Source: Mustelus asterias
Taxonomy: Eukaryota
Length of the DNA: 64,000 bases
Assembly (NCBI RefSeq): GCF_964213995.1
Contig: NC_135818.1
Span: 61,628,001 to 61,692,000, forward strand
Direction of reading: 5' to 3'
The notes under the pieces were generated by a model, which searched no databases, was not told where the DNA came from, and worked only from the letters and a program-made list of their open reading frames with translations. Shown here in pieces: positions 1-64,000 of the stretch. The position numbers and the translations under genes were made by a program. Within the stretch, counting starts at the first letter, position 1; each line of letters opens with the position of its first letter.

Positions 1-360
1 GAGATGCGTGACCCTGGCGAAACCCAAACTGAGCAGCAGTGAGCAGATTATTGTTGAGTAAGTGCAGCTAGAAAGCACGGTGAATGACAACGCCCATCAC
101 TTTGCTGATGATCGAGAGTAAATGGGGCGGTAATTAGCCGGGATGGATTTATCTTTTTTTTGTGCACTGGACATATCTAAGCAATTTTCCACTTTGCCAG
201 ATAGATGACATTGTTGTAGCTGTCCTGGAACAGCTTGGTGGAGCAGCTAGTCTTGGAGCACATGTCTTCAGTACTGTTGCTGGAAGGTTGTAAGGGCCCA
301 TAGCCTCAGCAGTTTCCAGTTCCTTCAGCCATTTGTTGATGTCGGTGCGGATGAGAATAA
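1..360 (-). mobile_element. Old CR1/L2-type LINE ORF2 fragment
   Basis: Minus translation DINKWLKELETAEAMGPYNLPATVLKTCAPRLAAP is the K-A-x-G-P-D pre-RT motif; same family as 9630-12310 and 54520-55300. Confidence 0.75.
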
Positions 361-1470
361 AGATTGCAGCGAGGATAGGCAAATGGACAATGGTTTTGTG
401 GTACAGAGGCCACTCAAGTGTGGGAGGACAAAGAGGCATGTTGTGGTGGTGGGGGATAGCATATTGAGGAGATAGACCCTGTCGGGGAGTCAAACAAAGA
501 ACAAAGAAAATTACAGCACAGGAACAGGCCCTTCGGCCCTCCAAGCCTGCACCGACCATGCAGCCCGACTTAACTAATACCCTGTACCCTTCAGGGGACC
601 ATATCCCTCTATTCCCATCCTATTCATGTACTTGTCAAGATGCCCCTTAAAAGTCACTACCGTATCCGCTTCCACTACCTTACCCGGCAACGAGTTCCAG
701 GCACCCACTACTCTCTGTGTAAAAAATCTGCCTCGTACATCTCCTTTAAACCTTGCTCCTCGCACCTTAAACCTATGCCCCCTAGTAATTGACTCTTTCA
801 CCTGGGAAAAGGCTTCTGACTATCCACTCTGTCCATGCCTCTCATAATCTTGTAGAGTTCCATCAGGTCACCCCTCAACCTCCGTCGCTCCAGTGAGAAC
901 AAACCAAGTTTCTCCAACCTCTCCTCATAGCTAATGCCCTCCATACCAGGCAACATCCTGGTAAATCTTTTCTGTACCCTCTCCAAAGCCTCCACATCCT
1001 TCTGGTAGTGTGGCGACCAGAATTGAACAATATATTCCAACTGCGGCCTAACTAAGGTTCTATAAAGCTGCAACATGACTTGCCAATTTTTAAACTCTAT
1101 ACCCCGGCCGATGAAGGCAAGCATGCCATATGCCTTCTTGACTACCTTCTCCACCTGCATTGCCATTTTCAGTGACCTGTGTACCTGTACACCCAGATCC
1201 CTTTGCCTATCAATACTCTTAAGGGTTCTGCCATTTACTGCATATTTCCTATCTGTATTGGACCTTCCAAAATGCATTACCCCACATTTGTCTGGATTAA
1301 ACTCCATCTGCCATCTCTCCGCCCAAGTCTCCAACTGATCTATATCCTGCTGTATCTTCTGATTGTCCTCATCGCTATCTGCAAATCCAGTTACATTTTC
1401 CTCCAAATCATTTATATATATTACAAACAGCAAAGGTCCCAGCACTGATCCCTGAGGAACACCACTTGTC

Positions 1471-1500
1471 CCCAGTCCAACGCCGGCATCTCCACATCAT
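1471..1500 (+). mobile_element. 30-bp Penelope pseudo-LTR tail micro-insertion
   Basis: cccagtccaacgccggcatctccacatcat flanked by 14-bp direct repeat gaacaccacttgtc (1457-1470, 1501-1514); reverse complement of 11730-11759. Confidence 0.9.
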
Positions 1501-1572
1501 GAACACCACTTGTCACAGCCCTTCATTCAGAAACGCACCCTTCCACTGCTACCCTCTGTCTTCTTTGACGGA

Positions 1573-2407
1573 TGTGGAAACCCCCACTTCTTGCCTTCAA
1601 ACAACCGCACAACCTCAAACAGACCATTGTCCGCAGCAAACTACCCAGCCTTCAGGAGAACAGTGACCACGACACCACACAACCCTGCCACAGCAACCTC
1701 TGCAAGACGTGCCGGATCATCGACACAGATGCCATCATCTCACGTGAGAACACCATCTACCAGGTACACGGCACATACTCTTGCAACTCGGCCAACGTTG
1801 TCTACCTGATACGCTGCAGGAAAGGATGTCCCGAGGCATGGTACATTGGGGAAACCATGCAGATGCTACGACAACGGATGAATGAACACCGCTCGACAAT
1901 CACCAGGCAAGACTGTTCTCTTCCTGTTGGGGAGCACTTCAGCGGTCACGGGCATTCGGCCTCTGATATTCGGGTAAGCGTTCTCCAAGGCGGCCTTTGC
2001 GACACACGACAGCGCAGAGTCGCTGAGCAGAAACTGATAGCCAAGTTCCGCACACACGAGGACGGCCTCAACCGGGATATTGGGTTCATGTCACACTATT
2101 TGTAACCCCCACAGTTGCGTGGACCTGCAGAGTTTCACTGGCTGTCTTGTCTGGAGACAATACACATCTTTTTAGCCTGTCTTGATGCTCTCTCCACTCA
2201 CATTGTTTTGTTTCTTAAAGACTTGATTAGTTGTAAGTATTCGCATTCCAACCATTATTCATGTAAATTGAGTCTGTGTCTTTATAAATTCTGTTTGTGA
2301 ACAGAATTCCCACTCACCTGAAGAAGGGGTTTAGAGCTCCGAAAGCTTGTGTGGCTTTTGCTACCAAATAAACCTGTTGGACTTTAACCTGGTGTTGTTA
2401 AACTTCT
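1573..2407 (+). mobile_element. Penelope-like element (Neptune-type), 5'-truncated, with GIY-YIG endonuclease and pseudo-LTR
   Basis: ORF 1572-2105: Cys linker PCHSNLCKTC, NVVYLIRC...WYIGET...RQRMNEH; flanked by direct repeat ttctttgacgga (1561-1572, 2408-2419). Confidence 0.95.
2315..2351 (+). ncRNA. Minimal type I hammerhead ribozyme in PLE pseudo-LTR
   Basis: cac-CTGAAGA-a-ggggt/gctcc stem II-GAAA-gc-TT-gtg. Confidence 0.8.
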
Positions 2408-3372
2408 TTCTTTGACGGAGCCAGTTTTGTATCCACCTTGCCAGCTCATCTCTGATCCCATGCGACTTCAGCTTCTGCACCAGTCTGCCATGAGGGACCT
2501 TGTCAAAGGCCTTACTGAAGTCCATGTAGACAACATCCACTGCCCTACCCTCATCAATCATCTTCGTCACTTCCTCGAAAAACTCGATCAAATTCATGAG
2601 ACACGACCTCCCCTTCACAAAACCATGTTGCCTCTCACTAATACGTCCACTTATTTCCAAGTGGGAATAAAGCCTGGCCTCGAAGAATCCTCTCCAATAA
2701 TTTTCCTGCCACTGATGTAAGGTTCACCAGCCTGTAATTACCTGGATTATTCTTGCTACCTTTCTTAAACAAAGGAACAACACTGGCTATTCTCCAATCC
2801 TCTGGGGCCTCCCCTGTAGCCAGTGAGGATACAAAGATTTCTCTCAAGGCCCCAGCAATTTCCTCCCTTGCCTCTCTCAGTATTCTGGGGTATATCCCAT
2901 CAGGCCCTGGGGACTTGTCTACCTTAATGTTTCTCAAGAACCCCAATACATCCTCCTTTTTGATCTCAACATGACTCAAACTATCTACACATCCTTTCCC
3001 AGACTCATCATCCACCAAGCCCTTCTCTTTGGTGAATACTGACGCAAAGTACTCATTTAATACCTCGCCCATTTTCTCTGGCTCCACGCATAGATTCTCT
3101 CCCTTGTCCTTGAGTGGGCCAACCCTCTCCCTGGCTACCCTCTTGCTCTTTATATGTGTATAAAAAAAGCCTTGAAATTTTTTAAAATCCTGCTGGTCAA
3201 TGCTTTTACATGATCCCTTTTAGCCCTTCTTACTCCTGGCTTAAGTTTCTTTCTACTTTCCTTGTATTCCACACTTGCTTCGAGTGTTCCCAGCCTCCTA
3301 GCTTTGACAAATGCTTCCTTTTTCCCTTTGACTAGGCTCACAATATCTCTCGTTATCCAAGGTTCCCAAAAC

Positions 3373-3587
3373 GAGTCGGTTAGCTCGGTTGGCTGGACAG
3401 CTGATTAGTGGTGTAGAGTGACACTGACAGCGTTGGTTCAATTCCCATACTGGCTAAAGTTATTCATGAAGGTCTGCCTTCTCACCCATGCCTAAGGTGT
3501 GGTGACCCTCAGGTTAAATCACCCCCAGTCAATCAAAGGGGAGAGCAACCTATGGTCATCTGGGACTATGGTGACTTTACTTTTACT
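3373..3587 (+). mobile_element. tRNA-derived SINE (family B, ctttac tail)
   Basis: A box tagctcggttgg, B box ggttcaattccc; homologous to 7838-8027 and 52505-52692. Confidence 0.75.
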
Positions 3588-3627
3588 GTTCTCTGTAGCT
3601 GCAAATGGGAGTCCCAAAGATCATAAT

Positions 3628-3760
3628 AACAAAATATTGCGGATGCTGGAATCTGAAACAAGAATGGAGGATGCTGGAAAAACTCAGCAGGTCTGACAGC
3701 ATCTGGAAGGAGAGAAACAGAGTTAAAGTTTCGTGGCAACAGACCCTTTGTCAGAACCGA
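3628..3760 (-). mobile_element. Short PLE-derived pseudo-LTR of a second family with a degenerate hammerhead
   Basis: Minus strand gtt-CTGACAA-agggtc...GAAAC-ttt-aac; homologous to 38745-38850. Confidence 0.55.
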
Positions 3761-5812
3761 AGGGATCGAGAATGTGTTAAGAGATATAGAAGCTGCAACA
3801 AAATAGTACCAACTTTAAGAACAAAAGACCTGGTGTGGGAGGAGGGTGTTTTGCATTGAGGTGTCCCGAAGGTCATGTTGCCTGCTCAGTTTCAGGATTA
3901 AAGACATCTCCTTGTGGCTTGAGACGAACATGGAAAAAAATGAGGCAGATTGCCGTTGTTGTGGTTCATGTGTGAAACAACAGTAGAATTAGTAATGAGG
4001 TTCTGCTGAGGGAGTTGGAGGAGCCAGGGTACAAATTATAAAAGCAATATCTCAAAGATAATAAACTCTGGATTATTACCGGAACCATACACACACACAT
4101 TGGCATCTGGATAAACAGATGAGAAGTTTAAATGAATGGCTGGAAGACTGGTGTAGGAAGCAGGTGTTTCAATTCATGGGACATTGGCAGCAGTAGAGGG
4201 TGTTCTGTTGAAATGGACTTCACTTAATCTGTGGTTAACTGGGCAAGTAAAGGATAATATTCAATGAAAAGAGGCTGACAATGCTACCAAAGGAGTGATA
4301 AATTGTGGATAAGGGAGGGTTTAAAAATCAGCAATGGATGATGAAGAAATTGATATGAAGGGAGAAATTAGAATATGAGTGCAAACTAGCAGGAAACATA
4401 AAAAGAGATTGTAAAAGCTTTTATAAATATGCAAAAAAAGGAAGAGATTAGTGAAAGTGAATGTGTGTTCCTGAGAGGCAGAAAGAGGAGAAATTATAAT
4501 GGTGAGTAAGGAAATTAGACATTAAAAATTAAAGGGCATTAAACAAATATTTTGATTCTGTCCTCACCGTTGAAGACAGAAAGTGCGTAGGGAAATAACG
4601 GGGAATCAGAGGTCTAATGAGAGTGAGGAACTGAAGATAATTAATGTTATTAAATAAAAAATTATTAGGAATTAGTGACACAACAAACTGACAAACCTCC
4701 TGGAAATGATGACATCTACTCAGGCCTTAAAAGAGGAGGTTGTAGAGATAGTGGGTGGATTGGCTTTGATCCTTCAGGATTCCCCAAAATTCTATGAAGG
4801 TCTCATGGATTGAAAGACAACAAATGTAGTCTTGTTGTTCAAGAAAGGAGGGAGAGAGAAAACAGGCCAGAAGCTAGGCTCTTTAGCCTGATATGAGTAT
4901 GTAGCAGGGCCCCGAGAGCAGGTGGCGATGGTGGGGTGGAGCACTGAACCGGGGGATTGTTCAGTCACAGTGGGCCCCACCCTGCAGGGCGCAGGGTCTT
5001 TGACGAGCTGAGGGGTGGAGCCAGATGCCATGATATGAGGGAGGAAGCAGCAAGGACAAGTCGGGGACTTGTGAGTGGCAGTGTGGCAGGGGCGTAAGGC
5101 GGTTTGATGTCACTAGGGGTGGCTAATGAGCCAAGAAGGGGAGGCCTAGTCAAGTTGGCTGAACCTGAGAAACCTCATGGAGGGAGAGGGGAGTAAGACT
5201 GCAGCACGGAGCTGGGTAGCAGAACAAGCCTGGTGAGTTGCTGCGTTGAGGACCCGAGGCTCCAAATAGTGCCGAGATCTGGAGCGTATGCCTCGAATAT
5301 TCCCTGTAAATCATTTGTTTATCAGAGATATGCTTTCCTTTGAAAGTTTGTACATACATTGAGATTTTTTAAGTGCCCTGCTGTAACCTTCTTAATAATA
5401 GATTCTAGCATTTTCCTCATGACAGATGTTAAGCAAATTGGCCTGCGTTTCCCTGCTTTCTGTCTCCATCCTGTCTTGAACAGAAGACTTACTTTCACAA
5501 TTTTCTAATCTCCTGGGACCTTTCTAGACTCTCGGGATTTTTGGACAAATTAAAACATTGTGCGAGCAGATAACAAAATGGTTCTCTTGGGTTGTGTAAT
5601 AATAAGGAGGGTAAAATTGGAAGAGCGAGAAATATTTAAACAGAAAGCAAGAGTTGCTACGGGTATTTAAAAAGGAAGAAAAAAATAAAATGAATGTAGG
5701 CCCTCTAGAGAGTGAATCTGGGGAATTAATAATGGAAGGTAGGAAATGGTAGATGTATTGCACGGATATTTTGTACCTGCCTTCACTATAGAGGATACAA
5801 ATAAAATCCTGG

Positions 5813-6479
5813 TGTGCTACTTTGATATATTTTATGTTCAAGGTGGGGCTGCTTTAAGAGGCAGTGTTTTGGTTACAAGAGTCGATTTGTCTGGGTAAAC
5901 GTGCAGCTCAAATGCTGAGAATACAGAATAATAACTGAATTTAGCTGGGGATATATTTGTTACTTTGTAGAGTTAATTGACCTTTTGTTTATTTAGGTTC
6001 TCATGGGATTTCAGACTAGATACGCAGAGTCATGTAGTTAATGGGAGGAGCTAAACTTGCAGAAAAAAACAGTTTCATTTTCAATTTTAAATAAGGAGCA
6101 GTTGCTGCCCGGGGCTTCTAGGAGAAAGAAATGTGTGTGTGTCTCTCTCACTCCAGAGGCTTTCCAAGACTGGTAACTTAAGTCAAAGCAAGTATGTCTG
6201 TGTTCTTCTAAAAAATGTTAAAGAGGGGTTTAAGAGAAATATTGATTGGAATTAATAATGATAGATTAGCAGTTAAGAATTGTATCTTGCCATCTTTAAG
6301 TATTGCTCAATTTTTAAAAGTTAAGCTAAATCACTTGTTATAATTAAATTGTGTTGTTAAATAAAGTTTATTTTGATAAAAGCTCCCTAGTTTATCAGTT
6401 TAATACGAAAATAGAAAATTGTTGGGGTCTCGTCTGGCTTCATATTATATCTTGGGGTTTCTGATTTGGTATTGCAACA
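5813..6479 (+). mobile_element. Solo LTR (probably Gypsy-type)
   Basis: TGT...ACA termini, 4-bp flanks ctgg/ctag, AATAAA near 6360, interrupts CR1; right end matches the reverse complement of 40322 onward. Confidence 0.7.
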
Positions 6480-6710
6480 CTAGGAATGATTTTGAATCAG
6501 AAGGGACTTAAATCAATTAAAATCACCAGGGAAAGGGTAGAAATAAAATTAGAACTAAAAGCTGACAAGTTCCTAGGCCCTGATGGACTTCACCTTAGGG
6601 TTATAAAGGAAGTGACTGCTGAGATAATGGATACATTGGTTTTAATTTATCCAAAAGATTCCCTGGATTCTGGAAAGGTCCCATCAGATTAGAAAATAGT
6701 GAAAGTATTT

Positions 6711-7029
6711 CATAGAATCTACAGTGCAGAAGGAGGCCATTTGGTCCACTGAGCCTGCACCAACAACAATCCCACCCAGGTCCTATCCCCGTAAGCCCAC
6801 ATATTTACCCTCCTAGTCCCCCTGATACTAAGGGGCAAGTTATCATGGCCAATCAATCTAACCCGCACATCTTTGGAGCGTGGAAGGAAACTGGAGTACC
6901 CCGAGGAAACCCACGCAGACAGGGGGAGAAGGTGCAAACTCCACACAGTCAGTGACCCAAGCTGGGATTCGAGCCCGAGTCCCTGGCGCTGTGAGGCAAC
7001 AGTGCTAACCACTATGCTACCGTGCTGCC
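6711..7029 (-). mobile_element. HE1-type V-SINE
   Basis: tRNA-like head, V-domain (tgtgtggagtttgcac...tttcctccc), CR1-like tail ccttctgcactgtag. Confidence 0.9.
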
Positions 7030-7837
7030 TATGTCCTCTATTCAAGATAAGATGGAGACTGAAGTAGGGAAGTACAGGCGAATTTGCTTAACATCTGCCA
7101 TGGGGAAAATGCTAGAATCTATTATTAAGGGGCTTATAGTAGGACGCTTAGAAAATCTCAGTGCAACCAGGCAGAGTCTACATGGCTTTGTTAAAGGGAA
7201 GTAACGCTTGACTAATTTATTGGAAATCTTTGAGGAATTAACTGGCAACATGGATAAAAGGGAACATGTGGATGATGTGTACTTGGATTTCTAGAAGGCA
7301 TTTGACAAATTGACTGCATAAAGTTAGAGCTTCAGGTGTTGGGGATAGCTTATTCATATGGATGGAGGATTGGTTAGCTAACAGGAAACATGGGTACAAA
7401 TGGGTCACTTTTGTTTTGGCACGATGTAACAAATGGAGTGCCACAGGGGTCAATGCTGGGACCTCAACTATTTACAATCTAGATCAATGATTTGGATGAA
7501 GGTACCAAATGTACTGTTGCTAAATATCTTGATGACACAAAAATAGCTAGGAAAGTACATTGTTAAGAGGGCCTAAGGGATCTGCAAAGGGATTTAGATA
7601 ATTTAATTGAATGGGCACACATTTGGTAGATGGAGCTTAATGTGAAAAAATGTGAACTTGTCTACCTCGGCAGTAAATCTAAATGGAGAAAGATTGCAGA
7701 ACTCTGAGATGTCGAGGGATCTGGGCCCTGATACCTGAATCACAAGAAGTGAGTATGCAGGTGATCAGGAAGGCAAATGGAATATTTGTCATTGGGAACG
7801 GAATATAAAAACAAGGATGTTTTGATACAATTATAAA

Positions 7838-8027
7838 AGGTAAAGTTGCCATAGTAAAGGGAGAGAGCCGACTGGTGGTGATTTAACCTGAGGATCACCA
7901 CACCTCAGGTGAGGGGCAAGGGTGAGAAGGCAGACCTTCAGGAATAACTTCAGCCGGTACAGGAATTGAACCCACACTGTTAGGTATCACTATCCAGCCA
8001 TCCAGCCAACTGAGCTAACCAACCCCA
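7838..8027 (-). mobile_element. tRNA-derived SINE (family B)
   Basis: Reverse complement matches 3373-3587. Confidence 0.75.
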
Positions 8028-8709
8028 ACAATTGTATAGGGCATTGGTGAGACCAAATCTGGAGCACTGTTTACAGTCATGGTCTCGTTATTTAAATAAG
8101 GACATCATTGCATTAGAATCAGTTCAGAGAAGGTTCACCCCACTGATTCTTGGGATGGGGGGGGGGGGTTATCTTATGAGGGAGGTTGGACTGTTTGGGC
8201 CTGTACCCATTGAAGTTTGGAAAAATGAGAGGTGATCTTATTGAAACATCTAAGATCCTGAGGGGGCTTGACAGGGTGGAGGCTGAAAGAATGTTTCCCC
8301 TTGTGGGAGAGACCAGAACTTGGAGAAACAGTTTAAAAATAAGAGGAGGAGGGGAAGTTTTTTCTTTTCAGTATGTTGTGAGTCTCTGGAATTCTCTTCC
8401 CCAGATAGTGGTGGAGGCAGGAGCATTGAATATTTTTATGGCAGAGATAGATACATTCTTGACTAAGAAATGGTATTGTGGCTCGGTGGGATAGTGACAT
8501 TGAGACCACAATCAGATCAGCTATGATCTTATTGAATGGCGCAGCAGGCTTGAGGGGCTGAATGGCCTCTTTCTGCTCTTAATTCACTATGTTTGAAATA
8601 TTTTAACAACATAGCAGGCTAAGGGTTAATCAGCATGCTTGTAGTTGAGGAATATTTGATTGTAATGGAGGGTGTGATGTTCAGAGGGTCACTGTATTGT
8701 CATAGAGTT

Positions 8710-9017
8710 ATCATAGAATCCATACAGTGCAGAAGGAGGCCATTCGGCCCATGGAGTCTGCACCGACCACAATCCCACCCAGGCCCTACCCCCATAACCC
8801 CATGCATTTACCCTGCTAATCACCCTCGCACTATGGAGCAATTTACCATGGCCAATCAACCTAACCCGCACATCTTTGGACTGTGGGAGGAAACCAGAGC
8901 ACTCGGAGGAAACCCACACAGACACGGGGAGAACGTGCAGCCTCCAAATAGAGGCCGGAGTTGAACTTAGGTCCCTGGCGCTGTAAAGCAGCAGTGCTAA
9001 CCACTGTGTCACCGTGT
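8710..9017 (-). mobile_element. HE1-type V-SINE
   Basis: Similar to other copies over the full length. Confidence 0.9.
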
Positions 9018-9629
9018 CAAATTGTCTTGGACTACTTATGTAAAGAAGTATTCATAGACATACTGACCCCAGTATGCCCTAACCAGTATTGTGGATGCTG
9101 AGCATTCATCGTGGGATAAGCGCTCCCACGCCCACCAACGCATTGGACTCAAAGGAGCACATTTCATGAAACGGCCACGACATGATCCAGTTTCTGGGTT
9201 TCGGTGTTTATTCTGGGTGGAGCTGTGAACATCATCATATCTGGAGTTTGAGTCTGTGGGTTTCTCTGGAGGGCAGTAACCTGGGGTAGATACCTCAACC
9301 ATTGATTAGCTACCATTCAACCTGCTTCTTTAATCACAGAGCACAATGGACTGGTGCAAAATGAAGGAATTGTGGATGTCACCATACTGGCTTGGTTCTT
9401 GTATATTGAACCAGCTGCATATTAATGAGATGGAACCTTTCCTATTCATGTAGACCACAGATTTGGGGACCAGAATGACAGGGTATATGCTATCAAATCT
9501 GACACCTGCTACAAGCGCAGTGCCCTTTTGTGCGGCTGAATCCTGGGGAAAGTGATGAAAATATTCTCCAGGCAACAGGGTTTCTGTCACTTGATTAATT
9601 TGCACACAGAATACTGACTTTTTAAAATT

Positions 9630-12310
9630 CATTCACAAAGGTTCAGAATGTCATTGGCAAGGCCAGCATTTATTGTTCAATGCTAACTGTCTTTGTGAAA
9701 GTGAGTCGCTGTCTTAAACTGCCACAGTGCATTGTGGTGAGGATGAGGTTCAGTGAAGGGTTCCAGGATTTTGACCCAGCAAAGATGAAGGAATAACAAT
9801 ATATTTCCAAGTCAGGATGATGTATATCTTGAAGGAGAATGTGGAAGTGGTGGTGCTGCAACTTATCCTTCTAGGTGTTAGAGGTTGCAAGTTTGGAAGG
9901 TGCCATTGATGAAGTGGCTGCAATGCATTTTTGATGGCACGCACTGCAGGTAGGGTGCACAGAATGGGGTGCCAACCAAATGGGCCGCTTTGCCTCGGAT
10001 GGTTTGAGCTTCTTGAGTGTTGTTGGACCTATTCTCATCCAGACAAATGGAGAGTATTCCATCATGCTCCACACTTGTGCCTTGTACAGCTAGATGGTGG
10101 ACGGGCTTTGAGGAGTCAGGAGGTGAGCCACTTGCTGAACAGTACCCAGCCTTTGGCCTTCTCATTTATGTAACTGGTCTATGGATATATAAATTAGGAG
10201 CAGGAGTAGGCCAGTCGGCCCCTCGAGCCCGCTCTGCCATTCAATAAGATCATGGCTGATCTGATTGTAACCTCAACCCCACATTCCTGCCGACCCCCTC
10301 TGTTCCGGTCAAAAGTGATGTGAATGGGGGCTTTAATGATGGTAATGCCACTTAAGATTAAGGAGAGATAGTGATTGCCTGGAACTCGTGTGGCAAGATG
10401 TTATTTGTCACTTATAATTCAAGCCTATATGTTGTCCAGGCCTTGCTGCATCCGGGCACAGACAGAATCATTATCTGAGAAGTTGCAAGTGGAGCTAAGA
10501 CTGTACATACATCACAGATCATCCCTACTTCTGACTTGATGATGGAAGGAATGTCATTGAAGATGCAGCTAAAAATGGTTAGACCAAGACCTTACCCTGA
10601 AGAACTCTTGCAGTTCTTTCCAGACTAAACTGATTGGCCCCCAATAACTACAGTCATCTTATTTTGTGCTTGCTGTAACTTCCCCCTTACTCTGAATTGA
10701 CTTCAATTTTATATACTGGCTGAAGACACACTCATCAAATACTCGCTTGAAGTAAAGAACAGTCACACTCACTCCGTTCTTGAATATCAATTCTTTTGTG
10801 CATGATTGGAACAAGACTGTAATGTCGTCTTGAGCGAAGTGGTTCAGGCAGAACTCAAACTGTACATCAGTCAGCAGGTTATTGCTGTGTAAGAACCATT
10901 TGCCAGCAATGATGGGGACACTTTCCATCACTTCATTGATGATTGAGAATAGTCCGATGTGGCAGTAATTAGCTGGTATTGATTTGTCCTGCTTCCTGTG
11001 GACAGGCCATACCTCGGCAAATTTCCATTTTATCAGGTAGATGTTAGTGTTGTAGCTGTATTGGGACAGATGGGCTAGTTTTGGAGTACAACAGTTGGCG
11101 CGTTTTTGAGGACTAAATCCCGTGTGTTCAACTTTTTCCTGATATCATGTGGAGTGTATCAAATTGGTCGAAGACTGGCATCTCTGATGGTGGACCCTCA
11201 GGAAGAGATAGAAATAAATCATTCACTTGGCACTTCTGGCTGACAATGGTTGCGAATGCGTGGGCCTTGTCATTTTGTCCTGGGTTCTGCCAACACTGAG
11301 AATTGACACAATCAAGGAACTGCCTCTGCTGGTTTCATTGTCCATCACATGATGTGCAGAGCTTTGATCAGGCACTTTAGTTGTGGTTCACTTGGCCTTC
11401 ACTTTGGCTTCTCTGTGGCATGCTGTTTCCACTGTTTAGTATGCATATAGTTATGTGTTGCCGCTTCACCAGGTTGGCGCCTCATTTTTAGGTTTGCCTG
11501 GCATTGAACTAGAGTTGATCCTCGGACATGATTGCAATGGCCAAGTGGGCGATATGCCAAACCATAAGGTTATACAAATTGTGGTTGAATACAATCCTGT
11601 TGCTGCTGATGGCACACAGTGCCTCACGGATGCCCAGTTTTGAGCTGCTGGGTCTTCTCCATCTGCAGAGCTCTCTGCATTGCCTCCAGACCATTGCTCC
11701 ACTCATCCTGCTCTGGCTTCTTGATATCCATGATGTGGAGATGCCGGCGTTGGACTGGGGTAAACACAGCAAGAAGTTTACACACAATTCCCACTCACCG
11801 GAAGAAGGAGCTTAAGGCTCCGAAAGCTTGTGGCTTTTGCTACCAAATAAACCAGTTGGACTTTAACCTGGTGTTGTTAAACTTCTTACTGTGTTCTTGA
11901 TATCCTCCAGGATGTCAATAGAATCTATTCTATTCAACAAGGCGGTAGTGCCACAAAACACAATGGAGAGTGTTTCAGTGTTATGGCATAACTTCATCCC
12001 CACAAGGATTTTGCAATGATCACTCCCACCAATACTATCATGGACAGATACAACTGTGACAAGTAAATTAGAGAGAATGAGAGACTTTATGGAAATTAAT
12101 TTTCTCACCACCATCCATGAGCTCAGTCTGGCAGATAGTCCTTAAGGGCTTGTCCAGCACCATTAGCGGTGCTGCCTGGGTAGTCTTGGTGATGGACCTT
12201 GAAGGCCTCCCCCAGCCCCCAACCAGAGGACAATCTGTGCCCTTCATACTCCCGCACTTCTTCAAAGTGGTGTTCAACATGGAGGAGTACTGATTCATCT
12301 GTTGAGGGCG
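9630..12310 (-). mobile_element. Old CR1/L2-type LINE, fragmented, with a CR1 tail at about 10190-10300 and a PLE insertion at 11730
   Basis: 3' end ggccagcatttattg near 9660; homologous to 1-360, 54520-55300 and 59975-60296. Confidence 0.7.
11730..11893 (+). mobile_element. Penelope pseudo-LTR insertion: inverted tail plus direct pLTR with a mutated hammerhead (11796-11832)
   Basis: 12-bp TSD ttcttgatatcc (11718-11729, 11894-11905); core reads CGGAAGA instead of CTGAAGA. Confidence 0.9.
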
Positions 12311-12566
12311 GGCAATTGTGTTAATACAAAACATGGAACTAAGCTACGTGAGGTGGACTGAAAATAGAAGATGCAATAAATGTTCTTGCACATTCGTTCA
12401 AGATTTCCAAAAAGTTTTTAAAAATCTCTACTGAATTCCGATTCATTGAGACACTCTGTACATCAATACTGAATCAGTCACTTAGGTGTTAATGATGAAA
12501 GTCATTGCCTAAAGGTATTTGTGAGCTTCTTTATGGGAGATTTATGTCTCATTAAAATAATCTTTT

Positions 12567-12940
12567 TGGTTTGATTTATTATTGTCACGTGTATTGGGAT
12601 ACAATGAAAAGTATTGTTTCTTGCACACTATACAGACAAAGCATACTGTTCATAGAGTACAAAGGGAAGAAGAAAAAGAGAGAGTGCAGAATGTAATGTT
12701 ACAATCATAGCTAGGGTATAGAGAAAAATAAACTTAATGCAAGGTAGGTCCATTCAAAAGTCTGATGGCAGCAGGGTAGAAACTGTTCTTGAGTCGGTTG
12801 GTACGTGGCCTCAGACTTTTGTACCTTTTTCCTGACAGGAGAAGGTGGAAGAGAGTATGTCCAGGGACCTTCATTATGCTGGCTGCTTTTCCGAGGCAGC
12901 GGGAAGTGTAGACAGAGTCAATGGATGGGAGGCTGGATGG
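12567..12940 (-). mobile_element. Rex1/Babar-like LINE 3' fragment
   Basis: Reverse complement of about 19660-20030. Confidence 0.85.
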
Positions 12941-14954
12941 GACGGAATCAAGTGACAGGTCATGATAATGTAGAACATAGGATTAAACCCTGACCAGCTC
13001 TTACTCCCATAGCAGTAAATTCCCAATCTCAGATCAATCCCAGACAGAGGGGAAAGGAAAGCTGCAGGATGGGCCATCATTATGGCACTGTCCTATAGCT
13101 CCTGTTGGCTGGTTGAGAGTAGTCTCTGGTAGCTAGCTATCTGGGTGCAGTTTTTTTTGCTGCCTTGGCTTCAGAAGGTGCACAGGCTAAGAGACCAGAA
13201 GAACTGTGAAGAAAATGAAGGGACATTAATAATCTTGAGGAAAATAAATGAATCGATCAAGCTGTCCCAGCCCACTCAATATAAGGCATTGAGACTGAAT
13301 GACTTCTAAGACTGGATTAATCAAGTGCTGTTCTGTGGGAGGCTTTGTGTGCCTCTGTGGTTAGATTGCTGTGAGCATGATAGTTAACAGGAGATTTAAA
13401 AAGTATTTTGATCATTTGAGCTGCGGGTTCTCGACTGTGTTTCTGTGGTTGTTGGCTGGGCAAAAAAGCGAGATGTAGAAAGCTACAAAATTAGGGCTGG
13501 AGGACACAATTTTGATGTACCCCGTGTGAGAGCTTTTTTAAAAAATGTATGATTTGACCTACAGCGACTTCCTCCCTTCCAGTGCTGGGAGGGATGTCAT
13601 TGCTTTCCATGCCATAGCACTTGATTTTCTTTGGAAGCCAATGAAGCATATTTTTCCCCGATATCTCTTTTTTAAATTAAATGGTCACAGTGAGTCAGTT
13701 AAATAATGCTTCTCTGAAGCAGCAAACAATAAAATATCCATTTTTAAGTATGGTCTTGCTTAGTATTCACCGTCTGAAATGAATATATTAGTTGCAATCA
13801 TTGGCCTCGTCAGAATTCTGGTCACTCCCTAGAAAGGCACAATGATTCACAAGATTACTGCAACAGCCTAAGAATCGTGTGTGCCTGAAATACTCATAAG
13901 GTCTGCAGTAGTTTAAAATGTGTCGCTCAGACGGGCTATAAAAGCGAATGACAGTCCTTTAAAATGAATCACTTATGTTGCAAAAATGTTCAAAAAGGCA
14001 GTGATTAATATAACAATTATGATTTAAAATCAATTGTGAAAATCAAAATCTGGTTCAATTCAATGAATCGCTTCTTTCGAGATGTATTACACCCTGCATA
14101 CCCAATGTGAAAATCTACTTTCCCACTAGTGCTGGCAGTCAGTTGCCACAGCAGACAGGCAAAATCACATCTTGCCATTACAGTGCGATAAACTATAATT
14201 AAAATAAAAATGTGGGCAATAATTACAACACTACCATATTATATTCAAATATCTTAGTCCAGGGCTAAGCTCACCTCCCACGGTGCAAAACCCTTTATCC
14301 TGCTTCCAAATGCTTTTCCTCTGCCTTCATGGCCAACTCCCATCCTTGGTTTCTTCATCATTAACATGCCTCTCTTGAAGATGTTATTCCGGGCCCATTT
14401 TCACAACATCTCTCTCTTTTAGCGATCCAAAGGCTCTTCTACACTCGCCAACTGTCTGGCTGACAATATACTTCCTTCAGCTAAACCCTTTAACTTCAGC
14501 CAGAATTTTCATGCATCTGGTCTTGACTCCATCAATCTCTCTGGCTCTAGCCTTAGTCTAAGTCAAGCATATGGGACCAGTCTTTTGCTTGTTTTTAAAC
14601 TCAGTTTTCTCCTTCATTTCGGTTTCATTATTGCTTCTTTGCACCTCCACAGCCTTGCCCACCTGAACCAAACATCTTCCCCTAATGCTGTCCAGATCCA
14701 TTCCTTCATCATCTACAGGTCAAAATTCTGCATTGCTATCCTAACTGATCTCCTTCCTCAAACTGGTCTAACACTCATATGTACACACACACACACAAAC
14801 ACACACACATGCACACTCATACTCCTACACTGGCACCATGTCAATTCTTCCCCTCCTGCAGTGATTCCTGGCACACAGTGAGTACTGCAATTCATAGAAT
14901 CATAGAATAATTACAGTGTCTCAGGGCCAGTGAATCCTGGAATTGATCTGTGAA

Positions 14955-15027
14955 TTCACACTTGGCTGCTGAAGATCCAAACTTGGATCTCTTCTTCGAG
15001 TTTGGATCTTCAGCAGCCGGGTGTGAA
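14955..15027 (+). repeat. 73-nt hairpin (about 33-bp stem, 7-nt loop)
   Basis: ttcacacttggctgctgaagatccaaacttg pairs with cgagtttggatcttcagcagccgggtgtgaa. Confidence 0.9.
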
Positions 15028-15178
15028 GACTAATCCTTGTTTGAGAAAGCAGCTGAAGGGACAGCTCTAATAGCTCCCCTGTATTGCTGTCATGAGAGAG
15101 CAGCTTCCTGAAGCATTCTCTTGCTGTTCCATTGAGTAGGAGATGGCTGATTTGGTTGATTGGAGATTGCTGATTTGT

Positions 15179-15603
15179 GGGAGAACATCCTTAGTGGGAT
15201 TGTTAAGATCCCTTAACTCCGAAGGAAGAGTGTACCAAATTTTGCCCAAGTCCTCTGAGATGCCATTGGGCTGGGGAGATGCTTCGATTGCCTGCTTTTC
15301 TTTTTTTCCCTGCATTTTCTGGAGCCATCTTCACTTCCTACTTATTGATATTTATCTTTAAGCGCAGGATGCCTTTAATCGCAATGTGCCCTGCCACCTC
15401 TATCCTTCTCCCACAAATTTTCCAGGCAAATTTAAGCTTGACATTCATCAAACTGTTAACCTGCTTCCAGGGTTTCCAGGGTTTGGAAGCAGTTAGAAAA
15501 TGCTTTTTCAACAGAGGTGCATCTCAGAGGACTTGGGCAAAATTTGGTACACTCTTCCTTCGGAGTTAAGGGATCTTAACAATCCCACTAAGCATGTTCT
15601 CCC
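15179..15603. repeat. 85-bp inverted repeat (15179-15263 / 15519-15603) with 255-bp spacer
   Basis: Arms identical except one position. Confidence 0.9.
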
Positions 15604-15629
15604 TGTTTTATGAGAGGTGGCCCTCTAAT

Positions 15630-15985
15630 GGGGGAGGTGATGGCCTAGTGGTATTATCGCTGGACTATTAATCCAAGAAACTTAGCTAATATTCTGGGGA
15701 CCTGGGTTTGAATCCCACCATGGCAGACGGTGGAATTTGAATTCAATAAAAAATATCTGGAATTAAGAATCTACTGATAACCATTGTCGAGTATCTGAAA
15801 AACGCACTTGGTTCACCAACGTCCTTTAGGAAAGGAAATCTGCTGTCGTTACCTGGTCTGGCCTACATGTGACTCCAGAGCCACAGCAATGTAGTTGACT
15901 CTCAATTGCCCTGGAGCAACAAGGGATGGGCTATAAATGTGGCCAGCCAGCGACACACATGTCCCACAAATGAATTAAAAAAATA
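15630..15985 (+). mobile_element. tRNA-derived SINE (family C) with tail shared with the old CR1/L2-type LINE
   Basis: A box tggcctagtgg, B box ggtttgaatccc; tail gggatgggctataaatgtggcc resembles the LINE end at 35067-35125. Confidence 0.75.
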
Positions 15986-16559
15986 CCACTGGCAGCATCA
16001 AGAAATATATCTTCTGCCTCTGTCATAGAGGATGGCATTAAACTCTGCTGCAGTCAAAGCCATCTGCCATATGTTTTCTGAGATTATATTCAGAGTTTCC
16101 AGAGGGATCTTTCTCTTCATGGCTGGACCACTGAGAACTCTCCTTTAGAGTCAAATTCCTCTTCCATGTGACTGACCAATGACATTTCTTCATCTGCACT
16201 CTCTATTTTACTTCTTAGGGTAGTAATTAGTGGAGGCATTGTGGGTCTCGTACACTGTCTGGAGAGACAGCGAGAGCTCCTCTTTTTGGGAAGGCTCACT
16301 GAACTAAATGACAATCAGGAACCTAACTGGGCAATGGCCTTCCCCGAGATCAAGGGCTCCGGGGCAGAAGCCCCACCCACTGAAAACTGCAACCCAATTG
16401 GAGGCTGGCAGCCCTTCATTGCTCGGCCGTGCCACTGGGAGGCAGTGGCTGCTGTCAGCACCACAGTACTGGTGAGTGATGGCTGGAGTGGAGCTGAGGG
16501 GCGATGTTCATGGTGGAGAGGGGGTGTGATGACTTCAGCCAGGCTAATGGGGTTGGCTT

Positions 16560-16754
16560 GCTAGAGTATGAACAACCTGCTGAGTCCTAATTGATGGTTA
16601 TATCAGGGAGCCTCATGCTCCCTATTTAAAGCAGGTGTGTCAGACTCCCAGCCTGCATTCAGCAGGGAGCAACTGGAGAGCTGGCTGTGTACAGATGTGT
16701 GGTGTAAATAAAGTAACATGGTGACAGGACTTTCACCTCCATGGAGTTATTATC
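16560..16754 (+). mobile_element. Probable short degenerate solo LTR inside a GC-rich repeat
   Basis: TATA-like tatttaaa at about 16623, AATAAA at about 16707; termini degenerate. Confidence 0.35.
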
Positions 16755-17699
16755 GGGGGGGGGGGGGGGGGGGGCGGTCAGCAGAAGGGGCAGTCTTCTC
16801 CCTTCCCAATGCCGAGTCTCTTGATCAGGGGTCTGAGTGCCTTTGAATGAGGGATGCCCAACTCGCCAGTGGAGAGCAGGATGGGGGTATTAAATTCTGC
16901 CCTTTGTGTCTCTATCTGGGCTGTTGAGTGCTCATGATGAGGTGAAAGGTGGGGAATGTTTCTGTGAGTAAGTTTGGAAATGTTATGCCACCTTCCAGTG
17001 AATTTTGGTTTCTTACCTCTGTGAACTTAAAATAATTATTGATTTTATTTTAATTTACAGAAGTTCAGATGGTCTGCTAATCCTACCAGGGCTGTAGGGC
17101 CTTTCCTTTCCCATCTTCTACTGCTGTTAGAATTTCCCCCAAGGACTTTGACACCTTGACATCTAATGGCCTTCTGTCTGACACACTCAGTTATTACGAG
17201 CTATTTGCTCCTGCACAAAGGGGAAACTTCTTTTAAGTTTCTGTAAGATGCTCAGAACCTTTTCTTTTCCTTGTTATTATCTTTCAAAATTTCAAAGGGA
17301 ATATTAAAGGCTGCATGGGAACGTCAACTTGAAAGGTGGTGTTTCACAAGATGTGTATGTATGGATACGCGCGAGGGAAGGTGATTTGGAGAGATCCAGG
17401 TGACAGAGCCACTGCGGCTTTTAATTTTGTGATCACTGTGACGCCCCACAGGATAGTGCCACTGCACGGATGGCATGCAGAGAGCACTTGTCTCTGTGCT
17501 TCTCTGAGATTAATCAGTCTTGACACAAAGCTGCCGTTGCACCTCCCTGTGCTGCCCTTGTCAGTTCATTGAACTGACTGCAACATTGCAGGGGTGTCCT
17601 GCTGGTAGAGATATTCCACTTACTGGCAGTTCCAATTTCTTCCAAAGACCTTGCAGCACTTGCAGGCATCTTAGATCGAATGTCACAAAATTGTGCCTC

Positions 17700-18310
17700 T
17701 GCCTTATTTCATTTAAGGGACATTCCATCTTGGCTTTGCTAAGATTTCCTGCTCTTTCCCTCTCTCCATTGCTGCTACCATTTCCACTTCGTGTCGCTGT
17801 CACCTTTAAGGGCAGGATGTCTTTCATTCACAACTTGCTCTGCCTCCCCCCCCCACCTCCCACAATGTTTCCAGGCCTTTGAAGGCATTTCAGGCGGAGT
17901 TCATGAGTACGACTCGCCCACTATCATTCCAATTAGAGGAGGGTGTGGGGGTGAAGAAGGATGTGGCATTTCCCTGAGGGTGATCCTTCCTTTTAGAGTC
18001 TTTCCTATTCAGCTACAATGTTGCCAGTGTACAACTCCATGGCAGAAGTTGGGCAGTTATAATAGGATTTGTCCCCACACTTCAATCTGTCTCTGATTAT
18101 GTACTCTGGGCACAGCCAATTCCTATTATGGCTAGCCTTACATCTATCTTTGTTCAGGGCATATAGAATCTCATTCATCTGTTCTGCCTCCATGGGTGGA
18201 TCCTTTAATTTGGCTTCCACTCCGTGTTCATGGTGTCCCAAATTCCTTACTTGCAATATTGGTGATGTGCTATTCCCCTGCATGGGGAATGTGCAACATC
18301 ATACTTACGA
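17700..18310 (-). pseudogene. env: ERV env, distal Cys-rich ectodomain remnant
   Basis: MLHIP..SPILQVRNLG...DRCKASHNRNWLCPEYIIRDRLKCGDKSYYNC (ORF 18005-18283), then Trp-rich KWKW*QQW. Confidence 0.65.
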
Positions 18311-18312
18311 AT

Positions 18313-20050
18313 CATCATACCTCCAACAATGGCAAGGTCTGCAAGACATAACAGGCTACAAGGTGAAGGCATGTAAAATCGCCGGCCGCAATGCACCCCA
18401 CCCTGATGAGCTCAATGCATTCCAAGCTCGTTTTGAGCAAGAGGTCAGCAAGAGCATTCCCTCCACCCTGGAAGCCCTGGATGAACCTGTATCAGGGGTC
18501 ACCATTGCAGATGTCAGCTCAGCTTTCTCGAAGGTCAACCCATGGACAGCGACTGGCCCGGACGGGGTACCCGGACGAGCACTCAGATGCTGTGCGGATC
18601 AGCTGGCGGAGGTATTCAGAGACATCTTCAACCACTCTTTATAATCTGAGGTCCCTATCTGCTTCAAGAAGATGACCATCATCCCGGTACCTAAGAAAAA
18701 CCAAGCCGCATGCCTTAATGACTATCGGCTGGTGGCTCTGACATCCATCATTATGAAGTGCTTTGAAAGGCTAGTCATGGCAAGAATCAATTCCAGCCTC
18801 CCAGACTACTTGGATCCACTAAGGTTTGCCTACCGCCACAACAGGTCCACAGCAGACGCCATCTCCCTGGCCTGGCACTCAACCTTGCAACACTCAGATA
18901 ACAAGGACACCTATGTCAGACTCCTATTTATTGACTACAGCTCAGCCTTCAACACCATTATTTCCACGAAACTCATCTCCAAACTCCGTGGCCTGGGCCT
19001 CGGCACCTCCCTCTGCGACTGGATCCTGAACTTCTTAACTCACAGACCACAATAGGTAAGGATAGGCAACAACATTTCCTCCACGATCATCCTCAAAACT
19101 GGTGCCTCACAAGGCTCTGTTCTCAGACCTCTACTATACTCCTTATACACCTATGACTGTGTGGCCAAATTCTTCTCCAATTCGATTTTCAAGTTTGCTG
19201 ACGACACCACCGTAATGGGTCGGACATCAAACAATGATGAGACAGAGTATAGGAATAAGATAGAGAATCTGGTGAACTGGTGCAGCAACAATAATCTCTC
19301 CCTCAGTGTCAACAAAATGAAGGAAATTGTCATCGACTTCAGGAAGCGGAGAGGAGAACATGCCCCTGTCTACATTAATGGGGACGAAGTAGAAAGGGTC
19401 GAGAGCTTCAAGTTTGTAGGTGTCCAGATCACCAACAACCTGTCCTGGTCCTCCCATGCCGACGCTATAGTTAAGAAAGCCCACCATCTACTTTCTCAGA
19501 AGACTAAGGAAATTTGGCATGTCAGCTACGACTCTCACCAACTTTTACAAATGCACCACAGAAAGCATTCTATCTGGTTGTATCATAGCTTGGTATGGCT
19601 CCTGCTCTGCCCAAGACCACAAGGAACTACAAAAGGTCGTGAATGTGGCCCAATCCATCACGCAAACCAGCCTCCCATCCATTGACTCTGTCTACACTTC
19701 ACACTGCCTCGGCAAAGCAACCAGCATAATTAAGGACCCCACGCACCCAGGACATTCTCCCTTCCACCTTCTTCTGTCGGGAAAAAGATACAGAAGTCTG
19801 AGGTCATGTACCAACCGACTCAAGAACAGCTTCGTCCCTGCTGCTGTCAGACTTTTGAATGGACTTACCTTGCATTAAGTTGATCTTTCACTACACCCTA
19901 GCTATGACTGTAACACTACATTTTGCACTCTCTCGTTTCCTTCTCTATGAATGGTAAGCTTTGTCTGTATAGCGGGTAAGAAACAATACTTTTCACTGTA
20001 TGTTAATACATGTGACAATAATAAATCAAATCAATTCAAATCAAATCAAA
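18313..20050 (+). mobile_element. Rex1/Babar-like LINE, 5'-truncated, (TCAAA)n tail
   Basis: ORFs 18672-19055 ([32 protein letters not shown]), 19161-19685 (KFADDTT), 19519-19878; possible 4-bp TSD gaat. Confidence 0.92.
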
Positions 20051-20780
20051 GAATGGGTGCTTAATCTACCTCTGAAGTGACATTCTCGTCGTTAATAGAC
20101 TTTCCAGCTGTAAGAGGCTGGGTTGCACTTCTGGCACCATGAAGCTAGTATACATCGAGCCTATGGGTAACTTCTGAAAGGTCCCCTTGTCTGTCTATGA
20201 GAGCATTAATGATGCCCTAAAAAGGCTGTATTGCCTCTATTCCATGTCTTGAATGTATCTTTCCTCCCTATCTTGGCTCACTCCATATCATCCTCGTGCA
20301 CGTTGTGTGTTATTAAAACTAACTGTTCTCTCATTCGTGTCACCTCCTCCTGCATTCCGGCTATGTCGAGTGAGTTAATGGGGGACATTCCTGCCCCATA
20401 TGCTCCGGTAGCCAGAGACACTATATCCCTTCACTCGTGTCTCCGACCCTCCAATCCGGTCCCCTGCACTATATTTCTGAGGATATGTTCAAACAATGAC
20501 TGCCCTTGACAAAAGCCTGGGAGACTCAGTCTGCCTAAATTGGCTAGGACCTTCACATGTCTATAGCCTGGAACTAGGGTAACCACACCCTCGGTGGGGC
20601 CCATTACCAGTCTGTGCCCAGTGGTTAAATTTGCAATACCCCCTCCGGTTCTGTCATCTTGCTAATATTAATGACATGGTTGTGACAATGTCCAACTGTT
20701 CGCCCCAACGGGTCCCATATGGTTATGTCCCTTAGTCATTGACCAATACCAGGTAAGTAAAATTGTTAATTACCATCTTG
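20051..20780 (-). pseudogene. env: ERV env, N-terminal part with furin site, fusion peptide and heptad repeat
   Basis: Hand translation of 20640 downward: GIANLTTGHRLVMGPTEGVVTLVPGYRHVKVLANLGRLSLPGFCQGQSLFEHILRNIVQGTGLEGRRHE*R/DIVSLATGAYGAGMSPINSLDIAGMQEEVTRMREQLVLI. Confidence 0.75.
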
Positions 20781-20817
20781 TGTGGCAACTGCTTTACATT
20801 CAGTTACATACCAGTTA

Positions 20818-20905
20818 TCTGATGTAGTCCAGATGATCAGTCTGCTGTGGTCCTGTTGGGCGAATTAGCGGATGTGGGACACCCCTTAGTGACAGCAGTA
20901 CCTTG
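20818..20905 (-). pseudogene. pol: Integrase core start remnant
   Basis: PHPLIRPTGPQQTDHLDYI resembles the P-x-GP-W-Q-x-x-H-x-D-Y/F-I motif containing the first catalytic Asp. Confidence 0.6.
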
Positions 20906-21619
20906 TAGGTATAAACAGAACCCTTCTGGCTCTCAATTAGTATTACATTAATTGTATCATTTCTATCTCTTCCTCTTGGGTTCTGTGCCCCATGGCCTGG
21001 GCTACTCTAGTGGCCCATTTACAAATTCCTTTCCCTAGAATATACATCAGCGCAAGTCAAAATATTCCAATTAATTGAATTGCACTCAATATCCCAATTC
21101 CGGTCTCTATCTTCTCAATTGCTTAACTCTATTCAGTTTGCTTCATAACATCTTTACAACAGAAATCAAACCTTTCTATTTGATTCCAGGTAGTAACTTA
21201 TTTTGATTGCCCTTTCTTTGTCTTAAATAGCATCATTATCAAGGTAGATTGCTTACAGCACATTTTATGTCAAAATTATCCCAAATTCAGAAAACAGTGT
21301 TGTGGACTTTCAAATGTCCATCAGTGTCTATCTTATTTCTTCTTTTAAAAAACTTTGTTCCTACGTCCATAGCTATCACCTAACCTGTGTTTTTATTATA
21401 TTTTTCCTCTCTTAGAACCCTTTAAATGTCTTCTTTTTAATCACCAATGTCGTTCTCATTATCCATCAACTGAATCCCACCTTTAATTCTGTCCTACTCT
21501 GTTCAACTATCAGCTCTCTTTTGACATCTCTTTTTATTACCCTGTTCACTCCCTCACATCTCAAGTGTACTTTACATACCTATTCCTTTCCTTCAATGTT
21601 CATCTATCCCACTGGGTTA

Positions 21620-22025
21620 TTTCTTTTGTCCCTAGCGATAATAATCTGTCAGTTTAGTGGTAGGAGCAGGCTTTCCCATTGAGCCCACCTTGCATCTGAT
21701 ACAGTTTTCAACCTCCCCATGTTCAAAATTTGCAGTAGGGTGTGCTCTGAGTTCGGAACCACTTCTCCCAACCTTGTGATCGGTTCACTAACTTTGAACA
21801 CCCACACCACACAGTCAAACTAGAATGCTGTTGGGTCACTATGGCAGTGTAATAATTCCCATCATTGTTAGACAGCCCTAAGGCTGGTGCTGTTGCTAAA
21901 AGTTGTTCAATAGTGGTGAATGGAGCCTTGCACTCCCCCACCCATTCTATCTTTTGTAACTCCTCACTATATGTCCTCCCCCCTTTTACTAGATTCTCAT
22001 TCAGGCTGATAATTTCTGCTATATT
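21620..22025 (-). pseudogene. pol: Retroviral RT thumb/connection (tether) remnant
   Basis: KIEWVGECKAPFTTIEQLLATAPALGL, then after a frameshift SEHTLLQILNMGRLKTVSDARWAQWESLLLP...NNPV. Confidence 0.75.
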
Positions 22026-22600
22026 AAAAATCTATAAATAAATTTGAATGTCTTGAAGCTACTGCAAATCTTCCTTATTCACACTTACCTGAAAAACAAA
22101 AACACAAAGATCCATCCTGCTTGGCACAGAATGGGTTAATTCTCTGCTAGTTTCAAAATGGATGGAGTAAAGTTCTCAAATGGACGTCATTACATCATCA
22201 TTCTTTTAAAAAATCTAGCAAGCATTTAGAATCCAGGATTAACTCCTTTCTGGAATTATCTTTTCATTGCCAATTGTATCAGGAATATATCTTTGAATCT
22301 GACAAGAAGTTTTGATTCAATATCAATCCAAAACAAGATTTGTCATAATCATTTCAAATATCCCACATTTTCCCACTTATTCCACATCTCTCCAGCCTAT
22401 GCTTAAAATTTGCACATTTAATTGTTTCCATAAATCTGCCATTATGAACTAACACAGGCATGAGATTCAGAGCGGTTTAAAATCAAATCAACTGTTTGCT
22501 GAAATAGTTAACTTTTCTACAGACCCCAAGTGGAACTTATGACGCAATATGGAGATAGCTGCAGCTCATAAATTTTAAACAAGTCACCTTCCACTTCCTC

Positions 22601-24582
22601 TTGGTCCTCTTGAAGATCAGAGTGGTCGGCTATGTATGGAACCAAAAGAAATGGGGGAGATATTGAATGGGTTTTTTGCATCCGTATTTACTAAGGAAAC
22701 TGGCATGGAGTCTATGGAAACAAGGCAAACAAGTAGGGAGGTCATAGAACCTATACAGATTAAAGGGGAGGAGGTGCTTGCTGTCTTAAGGCAAATCAGA
22801 GTAGATAAATCCCCAGGACCGGACAGGGTATTCCCTCGGACCTTGAAGGATACTAGTGTTGAAATTGCAGGGGCCTTGGCAGATATATTTAAAATGACGG
22901 TATCCACGGGTGAGGTGCCGGATGATTGGAGGACAGCTCATGTTGTTCCATTGTTTAAAAAAGGCTCAAAAAGTAATGCGGGAAATTATAGGCCGGTAAG
23001 TTTGACGTCAGTAGGAGGTAAATTATTGGAAGGAGTATTAACAGATGGGATCTACAAATATTTGGATAGATAGGGACTTATTCGGGAGAGTCAACATGGC
23101 TTTGTGCGTGGTAGGTCATGTTTAACCAATCTATTAGAGTTTTTCGAGGAGGTTACTAGAAAAGTGGATGAAGGGAAGGCAGTGGATGTTGTCTACATGG
23201 ACTTCAGTAAGGCCTTTGACAAGGTCCCGCATGGGAGGTTAGTCAGGAAGGTTCAGTCGCTAGGTATACATGGAGAGGTAGTAAATTGGATTAGACATTG
23301 GCTCAATGGAAGAACTGATGTGGAGATGCTGGCATTGGACTGGGGTAAACACAGTAAGAAGTTTAACAACACCAGGTTAAAGTCCAACAGGTTTATTTGG
23401 TAGCAAAAGCCACACAAGCTTTCGGAGCTCTAGAGCTCCGAAAGCTTGTGTGGCTTTTGCTACCAAATAAACCTGTTGGACTTTAACCTGGTGTTGTTAA
23501 ACTTCTTTCAATGGAAGAAGCCAGAGAGTGGTAGAGGAGGATTGCTTCTCTGAGTGGAGGCCTGTGACTAGTGGTGTGCCGCAGGGATCAGTGCTGGGTC
23601 CATTGTTGTTTGTCATCTATATAAATGATCTGGATGATAATGTGGTAAATTGGATCAGCAAGTTTGCTGATGATACAAAGATTGGAGGTGTAGTGGACAG
23701 TGAGGAAGGTTTTCAAAGCTTGCAGAGGGATTTGGACCAGCTAGAAAAATGGGCTGAAAAATGGCAGATGGAGTTTAATGCAGGCAAGTGTGAGGTATTG
23801 CACTTTGGAAGGACAAACCAAGGTAGAACGTACAAGGTAAATGGTAGGACACTGAAGAGTGCAGTAGAACAGAGGGATCTGGGAATACAGATACATCATT
23901 CCCTAAAAGTGGCGTCACAGGTAGGTAGGGTCGTAAAGAGTGCTTTTGGTACATTGGCCTTTATAAATCAAAGTGTTGAGTATAGGAGTTGGAATGTTAT
24001 GGTGAGGTTGCATAAGACATTGGTGAGGCCGAGTTTAGAGTATTGTGTTCAGTTTTGGTCACCTAATTACAGGAAGGATATTAATAAGGTTGAAAGAGTG
24101 CAGAGATGGTTTACAAGGATGTTGGCGGGACTTGAGAAACTGAGTTACAGAGGAAGGTTGAATAGGTTAGCACTTTATTCCCTGGAGCATAGAAGAATGA
24201 GGGGAGATTTGATAGAGGTGTATAAAATTATGATGGGTATAGATAGAGTGAATGCAAGCAGGCTTTTCCCACTGAGGCTAGGAGAAAAAAAAACTAGAGG
24301 ACGTGGGTTAAGGGTGAGGGGGGAAAAGTTTAAAGGGAATATTAGGGGGGGCTTCTTCACACAGAGAGTGGTGGGAGTTTGGAATGAGCTGCCAGATGAG
24401 GTGGTGAATGCGGGCTCACTTTTAACATTTAAGAAAAACTTGGACAGGTACATGGATGAGAGGGGTGTGGAGGGATATGGTCCAAGTGCAGGTCAGTGGG
24501 ACTCGGCACAAAAATGGTTCGGCACAGGCCAGAAGGGCCAAAAGGCCTGTTTCTGTGCTGTAATGTTCTGTGGTTCTATGGT
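22601..24582 (+). mobile_element. Young CR1 LINE, 5'-truncated, interrupted by a PLE palindrome
   Basis: ORFs 22636-23073, 23104-23403 and 23528-24634 (GVPQGSVLGP, KFADDTK); octamer tail; near-identical to 56541-57945. Confidence 0.96.
23315..23507. mobile_element. Penelope pseudo-LTR fold-back insertion containing a perfect 152-bp palindrome (23356-23507)
   Basis: 12-bp TSD tcaatggaagaa (23303-23314, 23508-23519); centre gagctc-ta-gagctc. Confidence 0.95.
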
Positions 24583-25534
24583 TCCAGCTTCTCAAAGTGA
24601 CGGAGCTCAAAATCTCTGTCAAATTACAAAATAAAAATAAAATTCATAATCTCCAATGTATATAAATTCTTAATTATCAAATTAGGAACAGAAGATGGTG
24701 AAATCTCTGCCAATTAAAAACACAAGAGTTAAAACAAATATGCCGTTACAATTTCTTCAGACTAAGACAAAGGAAAGAGCACATGGCTTTCTCCAAGCTC
24801 TAAATCCCTCTGAATCACAATTTGAACCCAAGATTATTCAAAGTTGAAATTGGTTATTTTCAAATTCCAATTTATATATTCTGAGTTTAAAATTTCAATT
24901 TACTTTTCACAGATTGTGTTCAAAGTAGCTTCCCACACATCTACATTATCTATGCATGTATACCCTATATTTTCTTGAGAATAACCGTGGCTATCGATTA
25001 TACTCAGGATTAAGGAATTTCAAAGATTTATCTTATTTTCAGTTTACACTTTAATCCAATCCAATTCCCATTTGATTTTAAACTCTATATCAAACCCACT
25101 ATTGTAAAATCTCAATTTGGGGGGAGAACATTAAAGCATTAAAGCAAACAACAGAATAAAAACATCCACACAAGTACTTTATTAAATATACTTAGATGCC
25201 GATGGAAGCTTCCAATCATTCATTCCGCAGTATCTCCTCTCATTTGATCGCAACATTCTAAACTGGAATGAAAATAAAACATTCAAAGAAAATAAGGAAA
25301 ATTGATTAAGACAATAGCCTTCATTCTTCTTTCTTCCAAACTGAAGTAAAACTCCAAAAACAAAAGTAAATTCAAGAACTTTTAAATTTAAATTTTAACA
25401 GATTTAGCACTTTCTTAGCCTCTCTAAAGTTAAACCAAAGTGCAAAGCATGGCATTTACTGCCTGCAATAAATACTCTCTGAAAACAAACAATAGCTTTA
25501 ACAACTCCTGTTCTCAAGCAAGTGTAATGACAAC

Positions 25535-25860
25535 CGGTAGCACAGTGGTTAGCACTGCTGCTTCACAGCTCCAGGGTCCTGGGTTCGATTCCTGGCTCAG
25601 GTCACTGTCTGTGTGGAGTTTGCACATTCTCCTCGTATCTGTGTGGGTTTCCTCCGGGTGCTCCGGTTTCCTCCCACAGTCCAAAGATGTGTGGGTTAGG
25701 TTGATTGGCCAGGTTAAAAATTGCCCCTTAGAGTCCTGTGATGCGTAGGTTAGTGGGATTAGCAGGTAAATATGTGGGGGTAGGGCCTGGGTGGGATTGT
25801 GGTCGGTGCAGACTCGATGGGCCGAATGGCCTCCTTCTGCACTGTAGGGTTTCTATGATT
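25535..25860 (+). mobile_element. HE1-type V-SINE
   Basis: Full-length copy, close to 61448-61778. Confidence 0.9.
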
Positions 25861-26689
25861 TCATTCTAACCATTGTTCAACAAGTAACTAGACCACACAA
25901 ACACACTGAAATACAAAAACTATTCAAATTATCAGCTCAACTTCAGGTTTTCTCAAATCAATTTTTTGTATCTTGTCAATTAACTCACAATATTTCCCTA
26001 GTTTCTCTCTCTCTCAATTCTGTAACACAAACTGTATGCTATCTCCCAGAGTGAAAGCAAAGGGAGCTCCTTTTAGGTTTTTTGCAAGGTTAGTGAGGGT
26101 TTGAGCTCCTGCTCCTTACTACACATGGTCTGTTTTTAATCTGTCCCAGCCACTGGGTTTTTTGCTTGGCTTCAGGAGACTCCGAGTCATACCCTTTTCC
26201 TATCATTTTCTTTATCATTTTCTCTGCTTAGTTCCTATTGCTTGTAATACACTGCCTTCCAGTCCCCCACTTGAAGATTCATTTCCTCTGGACCAGCCGT
26301 CATCATTCGGTTGTACGGCTCTAGTCCCCTAATGCCCTCCCTGCTGCGCAGTGTATTTTTCACTCTGCTAGCTACTTGGGGTGATATTAAAAAATCCTTC
26401 TTTTGCTCCCCCTCTTATTCAGCGCAACTTTAGGCCCCTAACATCTGGTTCTTTCAGGTGGAATATTTTTCACTCTGCTAATCGGGTTGATACAAAAGGT
26501 CTGTCTTTTGTTCCCCAGCATTAAGCGCGATCTCAACAACACTGTGTCTACAGCTGCCTATTTTGTTCGAGTCACTCAGCCTATGGCTCCAGCAACCTGA
26601 CATGTGTTTCCTCTGACTACTGGGTGGTAAACAAAACTATACTCACCCACATAGGAAAACATATCCTGCTGCTGGAATTCCAGTGAATG

Positions 26690-26707
26690 ACCCTGCTCGC
26701 AGCGCCA
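26690..26707 (-). promoter_or_regulatory. Primer-binding site, tRNA-Ser-like
   Basis: Minus strand TGGCGCTGCGAGCAGGGT, 3 nt after ...ACA; complement accctgctcgcagcgCCA resembles vertebrate tRNA-Ser(UGA/CGA) 3' ends. Confidence 0.8.
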
Positions 26708-26710
26708 ATC

Positions 26711-26911
26711 TGTAGGAGCTTTTTTCAGAGGCTAAGTATTAAGCTGGCTATCACTTAGTTTACAGCTCAGCTGACATAAAGATTCACGGAGACGGTATCC
26801 TTTAAAGAAATGTCTTAACCAGAATACTGTCTCTGCGCGTCTTTGTGTTAGCTGAGCCATAAATTAAGTGAAAGCCAGCTTAATACTTAGCCTCTGAAAA
26901 AAGCTCCAACA
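26711..26911 (-). repeat. 201-bp LTR-like terminus forming a fold-back (88-bp arms)
   Basis: TGT...ACA; arms 26711-26798 and 26824-26911 with about 12 mismatches; abuts the PBS on one side and an HE1 3' fragment (26912-26990) on the other. Confidence 0.8.
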
Positions 26912-27289
26912 GGCCTGGGTAAGCTATTCTGTCGGAGAGTCGATGCAGACTTGATGGGATAAATTGTCTCCTTTTGCACTGTAGGGATTCTTTTTTACAT
27001 TAAACAAATCATTATGAGGGCTTGCTGTTAACACTTTGGATCTTTCGGACCGTGGCAGCAAGGCAAAAACAGCAAGGGCCTTGCACTGGGACAGTCCTAT
27101 CAAATCACATGATGAAAGAGGGCATCAACAATCAAAGCAGGAGAACATGCAAGAACAGGTCAGGGCACCTTAAATACATGTAACTGCACGCACCAACTTA
27201 TTAAAATAAAGTTAATTTACGTTTAGCGTACACCACCTTTGTCGTACGTCACAATTCCATTGTGAAAAAAAGAAAACATTCATTGTCTA

Positions 27290-27545
27290 AACAAAGAGCA
27301 AAGGACAGCTCAGCACAGGAACAAGCCCTTCGGCCCACCAAGCCTGCACCGATCATGTTGTCCTATCTAGACTAACTGCCTGTATCCCTCTATACCCTGC
27401 CTATTCACGTGTCTACTCAGATAAGTCTTAAGTGTCGCTAACGTGTCTGCCCTAACCAATGTTCAGTAGAGATGTGCGGGGAAGTCTTTTATACAGAGGG
27501 TGGTGGGGGCCTGGAATGCACTGCCAAGTGAGGTGGTTGAGGCAA
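27290..27545. mobile_element. CR1 3' fragments (minus, then plus)
   Basis: CR1 tail acaggaacaagcccttcggccc and tttatacagagggtggtgggggcctggaat. Confidence 0.7.
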
Positions 27546-28109
27546 TAGAAGTGGAATTGTAGATCATTGCTGCAAAGTATACTTTCCAGAAGTTCCTACA
27601 TGCCCTTGAATATCAGCCTGCCACATGACGTATTTACAAATTCCATAAGATGCTTCACAACAGCAGAAATAGAGAGTGTCTCATGGCAAACATCAAATGT
27701 AACAACATTGCATCTAAGTCTGTGGTCTGAGACCTGGGAAAGAGTGGCTCATTCAATGTCCCATGGAAAAGGTTTCCAACCAGTCCCTCAGCTGCCTAGT
27801 TCCAACTTTTGTCTCCATTCTTCCTCTGGCTGTCATCTGTCACTGATTCCCCTGAGCATCCACCGTCTCTCCATGGTGCCATCCGCTCATTTCACCAGCA
27901 TCCTGCTGAGGGGTTGAATGAACAGGAAATTAGCAATTGTTTATTAACTTGCCTTGAGACAGAAACTTGCCGTTCGTCCATTGTTATAGAGATTTAAACC
28001 GTACTGGTACAACCAAGGGCACTGCAGATTTTTCTGACTGTCCGGGATCAGCATCCATTTCCTGCTCCAACTGTTCCCTTGCTGGGATACCCATCAGCCC
28101 AAGACAGGA

Positions 28110-28430
28110 TGCGGCACGGTGGCACAATGGTTAGCACTGCTGCCTCACAGCGCCTGGGACCCGGGTTCGATTCTCGGCTTGGGTCACTGCCTGTGTGGCG
28201 TTTGCACCTTTTCCCCGTGTCTGCGTGGGCTCCCTTTGGGTGCTCCGGTTTCCTCCCACAGTCCAAAGATGTGCGGGTTAGGTTGATTGGCCATGCTAAA
28301 TTGCCCTTTAGTGTAAAGGGGACTAGCTTGGGTAAATGCATGGGATTGTGGGGATAGGGTCTGGGTGGGATTGTGGTCGGTGCAGACTCGATGGGCCGAT
28401 TGGCCTCCTTCTGTACTGTCGGACTCTAGG
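28110..28430 (+). mobile_element. HE1-type V-SINE
   Basis: Head gcacggtggcacaatggttagcactgc, V-domain, tail. Confidence 0.9.
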
Positions 28431-28880
28431 ATGGCACTCCATCCTCCCGGTCTGACATCTCACTATCTGAAGTCACATCCCCATTTTCCTTTGCCAGGCG
28501 ACCCAATGATTCAGGAAAGGATGGCACTCCATCCTCTAAGTCCAACATCTCACTGTTCAGGGCTTCATTTCACTGATCCTACCCTGCGAAACCCAATTCC
28601 CCAGCAGGGGGTGCTGCTGAGCCTCCATCTGGCCGCTCTGGTGAGCCATGGTTTGGAACTTCCTCGTGCTGCTGACCATAGTTTTCAGTTGCTTCAGGTG
28701 GAAGCTGTGCTACAGCATGTCGCTGCCCATGGCCATCGTGGAGCTTCGCACGTGCCTGCAATTCTGCTGAATTGGCTGCATTCCGCCTGCGGAGAGTGGT
28801 TCATGGAACTGAATGGTCCAACCCAGGTTTGAGATGGAGCCTGTGCCTGTCCCTTGCACACAGTCCTTTTCAATGCTGGC

Positions 28881-29480
28881 TTTGATTTGATTTGATTTAT
28901 TATTGTCACATATATTAACAGACAGTGAAAAGTATTGTTCCTTGCGCGTTATACAGACAAAGCATACCGTTCATAGAGTACATAAGGGAGAAGGAAAGGA
29001 CAGAATGCAGAATGTAGTGTTACAGTCATAGCTGGAGTGTGGAGAAAGATCAACGAGGTAGGTCCATTCAAAGTCTAATAGCAGCAGGCAAGAAGCTATC
29101 CTTGAGTCGGTTGGTACATGATCTCAGACTTTTCTATCTTTATCATGACGGAAGAAGGTGGAAGAGAGTACGTCCGGGGGTCCTTGATTATGCTGGCTGC
29201 TTTTCCGAGGCTGTGGAAAGTGTAGACGGAGTCAATGGGTGGGAGGCTGGTTTGCGTGATGGACTGGGCTTCGTTCACGACCCTTTGTAGTTTCTTGCGA
29301 TCTTGGTCAGAGCAGGAGCCATACCAAGCTGTGATACATCCGGAAAGGATGCTTTCTATGGTGCATTGGTAAAAATTGGTGCGAGTCGTAGTGGACATGC
29401 CGAATTTCCTTAGTCTTCTGAGAGAGTAGAGGTGTTGGGCTTTCTTATTTATAGTGTCGGGGTGGAGGGGGCAGGACAGG
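28881..29480 (-). mobile_element. Rex1/Babar-like LINE 3' fragment
   Basis: ORF 29096-29494 (LRRLRKFGMSTTT...CTIESILSGCITAWYG); (TTTGA)n tail. Confidence 0.9.
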
Positions 29481-30199
29481 TCATGGGATGACATGTTTCA
29501 TTCACTTGCCTGAATCAATTTTATGATTCCTCATATTAATAGTGTAATTTATTTGCATTGGTTTGTGAATACAGAAACAAAAATTAAATGACTCCTCTGC
29601 CTCAATGTGTTTAAGTCACTGCCCTCAGCACCTGCACTCTCATATAAGCACTGAGACTGGGCTATCCATTCCAGATAACCATCACCATATATGCTCAGTA
29701 TTAAAATCTAGCTGAACATAAATAATCTGAAACACATAATCAGCCATAAATAAAGAAGACATAAATATTCTAACACAAAATAAATAAAAATACATTTATG
29801 AGAGGTACAAGCAGCCACCATTTGATGACATGCAGAGAAAATTTGGGAAAATAACCAATTCTTATCTGATTGGAACTGGCAGTGGATCCGCCTACTATGT
29901 CAGATGTATTGGTGCAAGGGACAGCAATACTGGCTCCACACCCACTTACTTCTGCCAATCTTACTGGGCTGATACCATGCAATGCCAGTTTTATAGGCTT
30001 CAGAGCTCTGGTATCAATTGGGAACTGGTGGTCAAATCCCATGGAAGACTGGTATAAACTGATACCAGATTTACTGGTCTGTCCCTTTGCGTAGATAGAA
30101 TCCTAGCTTAGCACTTTCTATAGCACTATTAACCTTACAGTGAGGAGCATGGGAGGCTTTAGGGTTTTATGGTTGGGGACGATGTGGGAGAACAAAGCT

Positions 30200-30545
30200 G
30201 TAGAATCCATAGAATCCCTACAGTGCAGAAGGAAGCCATTCGGCCCATGGATTCTGTACCGACCACAATCCCACCCTGGCTCTATCCCCGTAACCCCACA
30301 TATTTACCCTGCTACTCCCTCTAACTTAAGCACCCCAGGATACTAAGAGGAAATTTAGCATGGCCAATCAACCTAACTGACACATCTTTGGACTGTGGGA
30401 GGAAACCGGAGCACCCGGAGGAAACCCCCGCAGACATGGGGAGAATGTGCAAACTCCACACAGACGGTGACCCGAGCCGGGAATCGAACCCAGGTCCTTG
30501 GAGCTGTGAGGCAGCAGCGCTAACCATTGTGCCACCACGCCGCCC
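30200..30545 (-). mobile_element. HE1-type V-SINE
   Basis: Similar to other copies. Confidence 0.9.
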
Positions 30546-31106
30546 TGTAATGTCGGGGAGCCAGCCCAGAATATTCTAATCAAAATGTCAGCCTAGTGTA
30601 TTGTGTCAGGGTTGCATGTAAAACGACCTGTGTTTTATTTGTATATGATTCAGAGACTAGAGTGTAGTGGGAGGATAAGCCCCCAAACATTTCGAATATT
30701 GGTTTTGTCATTTCTTATTTTACAGGAGCGCTCATCTGTTTGGCGTAGTGTGTTAATGTGTCAGTGAAGTGTCATGAGAGCTTTATTTTACCTGTTATCA
30801 CTCAGCACATTTCCTCTACTCTTCAGTGGCAGCTTCACCTCATAACCTGAGTGGGACAATTGCAATTTGATTTTGATGAGCATAAGTTCCTCAACATGCT
30901 GCTGCTGCTGTGCACAAAATCTTTACAGTTCAATGACACAATATTAAATGTATACCACAAAGGAGTATGAATATAAGGCACACAAGGTACGCGACAGGCA
31001 TCAGAGTGACTATTTACATTGTAAATAGCTGACTTGCAATGTGGAGGTGTCAGGTGTTGGGGCGGTTTGTTCAATACTTTTGGGTAACTGATGAGTATGT
31101 TCCCAA

Positions 31107-31440
31107 GGGCGGTACAGTGGCACAGTGGTTAGCACTGCTGCCTCACAGCGCCAAGGACCTGGGTTTGATTCCCGGCTTGGGTGACTGTCTGTGTGGAGTT
31201 TGCACATTCTCCTTGTGTCTGCGTGGGTTTCCTCCGGGTGCTCCAGTTTCCTTCCACAGTCCATAGATGTGCGGGTTAGGTTGATTGGCCATGCTAAATT
31301 GTCCCAAAGTGTCAGGGGGATTAGCAGGGTAAATGCATGGGCTTGTGGGGATAAGGCCTGGGTGAGAATGCGGTCGTTGCACACTCAATTGGCCGAATGG
31401 CCTCCTTCTGCACTGTAGGATTCAATGATTCCATGATTCT
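31107..31440 (+). mobile_element. HE1-type V-SINE
   Basis: Similar to other copies. Confidence 0.9.
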
Positions 31441-31596
31441 AACGAGGTGTTTCTCATTACAACTGGAGATTGAACTTAAATGTGGAGCATTAACCGCATT
31501 GCCGACATTGTCATCTGATACTTCCGTAACAAACTGTCCAAATAATGACCTTGAAGCATTGGAAAGCTCAGGAAGCAATCCACCCACATTGGAGTC

Positions 31597-31941
31597 GTAG
31601 AATCCCGACAGTGCAGAAGGAGGCCATTCGGCCCATCGAATCTGTACCAACTCAACATCTTACCCAGGCCCGCATGCCCTTCCGCCTGCCTGATCCCTAT
31701 AACCCCCTAATCCCCCTAAAATCTACACATTTTGGGACACTAAGGGGCAATCTCGCATGGCCAATCCACCTAACCCACACATCTTTGGACAGTGGGAGGA
31801 AATCGGAGCACCCGGAGGAAATGCACGCAGACACGGGGAGAACATGCATACTCTACAAAGACAGTCACCCAAGGCTAGAATTGAACCCGGATCTCTGGCG
31901 CTGTGAGGCAGCAGTGCTAACCACTGTGCCCCCATGCTGCC
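31597..31941 (-). mobile_element. HE1-type V-SINE
   Basis: Similar to other copies. Confidence 0.88.
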
Positions 31942-32148
31942 CTCCAGAACCTGTTGATGAACCATACCTCTTGCACCAGATCATTCTTAAAAGCTATCAT
32001 TGATGTCTTTGAAGGATAAAAAGGTTAAACATGGAAACTGGCTCTGCAGCTTAATAATGTTCTGACAAAAAACAATCCTCCAGATGATGTTTTGACTTTA
32101 CAAGCAGTCTACAGAGGAATATATTTGTCTTGCAGATGAATTGATTTG

Positions 32149-33456
32149 GCAGTGAGAGATTGCACTGACACTTAATTTGCCAGCGATTGGTTCAACAGAT
32201 TACAATATGCTGCCAGTGTCTATTTATCAACACTGGCCACTTTTTGGTGAAAATCGAATTTAGCTGCACTCTCCACTTCGATGTGGAAGTAATGGTTCCA
32301 TGAGAGCAACATAGTAAATATAACACCCTGTTAATTTTCACTACGGGAAATGTTTTTTTGTTTTGACAAGTTGGGCAAAAGGAGGAAGATACAAGTCAAT
32401 GTGTTGAGGTGAAGATGTGCAAATTGTAAAGCCCAGAGGTTGGATATTTACAGAGCCACTTAAAATGTGTTCCGAGGCTGCGAAGGAGGTTGTGGGGGAC
32501 GGAAGGAGTGAACAGAACATGTTTGACTGGAAGTCCAGGGGGGGTGATTCTTCCAATAGTGCTGAATTGGTGGGAAAACTGTTCTGGATCACGACTGTTT
32601 TCTCAGTGCAACTTCAGACCTGAATCTCTGCACTCTGTGGTCCCATTCGTGAATATCATTAAAAACCCGCCTATTTGCGCTGGAGTCTGACAGATCCGGA
32701 GCTCTGTGCATGCGCAGTGGTCCCGATTGTTAGACTCCCTGTTTGCTGGCCAGCTCAATCGCTGGCCAGCCTGGGACCCCCTCAGTGCTGCCCCTCCAGC
32801 ACCCCCCCATGGCCTAATCACGGCTCCCACAACAATTCCCGGGCCAGCCCTGATGCCCCCCCCCCCCCCCCCCGGAGTGCCCTGTTGCTCAGCCCACCCC
32901 CCCCCAGCAGTGGCAATCCCCCCAACCCCCTCACCCCAGCAGACCCCCCACCACCCCCGTTGACTCCCCTGGGGTCAGACCACCACCTCCCCCAGAGCCA
33001 GGCCCCCCTGGCAGACCACCCCCCACCCCCCCAGCCTACCCCAAATGCTGGCCTCCCTCCAGCCCCCTGGACTCCCAGCCAAACATGTTCTGTTCACTCC
33101 TTCCGTCCCCCACAACCTCCTTCGCAGCCTCGGAACACATTGTAAGTGGCTCTGTAAATATCCAACCTCTGGGCTTTACAATTTGCACATCTTCACCTCA
33201 ACACTTTGACTTGTATCTTCCTCCTTTTGCCCAGCTTGTCAAAACAAAAAAACATTTCCTGTAGCGAAAATTAACAGGGTGTTGTATTTACTATGTTGCT
33301 CTCATGTAACCATTACTTCCACATCGAAGTGGAGAGTGCAGCTAAATCTGATTTTCACCAAAAAGTGGCCATTGTTGATAAATAGACACCGGCAGCATAT
33401 TGTAATCTGTTGAACCAATCGCTGGCAAATTAAATATCAGTGCAATCTATCACTGC
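32149..33456. repeat. About 394-bp inverted duplication (32149-32542 / 33063-33456)
   Basis: Colinear reverse-complement match with scattered substitutions. Confidence 0.95.
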
Positions 33457-34035
33457 AGAGTGGCAGCGGGACCCCCAACCCCACCAATCGCCCCAAACCC
33501 CGCCCACAATAGACTCTGCCCCCCTTGGCACTGCCCCGATGCCTGTTGGGCAGTGCCAAGGTGCCCCCTGGGCTTGGGCACTTTGCCCCTTGGGCACAGG
33601 CTGGCACTGTCAGGGTGCCCATGCCCAGGGGGCACCAGCCCCCCACCACTCGACCCCCTGGGGGGCCCTGATTGCCCCCTCCCCCATCATTCCAGCAGTG
33701 TCTTCTGCTAGTTCCCCGAATGTAGGGAGCTACTCTAAACCCCGCTGGAATAAAGCACTCCTGGCAGGGTGGGAGATGCTGTCGGGCCCAAAAATTCCAT
33801 GCCGGGCCCGATAATTGCATTTAAAATACATTTTAAAAATATGTAAAACATATTCAAATGACTTACCTCAATTCCCGCCGGACTTCTGTGTGTTCCCGGC
33901 GGCACCATTTTCTTCCGGTTGGGAGATGCGAGTGTCGGCCATATCGCGGGTTCCACGCGAGCTTTTATGACCGCGCGCATCTCCCGACCCGACCCGCCAG
34001 AAAAGTTGTGGGTCGCAATGGGAGAATCGGGCCCC
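32539..34035. mobile_element. GC-rich non-autonomous TIR element (possibly Harbinger-like)
   Basis: Left ggggtgattcttcca and right tgggagaatcgggccc are imperfect TIRs; C-rich interior; no transposase. Confidence 0.6.
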
Positions 34036-34499
34036 CAATTCTATTACTTTGCTTCCAAATTTTACTAACGACAACAATTAAGGAGTGTGAACTTTGCCCA
34101 TTGATGCAGTGAGATGGTAATTAAGATCTTTAAAAGGCCAATTAACTGGAATTTGCAGCACATTGCTGATGGTGTGTCGAAACTGTGGAGTTTCAGAGTC
34201 TTGCCTTATCACATTAGGGAAGATATTCATCAGTTACTCCAAAACACTGAATCAAAAGCACTAATGCCTGACAACTTGCCAGCACCTGCTGTGCTCCAAC
34301 ATCTCCCTTGAGTTAACTGGCCATCTTCATTGAGATTGATCTGAGGCTGGCTGCAGAATGCTCGAGTGGGTACAATACCCACTAACAGTACCATTGCGGG
34401 GACCTGCGGCCTAGCTGAAAATTCCAGCCCAGGTTCAGGGACTGCCCTGGAAAAGTATATTTTCAAGATAGTATGTTTACTCTTAACCTTAATGCGTTT

Positions 34500-35130
34500 A
34501 TTTGATTGGCACCCCATCCATCCCCTTAATCATTCACTTCCATTGATGCAGTGATAGCAGTGTGTGCCATCTACAAGGTGCACTGCAACAACTCCTTCAA
34601 CAGCACCCAGAAGGACAAGGGCAGCAGATGCATGGGAACGCCATCACCTGCAAGTTTCCCTCCACTGCCACTGGGTCAAAATCTGGAACATCCTAACCTC
34701 GCTGTGGGTGGACCTACACTACATGGACTGCAGCGGTTCAAGAAAGTTTATTTATTAATGTCACAAGTAGGCTTACATTAACACTGCAATGAAGTTACTG
34801 TGAAAATCCCCTAGTCGCCACACTCCGGCACCGGTTCGGGTGCATTGAGGGAGAATTTAGCATGGCCAATGCACCTAACCAGCATGTCTTTTGGACTGTG
34901 GGAGGAAATTGGAGCACACAGAGGAAACCCATACAGACACGGGGAGAACGTGCAGACTCCGCACAGACAATGACCAAAGCCAGGAATCGAACCCGGGTCC
35001 TTGGCGCTGTGAGGCAGCAGCGCTAACCACTACGCCACTGTGCCGCCCTCACCACCACCTTCTCGGGGGCAATTAGGGATGGGCAATAAATGCTGGCATA
35101 ACCAATGAATCCCACATCCTGTGAAAGAAT
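34500..35130 (+). mobile_element. Old CR1/L2-type LINE 3' end, interrupted by a SINE
   Basis: Reverse complement of 9650-9950; ends gggcaattagggatgggcaataaatgctgg. Confidence 0.7.
34745..35047 (-). mobile_element. HE1-head SINE with alternative tail
   Basis: Tail gtgtggcgactaggggattttcacagtaacttcattgcagtgttaatgtaagcctacttgtgac. Confidence 0.88.
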
Positions 35131-35671
35131 TTTCAAAAATCCCTCCAGCAATCATCTTAACTACTATGACCAAATTGTCATTGATCATCATAGTGCGGTT
35201 CATAATTGTCGTACCATGCAGATTATTCCAGCTTTCCTTGTTAATAACAAAAGTAATATTGGAACAGCATAATGTCTATTCAGCCCATGAACTGATTAGT
35301 ATATTCTGGAAAATGACATGACAATGGGTGGATATTGACAATATTGTGTGACGGACGTGCAGAATCTGTACATGTTCTGAAGCCTTGAATTTATATAAAA
35401 CATAACCGGTTAGATGAATTTGCAAAAAATAATTAATTTGAAAGTCAGAGCAAGTGTTAAGTGAAAAGCCTGGTCAGTGGTCAGAGCAGATATGTACAGA
35501 GTTAGAAATGCCTCTGCGCTATCCTTCAGCATTAGATTTTGTTGAGGAAATGTCACAAATATATTTACTAGTATATTATGTATCATAAGTTTTTAAAGAT
35601 ATTTTATGGCAATCAATGCATTCATTGTACAATGTACTTTGAACTAGCTAATGTAATGCATTTTCATTCTA

Positions 35672-35830
35672 TGATTTGATTTGATTTATTATTGTCGGAT
35701 ATATTAGTAAACAGTGAAAAGTATTGTTTCTTGCATGCTATGCAGACAAAGCATATCGTTCATAGGAAAGAAAGGAGAGGGTGCAGAATGTAGTGTTACA
35801 GTCATAGCTAGGGTGTAGAGAAAGATCAGC
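35672..35830 (-). mobile_element. Rex1/Babar-like 3' UTR fragment
   Basis: Matches 28881-29050. Confidence 0.8.
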
Positions 35831-38376
35831 TTCAGATCAATTGGAAGGAAGCCAACATCATATCAAGAGCAGCTCAGTAGCAAAAACTCATTGACCATAA
35901 TAGAGCAGCCTTAAGAAATATTACCAGTCCTGAAGGGAGTTGATATTGTGTGTACAGCCGATTATTATTGTTTCAGGTTTCTGATTCCTCTACTCCCTAT
36001 TAATTAGCATGAAATGTATATTTAATCCAAGTATCCTATGGAGTAGAATTTCTGCAGGATTTCCAGGGAATTTACAATGGGAGATCAAGGAACCCTCACT
36101 CCCCCAAGACAATTTACCCCATGAAGTATACATCATGAAATGGAATCTTCTTTATGCTGAGTTGACCCCCAACAATCAGGAGCAGGGTCATCAGTCCCAT
36201 TCTGTAGACATGTGTGAGGCTCCTTACGCCTCACTCCCTCTATCCCCTTGCCTCCCCACGCTTCCCTCATCGCCATGCTACAATTTTCTCATGCCGGCTC
36301 ATCTAGTATCCACTCTGTACAGAATGCTTGAGCACTATAATAACCTTGGGAAGTCTTTGAGCTGCTCACAAAACTGTCAAAACAATCAGTCATTTAAAAA
36401 TCACTTCAAAAAAATAATCTTAGTGAGTGGCCATAAACCTGTCAAGCTAAAGAAACTCACATTCCCATTGCAACTGTATTAACAATGTCTGCTGAACTGA
36501 ATACATTAAAGGGATTTGGAACTCAGCCAAGTATTCATCATGAGATTCTATTGCACAACGGTGTCAACAAAACCTCCAGAGGTGAATATATTAAAGTCTG
36601 TGAAGTCATTGAAAGGATTCAGCCATCTGTTCAGAACTTGAAGCTGGGAAATAGAGCAGTCAATCAAAGAGCTCAGGCACAGGAAGCTGTAATTTTATGA
36701 ACAGATTAAATTGCAGGGGACAAATGACATAGTCAAATCTGAATATCAAATCCTTCAATGCAGAAGAACATTTTATCAGGTGCATAATAAATTCGAACGT
36801 AGCTGAAGATTTTCCCACTTGCACAATGCTGGTTGTTAGTAGAAGAGTAGGTGCAACTTTGCTAAACTGAAATACATGATACCTAGGCAAACACCATTTC
36901 AGAAGTTAACTGTTGGTTCCGCCTTTGAGTATCTATATTTATTTCCAGAGATGAGAACCCTGACATTTCAACCCCTCTTTTCCTGTGCAATTGACAGCTG
37001 TGGCCTGCTCAATTGTATCTGCTGTCCAGGCATCAGAATCTTTGAATTTGGTGAACTATGCCATTTGCGTTGCATTGTACCAGGAAACGGGGTGAGAACA
37101 GGAGCTTCAGGTTGGTTAAACCCAGGGTCCTCCTATTGCCTGACGGCCTCTGGACCCAAAATTCGTAGGCAAGGTTGCAAAAGAAGGTAAACAGCTTCTG
37201 TCTTCCATATGCCTCACACCCTGACTCCTGCCAGCCAGAGAGGGCTCTGGAAGCCTAACTTCACCCTCAAAAATGGGTGCCCTTCACTTGCAAGGAGAGC
37301 AAATGAAGTCTGGGGCAGAAATGCCCAGTGCCACTTCAAATCTACTGCTGCCCCTAGCTCTTCTGGTTACAATCTGAGCTCCACTGATTGGGGAGACTTC
37401 TGAATAAATATTGTAGAATGGGTTGCTTTGCCTCTCCCTAGCTCCTGACAATGAAAGGAATATTGGTTGCAACATTATCTGTGGAAGAATTTGGGGAAGC
37501 ATTTTCTAAATCTTCACCACTCCTATTCTGTGCTGCCATTTTGGATGCTGCATCACAGCAGCTCCCAACGTAAGGTGCGTGGGTCCAAGTTAAAGACTCG
37601 CCATTCAGTCATCTCTGAGGTTGTGGAAGCTGGACTCTGGCAATGTTAGGGGCTATCATCAAAATCACTGGTCTATTGTGGCTTCCGATTCGCGCTGTGT
37701 CTGAAAATAAGAGGCAGTTTTGCAGCAGATTGCAAACGTTGTATCTTTTTGGAGAAATATGAGCTTTGTGGAAGACAAAAACTGTTAATCATGGCATGTA
37801 AAACCAAGCTTTCTTGAGGATTCCAGTTCCTTTATTCATCTTTCCAGCTATATTTTTTATGATTTAGATCAGCTTGTGATCACAATGGCTAAAAGTTGAA
37901 TATAAGCAACTGAAGGAAGTTTGCAACCTTCAGGAGCTGGGTGGGCAACATCATGAGTAATCTTTATTGATGGCTATTGACTTTAGTTTGATAGCACTGC
38001 ACTGAAGATAACGACTTGTCCAATTACTGTCCAAACCATCCTTCAGTGATTGGATTCATGTCTGTATTCCAGATGGAGAGTTAAGCATTTCACAAATGTT
38101 GACATCAACAAGGAGAACAATATTCCTTTTGGTGACATTTATTAGGTTCTAATGAAAACAAGAGGTAATGTTGGTAATGTAATAAGAAATGTTCATTTTT
38201 CATACCTTGCTTTTATTCTATCAAAAATACCAGATATGTCAAATAAATTATTTCAGAAGATGATATGTTGATAGACAGGATATGAATAATTTAAGACATG
38301 ACAAGTGGCAAGTATGGGATACTTGAGAGGATAAAGTGATTTTCTCTCATGCATCATTAAATGCTTGCTAATTAGG

Positions 38377-38708
38377 GGAGGCACAGTGGCACAGTGGTTA
38401 GCACTGCTGCCTCACAGTGCCAAGGACCTGGGTTCGATTCCCGGCTTGGGTCACTTACTGTGTGGAGTTTGTATGTTTTCCCTGTGTCTGCGTGAGTTTC
38501 CTGTGGGTGCTCCGGTTTCCTCCCACAATCCAAAGATATGTGTGTCAGGTTGATTGGCCAAGCTAACTTGCCCCTTAGTGTTAGGGGGATCAGCAGGGTA
38601 AATATGTAGGGTCAAGGGGATAGAGCCTAGGTGGGATTGTGGCCGGAGCAGTCTCGATGGGCCGAATGGCCTCCTTCTGCACTGTAGGGATTCTACATGA
38701 TTCTATGA
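38377..38708 (+). mobile_element. HE1-type V-SINE with 5' extension shared with the 49275 copy
   Basis: Full-length HE1; upstream about 160-220 bp homologous to 49040-49274. Confidence 0.9.
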
Positions 38709-38744
38709 TCTGCTCTGAGGATGTCCTGTACTCAATTTATCATA

Positions 38745-38850
38745 ACAAGCAAGAACGCTTGGATTAAACTCAGCAGGTGTGGTGGCACCTGTGGAGAGAG
38801 AAACAGAGTTAATGCTTCGAGTCCATACAACCCTTTCTCAGAACTGAAGA
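38745..38850 (-). mobile_element. Short PLE-derived pseudo-LTR, second family, degenerate hammerhead
   Basis: Minus strand agtt-CTGAGAA-agggttgtatggactc-GAAG-catt-aact. Confidence 0.55.
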
Positions 38851-39544
38851 GAGGTAGAAATTGGATTGATGCTCAAATAAATATTTACCAAAGCTGCAGA
38901 CAGATCCTTAAACCCTCTGCTTAATCACTTATCAAAGAACCGTATGGGATTTACAACCCGTTCCATGTCTAGGAGCACATGATGCTAACATTATGCTTGC
39001 CAAGCCGCCTTACATTAAACATTTCTGATTATATTTACATTTGCCTTACCAAACTCCAATTATGATACACACAAGCTGTTCAGTGAATGAAATGACACGT
39101 ACTTGCCAATGCATCAAAGAGTCAGAAAACAGATCATGTGCTAGCAATCGTTTATCCACTTCAGAATCATAATTAGCAACAACTAACTTAAACGTTAAGC
39201 ATTTGGTGGATTGGATTATATAATTAGTAGATAAGGTTAACTGATTAAATGAATAAGAGGGTCCACAAAAGCAGTTCAGAGATGTCACAGTAACTCAGCA
39301 TCAATGAGTTGTTAATTATCAATTTATAGTCATGATCTGTGCCTCTGAACGGTATGATTGGTGAGATTACATAATTAAGGATTAGGTTCCTTAGATAGAT
39401 TAACTGTTCGGGAAGTAAGTCTATTGGATAATTTAGTGTATACATGCTGGTCGTTGATGCTGACAGCACCCAGCTCTGACTACCACCACCTCTCTCAACC
39501 CCTGCACTGTCAGGTTGTTCAATCACCTGAATGCTGGAGTAAGA

Positions 39545-41160
39545 TCATAACACCATACAAAATTGGAACAGGAGGAGGCCCTTTGAGCCTGCTCCACCAT
39601 TTAATAGGGTCATGGGCGATCTACCACTCACTAAGTCCACTTTCCTGCTTTCTCTCCGTAACTCTTAATTCCCCTACTGATTAAAAACCTATTGATCTCA
39701 ACCTTGAAAACGTTCAAGGATTCAGCCTCCTGGGGTAAAGAATTCCAAAGATTCACCACTCTTAGACAGAATGAATTCTTCCTCAAATCCGTATTACATG
39801 AGTTTCTGGTCCTACATTGTCCCTTGAATGGAAACATCCTCTTAACATTTACCCTGTCTAACCCCCTAAGAATCTTATATATTTCAATCACATCACCTTT
39901 CATTTTTCTGAACTCCAAGGAATACAGACCCATTCTGTTTAATCTTTCCTCATATGGCAGTCCCTCCATACCCGGGATCATCCCAGTAAACCTCCTTTGT
40001 ATTGCCTCCATTGATAATATATCTTTCCTTAAACAAGGGGACCAAAACTGTACATAGTATTCTAAATGTGGCCTCACCAGTTCCCTGTACAGTTGTAGCA
40101 ACACTTCTTCACTTTTATACTCCAACCCCCATGAAATAAAAGCCTAGCATTCCACATGCTTCCTTATTACCTTCCGCATCTGTATGCTAGTTTTCTGGGT
40201 TTCATGAACACGGATGGCCAAGTCCCTTCATGCTACAACTTTCTGCAGTCTCTCTCCATTTAAATAATAATCTGCCTTTTCATTCCTTCTTCCAAAATAA
40301 ACAATCTCACATTTTCCCACTTGTTAAGACCCAGGCCAGAAACACCAAGATATTTTGTGCAGTTAGCCTAGACCCTATATTTTACATTTGATTTTGGCAT
40401 TTTGTGAGCATAAAGTGTTTCACTCCAGGTATGAATCAAGTGACCTTAAGAACACAGTGAGAATACAATAAAAAGAATTAGCATAACTTTTATCAATTAC
40501 AAGACTTAAACATGACACAGTTTAACTCCTAACAGCTAGCTATCTCTGTTGTTCCAAGTTAAACACCATCCCACAGGCATACACCCTTCTTTAGACTTGG
40601 TGCAGAAACAAGTATGCCCATGTGATGCTGGATTTTTAGCTTTTTTCAAACAGCTGGACAGAAATCCAAGACAGCTGATTGCAGGGAAGGATACATCCTC
40701 AAAACGCCAAACTTCAGAGAGGGAAACTTAATCTCTCGCAGCTTCCAACACAGTAACACATGAACCTAATTCTCTGGTGATGGTGACTGTATTTAAATCC
40801 TCCCGCATATTTTCTCCTGTTTCTGGATGCTTGTGGTATCTCTACAGTAAAGACCAATGCAAAATATCTCTTTAAGTCTTCTGCTGTTTCTTTCTTCCCC
40901 ATAATTACTTCTCCAGGTTCATTCTCCAAGGGGCCAATTCTTTCTTTTACTTTTCTCTTCCTTAAAAAACATTTTATTTGCTGTTTTTATGTTCCTCATT
41001 GATTTGTCCTCATAGTTCATTTTCTCCTTCCTGATTTTTTTAATTCATCTATAGATTCCGAATCCATCTCACTCTTCCGGCCTACACTAACCTTTGTCAT
41101 CTTTTATGTTTCCGCTTTCAGCTTAATAACTTCCTTAACTTCCTTCGTTCTCTATAATAG
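39545..41160 (-). mobile_element. CR1 LINE fragments with a nested LTR piece
   Basis: ORFs 39631-40125 and 40714-40929. Confidence 0.88.
40322..40760 (-). mobile_element. Partial LTR related to 5813-6479
   Basis: Starts tgttaagacccaggccagaaacaccaagata, similar to the reverse complement of the 6479 end. Confidence 0.6.
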
Positions 41161-41254
41161 GTTCTTCCTTCCTTTAGAGTCTCCCTTTAATGATGGTCAA
41201 CACTGACCTTTCCACTATCATTACCACCACGAAATAGGGCTGGGATGATCTAAT

Positions 41255-41499
41255 GTAGCTCTTGTCTGCACCTGTAAAGACTTGATTACCTGTTAAGACT
41301 CGCATTCCAACCATTATCTTGTAATTGAGTTTGTGTCTACATATGCCCTGTTTGTGAACCCAATCCTCCACTCACCTGATGAAGGGGCAGCACTCCGAAA
41401 GCTCGTGCTACCAAATAAACCTGTTGGACTTTAACCTGGTGTTGTGAGACTTCTTACTGTGCCTATCGCTGTCAACACCAGCATCTCCACATCATGGCC
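41255..41499 (+). mobile_element. Penelope pseudo-LTR including the full 3' tail
   Basis: Homologous to 2190-2407 and continues through ...catctccacatcatgg. Confidence 0.88.
41373..41407 (+). ncRNA. Minimal hammerhead ribozyme
   Basis: cac-CTGATGA-a-gggg/ctcc-GAAA-gc-TC-gtg. Confidence 0.82.
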
Positions 41500-43051
41500 A
41501 CCCAAGTCAGGCAAAGGTCTACTTTAAAAGAAAGAATGTGGTAGTCTGTTGGTGTTATCGACGCTGCAAGGGAATTTTAACTCACTGAAGTGGGGGCTTG
41601 CCCAACTTGGAACCCAAGAGTAGAACCTGCTGTGATTTAAATTCTGATTGACCCACTGATATAGTATAAATGATACACAATATCTTCTCATTTTCTGTTT
41701 TATCCTGGTGGATCAACACTTTCTATGATTTTAATGTTGTTTTAAAAGAGTATAGTTAACTGGCAGTTGAGTTTGTTACAAAGCGAATTGACCCAATTTT
41801 CAGGCTGCCCACACCGTAAAATGCTTGGTGCAGGTGGATGGGTGGGAGTGGGGAGCCTGCTTTTGAAAGGTGGGAGGGTAAGGGGGTCATGGCCACAGCA
41901 TTCTGGATGTGTGCTTTGCACATTGGGGGCACCTCTCCCAAGATGTTACTCCACCCTTGTTACTCCCCGCCTGGCCTCCAACTGATGCCTCCCCCACCCC
42001 CTCCCCCCACGCCCTAGGCTGCTCAATCCCTCTCCACACTATATGCCCAGGACTTACCTTTTTCTATGATCCATCAAAGCCCACAACTTGGTTCTGGTGC
42101 TGCTGGGACTGCTGGAGCTGTTGGCCAATCAGATTGGCCAGCAGATCTCGAGGGTGGGCCTTCCTACCACTGAGGGGGGCAGGTCCCGTCTCAGCCTGCC
42201 TCGCCCTCCGGTGGCACATTATCACTGCAGGGTATCTGCTTCTGGCCAACTGTTGCGATGGGGAGGAATGGTGATGGTGAACAACATGCTCCCCCCACTT
42301 CCGTGAAATTCAACCCTCTAAGTCTATCTGAGATCCTACCCACACCAAACCTCCCATCACCTTGTACTTATGTTGGAGACCATTCCCTCAGATTCTGGGT
42401 AGTGTTTGCCTCCTATTCCAGTTCCCAGCCGTAGCTGTTGTCAGCAACATTATTCTTGGGGGGGAGGCAGGTTTGAGAAATGTAAACACGGGCTAGAAGT
42501 TAAAATTGTTCCTCTTTCACGTCTCTGAGTGTGCAATCTGCTTCGAGCTCCCTATGCAATGATGCTGCCTTGAGTTAAAATTCACCCCAATTATTTCACA
42601 GTTCACCTTTTGTCATTAAACATAGTCCCATGTATTTTGATATATGGTTGGAATCAAATTACTCATTGCCTTATATGTGTAAACCTTGCATTCTCATAGT
42701 TTCCTCATTCCATTCTTTCCAGGACTTCAAAGTTGTGGAAGATTTGCTTTGTTCAGTCCTCCCTTCGTCTGGCAAAGCCTTTAAGCCATACTAGGCACCT
42801 GCTTATGGTTTTAATTCTCTTGCATCCCACTCTTCTCTGCCTTGGTGGTCCCCTGCACCATAGTCCTCAGTCCGTTAATTGGAATTTTGAATTGAAATAA
42901 AAATATTGTAAATATATTTGTTGCTTTGTGGTACCACTGTGACACATCAGAACTTTTATGTGATGTCTTTGAGTTGGGTTGGAGGATAACATTCTTGTCT
43001 GACTGCAAAATAGAGATTCAACTGGCGCTGTATTTCCCTTATAGAGGCTTT

Positions 43052-43470
43052 AGGAACATAGGAAGGAACATAGGATCATAGGAAGAGAAGTAGGCAAATT
43101 CAGCCCTTCAAGCCTGCTCCGCCATTCAATCAGATCATGGTCTCAAATCCACCTCACCCATCTGTTGCCCAGATCCCTTTATCCTGTTCTTTATTAGAAA
43201 TATATCTATTTCCTTCTTGAAACCATTCAATGATTCAGACTCCATCGTGCTACGGGGCAGCGACTTGCACAAATTCACTACCCTCTGCGAGAAGTAGTTC
43301 CTCCTTATCTCAGTGTTCAATCCATTGCCTCGCAACCTATACCTGTGACCTCTTGTTTGAGATTGCCCCATAAGAGGAAACATTTGGTCTACATTTACTC
43401 TATCAATCCCTTAAAAATTTTTGTCTAACCTCGATCAGATCCCCTTTCATCCTTCTAAACTCCAGCGGGT
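43052..43470 (-). mobile_element. CR1 LINE 3' end
   Basis: ORF 43135-43383 (YFSQRVVNL) plus tail repeats. Confidence 0.88.
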
Positions 43471-44185
43471 ACATCTAAACTGCTAAACTGGGTCTGTGAA
43501 GCGGGTGCATCCTAGCCGTGGTATTTAAATGACTCAAGAGGACTTTTGCATCTCGTTGCAGAAAAATTTAAGAAAGACTGACAAGAACCAGTTGGTACAA
43601 TTGAGTTCTTTATATGGAACCAGAAACAGAGTCAGGCCCAGTGCACAAAACAACAAACTAACTCTAAGAAGCGAAGTCTCACACAGGTTGTGTCTGGGGT
43701 GGAATTGGATGCTTTCCACAGAATTATTATAAGATATTTTGTCTTTGTTACGCTATCCCTCTACCATGCACCTTGCATGAGTTTCAGGTTTATTTTTATC
43801 ATAGAGGTGATGCTTATTGATGGGTGTGGAAATTAAGTTACAGCAACTATGGCAGACAGCTCTGTCACCAAGAATGTAAAGTGCTTATGTGCAGACCAGG
43901 CCTGGGTGAGGTCAGTGGTTGCTTATTCAGAGAAGTGATTGATCTAATCTTGTGTCAGTTTCTTAAACACTGAGTTCCTGGCCGTGGCTGTGACCAGGGG
44001 ATGAACCAAAACAAGTTCACAAACTCATACAAAAGCAAGATATAGTGACATATTATGTTAATGATGGATTAGAAGGAGACAGTTTTCTATTGGATAAGAA
44101 AGGACAAAAAGCTATGCTATGATTGGTGGACTATATATGTAAATTAAGGATTAGAATGCTGCTCGTTTTTCATTTGCTGTAATAA

Positions 44186-44513
44186 ATCATAGAATAGAAT
44201 CATAGAATCGCAACAGTGCAGAAGGAGGCCATTCGGCCCATTGAGTCTGCACCAACCACCCAGGCCCTATTCCCGCTACCCCATACACTTATCTTGCTAG
44301 TCCCCCTGGCACTGGGGTCAATTTTGCATGGCCAATCAACCTAACCTGCATATCTTTGGACTGTGGGAGGAAACTGGAGCACCCGGAGGAAACCTATACA
44401 GACATGGGGAGAACATGCAGACTCCACACAGACAGTGACCCAAGCCGGGAATCGAACCCGGGTTCCTGGCATTGTGAGGCAGCAGTGCTAACCACTGTGC
44501 CACCGTGCTGCCC
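44186..44513 (-). mobile_element. HE1-type V-SINE
   Basis: Similar to other copies. Confidence 0.9.
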
Positions 44514-45504
44514 CAACTATAACTGCAATCATCTGTATTAATCAACGGAACACCTAGCAGTGTATCCACTGTATGTGTGTTCTCCTTGCACGCAAGTAAT
44601 AAAGTTTGGAAGATTGAATACTCTTAGTGCCATAGCGTTGATTGTACCCAAGTCGACGACATGGGTATGCATTAACCCAGATAAGTTGCTTCCCCATTTT
44701 CCCTTGGTGGTACCTAGGACAGGTGACATTCTTGTGCCCAAAGGTTATCTCAGTCTAAGTTGTCAGTCTTTTTATGTTCATTTGTCAACTCCTGCTATTT
44801 GTCACAAACTGTTACTCATGTACCCATGTCTGGTCTCAGACACAAGTTTCGGTAAGGCATTGGTGTCACTCATGCCACCTTCGCAGCTGTGCACTTTTCC
44901 CTTCCTGGGAGGAAATAGTTTGTCTTGTTTCCATGTCTTTTCTTCACGCTTCAAGAGCCTTTTATTCAAAAAAATATAGGCTACCAAGCTAAAAACATTT
45001 TTTGAATCCTGATTATATGTATCTAGGTTCAATGACATGTTGCTAACTGCGTAATTGTCTGGTTAACTGAATAGAAAATTTGATTAATTATACAAAGTAG
45101 ATATTTCGAGATGGTCTTTTCAAAGTGAAGGAGCTAATTTTGAATGAATGTTGGGTGTCTCAAATCCCTTACATCTGTGAGACCAGGCAAGGTTGTTTGA
45201 TTTGTAACTTCTTAGATTTTGGAGGCTGGTTTCGCTTCAATTAAGTTGTGCTCAGTTAAAAATTAATGAACCCTGCATAAACAGAAAGTGGGGGCAATGT
45301 TAACTCTTGGTGATGGTGTAAAGTAAATAATATTGGATCAGCCACTTCCTGATTTTCAGAGGTGCATAAAATGATATATATAACTATATCAAAAGTAATA
45401 AGATGCCCCCAATATGTGATCCTCCACTTGTCATCCGTTGTGTTTTTGGTCCTGTCTGAGCAACAGTTGACTCATTAGGACTTTTGATCTGAAACATACA
45501 TTCA

Positions 45505-45848
45505 CAGAATAGAAGCATAGACTCGCTATAGTGCAGAAGGAGGCCATTCAGCCTATCGAGTCTGCACTGACTCTCTGACAGAGTATGTTTCCCCACCCTA
45601 TCGCCGTGACCCCACACATTTACCTTAGCTAATCCCCCTGACCTACGCATCTTAGGACACTAAGGGACAATTCAGCAACTAACCCGCACATCTTTGGACT
45701 GTGGGAGGAAACTGGAGCACCCGGAGGAAACCCACACAGACACGGGGCGAATGTGCAAACTCCACACAGTCACCCAAGGCTGGAATTGAACCCGGATCCT
45801 TGGTGCTGTGAGGCAGCAGTGCTAACCACTATGCCACCGTGTCGCCCC
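45505..45848 (-). mobile_element. HE1-type V-SINE
   Basis: Similar to other copies. Confidence 0.88.
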
Positions 45849-45893
45849 ATACATTGTCAACTTTTAAATACTTTCCATTTAACCTAGAAATCT

Positions 45894-46020
45894 GGGTCAG
45901 GATTTTCCAGTCTCCAAATTCCCGCTGAAAGTCAATGGACATTTTGCTGGGTCACCAAGTTTTCCAACCCGCCTAAAACAGGGAAATCCCGCTGTAAATG
46001 AGACTGGAAAATCCCGGCCC
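45894..46020. mobile_element. MITE, about 127 bp
   Basis: TIRs gggtcaggattttccagtctc / gagactggaaaatcccggccc; related to 61940-62062. Confidence 0.75.
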
Positions 46021-46158
46021 TGGTGTCAAGATTAATAATTTGCCATAATCTGTTCAAAACTTTGCATTTGAAGATTTATAAAAAATATCATTTTTAGGGA
46101 TGAGTATTGTAATTCAGGACTTTTATCTTACTTATTGTGAAATATTAAACATTTAATA

Positions 46159-46932
46159 GGCACAATTTTACAGTCCCCCACTGGCAGGTTTGCAGGTAGG
46201 AGAGTCCATTAAACTCCCTGGGTGGTCATCTTCATGCCCATATGTTTACAATTGTACGTGGGGTGGGTAAGGCCTAGGGCTCACCTTCAGCCGAGCTGAG
46301 GTCTTTTAGTGGCCAAATTTGAGGCTGGTGGGAGAGGTTCAGGGGCAGGTGTGGGGATGTGAGCAGGTTACCTTGCTCAGGCCTTCAGCAGGCAGGTGGG
46401 CGAAGTTGTGATCCTCAAGGGCCCTCTTTTGACTTATGAGTACCCACTCCCACAAAAGATCTGCACTCTGTGGGTGCTTCCTCCCCCGCTGACCCCTCCA
46501 TCAAGACCCCAACCCTCCTTTCTCCAACCTCTCCCCCACCCCCCAGTACCCACCCCTTCCCTGACTGGAGCCTCACCTACCCTTCCCACCATGAGATACC
46601 CACACTTACCTGAGCCTCACCTACCCTTCCCATCGTGAGACATCCACACTTATCTGGTCCTGAACTCCAGGCCTTAGAATGTCGTGAATCCTTCCAGTTC
46701 CAGTGTCCTTGCCACTGGTGCTCCTGGGACTACCGAGCTGGATAGTCAGATCAGCTGACAGCTCCCTGAGAAACACTTCCACCCAGATGAGGGGTGGTAG
46801 GCCCATTTCCGGCCAGTTAACATTCCTCGGAGCATTAAGCAGCTGTGGGGCTACCGTGATCACTGGGGATAAATTCTCCACTAGCTCTTCAGGTGATGGA
46901 GCAAGAAACTCCATCATCCAAAAAATTGTGCC
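46159..46932. mobile_element. Non-autonomous TIR element
   Basis: TIRs ggcacaatttt / aaaattgtgcc with taata on both flanks; interior resembles 41790-42318 and 16300-16900. Confidence 0.65.
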
Positions 46933-46989
46933 TAATATTTTTCTGTGTCCCACTGCTCACTACGTGTTACTCTATTTGTAAGCAAGTTT

Positions 46990-47279
46990 AAAATTTATTT
47001 ATTAGTGTCACAAGTAGGCTTACATTAGCACTGCAATGAAGTTACTGTGAAAATCCCCTAGTCGCCACACTCCGGCGCCTGTTCGGGTACACTGAGGGAG
47101 AATTTAGCATGGCCAATGCACCTAACCAGCACGTCTTTTGGACTGTGGGAAGAAACTGGGGCACTGGGGGGAAACCTAAGTTGCAGACTCCGCGCGGACA
47201 GTGACCCAAGTCGGGAATCAAACCTGGGTCCCTGGCGCTGTGAAGCAACAGTGCGAACTGCTGTGCCACTGTGCTGCCC
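46990..47279 (-). mobile_element. HE1-head SINE with alternative tail
   Basis: Same tail as 34745; flanked by gtaagcaag repeats. Confidence 0.88.
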
Positions 47280-48147
47280 GTAAGCAAGCTTGTAAGCAAG
47301 TTTATCTATTTTGTCTTATATACATTGATCCGTCAGCATGAATTTGGCCAAAGAGGTAAACATAGGACAGTTTGAGCTATCCGTGGTGACTGATATTCCA
47401 TAAACGTGTGATTGTGCACGGTATCGCGGACACAGCAGGCAGAAGAATGACAGTTCTGCTCAGTGGAAAGTCAGCCTACTTTCGCAAATTGCTGTGGACA
47501 CAAGATAAAGGAGTTGGCTGGAAGCCTGAAACGTAACAACTGTCTTTGTTTTAGGCCTTGATGCAGTTCTTAAATTTAAAACCACAATTTTATTATAACT
47601 TTTTTTTGATAATTGACTGGCATCCTCTCCTGAAATTGCTGGAACAAATACATAACTTTGAATAATAACACTAATCTGCTTATATCACATTATATTCTCC
47701 AAGGTGAAGCAACACAGTACGAAGATAAAGGCAAACTTATTAACCTGAGTCATTGGAAGGTGGAATGTTGCTGACAATAATCTTTCAATGATATGCATAT
47801 TGGATATTATCTACAGGCAAGGAATGAGAACAACATTCAGAGCTGCATGATAAATGGATTAGCCTGGAATGTAGTATGATCTGCTCATTTTGATTAGACT
47901 GCCTTCGGTGCTGTTTACAGGGGTCTGCCATCCTATACACTTACTTCAATGGCAGACAATTATTCAGCTCGCGTTTAAATGTTAAATAGGGCAACCAGAT
48001 ATTGCACTTGCATATCTTAACATAGACTAGCTAAAACCATATTACAAGTCATACTCCATCATTTCTCCTTTTCTATTCTGGTGGGTTTATAATTCTTAAG
48101 GCAGAAGGGCTTCTATTTAAAGGATGACCTCTGCTATCATATTAGGG

Positions 48148-48422
48148 GGGGCACGGTAGCACAGTAGTTAACAGTGCTGCCTCACAGCGCCAGGGACCTG
48201 GGTTCGATTACTGGTTTGGGCCACTGTCTGTGTGGAGTCTGCACATTCTCCCTGTGTCTGCATGGGTTTTCTCCAGGTGCTCCAGTTTCCTCCCACATTC
48301 TGAAAGACGTGCTGGTTAGATGCATTGACCCGAACAGGTGCTGGCCTGTGGCGACTAGGGGAATTTCACAGTAACTTCATTGCCGTGTTAATGTAACCCT
48401 TACTTGTGACTAATAAATAAAC
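48148..48422 (+). mobile_element. HE1-head SINE with alternative tail
   Basis: Same tail as 34745. Confidence 0.88.
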
Positions 48423-48764
48423 ATGTTTTACTTTTAATTTCAAAAGAGTGAGGGTTGAGCATCATAATCGTATATATTTGATACTGGTATTAAAATGTTT
48501 CGATGGTTAGGATCCCAATGGGTGACGAAACAGACATTGCAACAGGAAAGGTAACTCAGATTTCTTGATGATTATGTTGCGTACTCAATTATTTTTTAAA
48601 CCTACCTTGCTAATAATGCTTTATTGGAGTGGAAATTCGCGTTGGTATCTGGAGTATATCCCATTTCCAAATTGAGCAGAATTCTTTATTTCCTACTCAT
48701 TAACCTACTTTTATCCATGACGTTTTTCAAGGTATGATACTTTTGCATCAGCCCTCCTGTGATA

Positions 48765-49040
48765 TCATAGAATCATAGAATCCTACAGTGCAGAAGGAGG
48801 CCATTCAGCCCATCAATTCTGCACCGACCACAATCCCACCCAGGACCTATCCCCATAACCCCATGCATTTATCCTAGCTAGTCCCCCTGACACTAAGGTC
48901 AATTTAGCATGGTCAATCCACCTAACCCGCACATCTTTGGACTATGGAAGGAAACCAGAGCACCTGGAGGAAACCCACGCAGACACGGGGAGAATGTGCA
49001 AACTCCACACAGACAGTGACCTGAGCCGGGATTCGAACCT
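48765..49040 (-). mobile_element. HE1-type V-SINE, head truncated
   Basis: Similarity stops at the B box. Confidence 0.88.
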
Positions 49041-49274
49041 AATGAAATATTTTCTGCAAATCCACATGACTACAGCTGCTTTGATAGCACAGGTAAAGGA
49101 AATTCATTTCTTTATAAAAAATACTAGATTTGTCAAACAAATTATTTCAGAAGATGATATCTTGATGTACAAGATATGAGTGATTTGAGACTTGACAAGT
49201 GACAAATGTCGGATACTTGAGAGGATAAGGTGATTTTTTTTTTTCTCATGCATCACTAAATGTTTGCTAATTAG

Positions 49275-49597
49275 GGGCAGCACAGGAGTACAGTGGTTAG
49301 CGCTGCTGCCTCACAGCGCCAGGGACCTGGGTTCAATTCTGGCCTTGGGTGACTGTGGGAGTTTGCATGTTCTCCCTGTGTCCGTGTGGGTTTTCTCTGG
49401 GTGTTCCAGCTTCCTCCCACACTCCAAAGATGTGCAGGTTAGATTGATAGGCCATGATAAATTGCCCCTTAGTGTCAGGGAAATTGGAGGGTAAATAAGT
49501 GGGGTTACAGCGATAGGAACTGGATGGAATTGTTATTGGTGTAGACTGGATGGGCTGAATGATCTCCTTCTGCACAGTAGGGATTCTATAATTCTAT
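49275..49597 (+). mobile_element. HE1-type V-SINE with shared 5' extension
   Basis: See 38377. Confidence 0.88.
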
Positions 49598-50234
49598 AAA
49601 TTGGCCTCCAATAGTGAGTTCATGCATTTGCTGTCCACTGTGGCAAACCTTTTATGTTTCTGGACCAACCTATAAAGAACGAATTCCCATATGGGTTTTT
49701 CTGCTTGGCCACTATAACTTTGACAGAAGAGCTATGGAAACCCTGCAAAAAACAACACAAACGCAGTTAACCTTGTTTCTTTGGGGTTTCCGAGACTCGT
49801 CTGGCAAAGTTACGATGGACCAGTGGGATAAACTCCATTGAAATCCAGTCCGTTGCATTAGAGACTGCTGACGCTTTACAGTTTGTGTTGAACAAGTGCT
49901 TTCACATGCATCATTGCTTAAAACCAGTTTTGCTATTTTGGATCACATTGATCACATATTCTCTGGAAATAATAGTAGTATATTATAGTAGTCGATAAAT
50001 GGAATTTGTTGGGGTGAGGAGAGAAGTAGTGCCAGGAATTTTTGAGTTCCAAGTTGGTAAATCATGTTCAACTTTCCTAGCACCCTCAGAATTCCAGTCA
50101 CTTCATTGGACAACTGAAATTTCAGACAAGCAACTCTTCAGATCAATGTCCAAAGAGTGAATAATCTTCATAGTTGGTGAATCATTTTAGAACTTGTCTA
50201 TATTAGCAGATAGTGCTTTACAGAAAATGACTTT

Positions 50235-50531
50235 TATTTTTATTGGCAAATAGGCTTACATTAACACTGCAATGAAGTTACTGTGAAAATCCCTTAGTCA
50301 CCACACTCCGGCACCTGTTTGGGTACACTGAGGGAGAATTTAGCATGGCCAATGCATCTAACCAGCATGTCTTTTGGACTGTGGGAGGAAACCGGCGCAC
50401 CCAGAGGAAACCCATGCAGACATGGGGAGAATGTGCAGACTCCTCACAGACAGTCACCCAAGCTGGGAATTGAACCCGAGTCCCTGGTGCTGTGAGGCAG
50501 CAGTGCTAACCACTGTGCCACCATGCTGCCC
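50235..50531 (-). mobile_element. HE1-head SINE with alternative tail
   Basis: Same tail as 34745. Confidence 0.88.
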
Positions 50532-50753
50532 ATTGGTTGCCTAATTTAATTCTTTGCAACCCTGGTTTGTTCATTAGTGAAAATCAATATTCTTCATGGA
50601 GCAGAGCTGTCTTTAAAAGGGCAGCTATCACATGTGTCCTGATAATGTGTCACAAAGAACGCCATTGCCTCATAGTGGAGTGATCCATTTACGCTGAGAT
50701 TGAAATCAGCGCCTGATTTAATGACTTGATGGATTTGCTCTTCTTTCTCAAAC

Positions 50754-51815
50754 TTGGGGACTCATGGTGAACAATCACTGAAACAACTCTATGATGACAT
50801 CAACAAGTTCCATCCCACCATCAGGCTCACCATAGACTACTCCCCGGAATCGGTTGCATTCTTGGACACGCGCATCTCCATTAAGGACGGTCACCTCAGC
50901 ACCTCACTGTACCGCAAGCCCACGGATAACCTCACGATGCTCCACTACTCCAGCTTCCACCCTAAACACGTTAAAGAAGCCATTCCCTACGGACAAGCCC
51001 TCCGTATACACAGGATCTGCTCGGATGAGGAGGATCGCAACAGACACCTCCAGACGCTGAAAGATGCCCTCATAAGAACAGGATATGGCGCTAGACTCAT
51101 TGATCAACAGTTCCAACGCGCCACAGCGAAAAACCGCACCGACCTCCTCAGAAGACAAACACGGGACACAGTGGACAGAGTACCCTTCGTCGTCCAGTAC
51201 TTCCCCGGAGCGGAGAAGCTACGGCATCTCCTCCGGAGCCTTCAACATGTCATTGATGAAGACGAACATCTCGCCAAAGCCATCCCCACACCCCCACTTC
51301 TTGCCTTCAAACAACCGCACAACCTCAAACAGACCATTGTCCGCAGCAAACTACCCAGCCTTCAGGAGAACAGTGACCAAGACACCACACAACCCTGCCA
51401 CAGCAACCTCTGCAAGACGTGCCGGATCATCGACACAGATGCCATCATCTCACGTGAGAACACCATCCACCAGGTACACGGTACATACTCTTGCAACTCG
51501 GCCAACGTTGTCTACCTGATACGCTGCAAGAAAGGATGTCCCGAGGCATGGTACATTGGGGAAACTATGCAGACGCTGCGACAACGGATGAATGAACACC
51601 GCTCGACAATCACCAGGCAAGACTGTTCTCTTCCTGTTGGGGAGCACTTCAGCGGTCACGGGCATTCGGCCTCTGATATTCGGGTAAGCGTTCTCCAAGG
51701 CGGCCTTTGCGACACACGACAGCGCAGAGTTGCTGAGCAGAAACTGATAGCCAAGTTCCGCACACACAAGGACGGCCTCAACCGGGATATTGGGTTCATG
51801 TCACAATATTTGTAA
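50754..51815 (+). CDS. Penelope-like element ORF fragment: RT C-terminus/thumb, Cys linker, GIY-YIG endonuclease (uninterrupted 353 aa, 5'-truncated)
   Basis: FHPTIRLT, VAFLDTRI, SLYRKPTD, SSFHPKH, IPYGQALRIHRICS, PCHSNLCKTC, NVVYLIRC, YIGET. Confidence 0.93.
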   Translation: MGTHGEQSLKQLYDDINKFHPTIRLTIDYSPESVAFLDTRISIKDGHLSTSLYRKPTDNLTMLHYSSFHPKHVKEAIPYGQALRIHRICSDEEDRNRHLQTLKDALIRTGYGARLIDQQFQRATAKNRTDLLRRQTRDTVDRVPFVVQYFPGAEKLRHLLRSLQHVIDEDEHLAKAIPTPPLLAFKQPHNLKQTIVRSKLPSLQENSDQDTTQPCHSNLCKTCRIIDTDAIISRENTIHQVHGTYSCNSANVVYLIRCKKGCPEAWYIGETMQTLRQRMNEHRSTITRQDCSLPVGEHFSGHGHSASDIRVSVLQGGLCDTRQRRVAEQKLIAKFRTHKDGLNRDIGFMSQYL

Positions 51816-52120
51816 CTCCCACAGTTGCGTGGACCTGCAGAGTTTCACTGGCTGTCTTGTCTGGAGACAATACACATATTTTTAGCCTGTCTTGATGCTC
51901 TCTCCACTCCCATTGTTTTGTTTCTTAAAGACTGGATTAGTTGTAAGTATTCGCATTCCAACCATTATTCATGTAAATTGAGTCTGTGTCTTTATAAATT
52001 CTGTTTGTGAACAGAATTCCCACTCACCTGAAGAAGGGGCTTAGAGCCTCGAAAGCTTGTGTGGCTTTTGCTACCAAATAAACCTGTTGGACTTTAACCT
52101 GGTGTTGTTAAACTTCTTAC
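50756..52120 (+). mobile_element. Penelope-like element (Neptune-type), young copy
   Basis: Near-identical to 1580-2407 over the shared length. Confidence 0.95.
52025..52061 (+). ncRNA. Minimal hammerhead ribozyme
   Basis: cac-CTGAAGA-a-ggggc/gcctc-GAAA-gc-TT-gtg. Confidence 0.8.
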
Positions 52121-52504
52121 AGCATGTGATAGGTACAGGGAATGGTGCCTGACTGAGTGCTTTCATTTTTAATAAAATCTATGTCAGCAATTTGTTGAAT
52201 GGTACCAAGGAACTGTGGAAGAAGATGATGACTTGAGATTGCCTTATCATAGGAAATACAGGTAGCATGATTTGCAGGGCTAGGATGTACAAAATCTTGT
52301 TCTCAGAATCCTCCAGCTTTTGTAACGGAGTTCAAAATGATTAAGTGCCACCAATTCTAAATGGCCTGCTCTGAACCTGACAGTCCCCTCATTTGTAGAA
52401 ATACATTTCAATTCAATGTTTGTCGCTTGAAAAATGCTGCTTTCATTTAAAGTGAATATAAGTTTTCCACAACTTGCTCTTTGTATATTACTCTTAACAA
52501 GTTC

Positions 52505-52692
52505 CCAAGGTTTAACTCAATTGGCTGGACAACTGGTTAGTAATGCAGAGCGATGCCAACATCATGGGTTCAATTCCCATACCGCTCGCCTGAGGTGTGG
52601 TGACCCTTAGGTTAAATCGCCACCAGTCAGCTCTCTCCCTCAAAGGTGAGAGCAGCCGCTGGTCATCTGGGACTATGGTGACTTTACCTTAC
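52505..52692 (+). mobile_element. tRNA-derived SINE (family B)
   Basis: Homologous to 3373-3587. Confidence 0.75.
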
Positions 52693-52904
52693 AGGTCCCA
52701 AAGCATTTCACAGGGGCAATACGAAATAAAGCTTGACACCGAACCACATTAGGGAGGGATTAAGAAAGTTCAAGCAGGCTTTAAAGAGTGTCTTAAAGGA
52801 GCAACGGGAGGTATTGAGAAGTAGTAACTCTTCCAGGAGCCAATTACTGGACAATCCCTGATGGACAGTTTGATTAACTAGGGAATATAACAAGTTGAAA
52901 CTGT

Positions 52905-53230
52905 GAGTGGCACAGTGGATAGCGCTGCTGCCTCATGGTGGCACAATGGTTAGCACTGCTGCCTCACAGTGCCAGGGACTTGGGTTCATTTCCTGGATTG
53001 GGTCACTGCCTGTGCAAAGTCTGCATGTTCTCCCCGTGTCTGCGTGAGTTTCCTCTGGGTGCCCTGGTTTCCTCTCACATCTGAAAGACGTGCTGGTTAG
53101 GTGCATTGGCCATGCTAAATTCTCCTTCAGTGTACCCGAACAAGTGTCGGAGTGTGGCGGCTAGGGGACTTTCACAGTAACTTTATTGCATTGTTAATGT
53201 AAGTCTACTTGTGACACTAATAAACTTTAA
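52905..53230 (+). mobile_element. HE1-head SINE with alternative tail and duplicated first 30 nt
   Basis: gtggcacagtggatagcgctgctgcctca repeated in tandem. Confidence 0.85.
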
Positions 53231-53309
53231 ACTATAATGTTTTGTTATTTGCATTTGCTAAAAGTTTCTGCTTCTAATAGTTTCTTGCCATACACTTCAA
53301 GTTAAATGC

Positions 53310-53783
53310 TAACCTTTAAGACTTACCTGGATAGTCACATGAGCAGCCTGGGAATGGAGGGATACAAACGATTGGTCTAGTTGGACCAAGGAGCGGCACA
53401 GGCTTGGAGGGCCGAAGGGCCTGTTTCCTGTGCTGTACTGTTCTTTGTTCTTTGTTCTTTCATGGCACGGTGGCACAGTGGTTAACACTGCTGCCTCACA
53501 GCACCAGGGTCCCGGCTTCAATTCCAGCCTCGGGTGGCTGTCTGTGCGGATTCTGCACATCCTCCCCGTGTCTGCGTGGGTTTCCTCCGGGTGCTCCGGT
53601 TTCCTCCCACGCTCCAAAAATGTGCGGATGAGGTGGATTGACCATGCTAAATTGACCCTTAGTGTCAAGGGTATTAGCAGGGTAAATATGTTAGGTTACG
53701 GGGATAGGGCCTGGTTGGGATTGTCGACAGTGCAGGCTCGATGGGCTGAATGGCCTCCTTCTGCACTGTAGGGATTCTATGAC
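53310..53783 (+). mobile_element. CR1 3' tail (53310-53460) followed directly by an HE1 SINE (53464-53783)
   Basis: (tgttctt)n tail then HE1 head. Confidence 0.85.
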
Positions 53784-54519
53784 TTCTCAAGGTGTCAGAC
53801 AGATATGAAAGAACTGATGGTGTTCTTTGAGCAGTGGGGGATGGAGAGTGAAGTGGATGAAATGTAGTGGCGAGATTAACCTCTCAGTGAGAAATGAGCT
53901 CACAGTGACTCAGCAGTTATCCAGTTAACACCAGGCCTGCTGTACTATTCCATCAGAAAGGAAACATTGGAAAGTAAAATACAACATGGGCTAATGAGCG
54001 CCGCAGAGTGTGAGCTTATTTCATGCCTGTGGCAATAAACTATTTCACCCCATGATCTTTATAATACAAGTCCTTCCTATATCTAAAGCCATGCTTTTTA
54101 AACTATAGTTAAGGAGTTCCTGTAAATATTTATCCCAAAATCAATTCCGCTGTGTTTTAATAAAATGAATAACTATTAATTTCAGTGTTGTTACTACTTT
54201 TGTTTTAATGAAAGGTTATTCCATTTGCAACATGAACATTGAATACATTTTTCATTAACAACGTTTGAATGTGTCTGTAGATTCAGTGCGGTGAAACATT
54301 GTAGTCTCTGCAGTCTTTATTGTGAAACTTCCTGCTGGTTTGAAATCAGGCAAGACTTGATGTACTAAAATGTAAATAGCGGTCTGCTCAGTTGAACTTG
54401 TTTCTTTTATTACACTTCACTTCCTCAGATAGGGGTCGGCAATGTTAATAACAAGTAGAGCCATTAAAAAAATTGTCAAAAACACAATATCTTCAGAGCC
54501 CCAAAGCTGTTCGTTTAAA

Positions 54520-55300
54520 TTCATTTGTTGCCCATCCCTAGTTGCCCTTGAGAAGGTGGTGGTGAGCTGCCTTCTTGACTGGCTGCAGACCCTGAGATGT
54601 AGGTACGCCCACAGTGCTGTTAGGGAGGAGTTTCAGGATTTTGACCCAGCGACACTGAAGGAACGGCGATATGTTTCCTAATCAGGATGGTGAATGGATT
54701 GGAGGGGAACTTCTAAATGGCGGCATTCCCATGCATCTGCAGCTCTTGTCCTTCTAGATGGCAGTGGCAGAGGTTTAGAAGGTGCTGCCTAAGGAACCTT
54801 GGTGAGTTACTGCATCTTGTAGATGGTACACAGGGCTGCCACTGTTCATCATTGCAAGAGGGATTGAATGTTTTGTGGAAGGGGTAGCAATCAAGAAGGC
54901 TGTTTTGTCCTGAATGGTGTCAAGCTTCTTGAGCATTGTTGGAGCTGCACTCATTCAGACAAGTGGAGAGTATTCCATTACACTCCTGACTGGTGCCTTC
55001 TGGATGGTGGACTGGCTTTGGGAGGTCAGGAGGTGAGTCCCTCGCCGCAGAATTCCTAGCCTTTAATCTGCTCTTGTAGCCACAGTATTTATATGGCTGG
55101 TCCAGTTCAGTTTCTGGTCAATGATAACCCCGAGGATGTTGATAGTGGGGGATTCAGTGATTGTAATGTCATTGAATACCATGGGGCAATGGTTAGATTC
55201 TTTCTTGTTGGAGATGGTGATTGCCTGGCAATTGTGTGGTGTAAATGTTACTTGCCACTTGTCAGCCTAAACCTGGAGATTCTCTAGGTCTTGCTGCATT
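54520..55300 (-). mobile_element. Old CR1/L2-type LINE 3' region
   Basis: Homologous to 9660-10450. Confidence 0.75.
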
Positions 55301-56540
55301 TAGAAATTACTCAAATGCCCATACTAATGATGAACCAGACACATTTCAATGACATTTTAAAGGTTTTTACAAAACAGTTGTTAATTGAATGATGCTTTCT
55401 CATTAGTACGATGTGAATAAGTTTTTAAGAAAATGGAACAGGCCACTTAGTTACCATCAAAACGTGTTTGATCAGTTTGGAAACCACCGTGAGCTCTTAA
55501 TGGGACACATGTGGGTCTGAAGCTGGAGGTGCAGAGTCCTGACATACAGGTTTACAGTTATTAATGTAACTTTGCATAAAGGTGGCATTTGCAAGCAATG
55601 ACTTACTTCTTGCTGCCAAAGTAAATAACCTCACATTTATCTACATTATACTGCATCTGCCATGCATTTGCCCACATACTCAGCTTTCCAAATTGCAATG
55701 AAGCATCTCTGCATCCTCCTTACAGCTCACCCTCCCATACAGCTTTGTGTCACCTGCAAATTTGGAGATATTACATTCAGTTCCCTCACCTAAATCATTA
55801 ATACACATTGTGAATAGCTGGGGTCCTAACACTGATCCCTGAGGTACCCCTCTAGTCACTGTCTGTCAGATGGAAAAAGACCCATTTATTCCCACTCTTT
55901 GTTTCCTGCCAACCAGTTTTCTATCCATCTCAGTACATTACCCCCCCAACCCATGTGCTTTAATTTTACCACTAATCTCTTGTGTGGGACTTTGTCGAAA
56001 GTCTTCTGAAAGTCCAAATAAACCACATCCAGTGGCTCCCCCTCATCAACTCTACTAGTTGCATCCTTGAAACATTCCAGTAGATTTGTCAAGCATGATT
56101 TCCCTTTCGTAAATCCATGCTGACTCTGTCCCATTCTGCCACTGTTTACCACGTGCTCTGCTATCAAATCTTTTATAATGGACTCCAGAATTTTCGCCAC
56201 TACTGACGTCAGACTGACTGATCTATAATTCCCTGTTTTCCCTCTACCTCCCGTTTTAAATAGTGGGGTTTCATTAACTACCCTCCAATTTGTCAGAACT
56301 GTTCCAGCGTCTATAGAATCTTGGAAGATGACCACAAATGCAACCACTATTTCCTGGTCCACTTCCTTGAGTACTCTGGAATGTAGATTATCGGGCCGAG
56401 GGATTTATTGGCTTTCATTCCCATCAACTTCTCCAACACCATTTCTCTAGCAATACTGATTTTCTTCATTTCCTCCTTCTCACTAAATCCTCTGCTCCCT
56501 AATATTTTTAGTATGTTATTTATGTCCTCCTCTGTGAAGA

Positions 56541-57945
56541 CAGAACCATAGAACCATAGAACATTACAGCACAGAAACAGGCCTTTTGGCCCTTCTGGCC
56601 TGTGCCGAACCATTTTTCTGCCTAGTCCCACTGACCTGCACCTGGACCATATCCCTCCACACCCCTCTCATCCATGTACCTGTCTAAATTTTTCTTAAAT
56701 GTTAAAAGTGAGCCCGCATTCACCACTTCATCTGGCAGCTCATTCCACACTCCCACCACTCTCTGTGTGAAGAAGCCCCCGCTAATATTCCCTTTAAACT
56801 TTTCCCCCTTCACCCTTAACCCACGTCCTCTAGTTTTTTTTTCTCCTAGCCTCAGTGGGAAAAGCCTGCTTGCATTCACTCTATCTATACCTATCATAAT
56901 TTTATCCACCTCTATCAAATCTCCCCTCATTTTTCTACGCTCCAGGGAATAAAGTCCTAACCTATTCAACCTTTCTCTGTAACTCAGTTTCTCAAGTCCC
57001 GCCAACATCCTTGTAAACCTTCTCTGCACTCTTTCAACCTTATTAATATCCTTCCTATAATTAGGTGACCAAAACTGCACACAATACTCTAAACTCGGCC
57101 TCACCAATGTCTTATACAACTCTTATATTCAATACTTTGATTTATAAAGGCCAATGTACCAAAAGCACTCTTTACGACCCTATCTACCTGTGACGCTACT
57201 TTTAGGGAATTATGTATCTGTATTCCCAGATCCCTCTGTTCTACTGCACTCTTCAGTGTCCTATCATTTATCTTGTATGTTCTACCTTGGTTTGTCCTTC
57301 CAAAGTGCAATACCTCACACTTGTCTGCATTAAACTCCATCTGCCATTTTTCAGCCCATTTTTCTAGCTGGTCCAAATCCCTCTGCAAGCTTTGAAAACC
57401 TTCCTCACTGTCCACTACACCTCCAATCTTTGTATCATCAGCAAATTTGCTGATCCAATTTACCACATTATCATCCAGATAATTTATATAGATGACAAAC
57501 AACAATGGACCCAGCACTGATCCCTGTGGCACACCACTAGTCACAGGCCTCCACTCAGAGAAGCAATCTTCCACTACCACTCTCTGGCTTCTTCCATTGA
57601 GCCAATGTCTAATCCAATTTACTACCTCTCCATGTATACCTAGCGACTGAACCTTCCTAACTAACCTCCCATGCGGGACCTTGTCAAAGGCCTTACTGAA
57701 GTCCATGTAGACAACATCCACTGTCTTCCCTTCATCCACTTTCCTGGTAACCTCCTCGAAAAACTCTAATAGATTGGTCAAACATGACCTACCACACACA
57801 AAGCCATGTTGACTCTCCCTAATAAGTCCCTGTCTATCCAAATATTTGTAGATCCTATCTCTTAGTACTCCTTCCAATAATTTACCTACTACTGACGTCA
57901 AACTTACCGGCCTATAATTTCCCGCATTACTTTTTGAGCCTTTTT
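56541..57945 (-). mobile_element. Young CR1 LINE, 5'-truncated
   Basis: ORFs 57101-57994 and 56622-57119; (agaaccat)n tail; near-identical to 22960-24582. Confidence 0.96.
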
Positions 57946-57955
57946 GTTGTCTGCA

Positions 57956-58504
57956 TGACTCTACGACAACGGATGAATGAACACCGCTCGACAATCACCA
58001 GGCAAGACTGTTCTCTACCTGTGGGGGAGCACTTCCGCAGTCACGGGCATTCAGCCTTGGATCTTCAGGTAAGCGTTCTCCAAGGCGGCCTTCACGACAC
58101 ACGACAGTGCAGAGTCGCTGAGCAGAAACTGATAGCCAAGTTACGCACCCATGAGGACGGCCTAAACCGGGATGTTGGATTTATGTCACATTATCAGTAA
58201 CCCCCACAGCTTGCCTCCTGGGCTTGTAGAATCTCACTAGCTGTTCTGTCTGGAGACAATACACATTTCTTTAACCTGTGTTTAATGTTCCCTCCACCCA
58301 CATTGTCTGTACCTTTAAGACCTGGCTGGCTGTAGGATTCGCATTCTAATTAGTATTCTGCAACTTGATTTTGTCTGTTTGCACTGTTTGAGAGCACATT
58401 TCCACTCCATCTGACGAAGGAGCAGTGCTCCGAAAGCTTATGGTATTTGCTACCAAATAAACTTGTTGGACTTTAACCTGGTGTTGTGAGACTTCTTACT
58501 GTGT
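57956..58504 (+). mobile_element. Penelope-like element, second subfamily, 3' fragment
   Basis: ORF 57934-58200 GIY-YIG C-terminus; diverged pseudo-LTR. Confidence 0.92.
58407..58443 (+). ncRNA. Minimal hammerhead ribozyme (stem I variant)
   Basis: ccat-CTGACGA-a-ggagc/gctcc-GAAA-gc-TT-atgg. Confidence 0.85.
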
Positions 58505-59408
58505 ATCTAGTTGGTCAGCCATTTCTTTGTTCCCCACTATAAATTCCCCTGTTTCACTAATCTTTTTCTCTTCACATGCCAATATAAGCTTCTACAGTCT
58601 GTTTTTATGTTTCCTGCTTGCTTACTCTGGTGCTCTATTTTCCCCTTCTTAATCAATCCCTTGGTCCTCCTCTAAACTGTTCCACATTCTCAGGTCTGTT
58701 GTTTTTTTCTGGCCAATTTGTATGCCGCTTCTTTGGATCTGGTACTATTTCTAATTTCCCTTGTAAGCCATGGTTTGGTCACCTTTCCCGTTTTACGATT
58801 GTGTCAGACAGGAATAAACAATTGTTGCAGTGCAGTCATGTGCTCTTTGAATGTTTACCATTGCCTATCCATCATCATCCCTTTTAAGTAATGTTTCCCC
58901 AATCCATTATAGCCAACTCATGCCTCATATCATCATAGTTTCCTTTATTAAGATTCAGGATCCAGAATCAATTACATCACTCTTCACCTTGATGAAAAAT
59001 TCTATCATGTTTTGGTCGCTTATCCCCAAGGGACGTCACACAACTAAATTGCCAATTATTCATTTTTCATTAGACAATAACCAGTCTAGGGTGACCCGTT
59101 CTCCTAATGGGCCTTAGGATTCTTGTTATTAGCACAGTTTTTGATTGCAATGCTTGTTGCCATATCATTTTCTAAACTCCATTTCCATCTTAAAAGCCAT
59201 GCGACACAATTCCAATTATAACAGCTCCAATCTTCATACCCGTCAATGACAGGACAGCTTTCTGCGCTTTCTTACACCTGTCTGAAAGCCATTGTGGAAA
59301 GCTATCTCTGCTCTGCAGTATTCACATCACTGAACAAGGCCAATGAAAAATAGAACTGCACTCGATCTGGGAAGAGCCTGCCCTTATCGTTCTCACTCTT
59401 GCCTCTCT

Positions 59409-60375
59409 GGGGAAGCGGCGATGTAGTGGTAACATCACTATAGTAGTCCAGAGGTCCAAGGCCAAGGGTTCAAACCCCAAAACAGCAGCAGGAATCTGGA
59501 ATGGAAAGGTAGTTTCCATAATGGTGACCATTGTTGATTGCTACAAAAGCCCATTTGGTTCACAAATGACCTTTAGGGAATGAAATCTGTCAACCTTACT
59601 TGGTCTGGCTTACACGTGACTGCAGACCCACGACTATGTATAGAATCAAAGAATCCCTACAGTGCAGAAGGAGGCCATTTGGCCCATCGGGTCTGCACCG
59701 ACCACGATCCCACCCAGGCCCCATTCCCGCAACCCTACATATTTACCCTGCTAATCCCCCTGACACCAGGGTCAATTTAGCATGGCTAATCCACCAAATC
59801 CGCACATTTTTGGACTGTGGGAAGAAACCAGAGGAAACCCACGCAGACCCGGTGAGAATGTGCAAACTCCACCCAGAAAAAAAATACTCCACACAAAAAA
59901 AGCTCCACACAAACTCCACAAACTCTTAACTGCCCTCGGAAATGGTGTGGCAAGCCACTTAGTGTTTATCCATTCAAGGGATGTAGGTTCACCTGGCTAG
60001 GCCAGCATTTATTGCCCATCCCGAATTTTCCTTGGGAAGATGTTGACGAACTGCCTTCTTGAACAACTGCAGCCCATGTGGCCCATGCAACCCAGAGGGA
60101 GGGAGTTCCAGGATTTTGACCCAGCGACAGTGAAGGAACAGTGATTATTTCCGAGTAAAGATGGTAAGTGACTTGGAGGGGAACTTCCAGGTGTTGGGGT
60201 TCCCATTAATTTGTTACCCTTGTCCTTCTAGATGGTAATTGCCATGGACTTGGAAGGTGCTGTCTCAGGAGCTTTGGTGAGTTCCTGAAGTGCATCTTAG
60301 TTCAAGGGCAATTAGGGATGGGCAACAAATGCTGGCCTTGGCAGTGATGCCCACATCCCATCAAAGTATAAGTTA
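59409..60375 (+). mobile_element. Family C SINE interrupted by an HE1 (59640-59880, minus) and an old LINE 3' end (59975-60296, minus)
   Basis: Pieces homologous to 15630-15985. Confidence 0.7.
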
Positions 60376-60399
60376 AAAAGGTTGTTTAAATTGCAAAGA

Positions 60400-62580
60400 T
60401 GTTTCAAAAAGGGAGGGAGGCAAAAAGGCCGATTATCCTAGCATCTATTATTGGAAAAATGTTGGAATCGATTACTAAGGAAGAGCAGCACATTTGGAAA
60501 ATCATAATCTAATCAAGCAGAATCAGCATGACTTCACGAAAGGGAAATTGTGTCTGACTAATTTATTAGAGTTTTTTGAGGAAGTCTCAAGATTGGATGG
60601 AGGGGAACCAGGAGACGTGTTGTATTTGGACTTCCAGAAGGTGTCCGACAAGGCGGCACGGTGGCACAGTGGTTAGCACTGCTGCCTCATAGCGCCAGGG
60701 ACCCGGGTTCAATTCCCGACTTGGGTCACTGTCTGTGCGGAGTCTGTATGTTCTCCCCATGTCTGCATGGGTTTCCTCCAGGTACTCCAGTTTCCTCCCA
60801 CAGTCCCAAAGACATGCTGGTTAGGTGCATTGGCCATGCTAAGTTCTCCCTCAGTGTACCCAAACAGGCGCCGGAGTGTGGCAACTAGGGGATTTTCATA
60901 GTAACTTCATTGCAATGTTAATGTAAGCTGATTTGTGACACTAGTAAGTAAACTTTAAAAAGGTTAGGTCATAAGATGAGTCCATGATGTTGGAGATAGT
61001 ATATTGGCATGGATAGAGAATTGGCTAATGGGCAGCAAACCGTGAGTTGCAAAAAGGGTTCTTTTTCAGGTTGGCAACCTGTAACCAGTCGGGTTCCACA
61101 GGGATCAGTGCTGGGACCACAACTGTTTACAATATATATTAATGATTTGGAGGAAGGAAGCAAATGTACTGTAGCCAAATTTGCAGACGACACAAGAAAG
61201 GCAAGTTGCGAGAGAGATACAAACAGTTTACAAGGAGATATTGATAGATTAAGTAAGTGGGCAAAAAATTTGGTAATTGGAGTATTATGTGGGAAAATGT
61301 GAAAATGTTCATTTTGGAAGGGAGAACAAAAGAGCAGAGTATTATTAAATGGAGATAAACTGCAGAAAGCTGCAACTCAAAAGGACTTGTGCAGCTTGTG
61401 TTGGGAGTACTTGTGCACGAAACACAGAAAGCCAGCACACAACTAAAGGGCGGCACGGTAGCACAGTGGTTAGCGCTGCTGCTTCACAGCTCCAGGGTTC
61501 GATTCCCGGCTCGGGTCACTGTCTGTGTGGAGTTTGCACATTCTCCTCGTGTCTGCGTGGTTTCCTCCGGGTGCTCCGGTTTCCTCCCACAGTCCAAAGA
61601 TGTGCGGGTTAGGTTGATTGGCCAGGTTAAAAATTGCCCCTTAGAGTCCTGAGATGCATAGGTTAGAGGGATTAGCAGGTAAATATGTGGGGGTAGGGCC
61701 TGGGTGGGATTGTGGTCGGTGCAGACTCGATGGGCCGAATGGCCTCCTTCTGCACTGTAGAGTTTCTATGATTCTATGAACTGCAGCAGGTAATCAGGAA
61801 GGATAATGGAATATTGGCTTTTATCTCAAAGGGATGGGAGTATAAGCGTTGGGAAGTCTTGCTGCATTTGTACAAGGTACTGATGAGAGACATCTGGAGT
61901 ACTAAGAGCAGTTTTGGTTTCCTTGTTTAAGGAAAGATATTGGATGGAATTCTCTGGCCGCGTTCACTGCAAAACTGGAGAATCCCACCCAAGGTCAATG
62001 GACCATGGTTCACCCCCCGCCTGTTACGATTCCCGTGCTGGGCGGGACGGGAGAATTCCCCCCATTATTTCATTGAGGCAGTTCAGAGAAGGTTCATTAG
62101 GATGATCCCTGGTTTGGAGGAGTTGTCTTATGAGGAAAAGTTAAACAGGTCAGGACTCTACTCATTGGAATTTAGAAGAAGGTGACGGGATCTCATTGAA
62201 GCATATCGGATTCTTAAGGGAACTTGACAGGGTGAATGCTGAGAGGATGTTTCCCCCTCATGGAAGAGTCTAGGACCAGAGGGCGTGGTCTCAGAATAAA
62301 GGGCTGCCAATTTAAGACTGAGATCAGGAAGAATTTCTTCTCTCAGAGGGATGTGAGTCTTTGGAACTCCTTGTCACAGAGAGCAGTGGGGGCAGAGTCT
62401 TTTCGTATGTTTAAGGTTGAGATTGATTTTTGATCAGTAAGGGAATCAAGGGTTATGGGGAAAGGGCAGGAAAGTGAACGTGAGGAATGTCGGGTCAGCC
62501 ATGATCCTATTGAATGGTGGAACAGGCTCAAGTGGCCAAATGGCCTACGCCTGTTCCTATTTCTTTTGGTCTTATGGCCT
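60400..62580 (+). mobile_element. CR1 LINE fragments with nested SINEs (60652-60957 alternative tail; 61448-61778 HE1) and a MITE (about 61940-62062)
   Basis: ORFs 60494-60676, 61009-61302 and 62236-62433. Confidence 0.88.
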
Positions 62581-62709
62581 TACAAATCACTTTCTTTGTT
62601 CGAAGGATACTTGTCACAATTATCATTACATGAATGTTTTGAATTATGAGCTGAACTCAAAAGATGAGGTGAGAGTGACTGCCCTTGACATCAAGGCTCC
62701 ATTTGACTG

Positions 62710-63010
62710 AAAGTTTATGTCTTAGTGTCACAAGTTGGCTTACATTAACATTGCAATGAAGTTACTGTGAAAATCCCCTAGTTGCCACACTCCGGCACCT
62801 GTTTGGGTACACTGAGGGAGAATTTAGCGCAGCAATGCACCTAACCAGCATATCTTTGAACTGTGGGAGGAAACTGGAGCACCCGGTGGAAACCCACGTA
62901 GACACGGGGAGAACATGCAGAACTCCACACAGACAGTGACCTAAGCTGGGAATTGAACCCGGGTCCCTGACGCTGTGAGGCAGCAGTGCTAACCACTGTG
63001 CCACCGTGCC
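62710..63010 (-). mobile_element. HE1-head SINE with alternative tail
   Basis: Same tail as 34745. Confidence 0.88.
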
Positions 63011-63679
63011 ACTCCTAATGTGGCATGAAGGAGCACACATTTGGACCAAGGCTGTAATGAGGTCAGGGGCTGACTGGCCCTGACCCTGACCTTGACCCTG
63101 AGTGTACTGGGTTCCAGATTCCTCTTGCGTCCTGCCATTCATACATATTATCAAAGTAATAGTTGCATTTGATGTTGAGTTTCAACATATTCATCCTTTC
63201 GTGATGCAACATCTGAGGAAGGAAGATCAGACAGTCCAGAGAACTCCATCTGGTCTCAGATGGCAGTGAATTAAGAACAGGGCAAAGATACCCCAAGGTT
63301 TCCTTGTGATGACCAGAGGAGCACTCCCTTTCCTCATTACCCACAAGAAAATCAAGACTTCTACTTCCTATGGAGGGAGGGTTGGTAACCAGAGGACACA
63401 TATTTAAGGCAATTGGCAGGAAGGCCATAGGTGAGATGAGGAGAGAGTTTCCATGCAGCAAGTTGCAAGAATTCACTGCCTACTGGAGTGTTGAAGCATG
63501 TTCAATAATAACTTTCAATTGCAAACATTTGCTGCATGTTCTGTTTCGTAGAACTTTATGTGGAAGTCATTTCCCATTCTGTTTACACTATCTTCTGAAT
63601 GACGTCAAAATAGTGAAAAAAATATTCAGGAAAAGACTAACCTCAAAACAGAATAAATGCTGCATGCTGCAGAAAGTGC

Positions 63680-64000
63680 TGCAGAGAGAGAGATCAAGCA
63701 GTGAGCATTAGCAGAGAGGGAAGGGTTATTGAAGAAGGCCAGAGAGTTCACAGTGTTGGAGAGAGAGAGAGATTAAAGGCAAGAGGAGATCATAGGTAGA
63801 GATTGAACAGATGGAAGAAGAGATTGCAGCTCAAGATTGTTGAGGGCAGGAAGAGATCACAAGTAGAGATTGTGGGGAGAGCAAGATCGCAGAGCGGGAA
63901 GAAGAGGTTGGGCAGTGGGAGGGAGAGATTGTAGAGAGGGAGATAAAGATCACGAAGAGAGAGGGATTGCAGTAGAGAGATTGAGGAGAGGCAGGTCACA
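63680..64000 (+). repeat. GA-rich degenerate tandem repeat
   Basis: Recurring gagagattg and aagatcac units. Confidence 0.7.

Follow-up and report, generated by a model that had tools for sequence, protein, structure and literature searches.

The 201-bp fold-back at positions 26711–26911 of the window, by which we mean the whole 64-kb stretch of Mustelus asterias DNA that was analysed, is almost certainly an inverted U5 joined to a normal U5 at the 5′ end of one decayed ERV copy. Each of its arms corresponds to the terminal 92–109 bp of an LTR of approximately 730 bp (poly(A) signal to U5 end), and in this copy U3 and most of R have been replaced by an inverted copy of the terminal 109 bp. The best explanation, at roughly even odds (a probability of about 0.5), is that the structure arose during reverse transcription, when a minus-strand DNA that had stopped prematurely would have primed its own copying. 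Among the copies checked the fold-back is a one-off in this compact form, and it is likely a fossil copying error rather than a new type of LTR.

Structure of the fold-back and of its provirus

The fold-back begins with TGT and ends with ACA, and 76 of the 88 arm positions are complementary. Counted from the outer end, the mismatches fall at positions 4, 40, 48, 53, 54, 63, 67, 73, 74, 76, 78 and 84, so that arm positions 5–39 are perfect, as an earlier note made from the letters alone had described. When folded as RNA the segment reaches −144.6 kcal/mol (z −18.3), a value that none of 200 shuffled sequences equalled, and folding as DNA gives a z of −16.5. The 25-nt loop that the earlier note placed between the arms is instead a decayed stem around a 4-nt loop (26809–26812); this centre (26805–26816, with a 4-bp stem) is the native poly(A)-signal mini-hairpin of the LTR family. 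AATAAA, ATTAAA and TATAA are absent from both strands, which bears out the statement that the segment has neither AATAAA nor a clear TATA, and it is equally correct that the window holds no second copy of the fold-back.

The two arms differ in what lies beyond them. The host-side arm (26803–26911, plus strand; approximately LTR 621–729) starts inside the AATAAA poly(A) signal and ends at the CA of the U5 attachment site, where it directly abuts host DNA without a spacer or PBS. The PBS-side arm (26711–26802, minus strand; approximately LTR 638–729) is the normal U5 of the 5′ end of the provirus, and continues into spacer, PBS and internal sequence. The arms meet on the mini-hairpin, which overlaps the poly(A) signal and about which the junction is symmetric; the mini-hairpin has a stem of at least 4 bp in 30 of 43 other copies and of 6 bp in 16 of them, approximately ten of the sequence slices used for this count falling short of the site. 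The junction therefore lies at an intramolecular inverted microhomology in R, and the inverted arm ends at the attachment site.

Between the end of U5 and the PBS lies a 3-nt spacer (26708–26710, minus strand), which is also the arrangement at other 5′ LTRs in this family. The PBS itself (26690–26707, minus strand) had been read as complementary to tRNA-Ser, and comparison with tRNA-Ser genes of the same genome (anticodons TGA and CGA) confirmed this: the match to the 3′ 15 nt of the tRNA plus CCA is 18/18 for four of the five genes compared and 17/18 for the fifth. A tRNA-Ser pattern search gave 45 matches genome-wide, among them many dispersed tRNA-Ser genes on unplaced contigs (C85, C102, C103, C130, C141, C155 and C243 of G000), which suggests large tRNA gene clusters. 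Free tRNA-Ser 3′ fragments of 30–51 nt, ending in CCA and without a family LTR, were also seen at three loci (L081, L082 and L083).

The arms differ from each other at 12 of 88 positions (13.6%), within the range found for the five sets of paired family LTRs (78–87% identity); this overlaps the divergence of unrelated family copies (median 17.7%, 5th percentile 10%). Both arms have a 1-nt subfamily marker that 11 of the 43 other copies also possess, and the ends of the arms represent two common family variants. No rare substitution is common to both arms which, with a divergence in the paired-LTR range, dates the fold-back to roughly the time of the insertion. Together with the marker, the divergence is as expected if both arms derive from one provirus near the time of its insertion.

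The provirus lies on the minus strand, the PBS being followed by approximately 4.5 kb of internal sequence that is interrupted by one SINE and two LINE insertions. The leader and first internal region (25876–26689, minus strand) is common to other proviruses of the family, with 70–82% identity, and the internal region continues at 24582–25535 (minus strand) and at 20098–22598 (minus strand), where it is decayed, contains no Pfam domain and lacks the RNase H stretch that is found in the related provirus L060. The last internal piece (18054–18312, minus strand) occupies the position of env; homology to all five relatives stops at 18054 and the 3′ LTR is absent. The later insertions are a SINE (25535–25875, plus strand) and LINE sequence at 22598–24582, which may comprise more than one insertion, and at 18312–20098 (both plus strand, both with RVT_1). 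No recognisable pol was found in the window provirus, no 3′ LTR was found within the window or 40 kb to either side, and, the far end being deleted, this copy has no readable target duplication. On the host side, the flank (26912–26991, plus strand) is the 3′ fragment of an abundant SINE, severed where the provirus inserted and lacking its 5′ part in the window, and the U5/SINE junction is unique genome-wide at up to two mismatches. Relocation of the U3-R and env end to a nearby position was considered and rejected: there is no LTR in the 40 kb on either side and no nearby match to the env end (40 of 59 candidates scored), and an LTR 396 kb away (L110) has unrelated flanks.

Two further features of the window were observed. 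To the left of the deletion point, positions 17297–17646 are old low-copy sequence that is 68–70% like two other loci (on C17 and C22). The open frame at 50730–51815, of 361 aa, resembles GIY-YIG weakly (E 2e-4, marginally below the curated cut-off) and is possibly a Penelope-like element.

The LTR family and the locus in other species

When the genome was searched with the fold-back segment, every scored match apart from the window covered a single arm and stopped at window position 26803 (40 of 270 candidates scored). In 28 other loci the arm runs on into common sequence, defining an element of approximately 730–750 bp that starts with TGTA, ends with ACA and owes some 620 bp of its length to ordinary U3-R. 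Two copies were inspected for motifs, and in these AATAAA lies approximately 110 bp from the end, with TATA- and CCAAT-like motifs further upstream. An exact U5 18-mer has 64 matches in the genome (control, 0). A survey of 93 loci was assembled from 26 loci of the search with the fold-back (after two duplicates were dropped), 52 from the match lists of that search and of the 18-mer search, and 15 long regions, and may include a few segmental duplicates. It contained 92 U5 ends in 86 loci, of which 86 ends continue into U3-R, and just one of the 86 loci besides the window has U5 in both orientations (L027, which is built differently). Amongst 29 end pairings, some of them mutated or mis-paired, the flanks match at four or more of five positions in 18 (11 perfectly), compared with one pairing at 4 bp and none at 6 bp, giving a 5-bp target-site duplication for the family. 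Family LTR, PBS and leader occur together in 13 of the 15 long regions, the 5′ LTR being near-full in 11 and truncated in two, and none of these 13 other 5′ ends carries a fold-back. Paired LTRs occur in L050, L051, L053, L059 and L060.

The structure described in the earlier note as a possible family of symmetric hairpin LTRs is thus not what the family looks like. Solo and paired copies are ordinary LTRs of approximately 730 bp with TG..CA ends, standing as direct repeats around internal sequence where they are paired, whereas the window copy has only two U5 parts; neither solo fold-backs with target duplications nor paired fold-backs around internal sequence occurred among the surveyed loci. 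A genome-wide search for the conserved core in inverted orientation at a distance of 40–240 bp returned the window locus alone; as 23 of 45 arms carry the core, some 25% of fold-backs built in this way would be expected to show up, which excludes a large fold-back family though not a few further cases. A search with the junction pattern gave seven matches against five in the control, none with LTR sequence. A hairpin-LTR family is ruled out by these single-arm copies, the inverted-core search and the survey. The other proposal, that the segment is the U5 of a longer LTR, holds in that the arms are LTR sequence whose U3-R is missing here, and fails in that the hairpin is not a native U5 structure. 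Indeed other copies do extend into a normal U3-R, and they do so from 26803, not past 26911 as the note had envisaged. A MITE was likewise rejected, the palindromic unit being neither repeated nor provided with a target duplication of its own, and being linked to the PBS and internal region.

Recognisable pol domains are scarce. L060 contains an RNase H (E 6e-10) and a weak integrase zinc finger, the sole pol domains among the loci scanned, and no RT domain was found in four other loci or in the frames of the window. The L060 RNase H is nearest to MLV/XMRV among PDB structures (E 4e-14, compared with 0.007 for HIV), a resemblance that may serve as a lead towards placing the family among class I (gamma/epsilon-like) ERVs. 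The element appears to be an ordinary kind of ERV, perhaps of an undescribed family. Two unrelated regions occupy the position of env within this one LTR family, one in L050 and L060 and the other in L051, L053 and the window (18054–20700). The first, which has no Pfam match, we take from its motifs to be gamma-type TM-like; for the second there was no Pfam match and no protein match in one search with the longer proteins. The presence of both suggests that env has been exchanged.

The locus was also compared with contigs from four sequencing runs (organisms A–D). A contig from organism D is collinear with window positions 26573–26902, with 18 differences and 12 gap letters, and departs from the window sequence 9 bp short of the outer end. 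It crosses both arms, so the fold-back must be old, and this contig and the 14% difference between the arms together rule out an assembly artefact. Differences in organism D number 18 of 318 sites (plus the 12 gap letters), compared with 26 of 318 in unique flank (Fisher P 0.27), and there is no clear indication of constraint on the fold-back region. In organism C, a contig at a depth of approximately 4 (X8 record 17) crosses the U5/SINE junction, with its first 59 letters misfitting the left arm; it has 12 differences in 156 positions, compared with 6 in 199 in the unique flank of organism C (P 0.003 at 3%). Because other family copies are identical over the outer 35 bp, short-read contigs can merge there, and the record may represent either an unfolded allele or a contig that is chimeric or comes from a paralogue. 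Contigs of organisms A and B cover the flanks but not the centre of the fold-back, an absence without weight, since repeats of this kind break contigs.

Origin of the fold-back

In the proposed route, minus-strand synthesis from tRNA-Ser would have halted in the A-rich poly(A) signal, approximately 60 nt before the predicted 5′ end of the RNA. The 3′ end of this minus strand would have paired with a 4–6-nt inverted repeat, from which reverse transcriptase would have copied U5, the spacer and 18 nt of the primer. At the second strand transfer, the new PBS end would then have annealed to a full minus strand where plus-strand strong-stop DNA normally does so. The finished DNA, with a U5 end on both sides, would have been inserted into a SINE by integrase. 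The far flank, together with the 3′ LTR and the end of env, would have gone in a later deletion. The loss of U3 would have left a copy without a promoter, unable to found a family. One unusual step and a common deletion are needed.

Self-priming is supported by the symmetry of the junction about the native mini-hairpin and by the asymmetry of the two ends, host DNA following CA on one side and spacer plus PBS on the other, which plain chromosomal copying of a hairpin would not give. It is further supported by the divergence of the arms within the paired-LTR range together with their common subfamily marker, and by two other aberrant products of reverse transcription or integration that became fixed in the genome (L030 and L027). 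HIV-1 strong-stop DNA has been reported to self-prime in vitro, and there a hairpin at the 3′ end of the minus strand likewise primes copying of U5 to give an inverted U5/U5 product (PMC6088434; PMC4668388). The HIV-1 hairpins form at cTAR or at G-runs, whereas the window break is in the poly(A) signal; PMC6088434 calls the self-primed products dead ends and gives them as undetected in endogenous HIV-1 reactions, whereas the window product would have completed second strand transfer and germ-line integration. The route is weakened by a stop point that differs from the predicted cap site, and by the requirement for the deletion as a second, separate event. It is also weakened by X8 record 17, which may be an allele with a normal R upstream (it is ambiguous, and organism D has the fold-back), and by an inverted duplication at L006, which gives a rival chromosomal route a precedent. 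With the far end gone there is no target duplication to read, and integration through two U5 ends is something that we infer. The full account, in which self-primed strong-stop DNA was saved by the second strand transfer, entered a germ line by way of a U5 end on each side and survives as a fossil, is tentative and stands slightly below an even chance.

The two other aberrant products take different forms. At L030 (1453–2049; G000:C23 near 20262750) an LTR is followed by the spacer and by 45 nt complementary to the 3′ half of tRNA-Ser, instead of the usual 18; its target was a SINE, the flanks are duplicated over 28 nt (27/28), and the whole looks like integrated plus-strand strong-stop DNA with read-through into the primer. 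L027 (1501–2360; G000:C23:34505573-34506432) is a head-to-head structure with two outward U5 ends, made of LTR 184–729 inverted and LTR 435–729. Its arms belong to different subfamilies (81% identical, with an 18-nt indel), its joint is a palindromic 8-mer found at both LTR 185 and LTR 441, and its flanks match at four of five positions, as a 5-bp target duplication would (chance 0.016). It is possibly the result of two minus strands primed on each other, or of two DNAs that were co-integrated. At L023 (1470–1491) an LTR is followed by a PBS-like stretch without the family leader, possibly a further strong-stop-type insertion. In six further U5 ends (L052, L061, L148, L160, L163 and L166) the LTR match starts at 603–618, beside a 10-bp palindrome and the poly(A) signal; later insertions account for some of these and deletions for others, and LTR 603–618 is a possible hot spot for breaks.

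A rearrangement after integration is a serious if less probable alternative, in which a normal plus-strand provirus would have been inverted between its two LTRs. The inversion would have begun at the poly(A) mini-hairpin, by fold-back priming or a template switch, and continued with a switch to the other LTR through U5 homology; the short U5/U5 palindrome would have been kept, and the long, unstable U3-R/U3-R palindrome at the other end deleted together with the env end and left flank. This one chain covers the exact attachment-site end and the symmetric junction, and also explains why neither the window nor the 40 kb on each side of it contains U3-R, a 3′ LTR or a target duplication of this copy, at the price of two or three unusual switches; moreover an intramolecular fold-back would have copied into the host flank unless it jumped LTRs within 92 nt. 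Within the family, L006 (740–2417) is a recent duplication-inversion inside a solo LTR, with 146 bp inverted (99% identical) and 352 bp direct (98%), and X8 record 17 may be an unrearranged allele, but an intact allele in organism C would be hard to square with the fold-back in organism D, the more distant of the two, and no derived substitution is common to the arms. In yeast it is established that short inverted repeats can prime fold-backs, the products being stabilised through repeats (PMC10622511). As there, the window palindrome is centred on a short inverted repeat that existed before and the sequence past the break is lost; the yeast inversions duplicate long chromosome arms, whereas the inverted copy in the window is 109 bp and stops at the attachment site (PMC10622511).

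It is improbable that the arms come from two independent, nested or adjacent family members in head-to-head orientation, with the sequence between their inverted LTRs deleted. The overlap of the arm divergence with that of unrelated copies and the two common variants at the arm ends would fit such an origin, and L027 does unite arms of two subfamilies, but two members of a low-copy family (judged by the 64 exact 18-mer matches) would have had to hit one spot and the break to fall exactly symmetrically on the mini-hairpin; the arms also share the subfamily marker, and no remains of a second element lie nearby.

Least credible is a hairpin-LTR family or subfamily, or a hairpin that the host has retained for making dsRNA or small RNA, for which the perfect outer 35 bp and the age implied by organism D could be cited; it is opposed by the inverted-core search, by the lack of folding at the 13 other 5′ ends, by the single, differently built case among 86 loci, by the comparison with flank in organism D and by Rfam, in which the matches are generic hairpins scoring 27–32 bits, far under gathering scores of 48–70. 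The perfect outer run is only mildly unusual, even before allowing for its selection by a reader's eye: P is 0.018 when 12 mismatches are placed uniformly in simulation and 0.05 with family column rates, and runs of at least 35 occur in 19 of 903 pairs of other copies. Its sequence is the state of two of 43 other copies, indicating retention and not a shared change. CpG decay or family conservation was rejected as its cause (column variability 0.18 outside and 0.16 inside). A preferential decay of palindromes at their centre, or selection by eye, is enough to account for the perfect outer stem.

Known elements and meaning of the fold-back

The closest known elements are class I ERVs and their non-autonomous derivatives, which the family resembles in its TG..CA LTRs with CCAAT-, TATA- and AATAAA-like motifs, its tRNA PBS, the purine tract before the 3′ LTR, the occurrence of both solo and paired LTRs, and the closeness of the L060 RNase H to MLV/XMRV among solved structures. 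It differs in its 5-bp target duplication, tRNA-Ser primer and 3-nt spacer, and the window copy differs further in having no recognisable pol, the second, unclassified env-position region and a 5′ LTR that consists of inverted U5 plus U5. Long inverted arms are also a feature of MITEs, of the inverted termini of DIRS elements and of TE-derived microRNA hairpins; unlike these, the fold-back is not repeated as a unit, has no target duplication of its own and is tied to a PBS and internal region. A full-text search of a limited literature found no description of an inverted U5 plus U5 structure. The sequence gives no support for function or constraint in the fold-back, from which the promoter-bearing U3 has gone.

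Under both the reverse-transcription route and the later inversion, the fold-back is not a new LTR architecture with a biology of its own. If the inversion were true, it would be an ordinary rearrangement of a dead repeat. If the reverse-transcription route is true, minus-strand self-priming is not always lethal in a natural genome, a U5 end on both sides is acceptable to integrase, and what is regarded as a dead end in vitro can go on to integration in vivo. Retroviral copying errors could then seed long genomic palindromes, and this shark ERV family would have left several kinds of aberrant product (the window locus, L027 and L030). An inverted U5 plus U5 plus PBS, joined at the poly(A) hairpin, would in that case be a signature that can be counted across ERV families as a measure of the rate of such errors.
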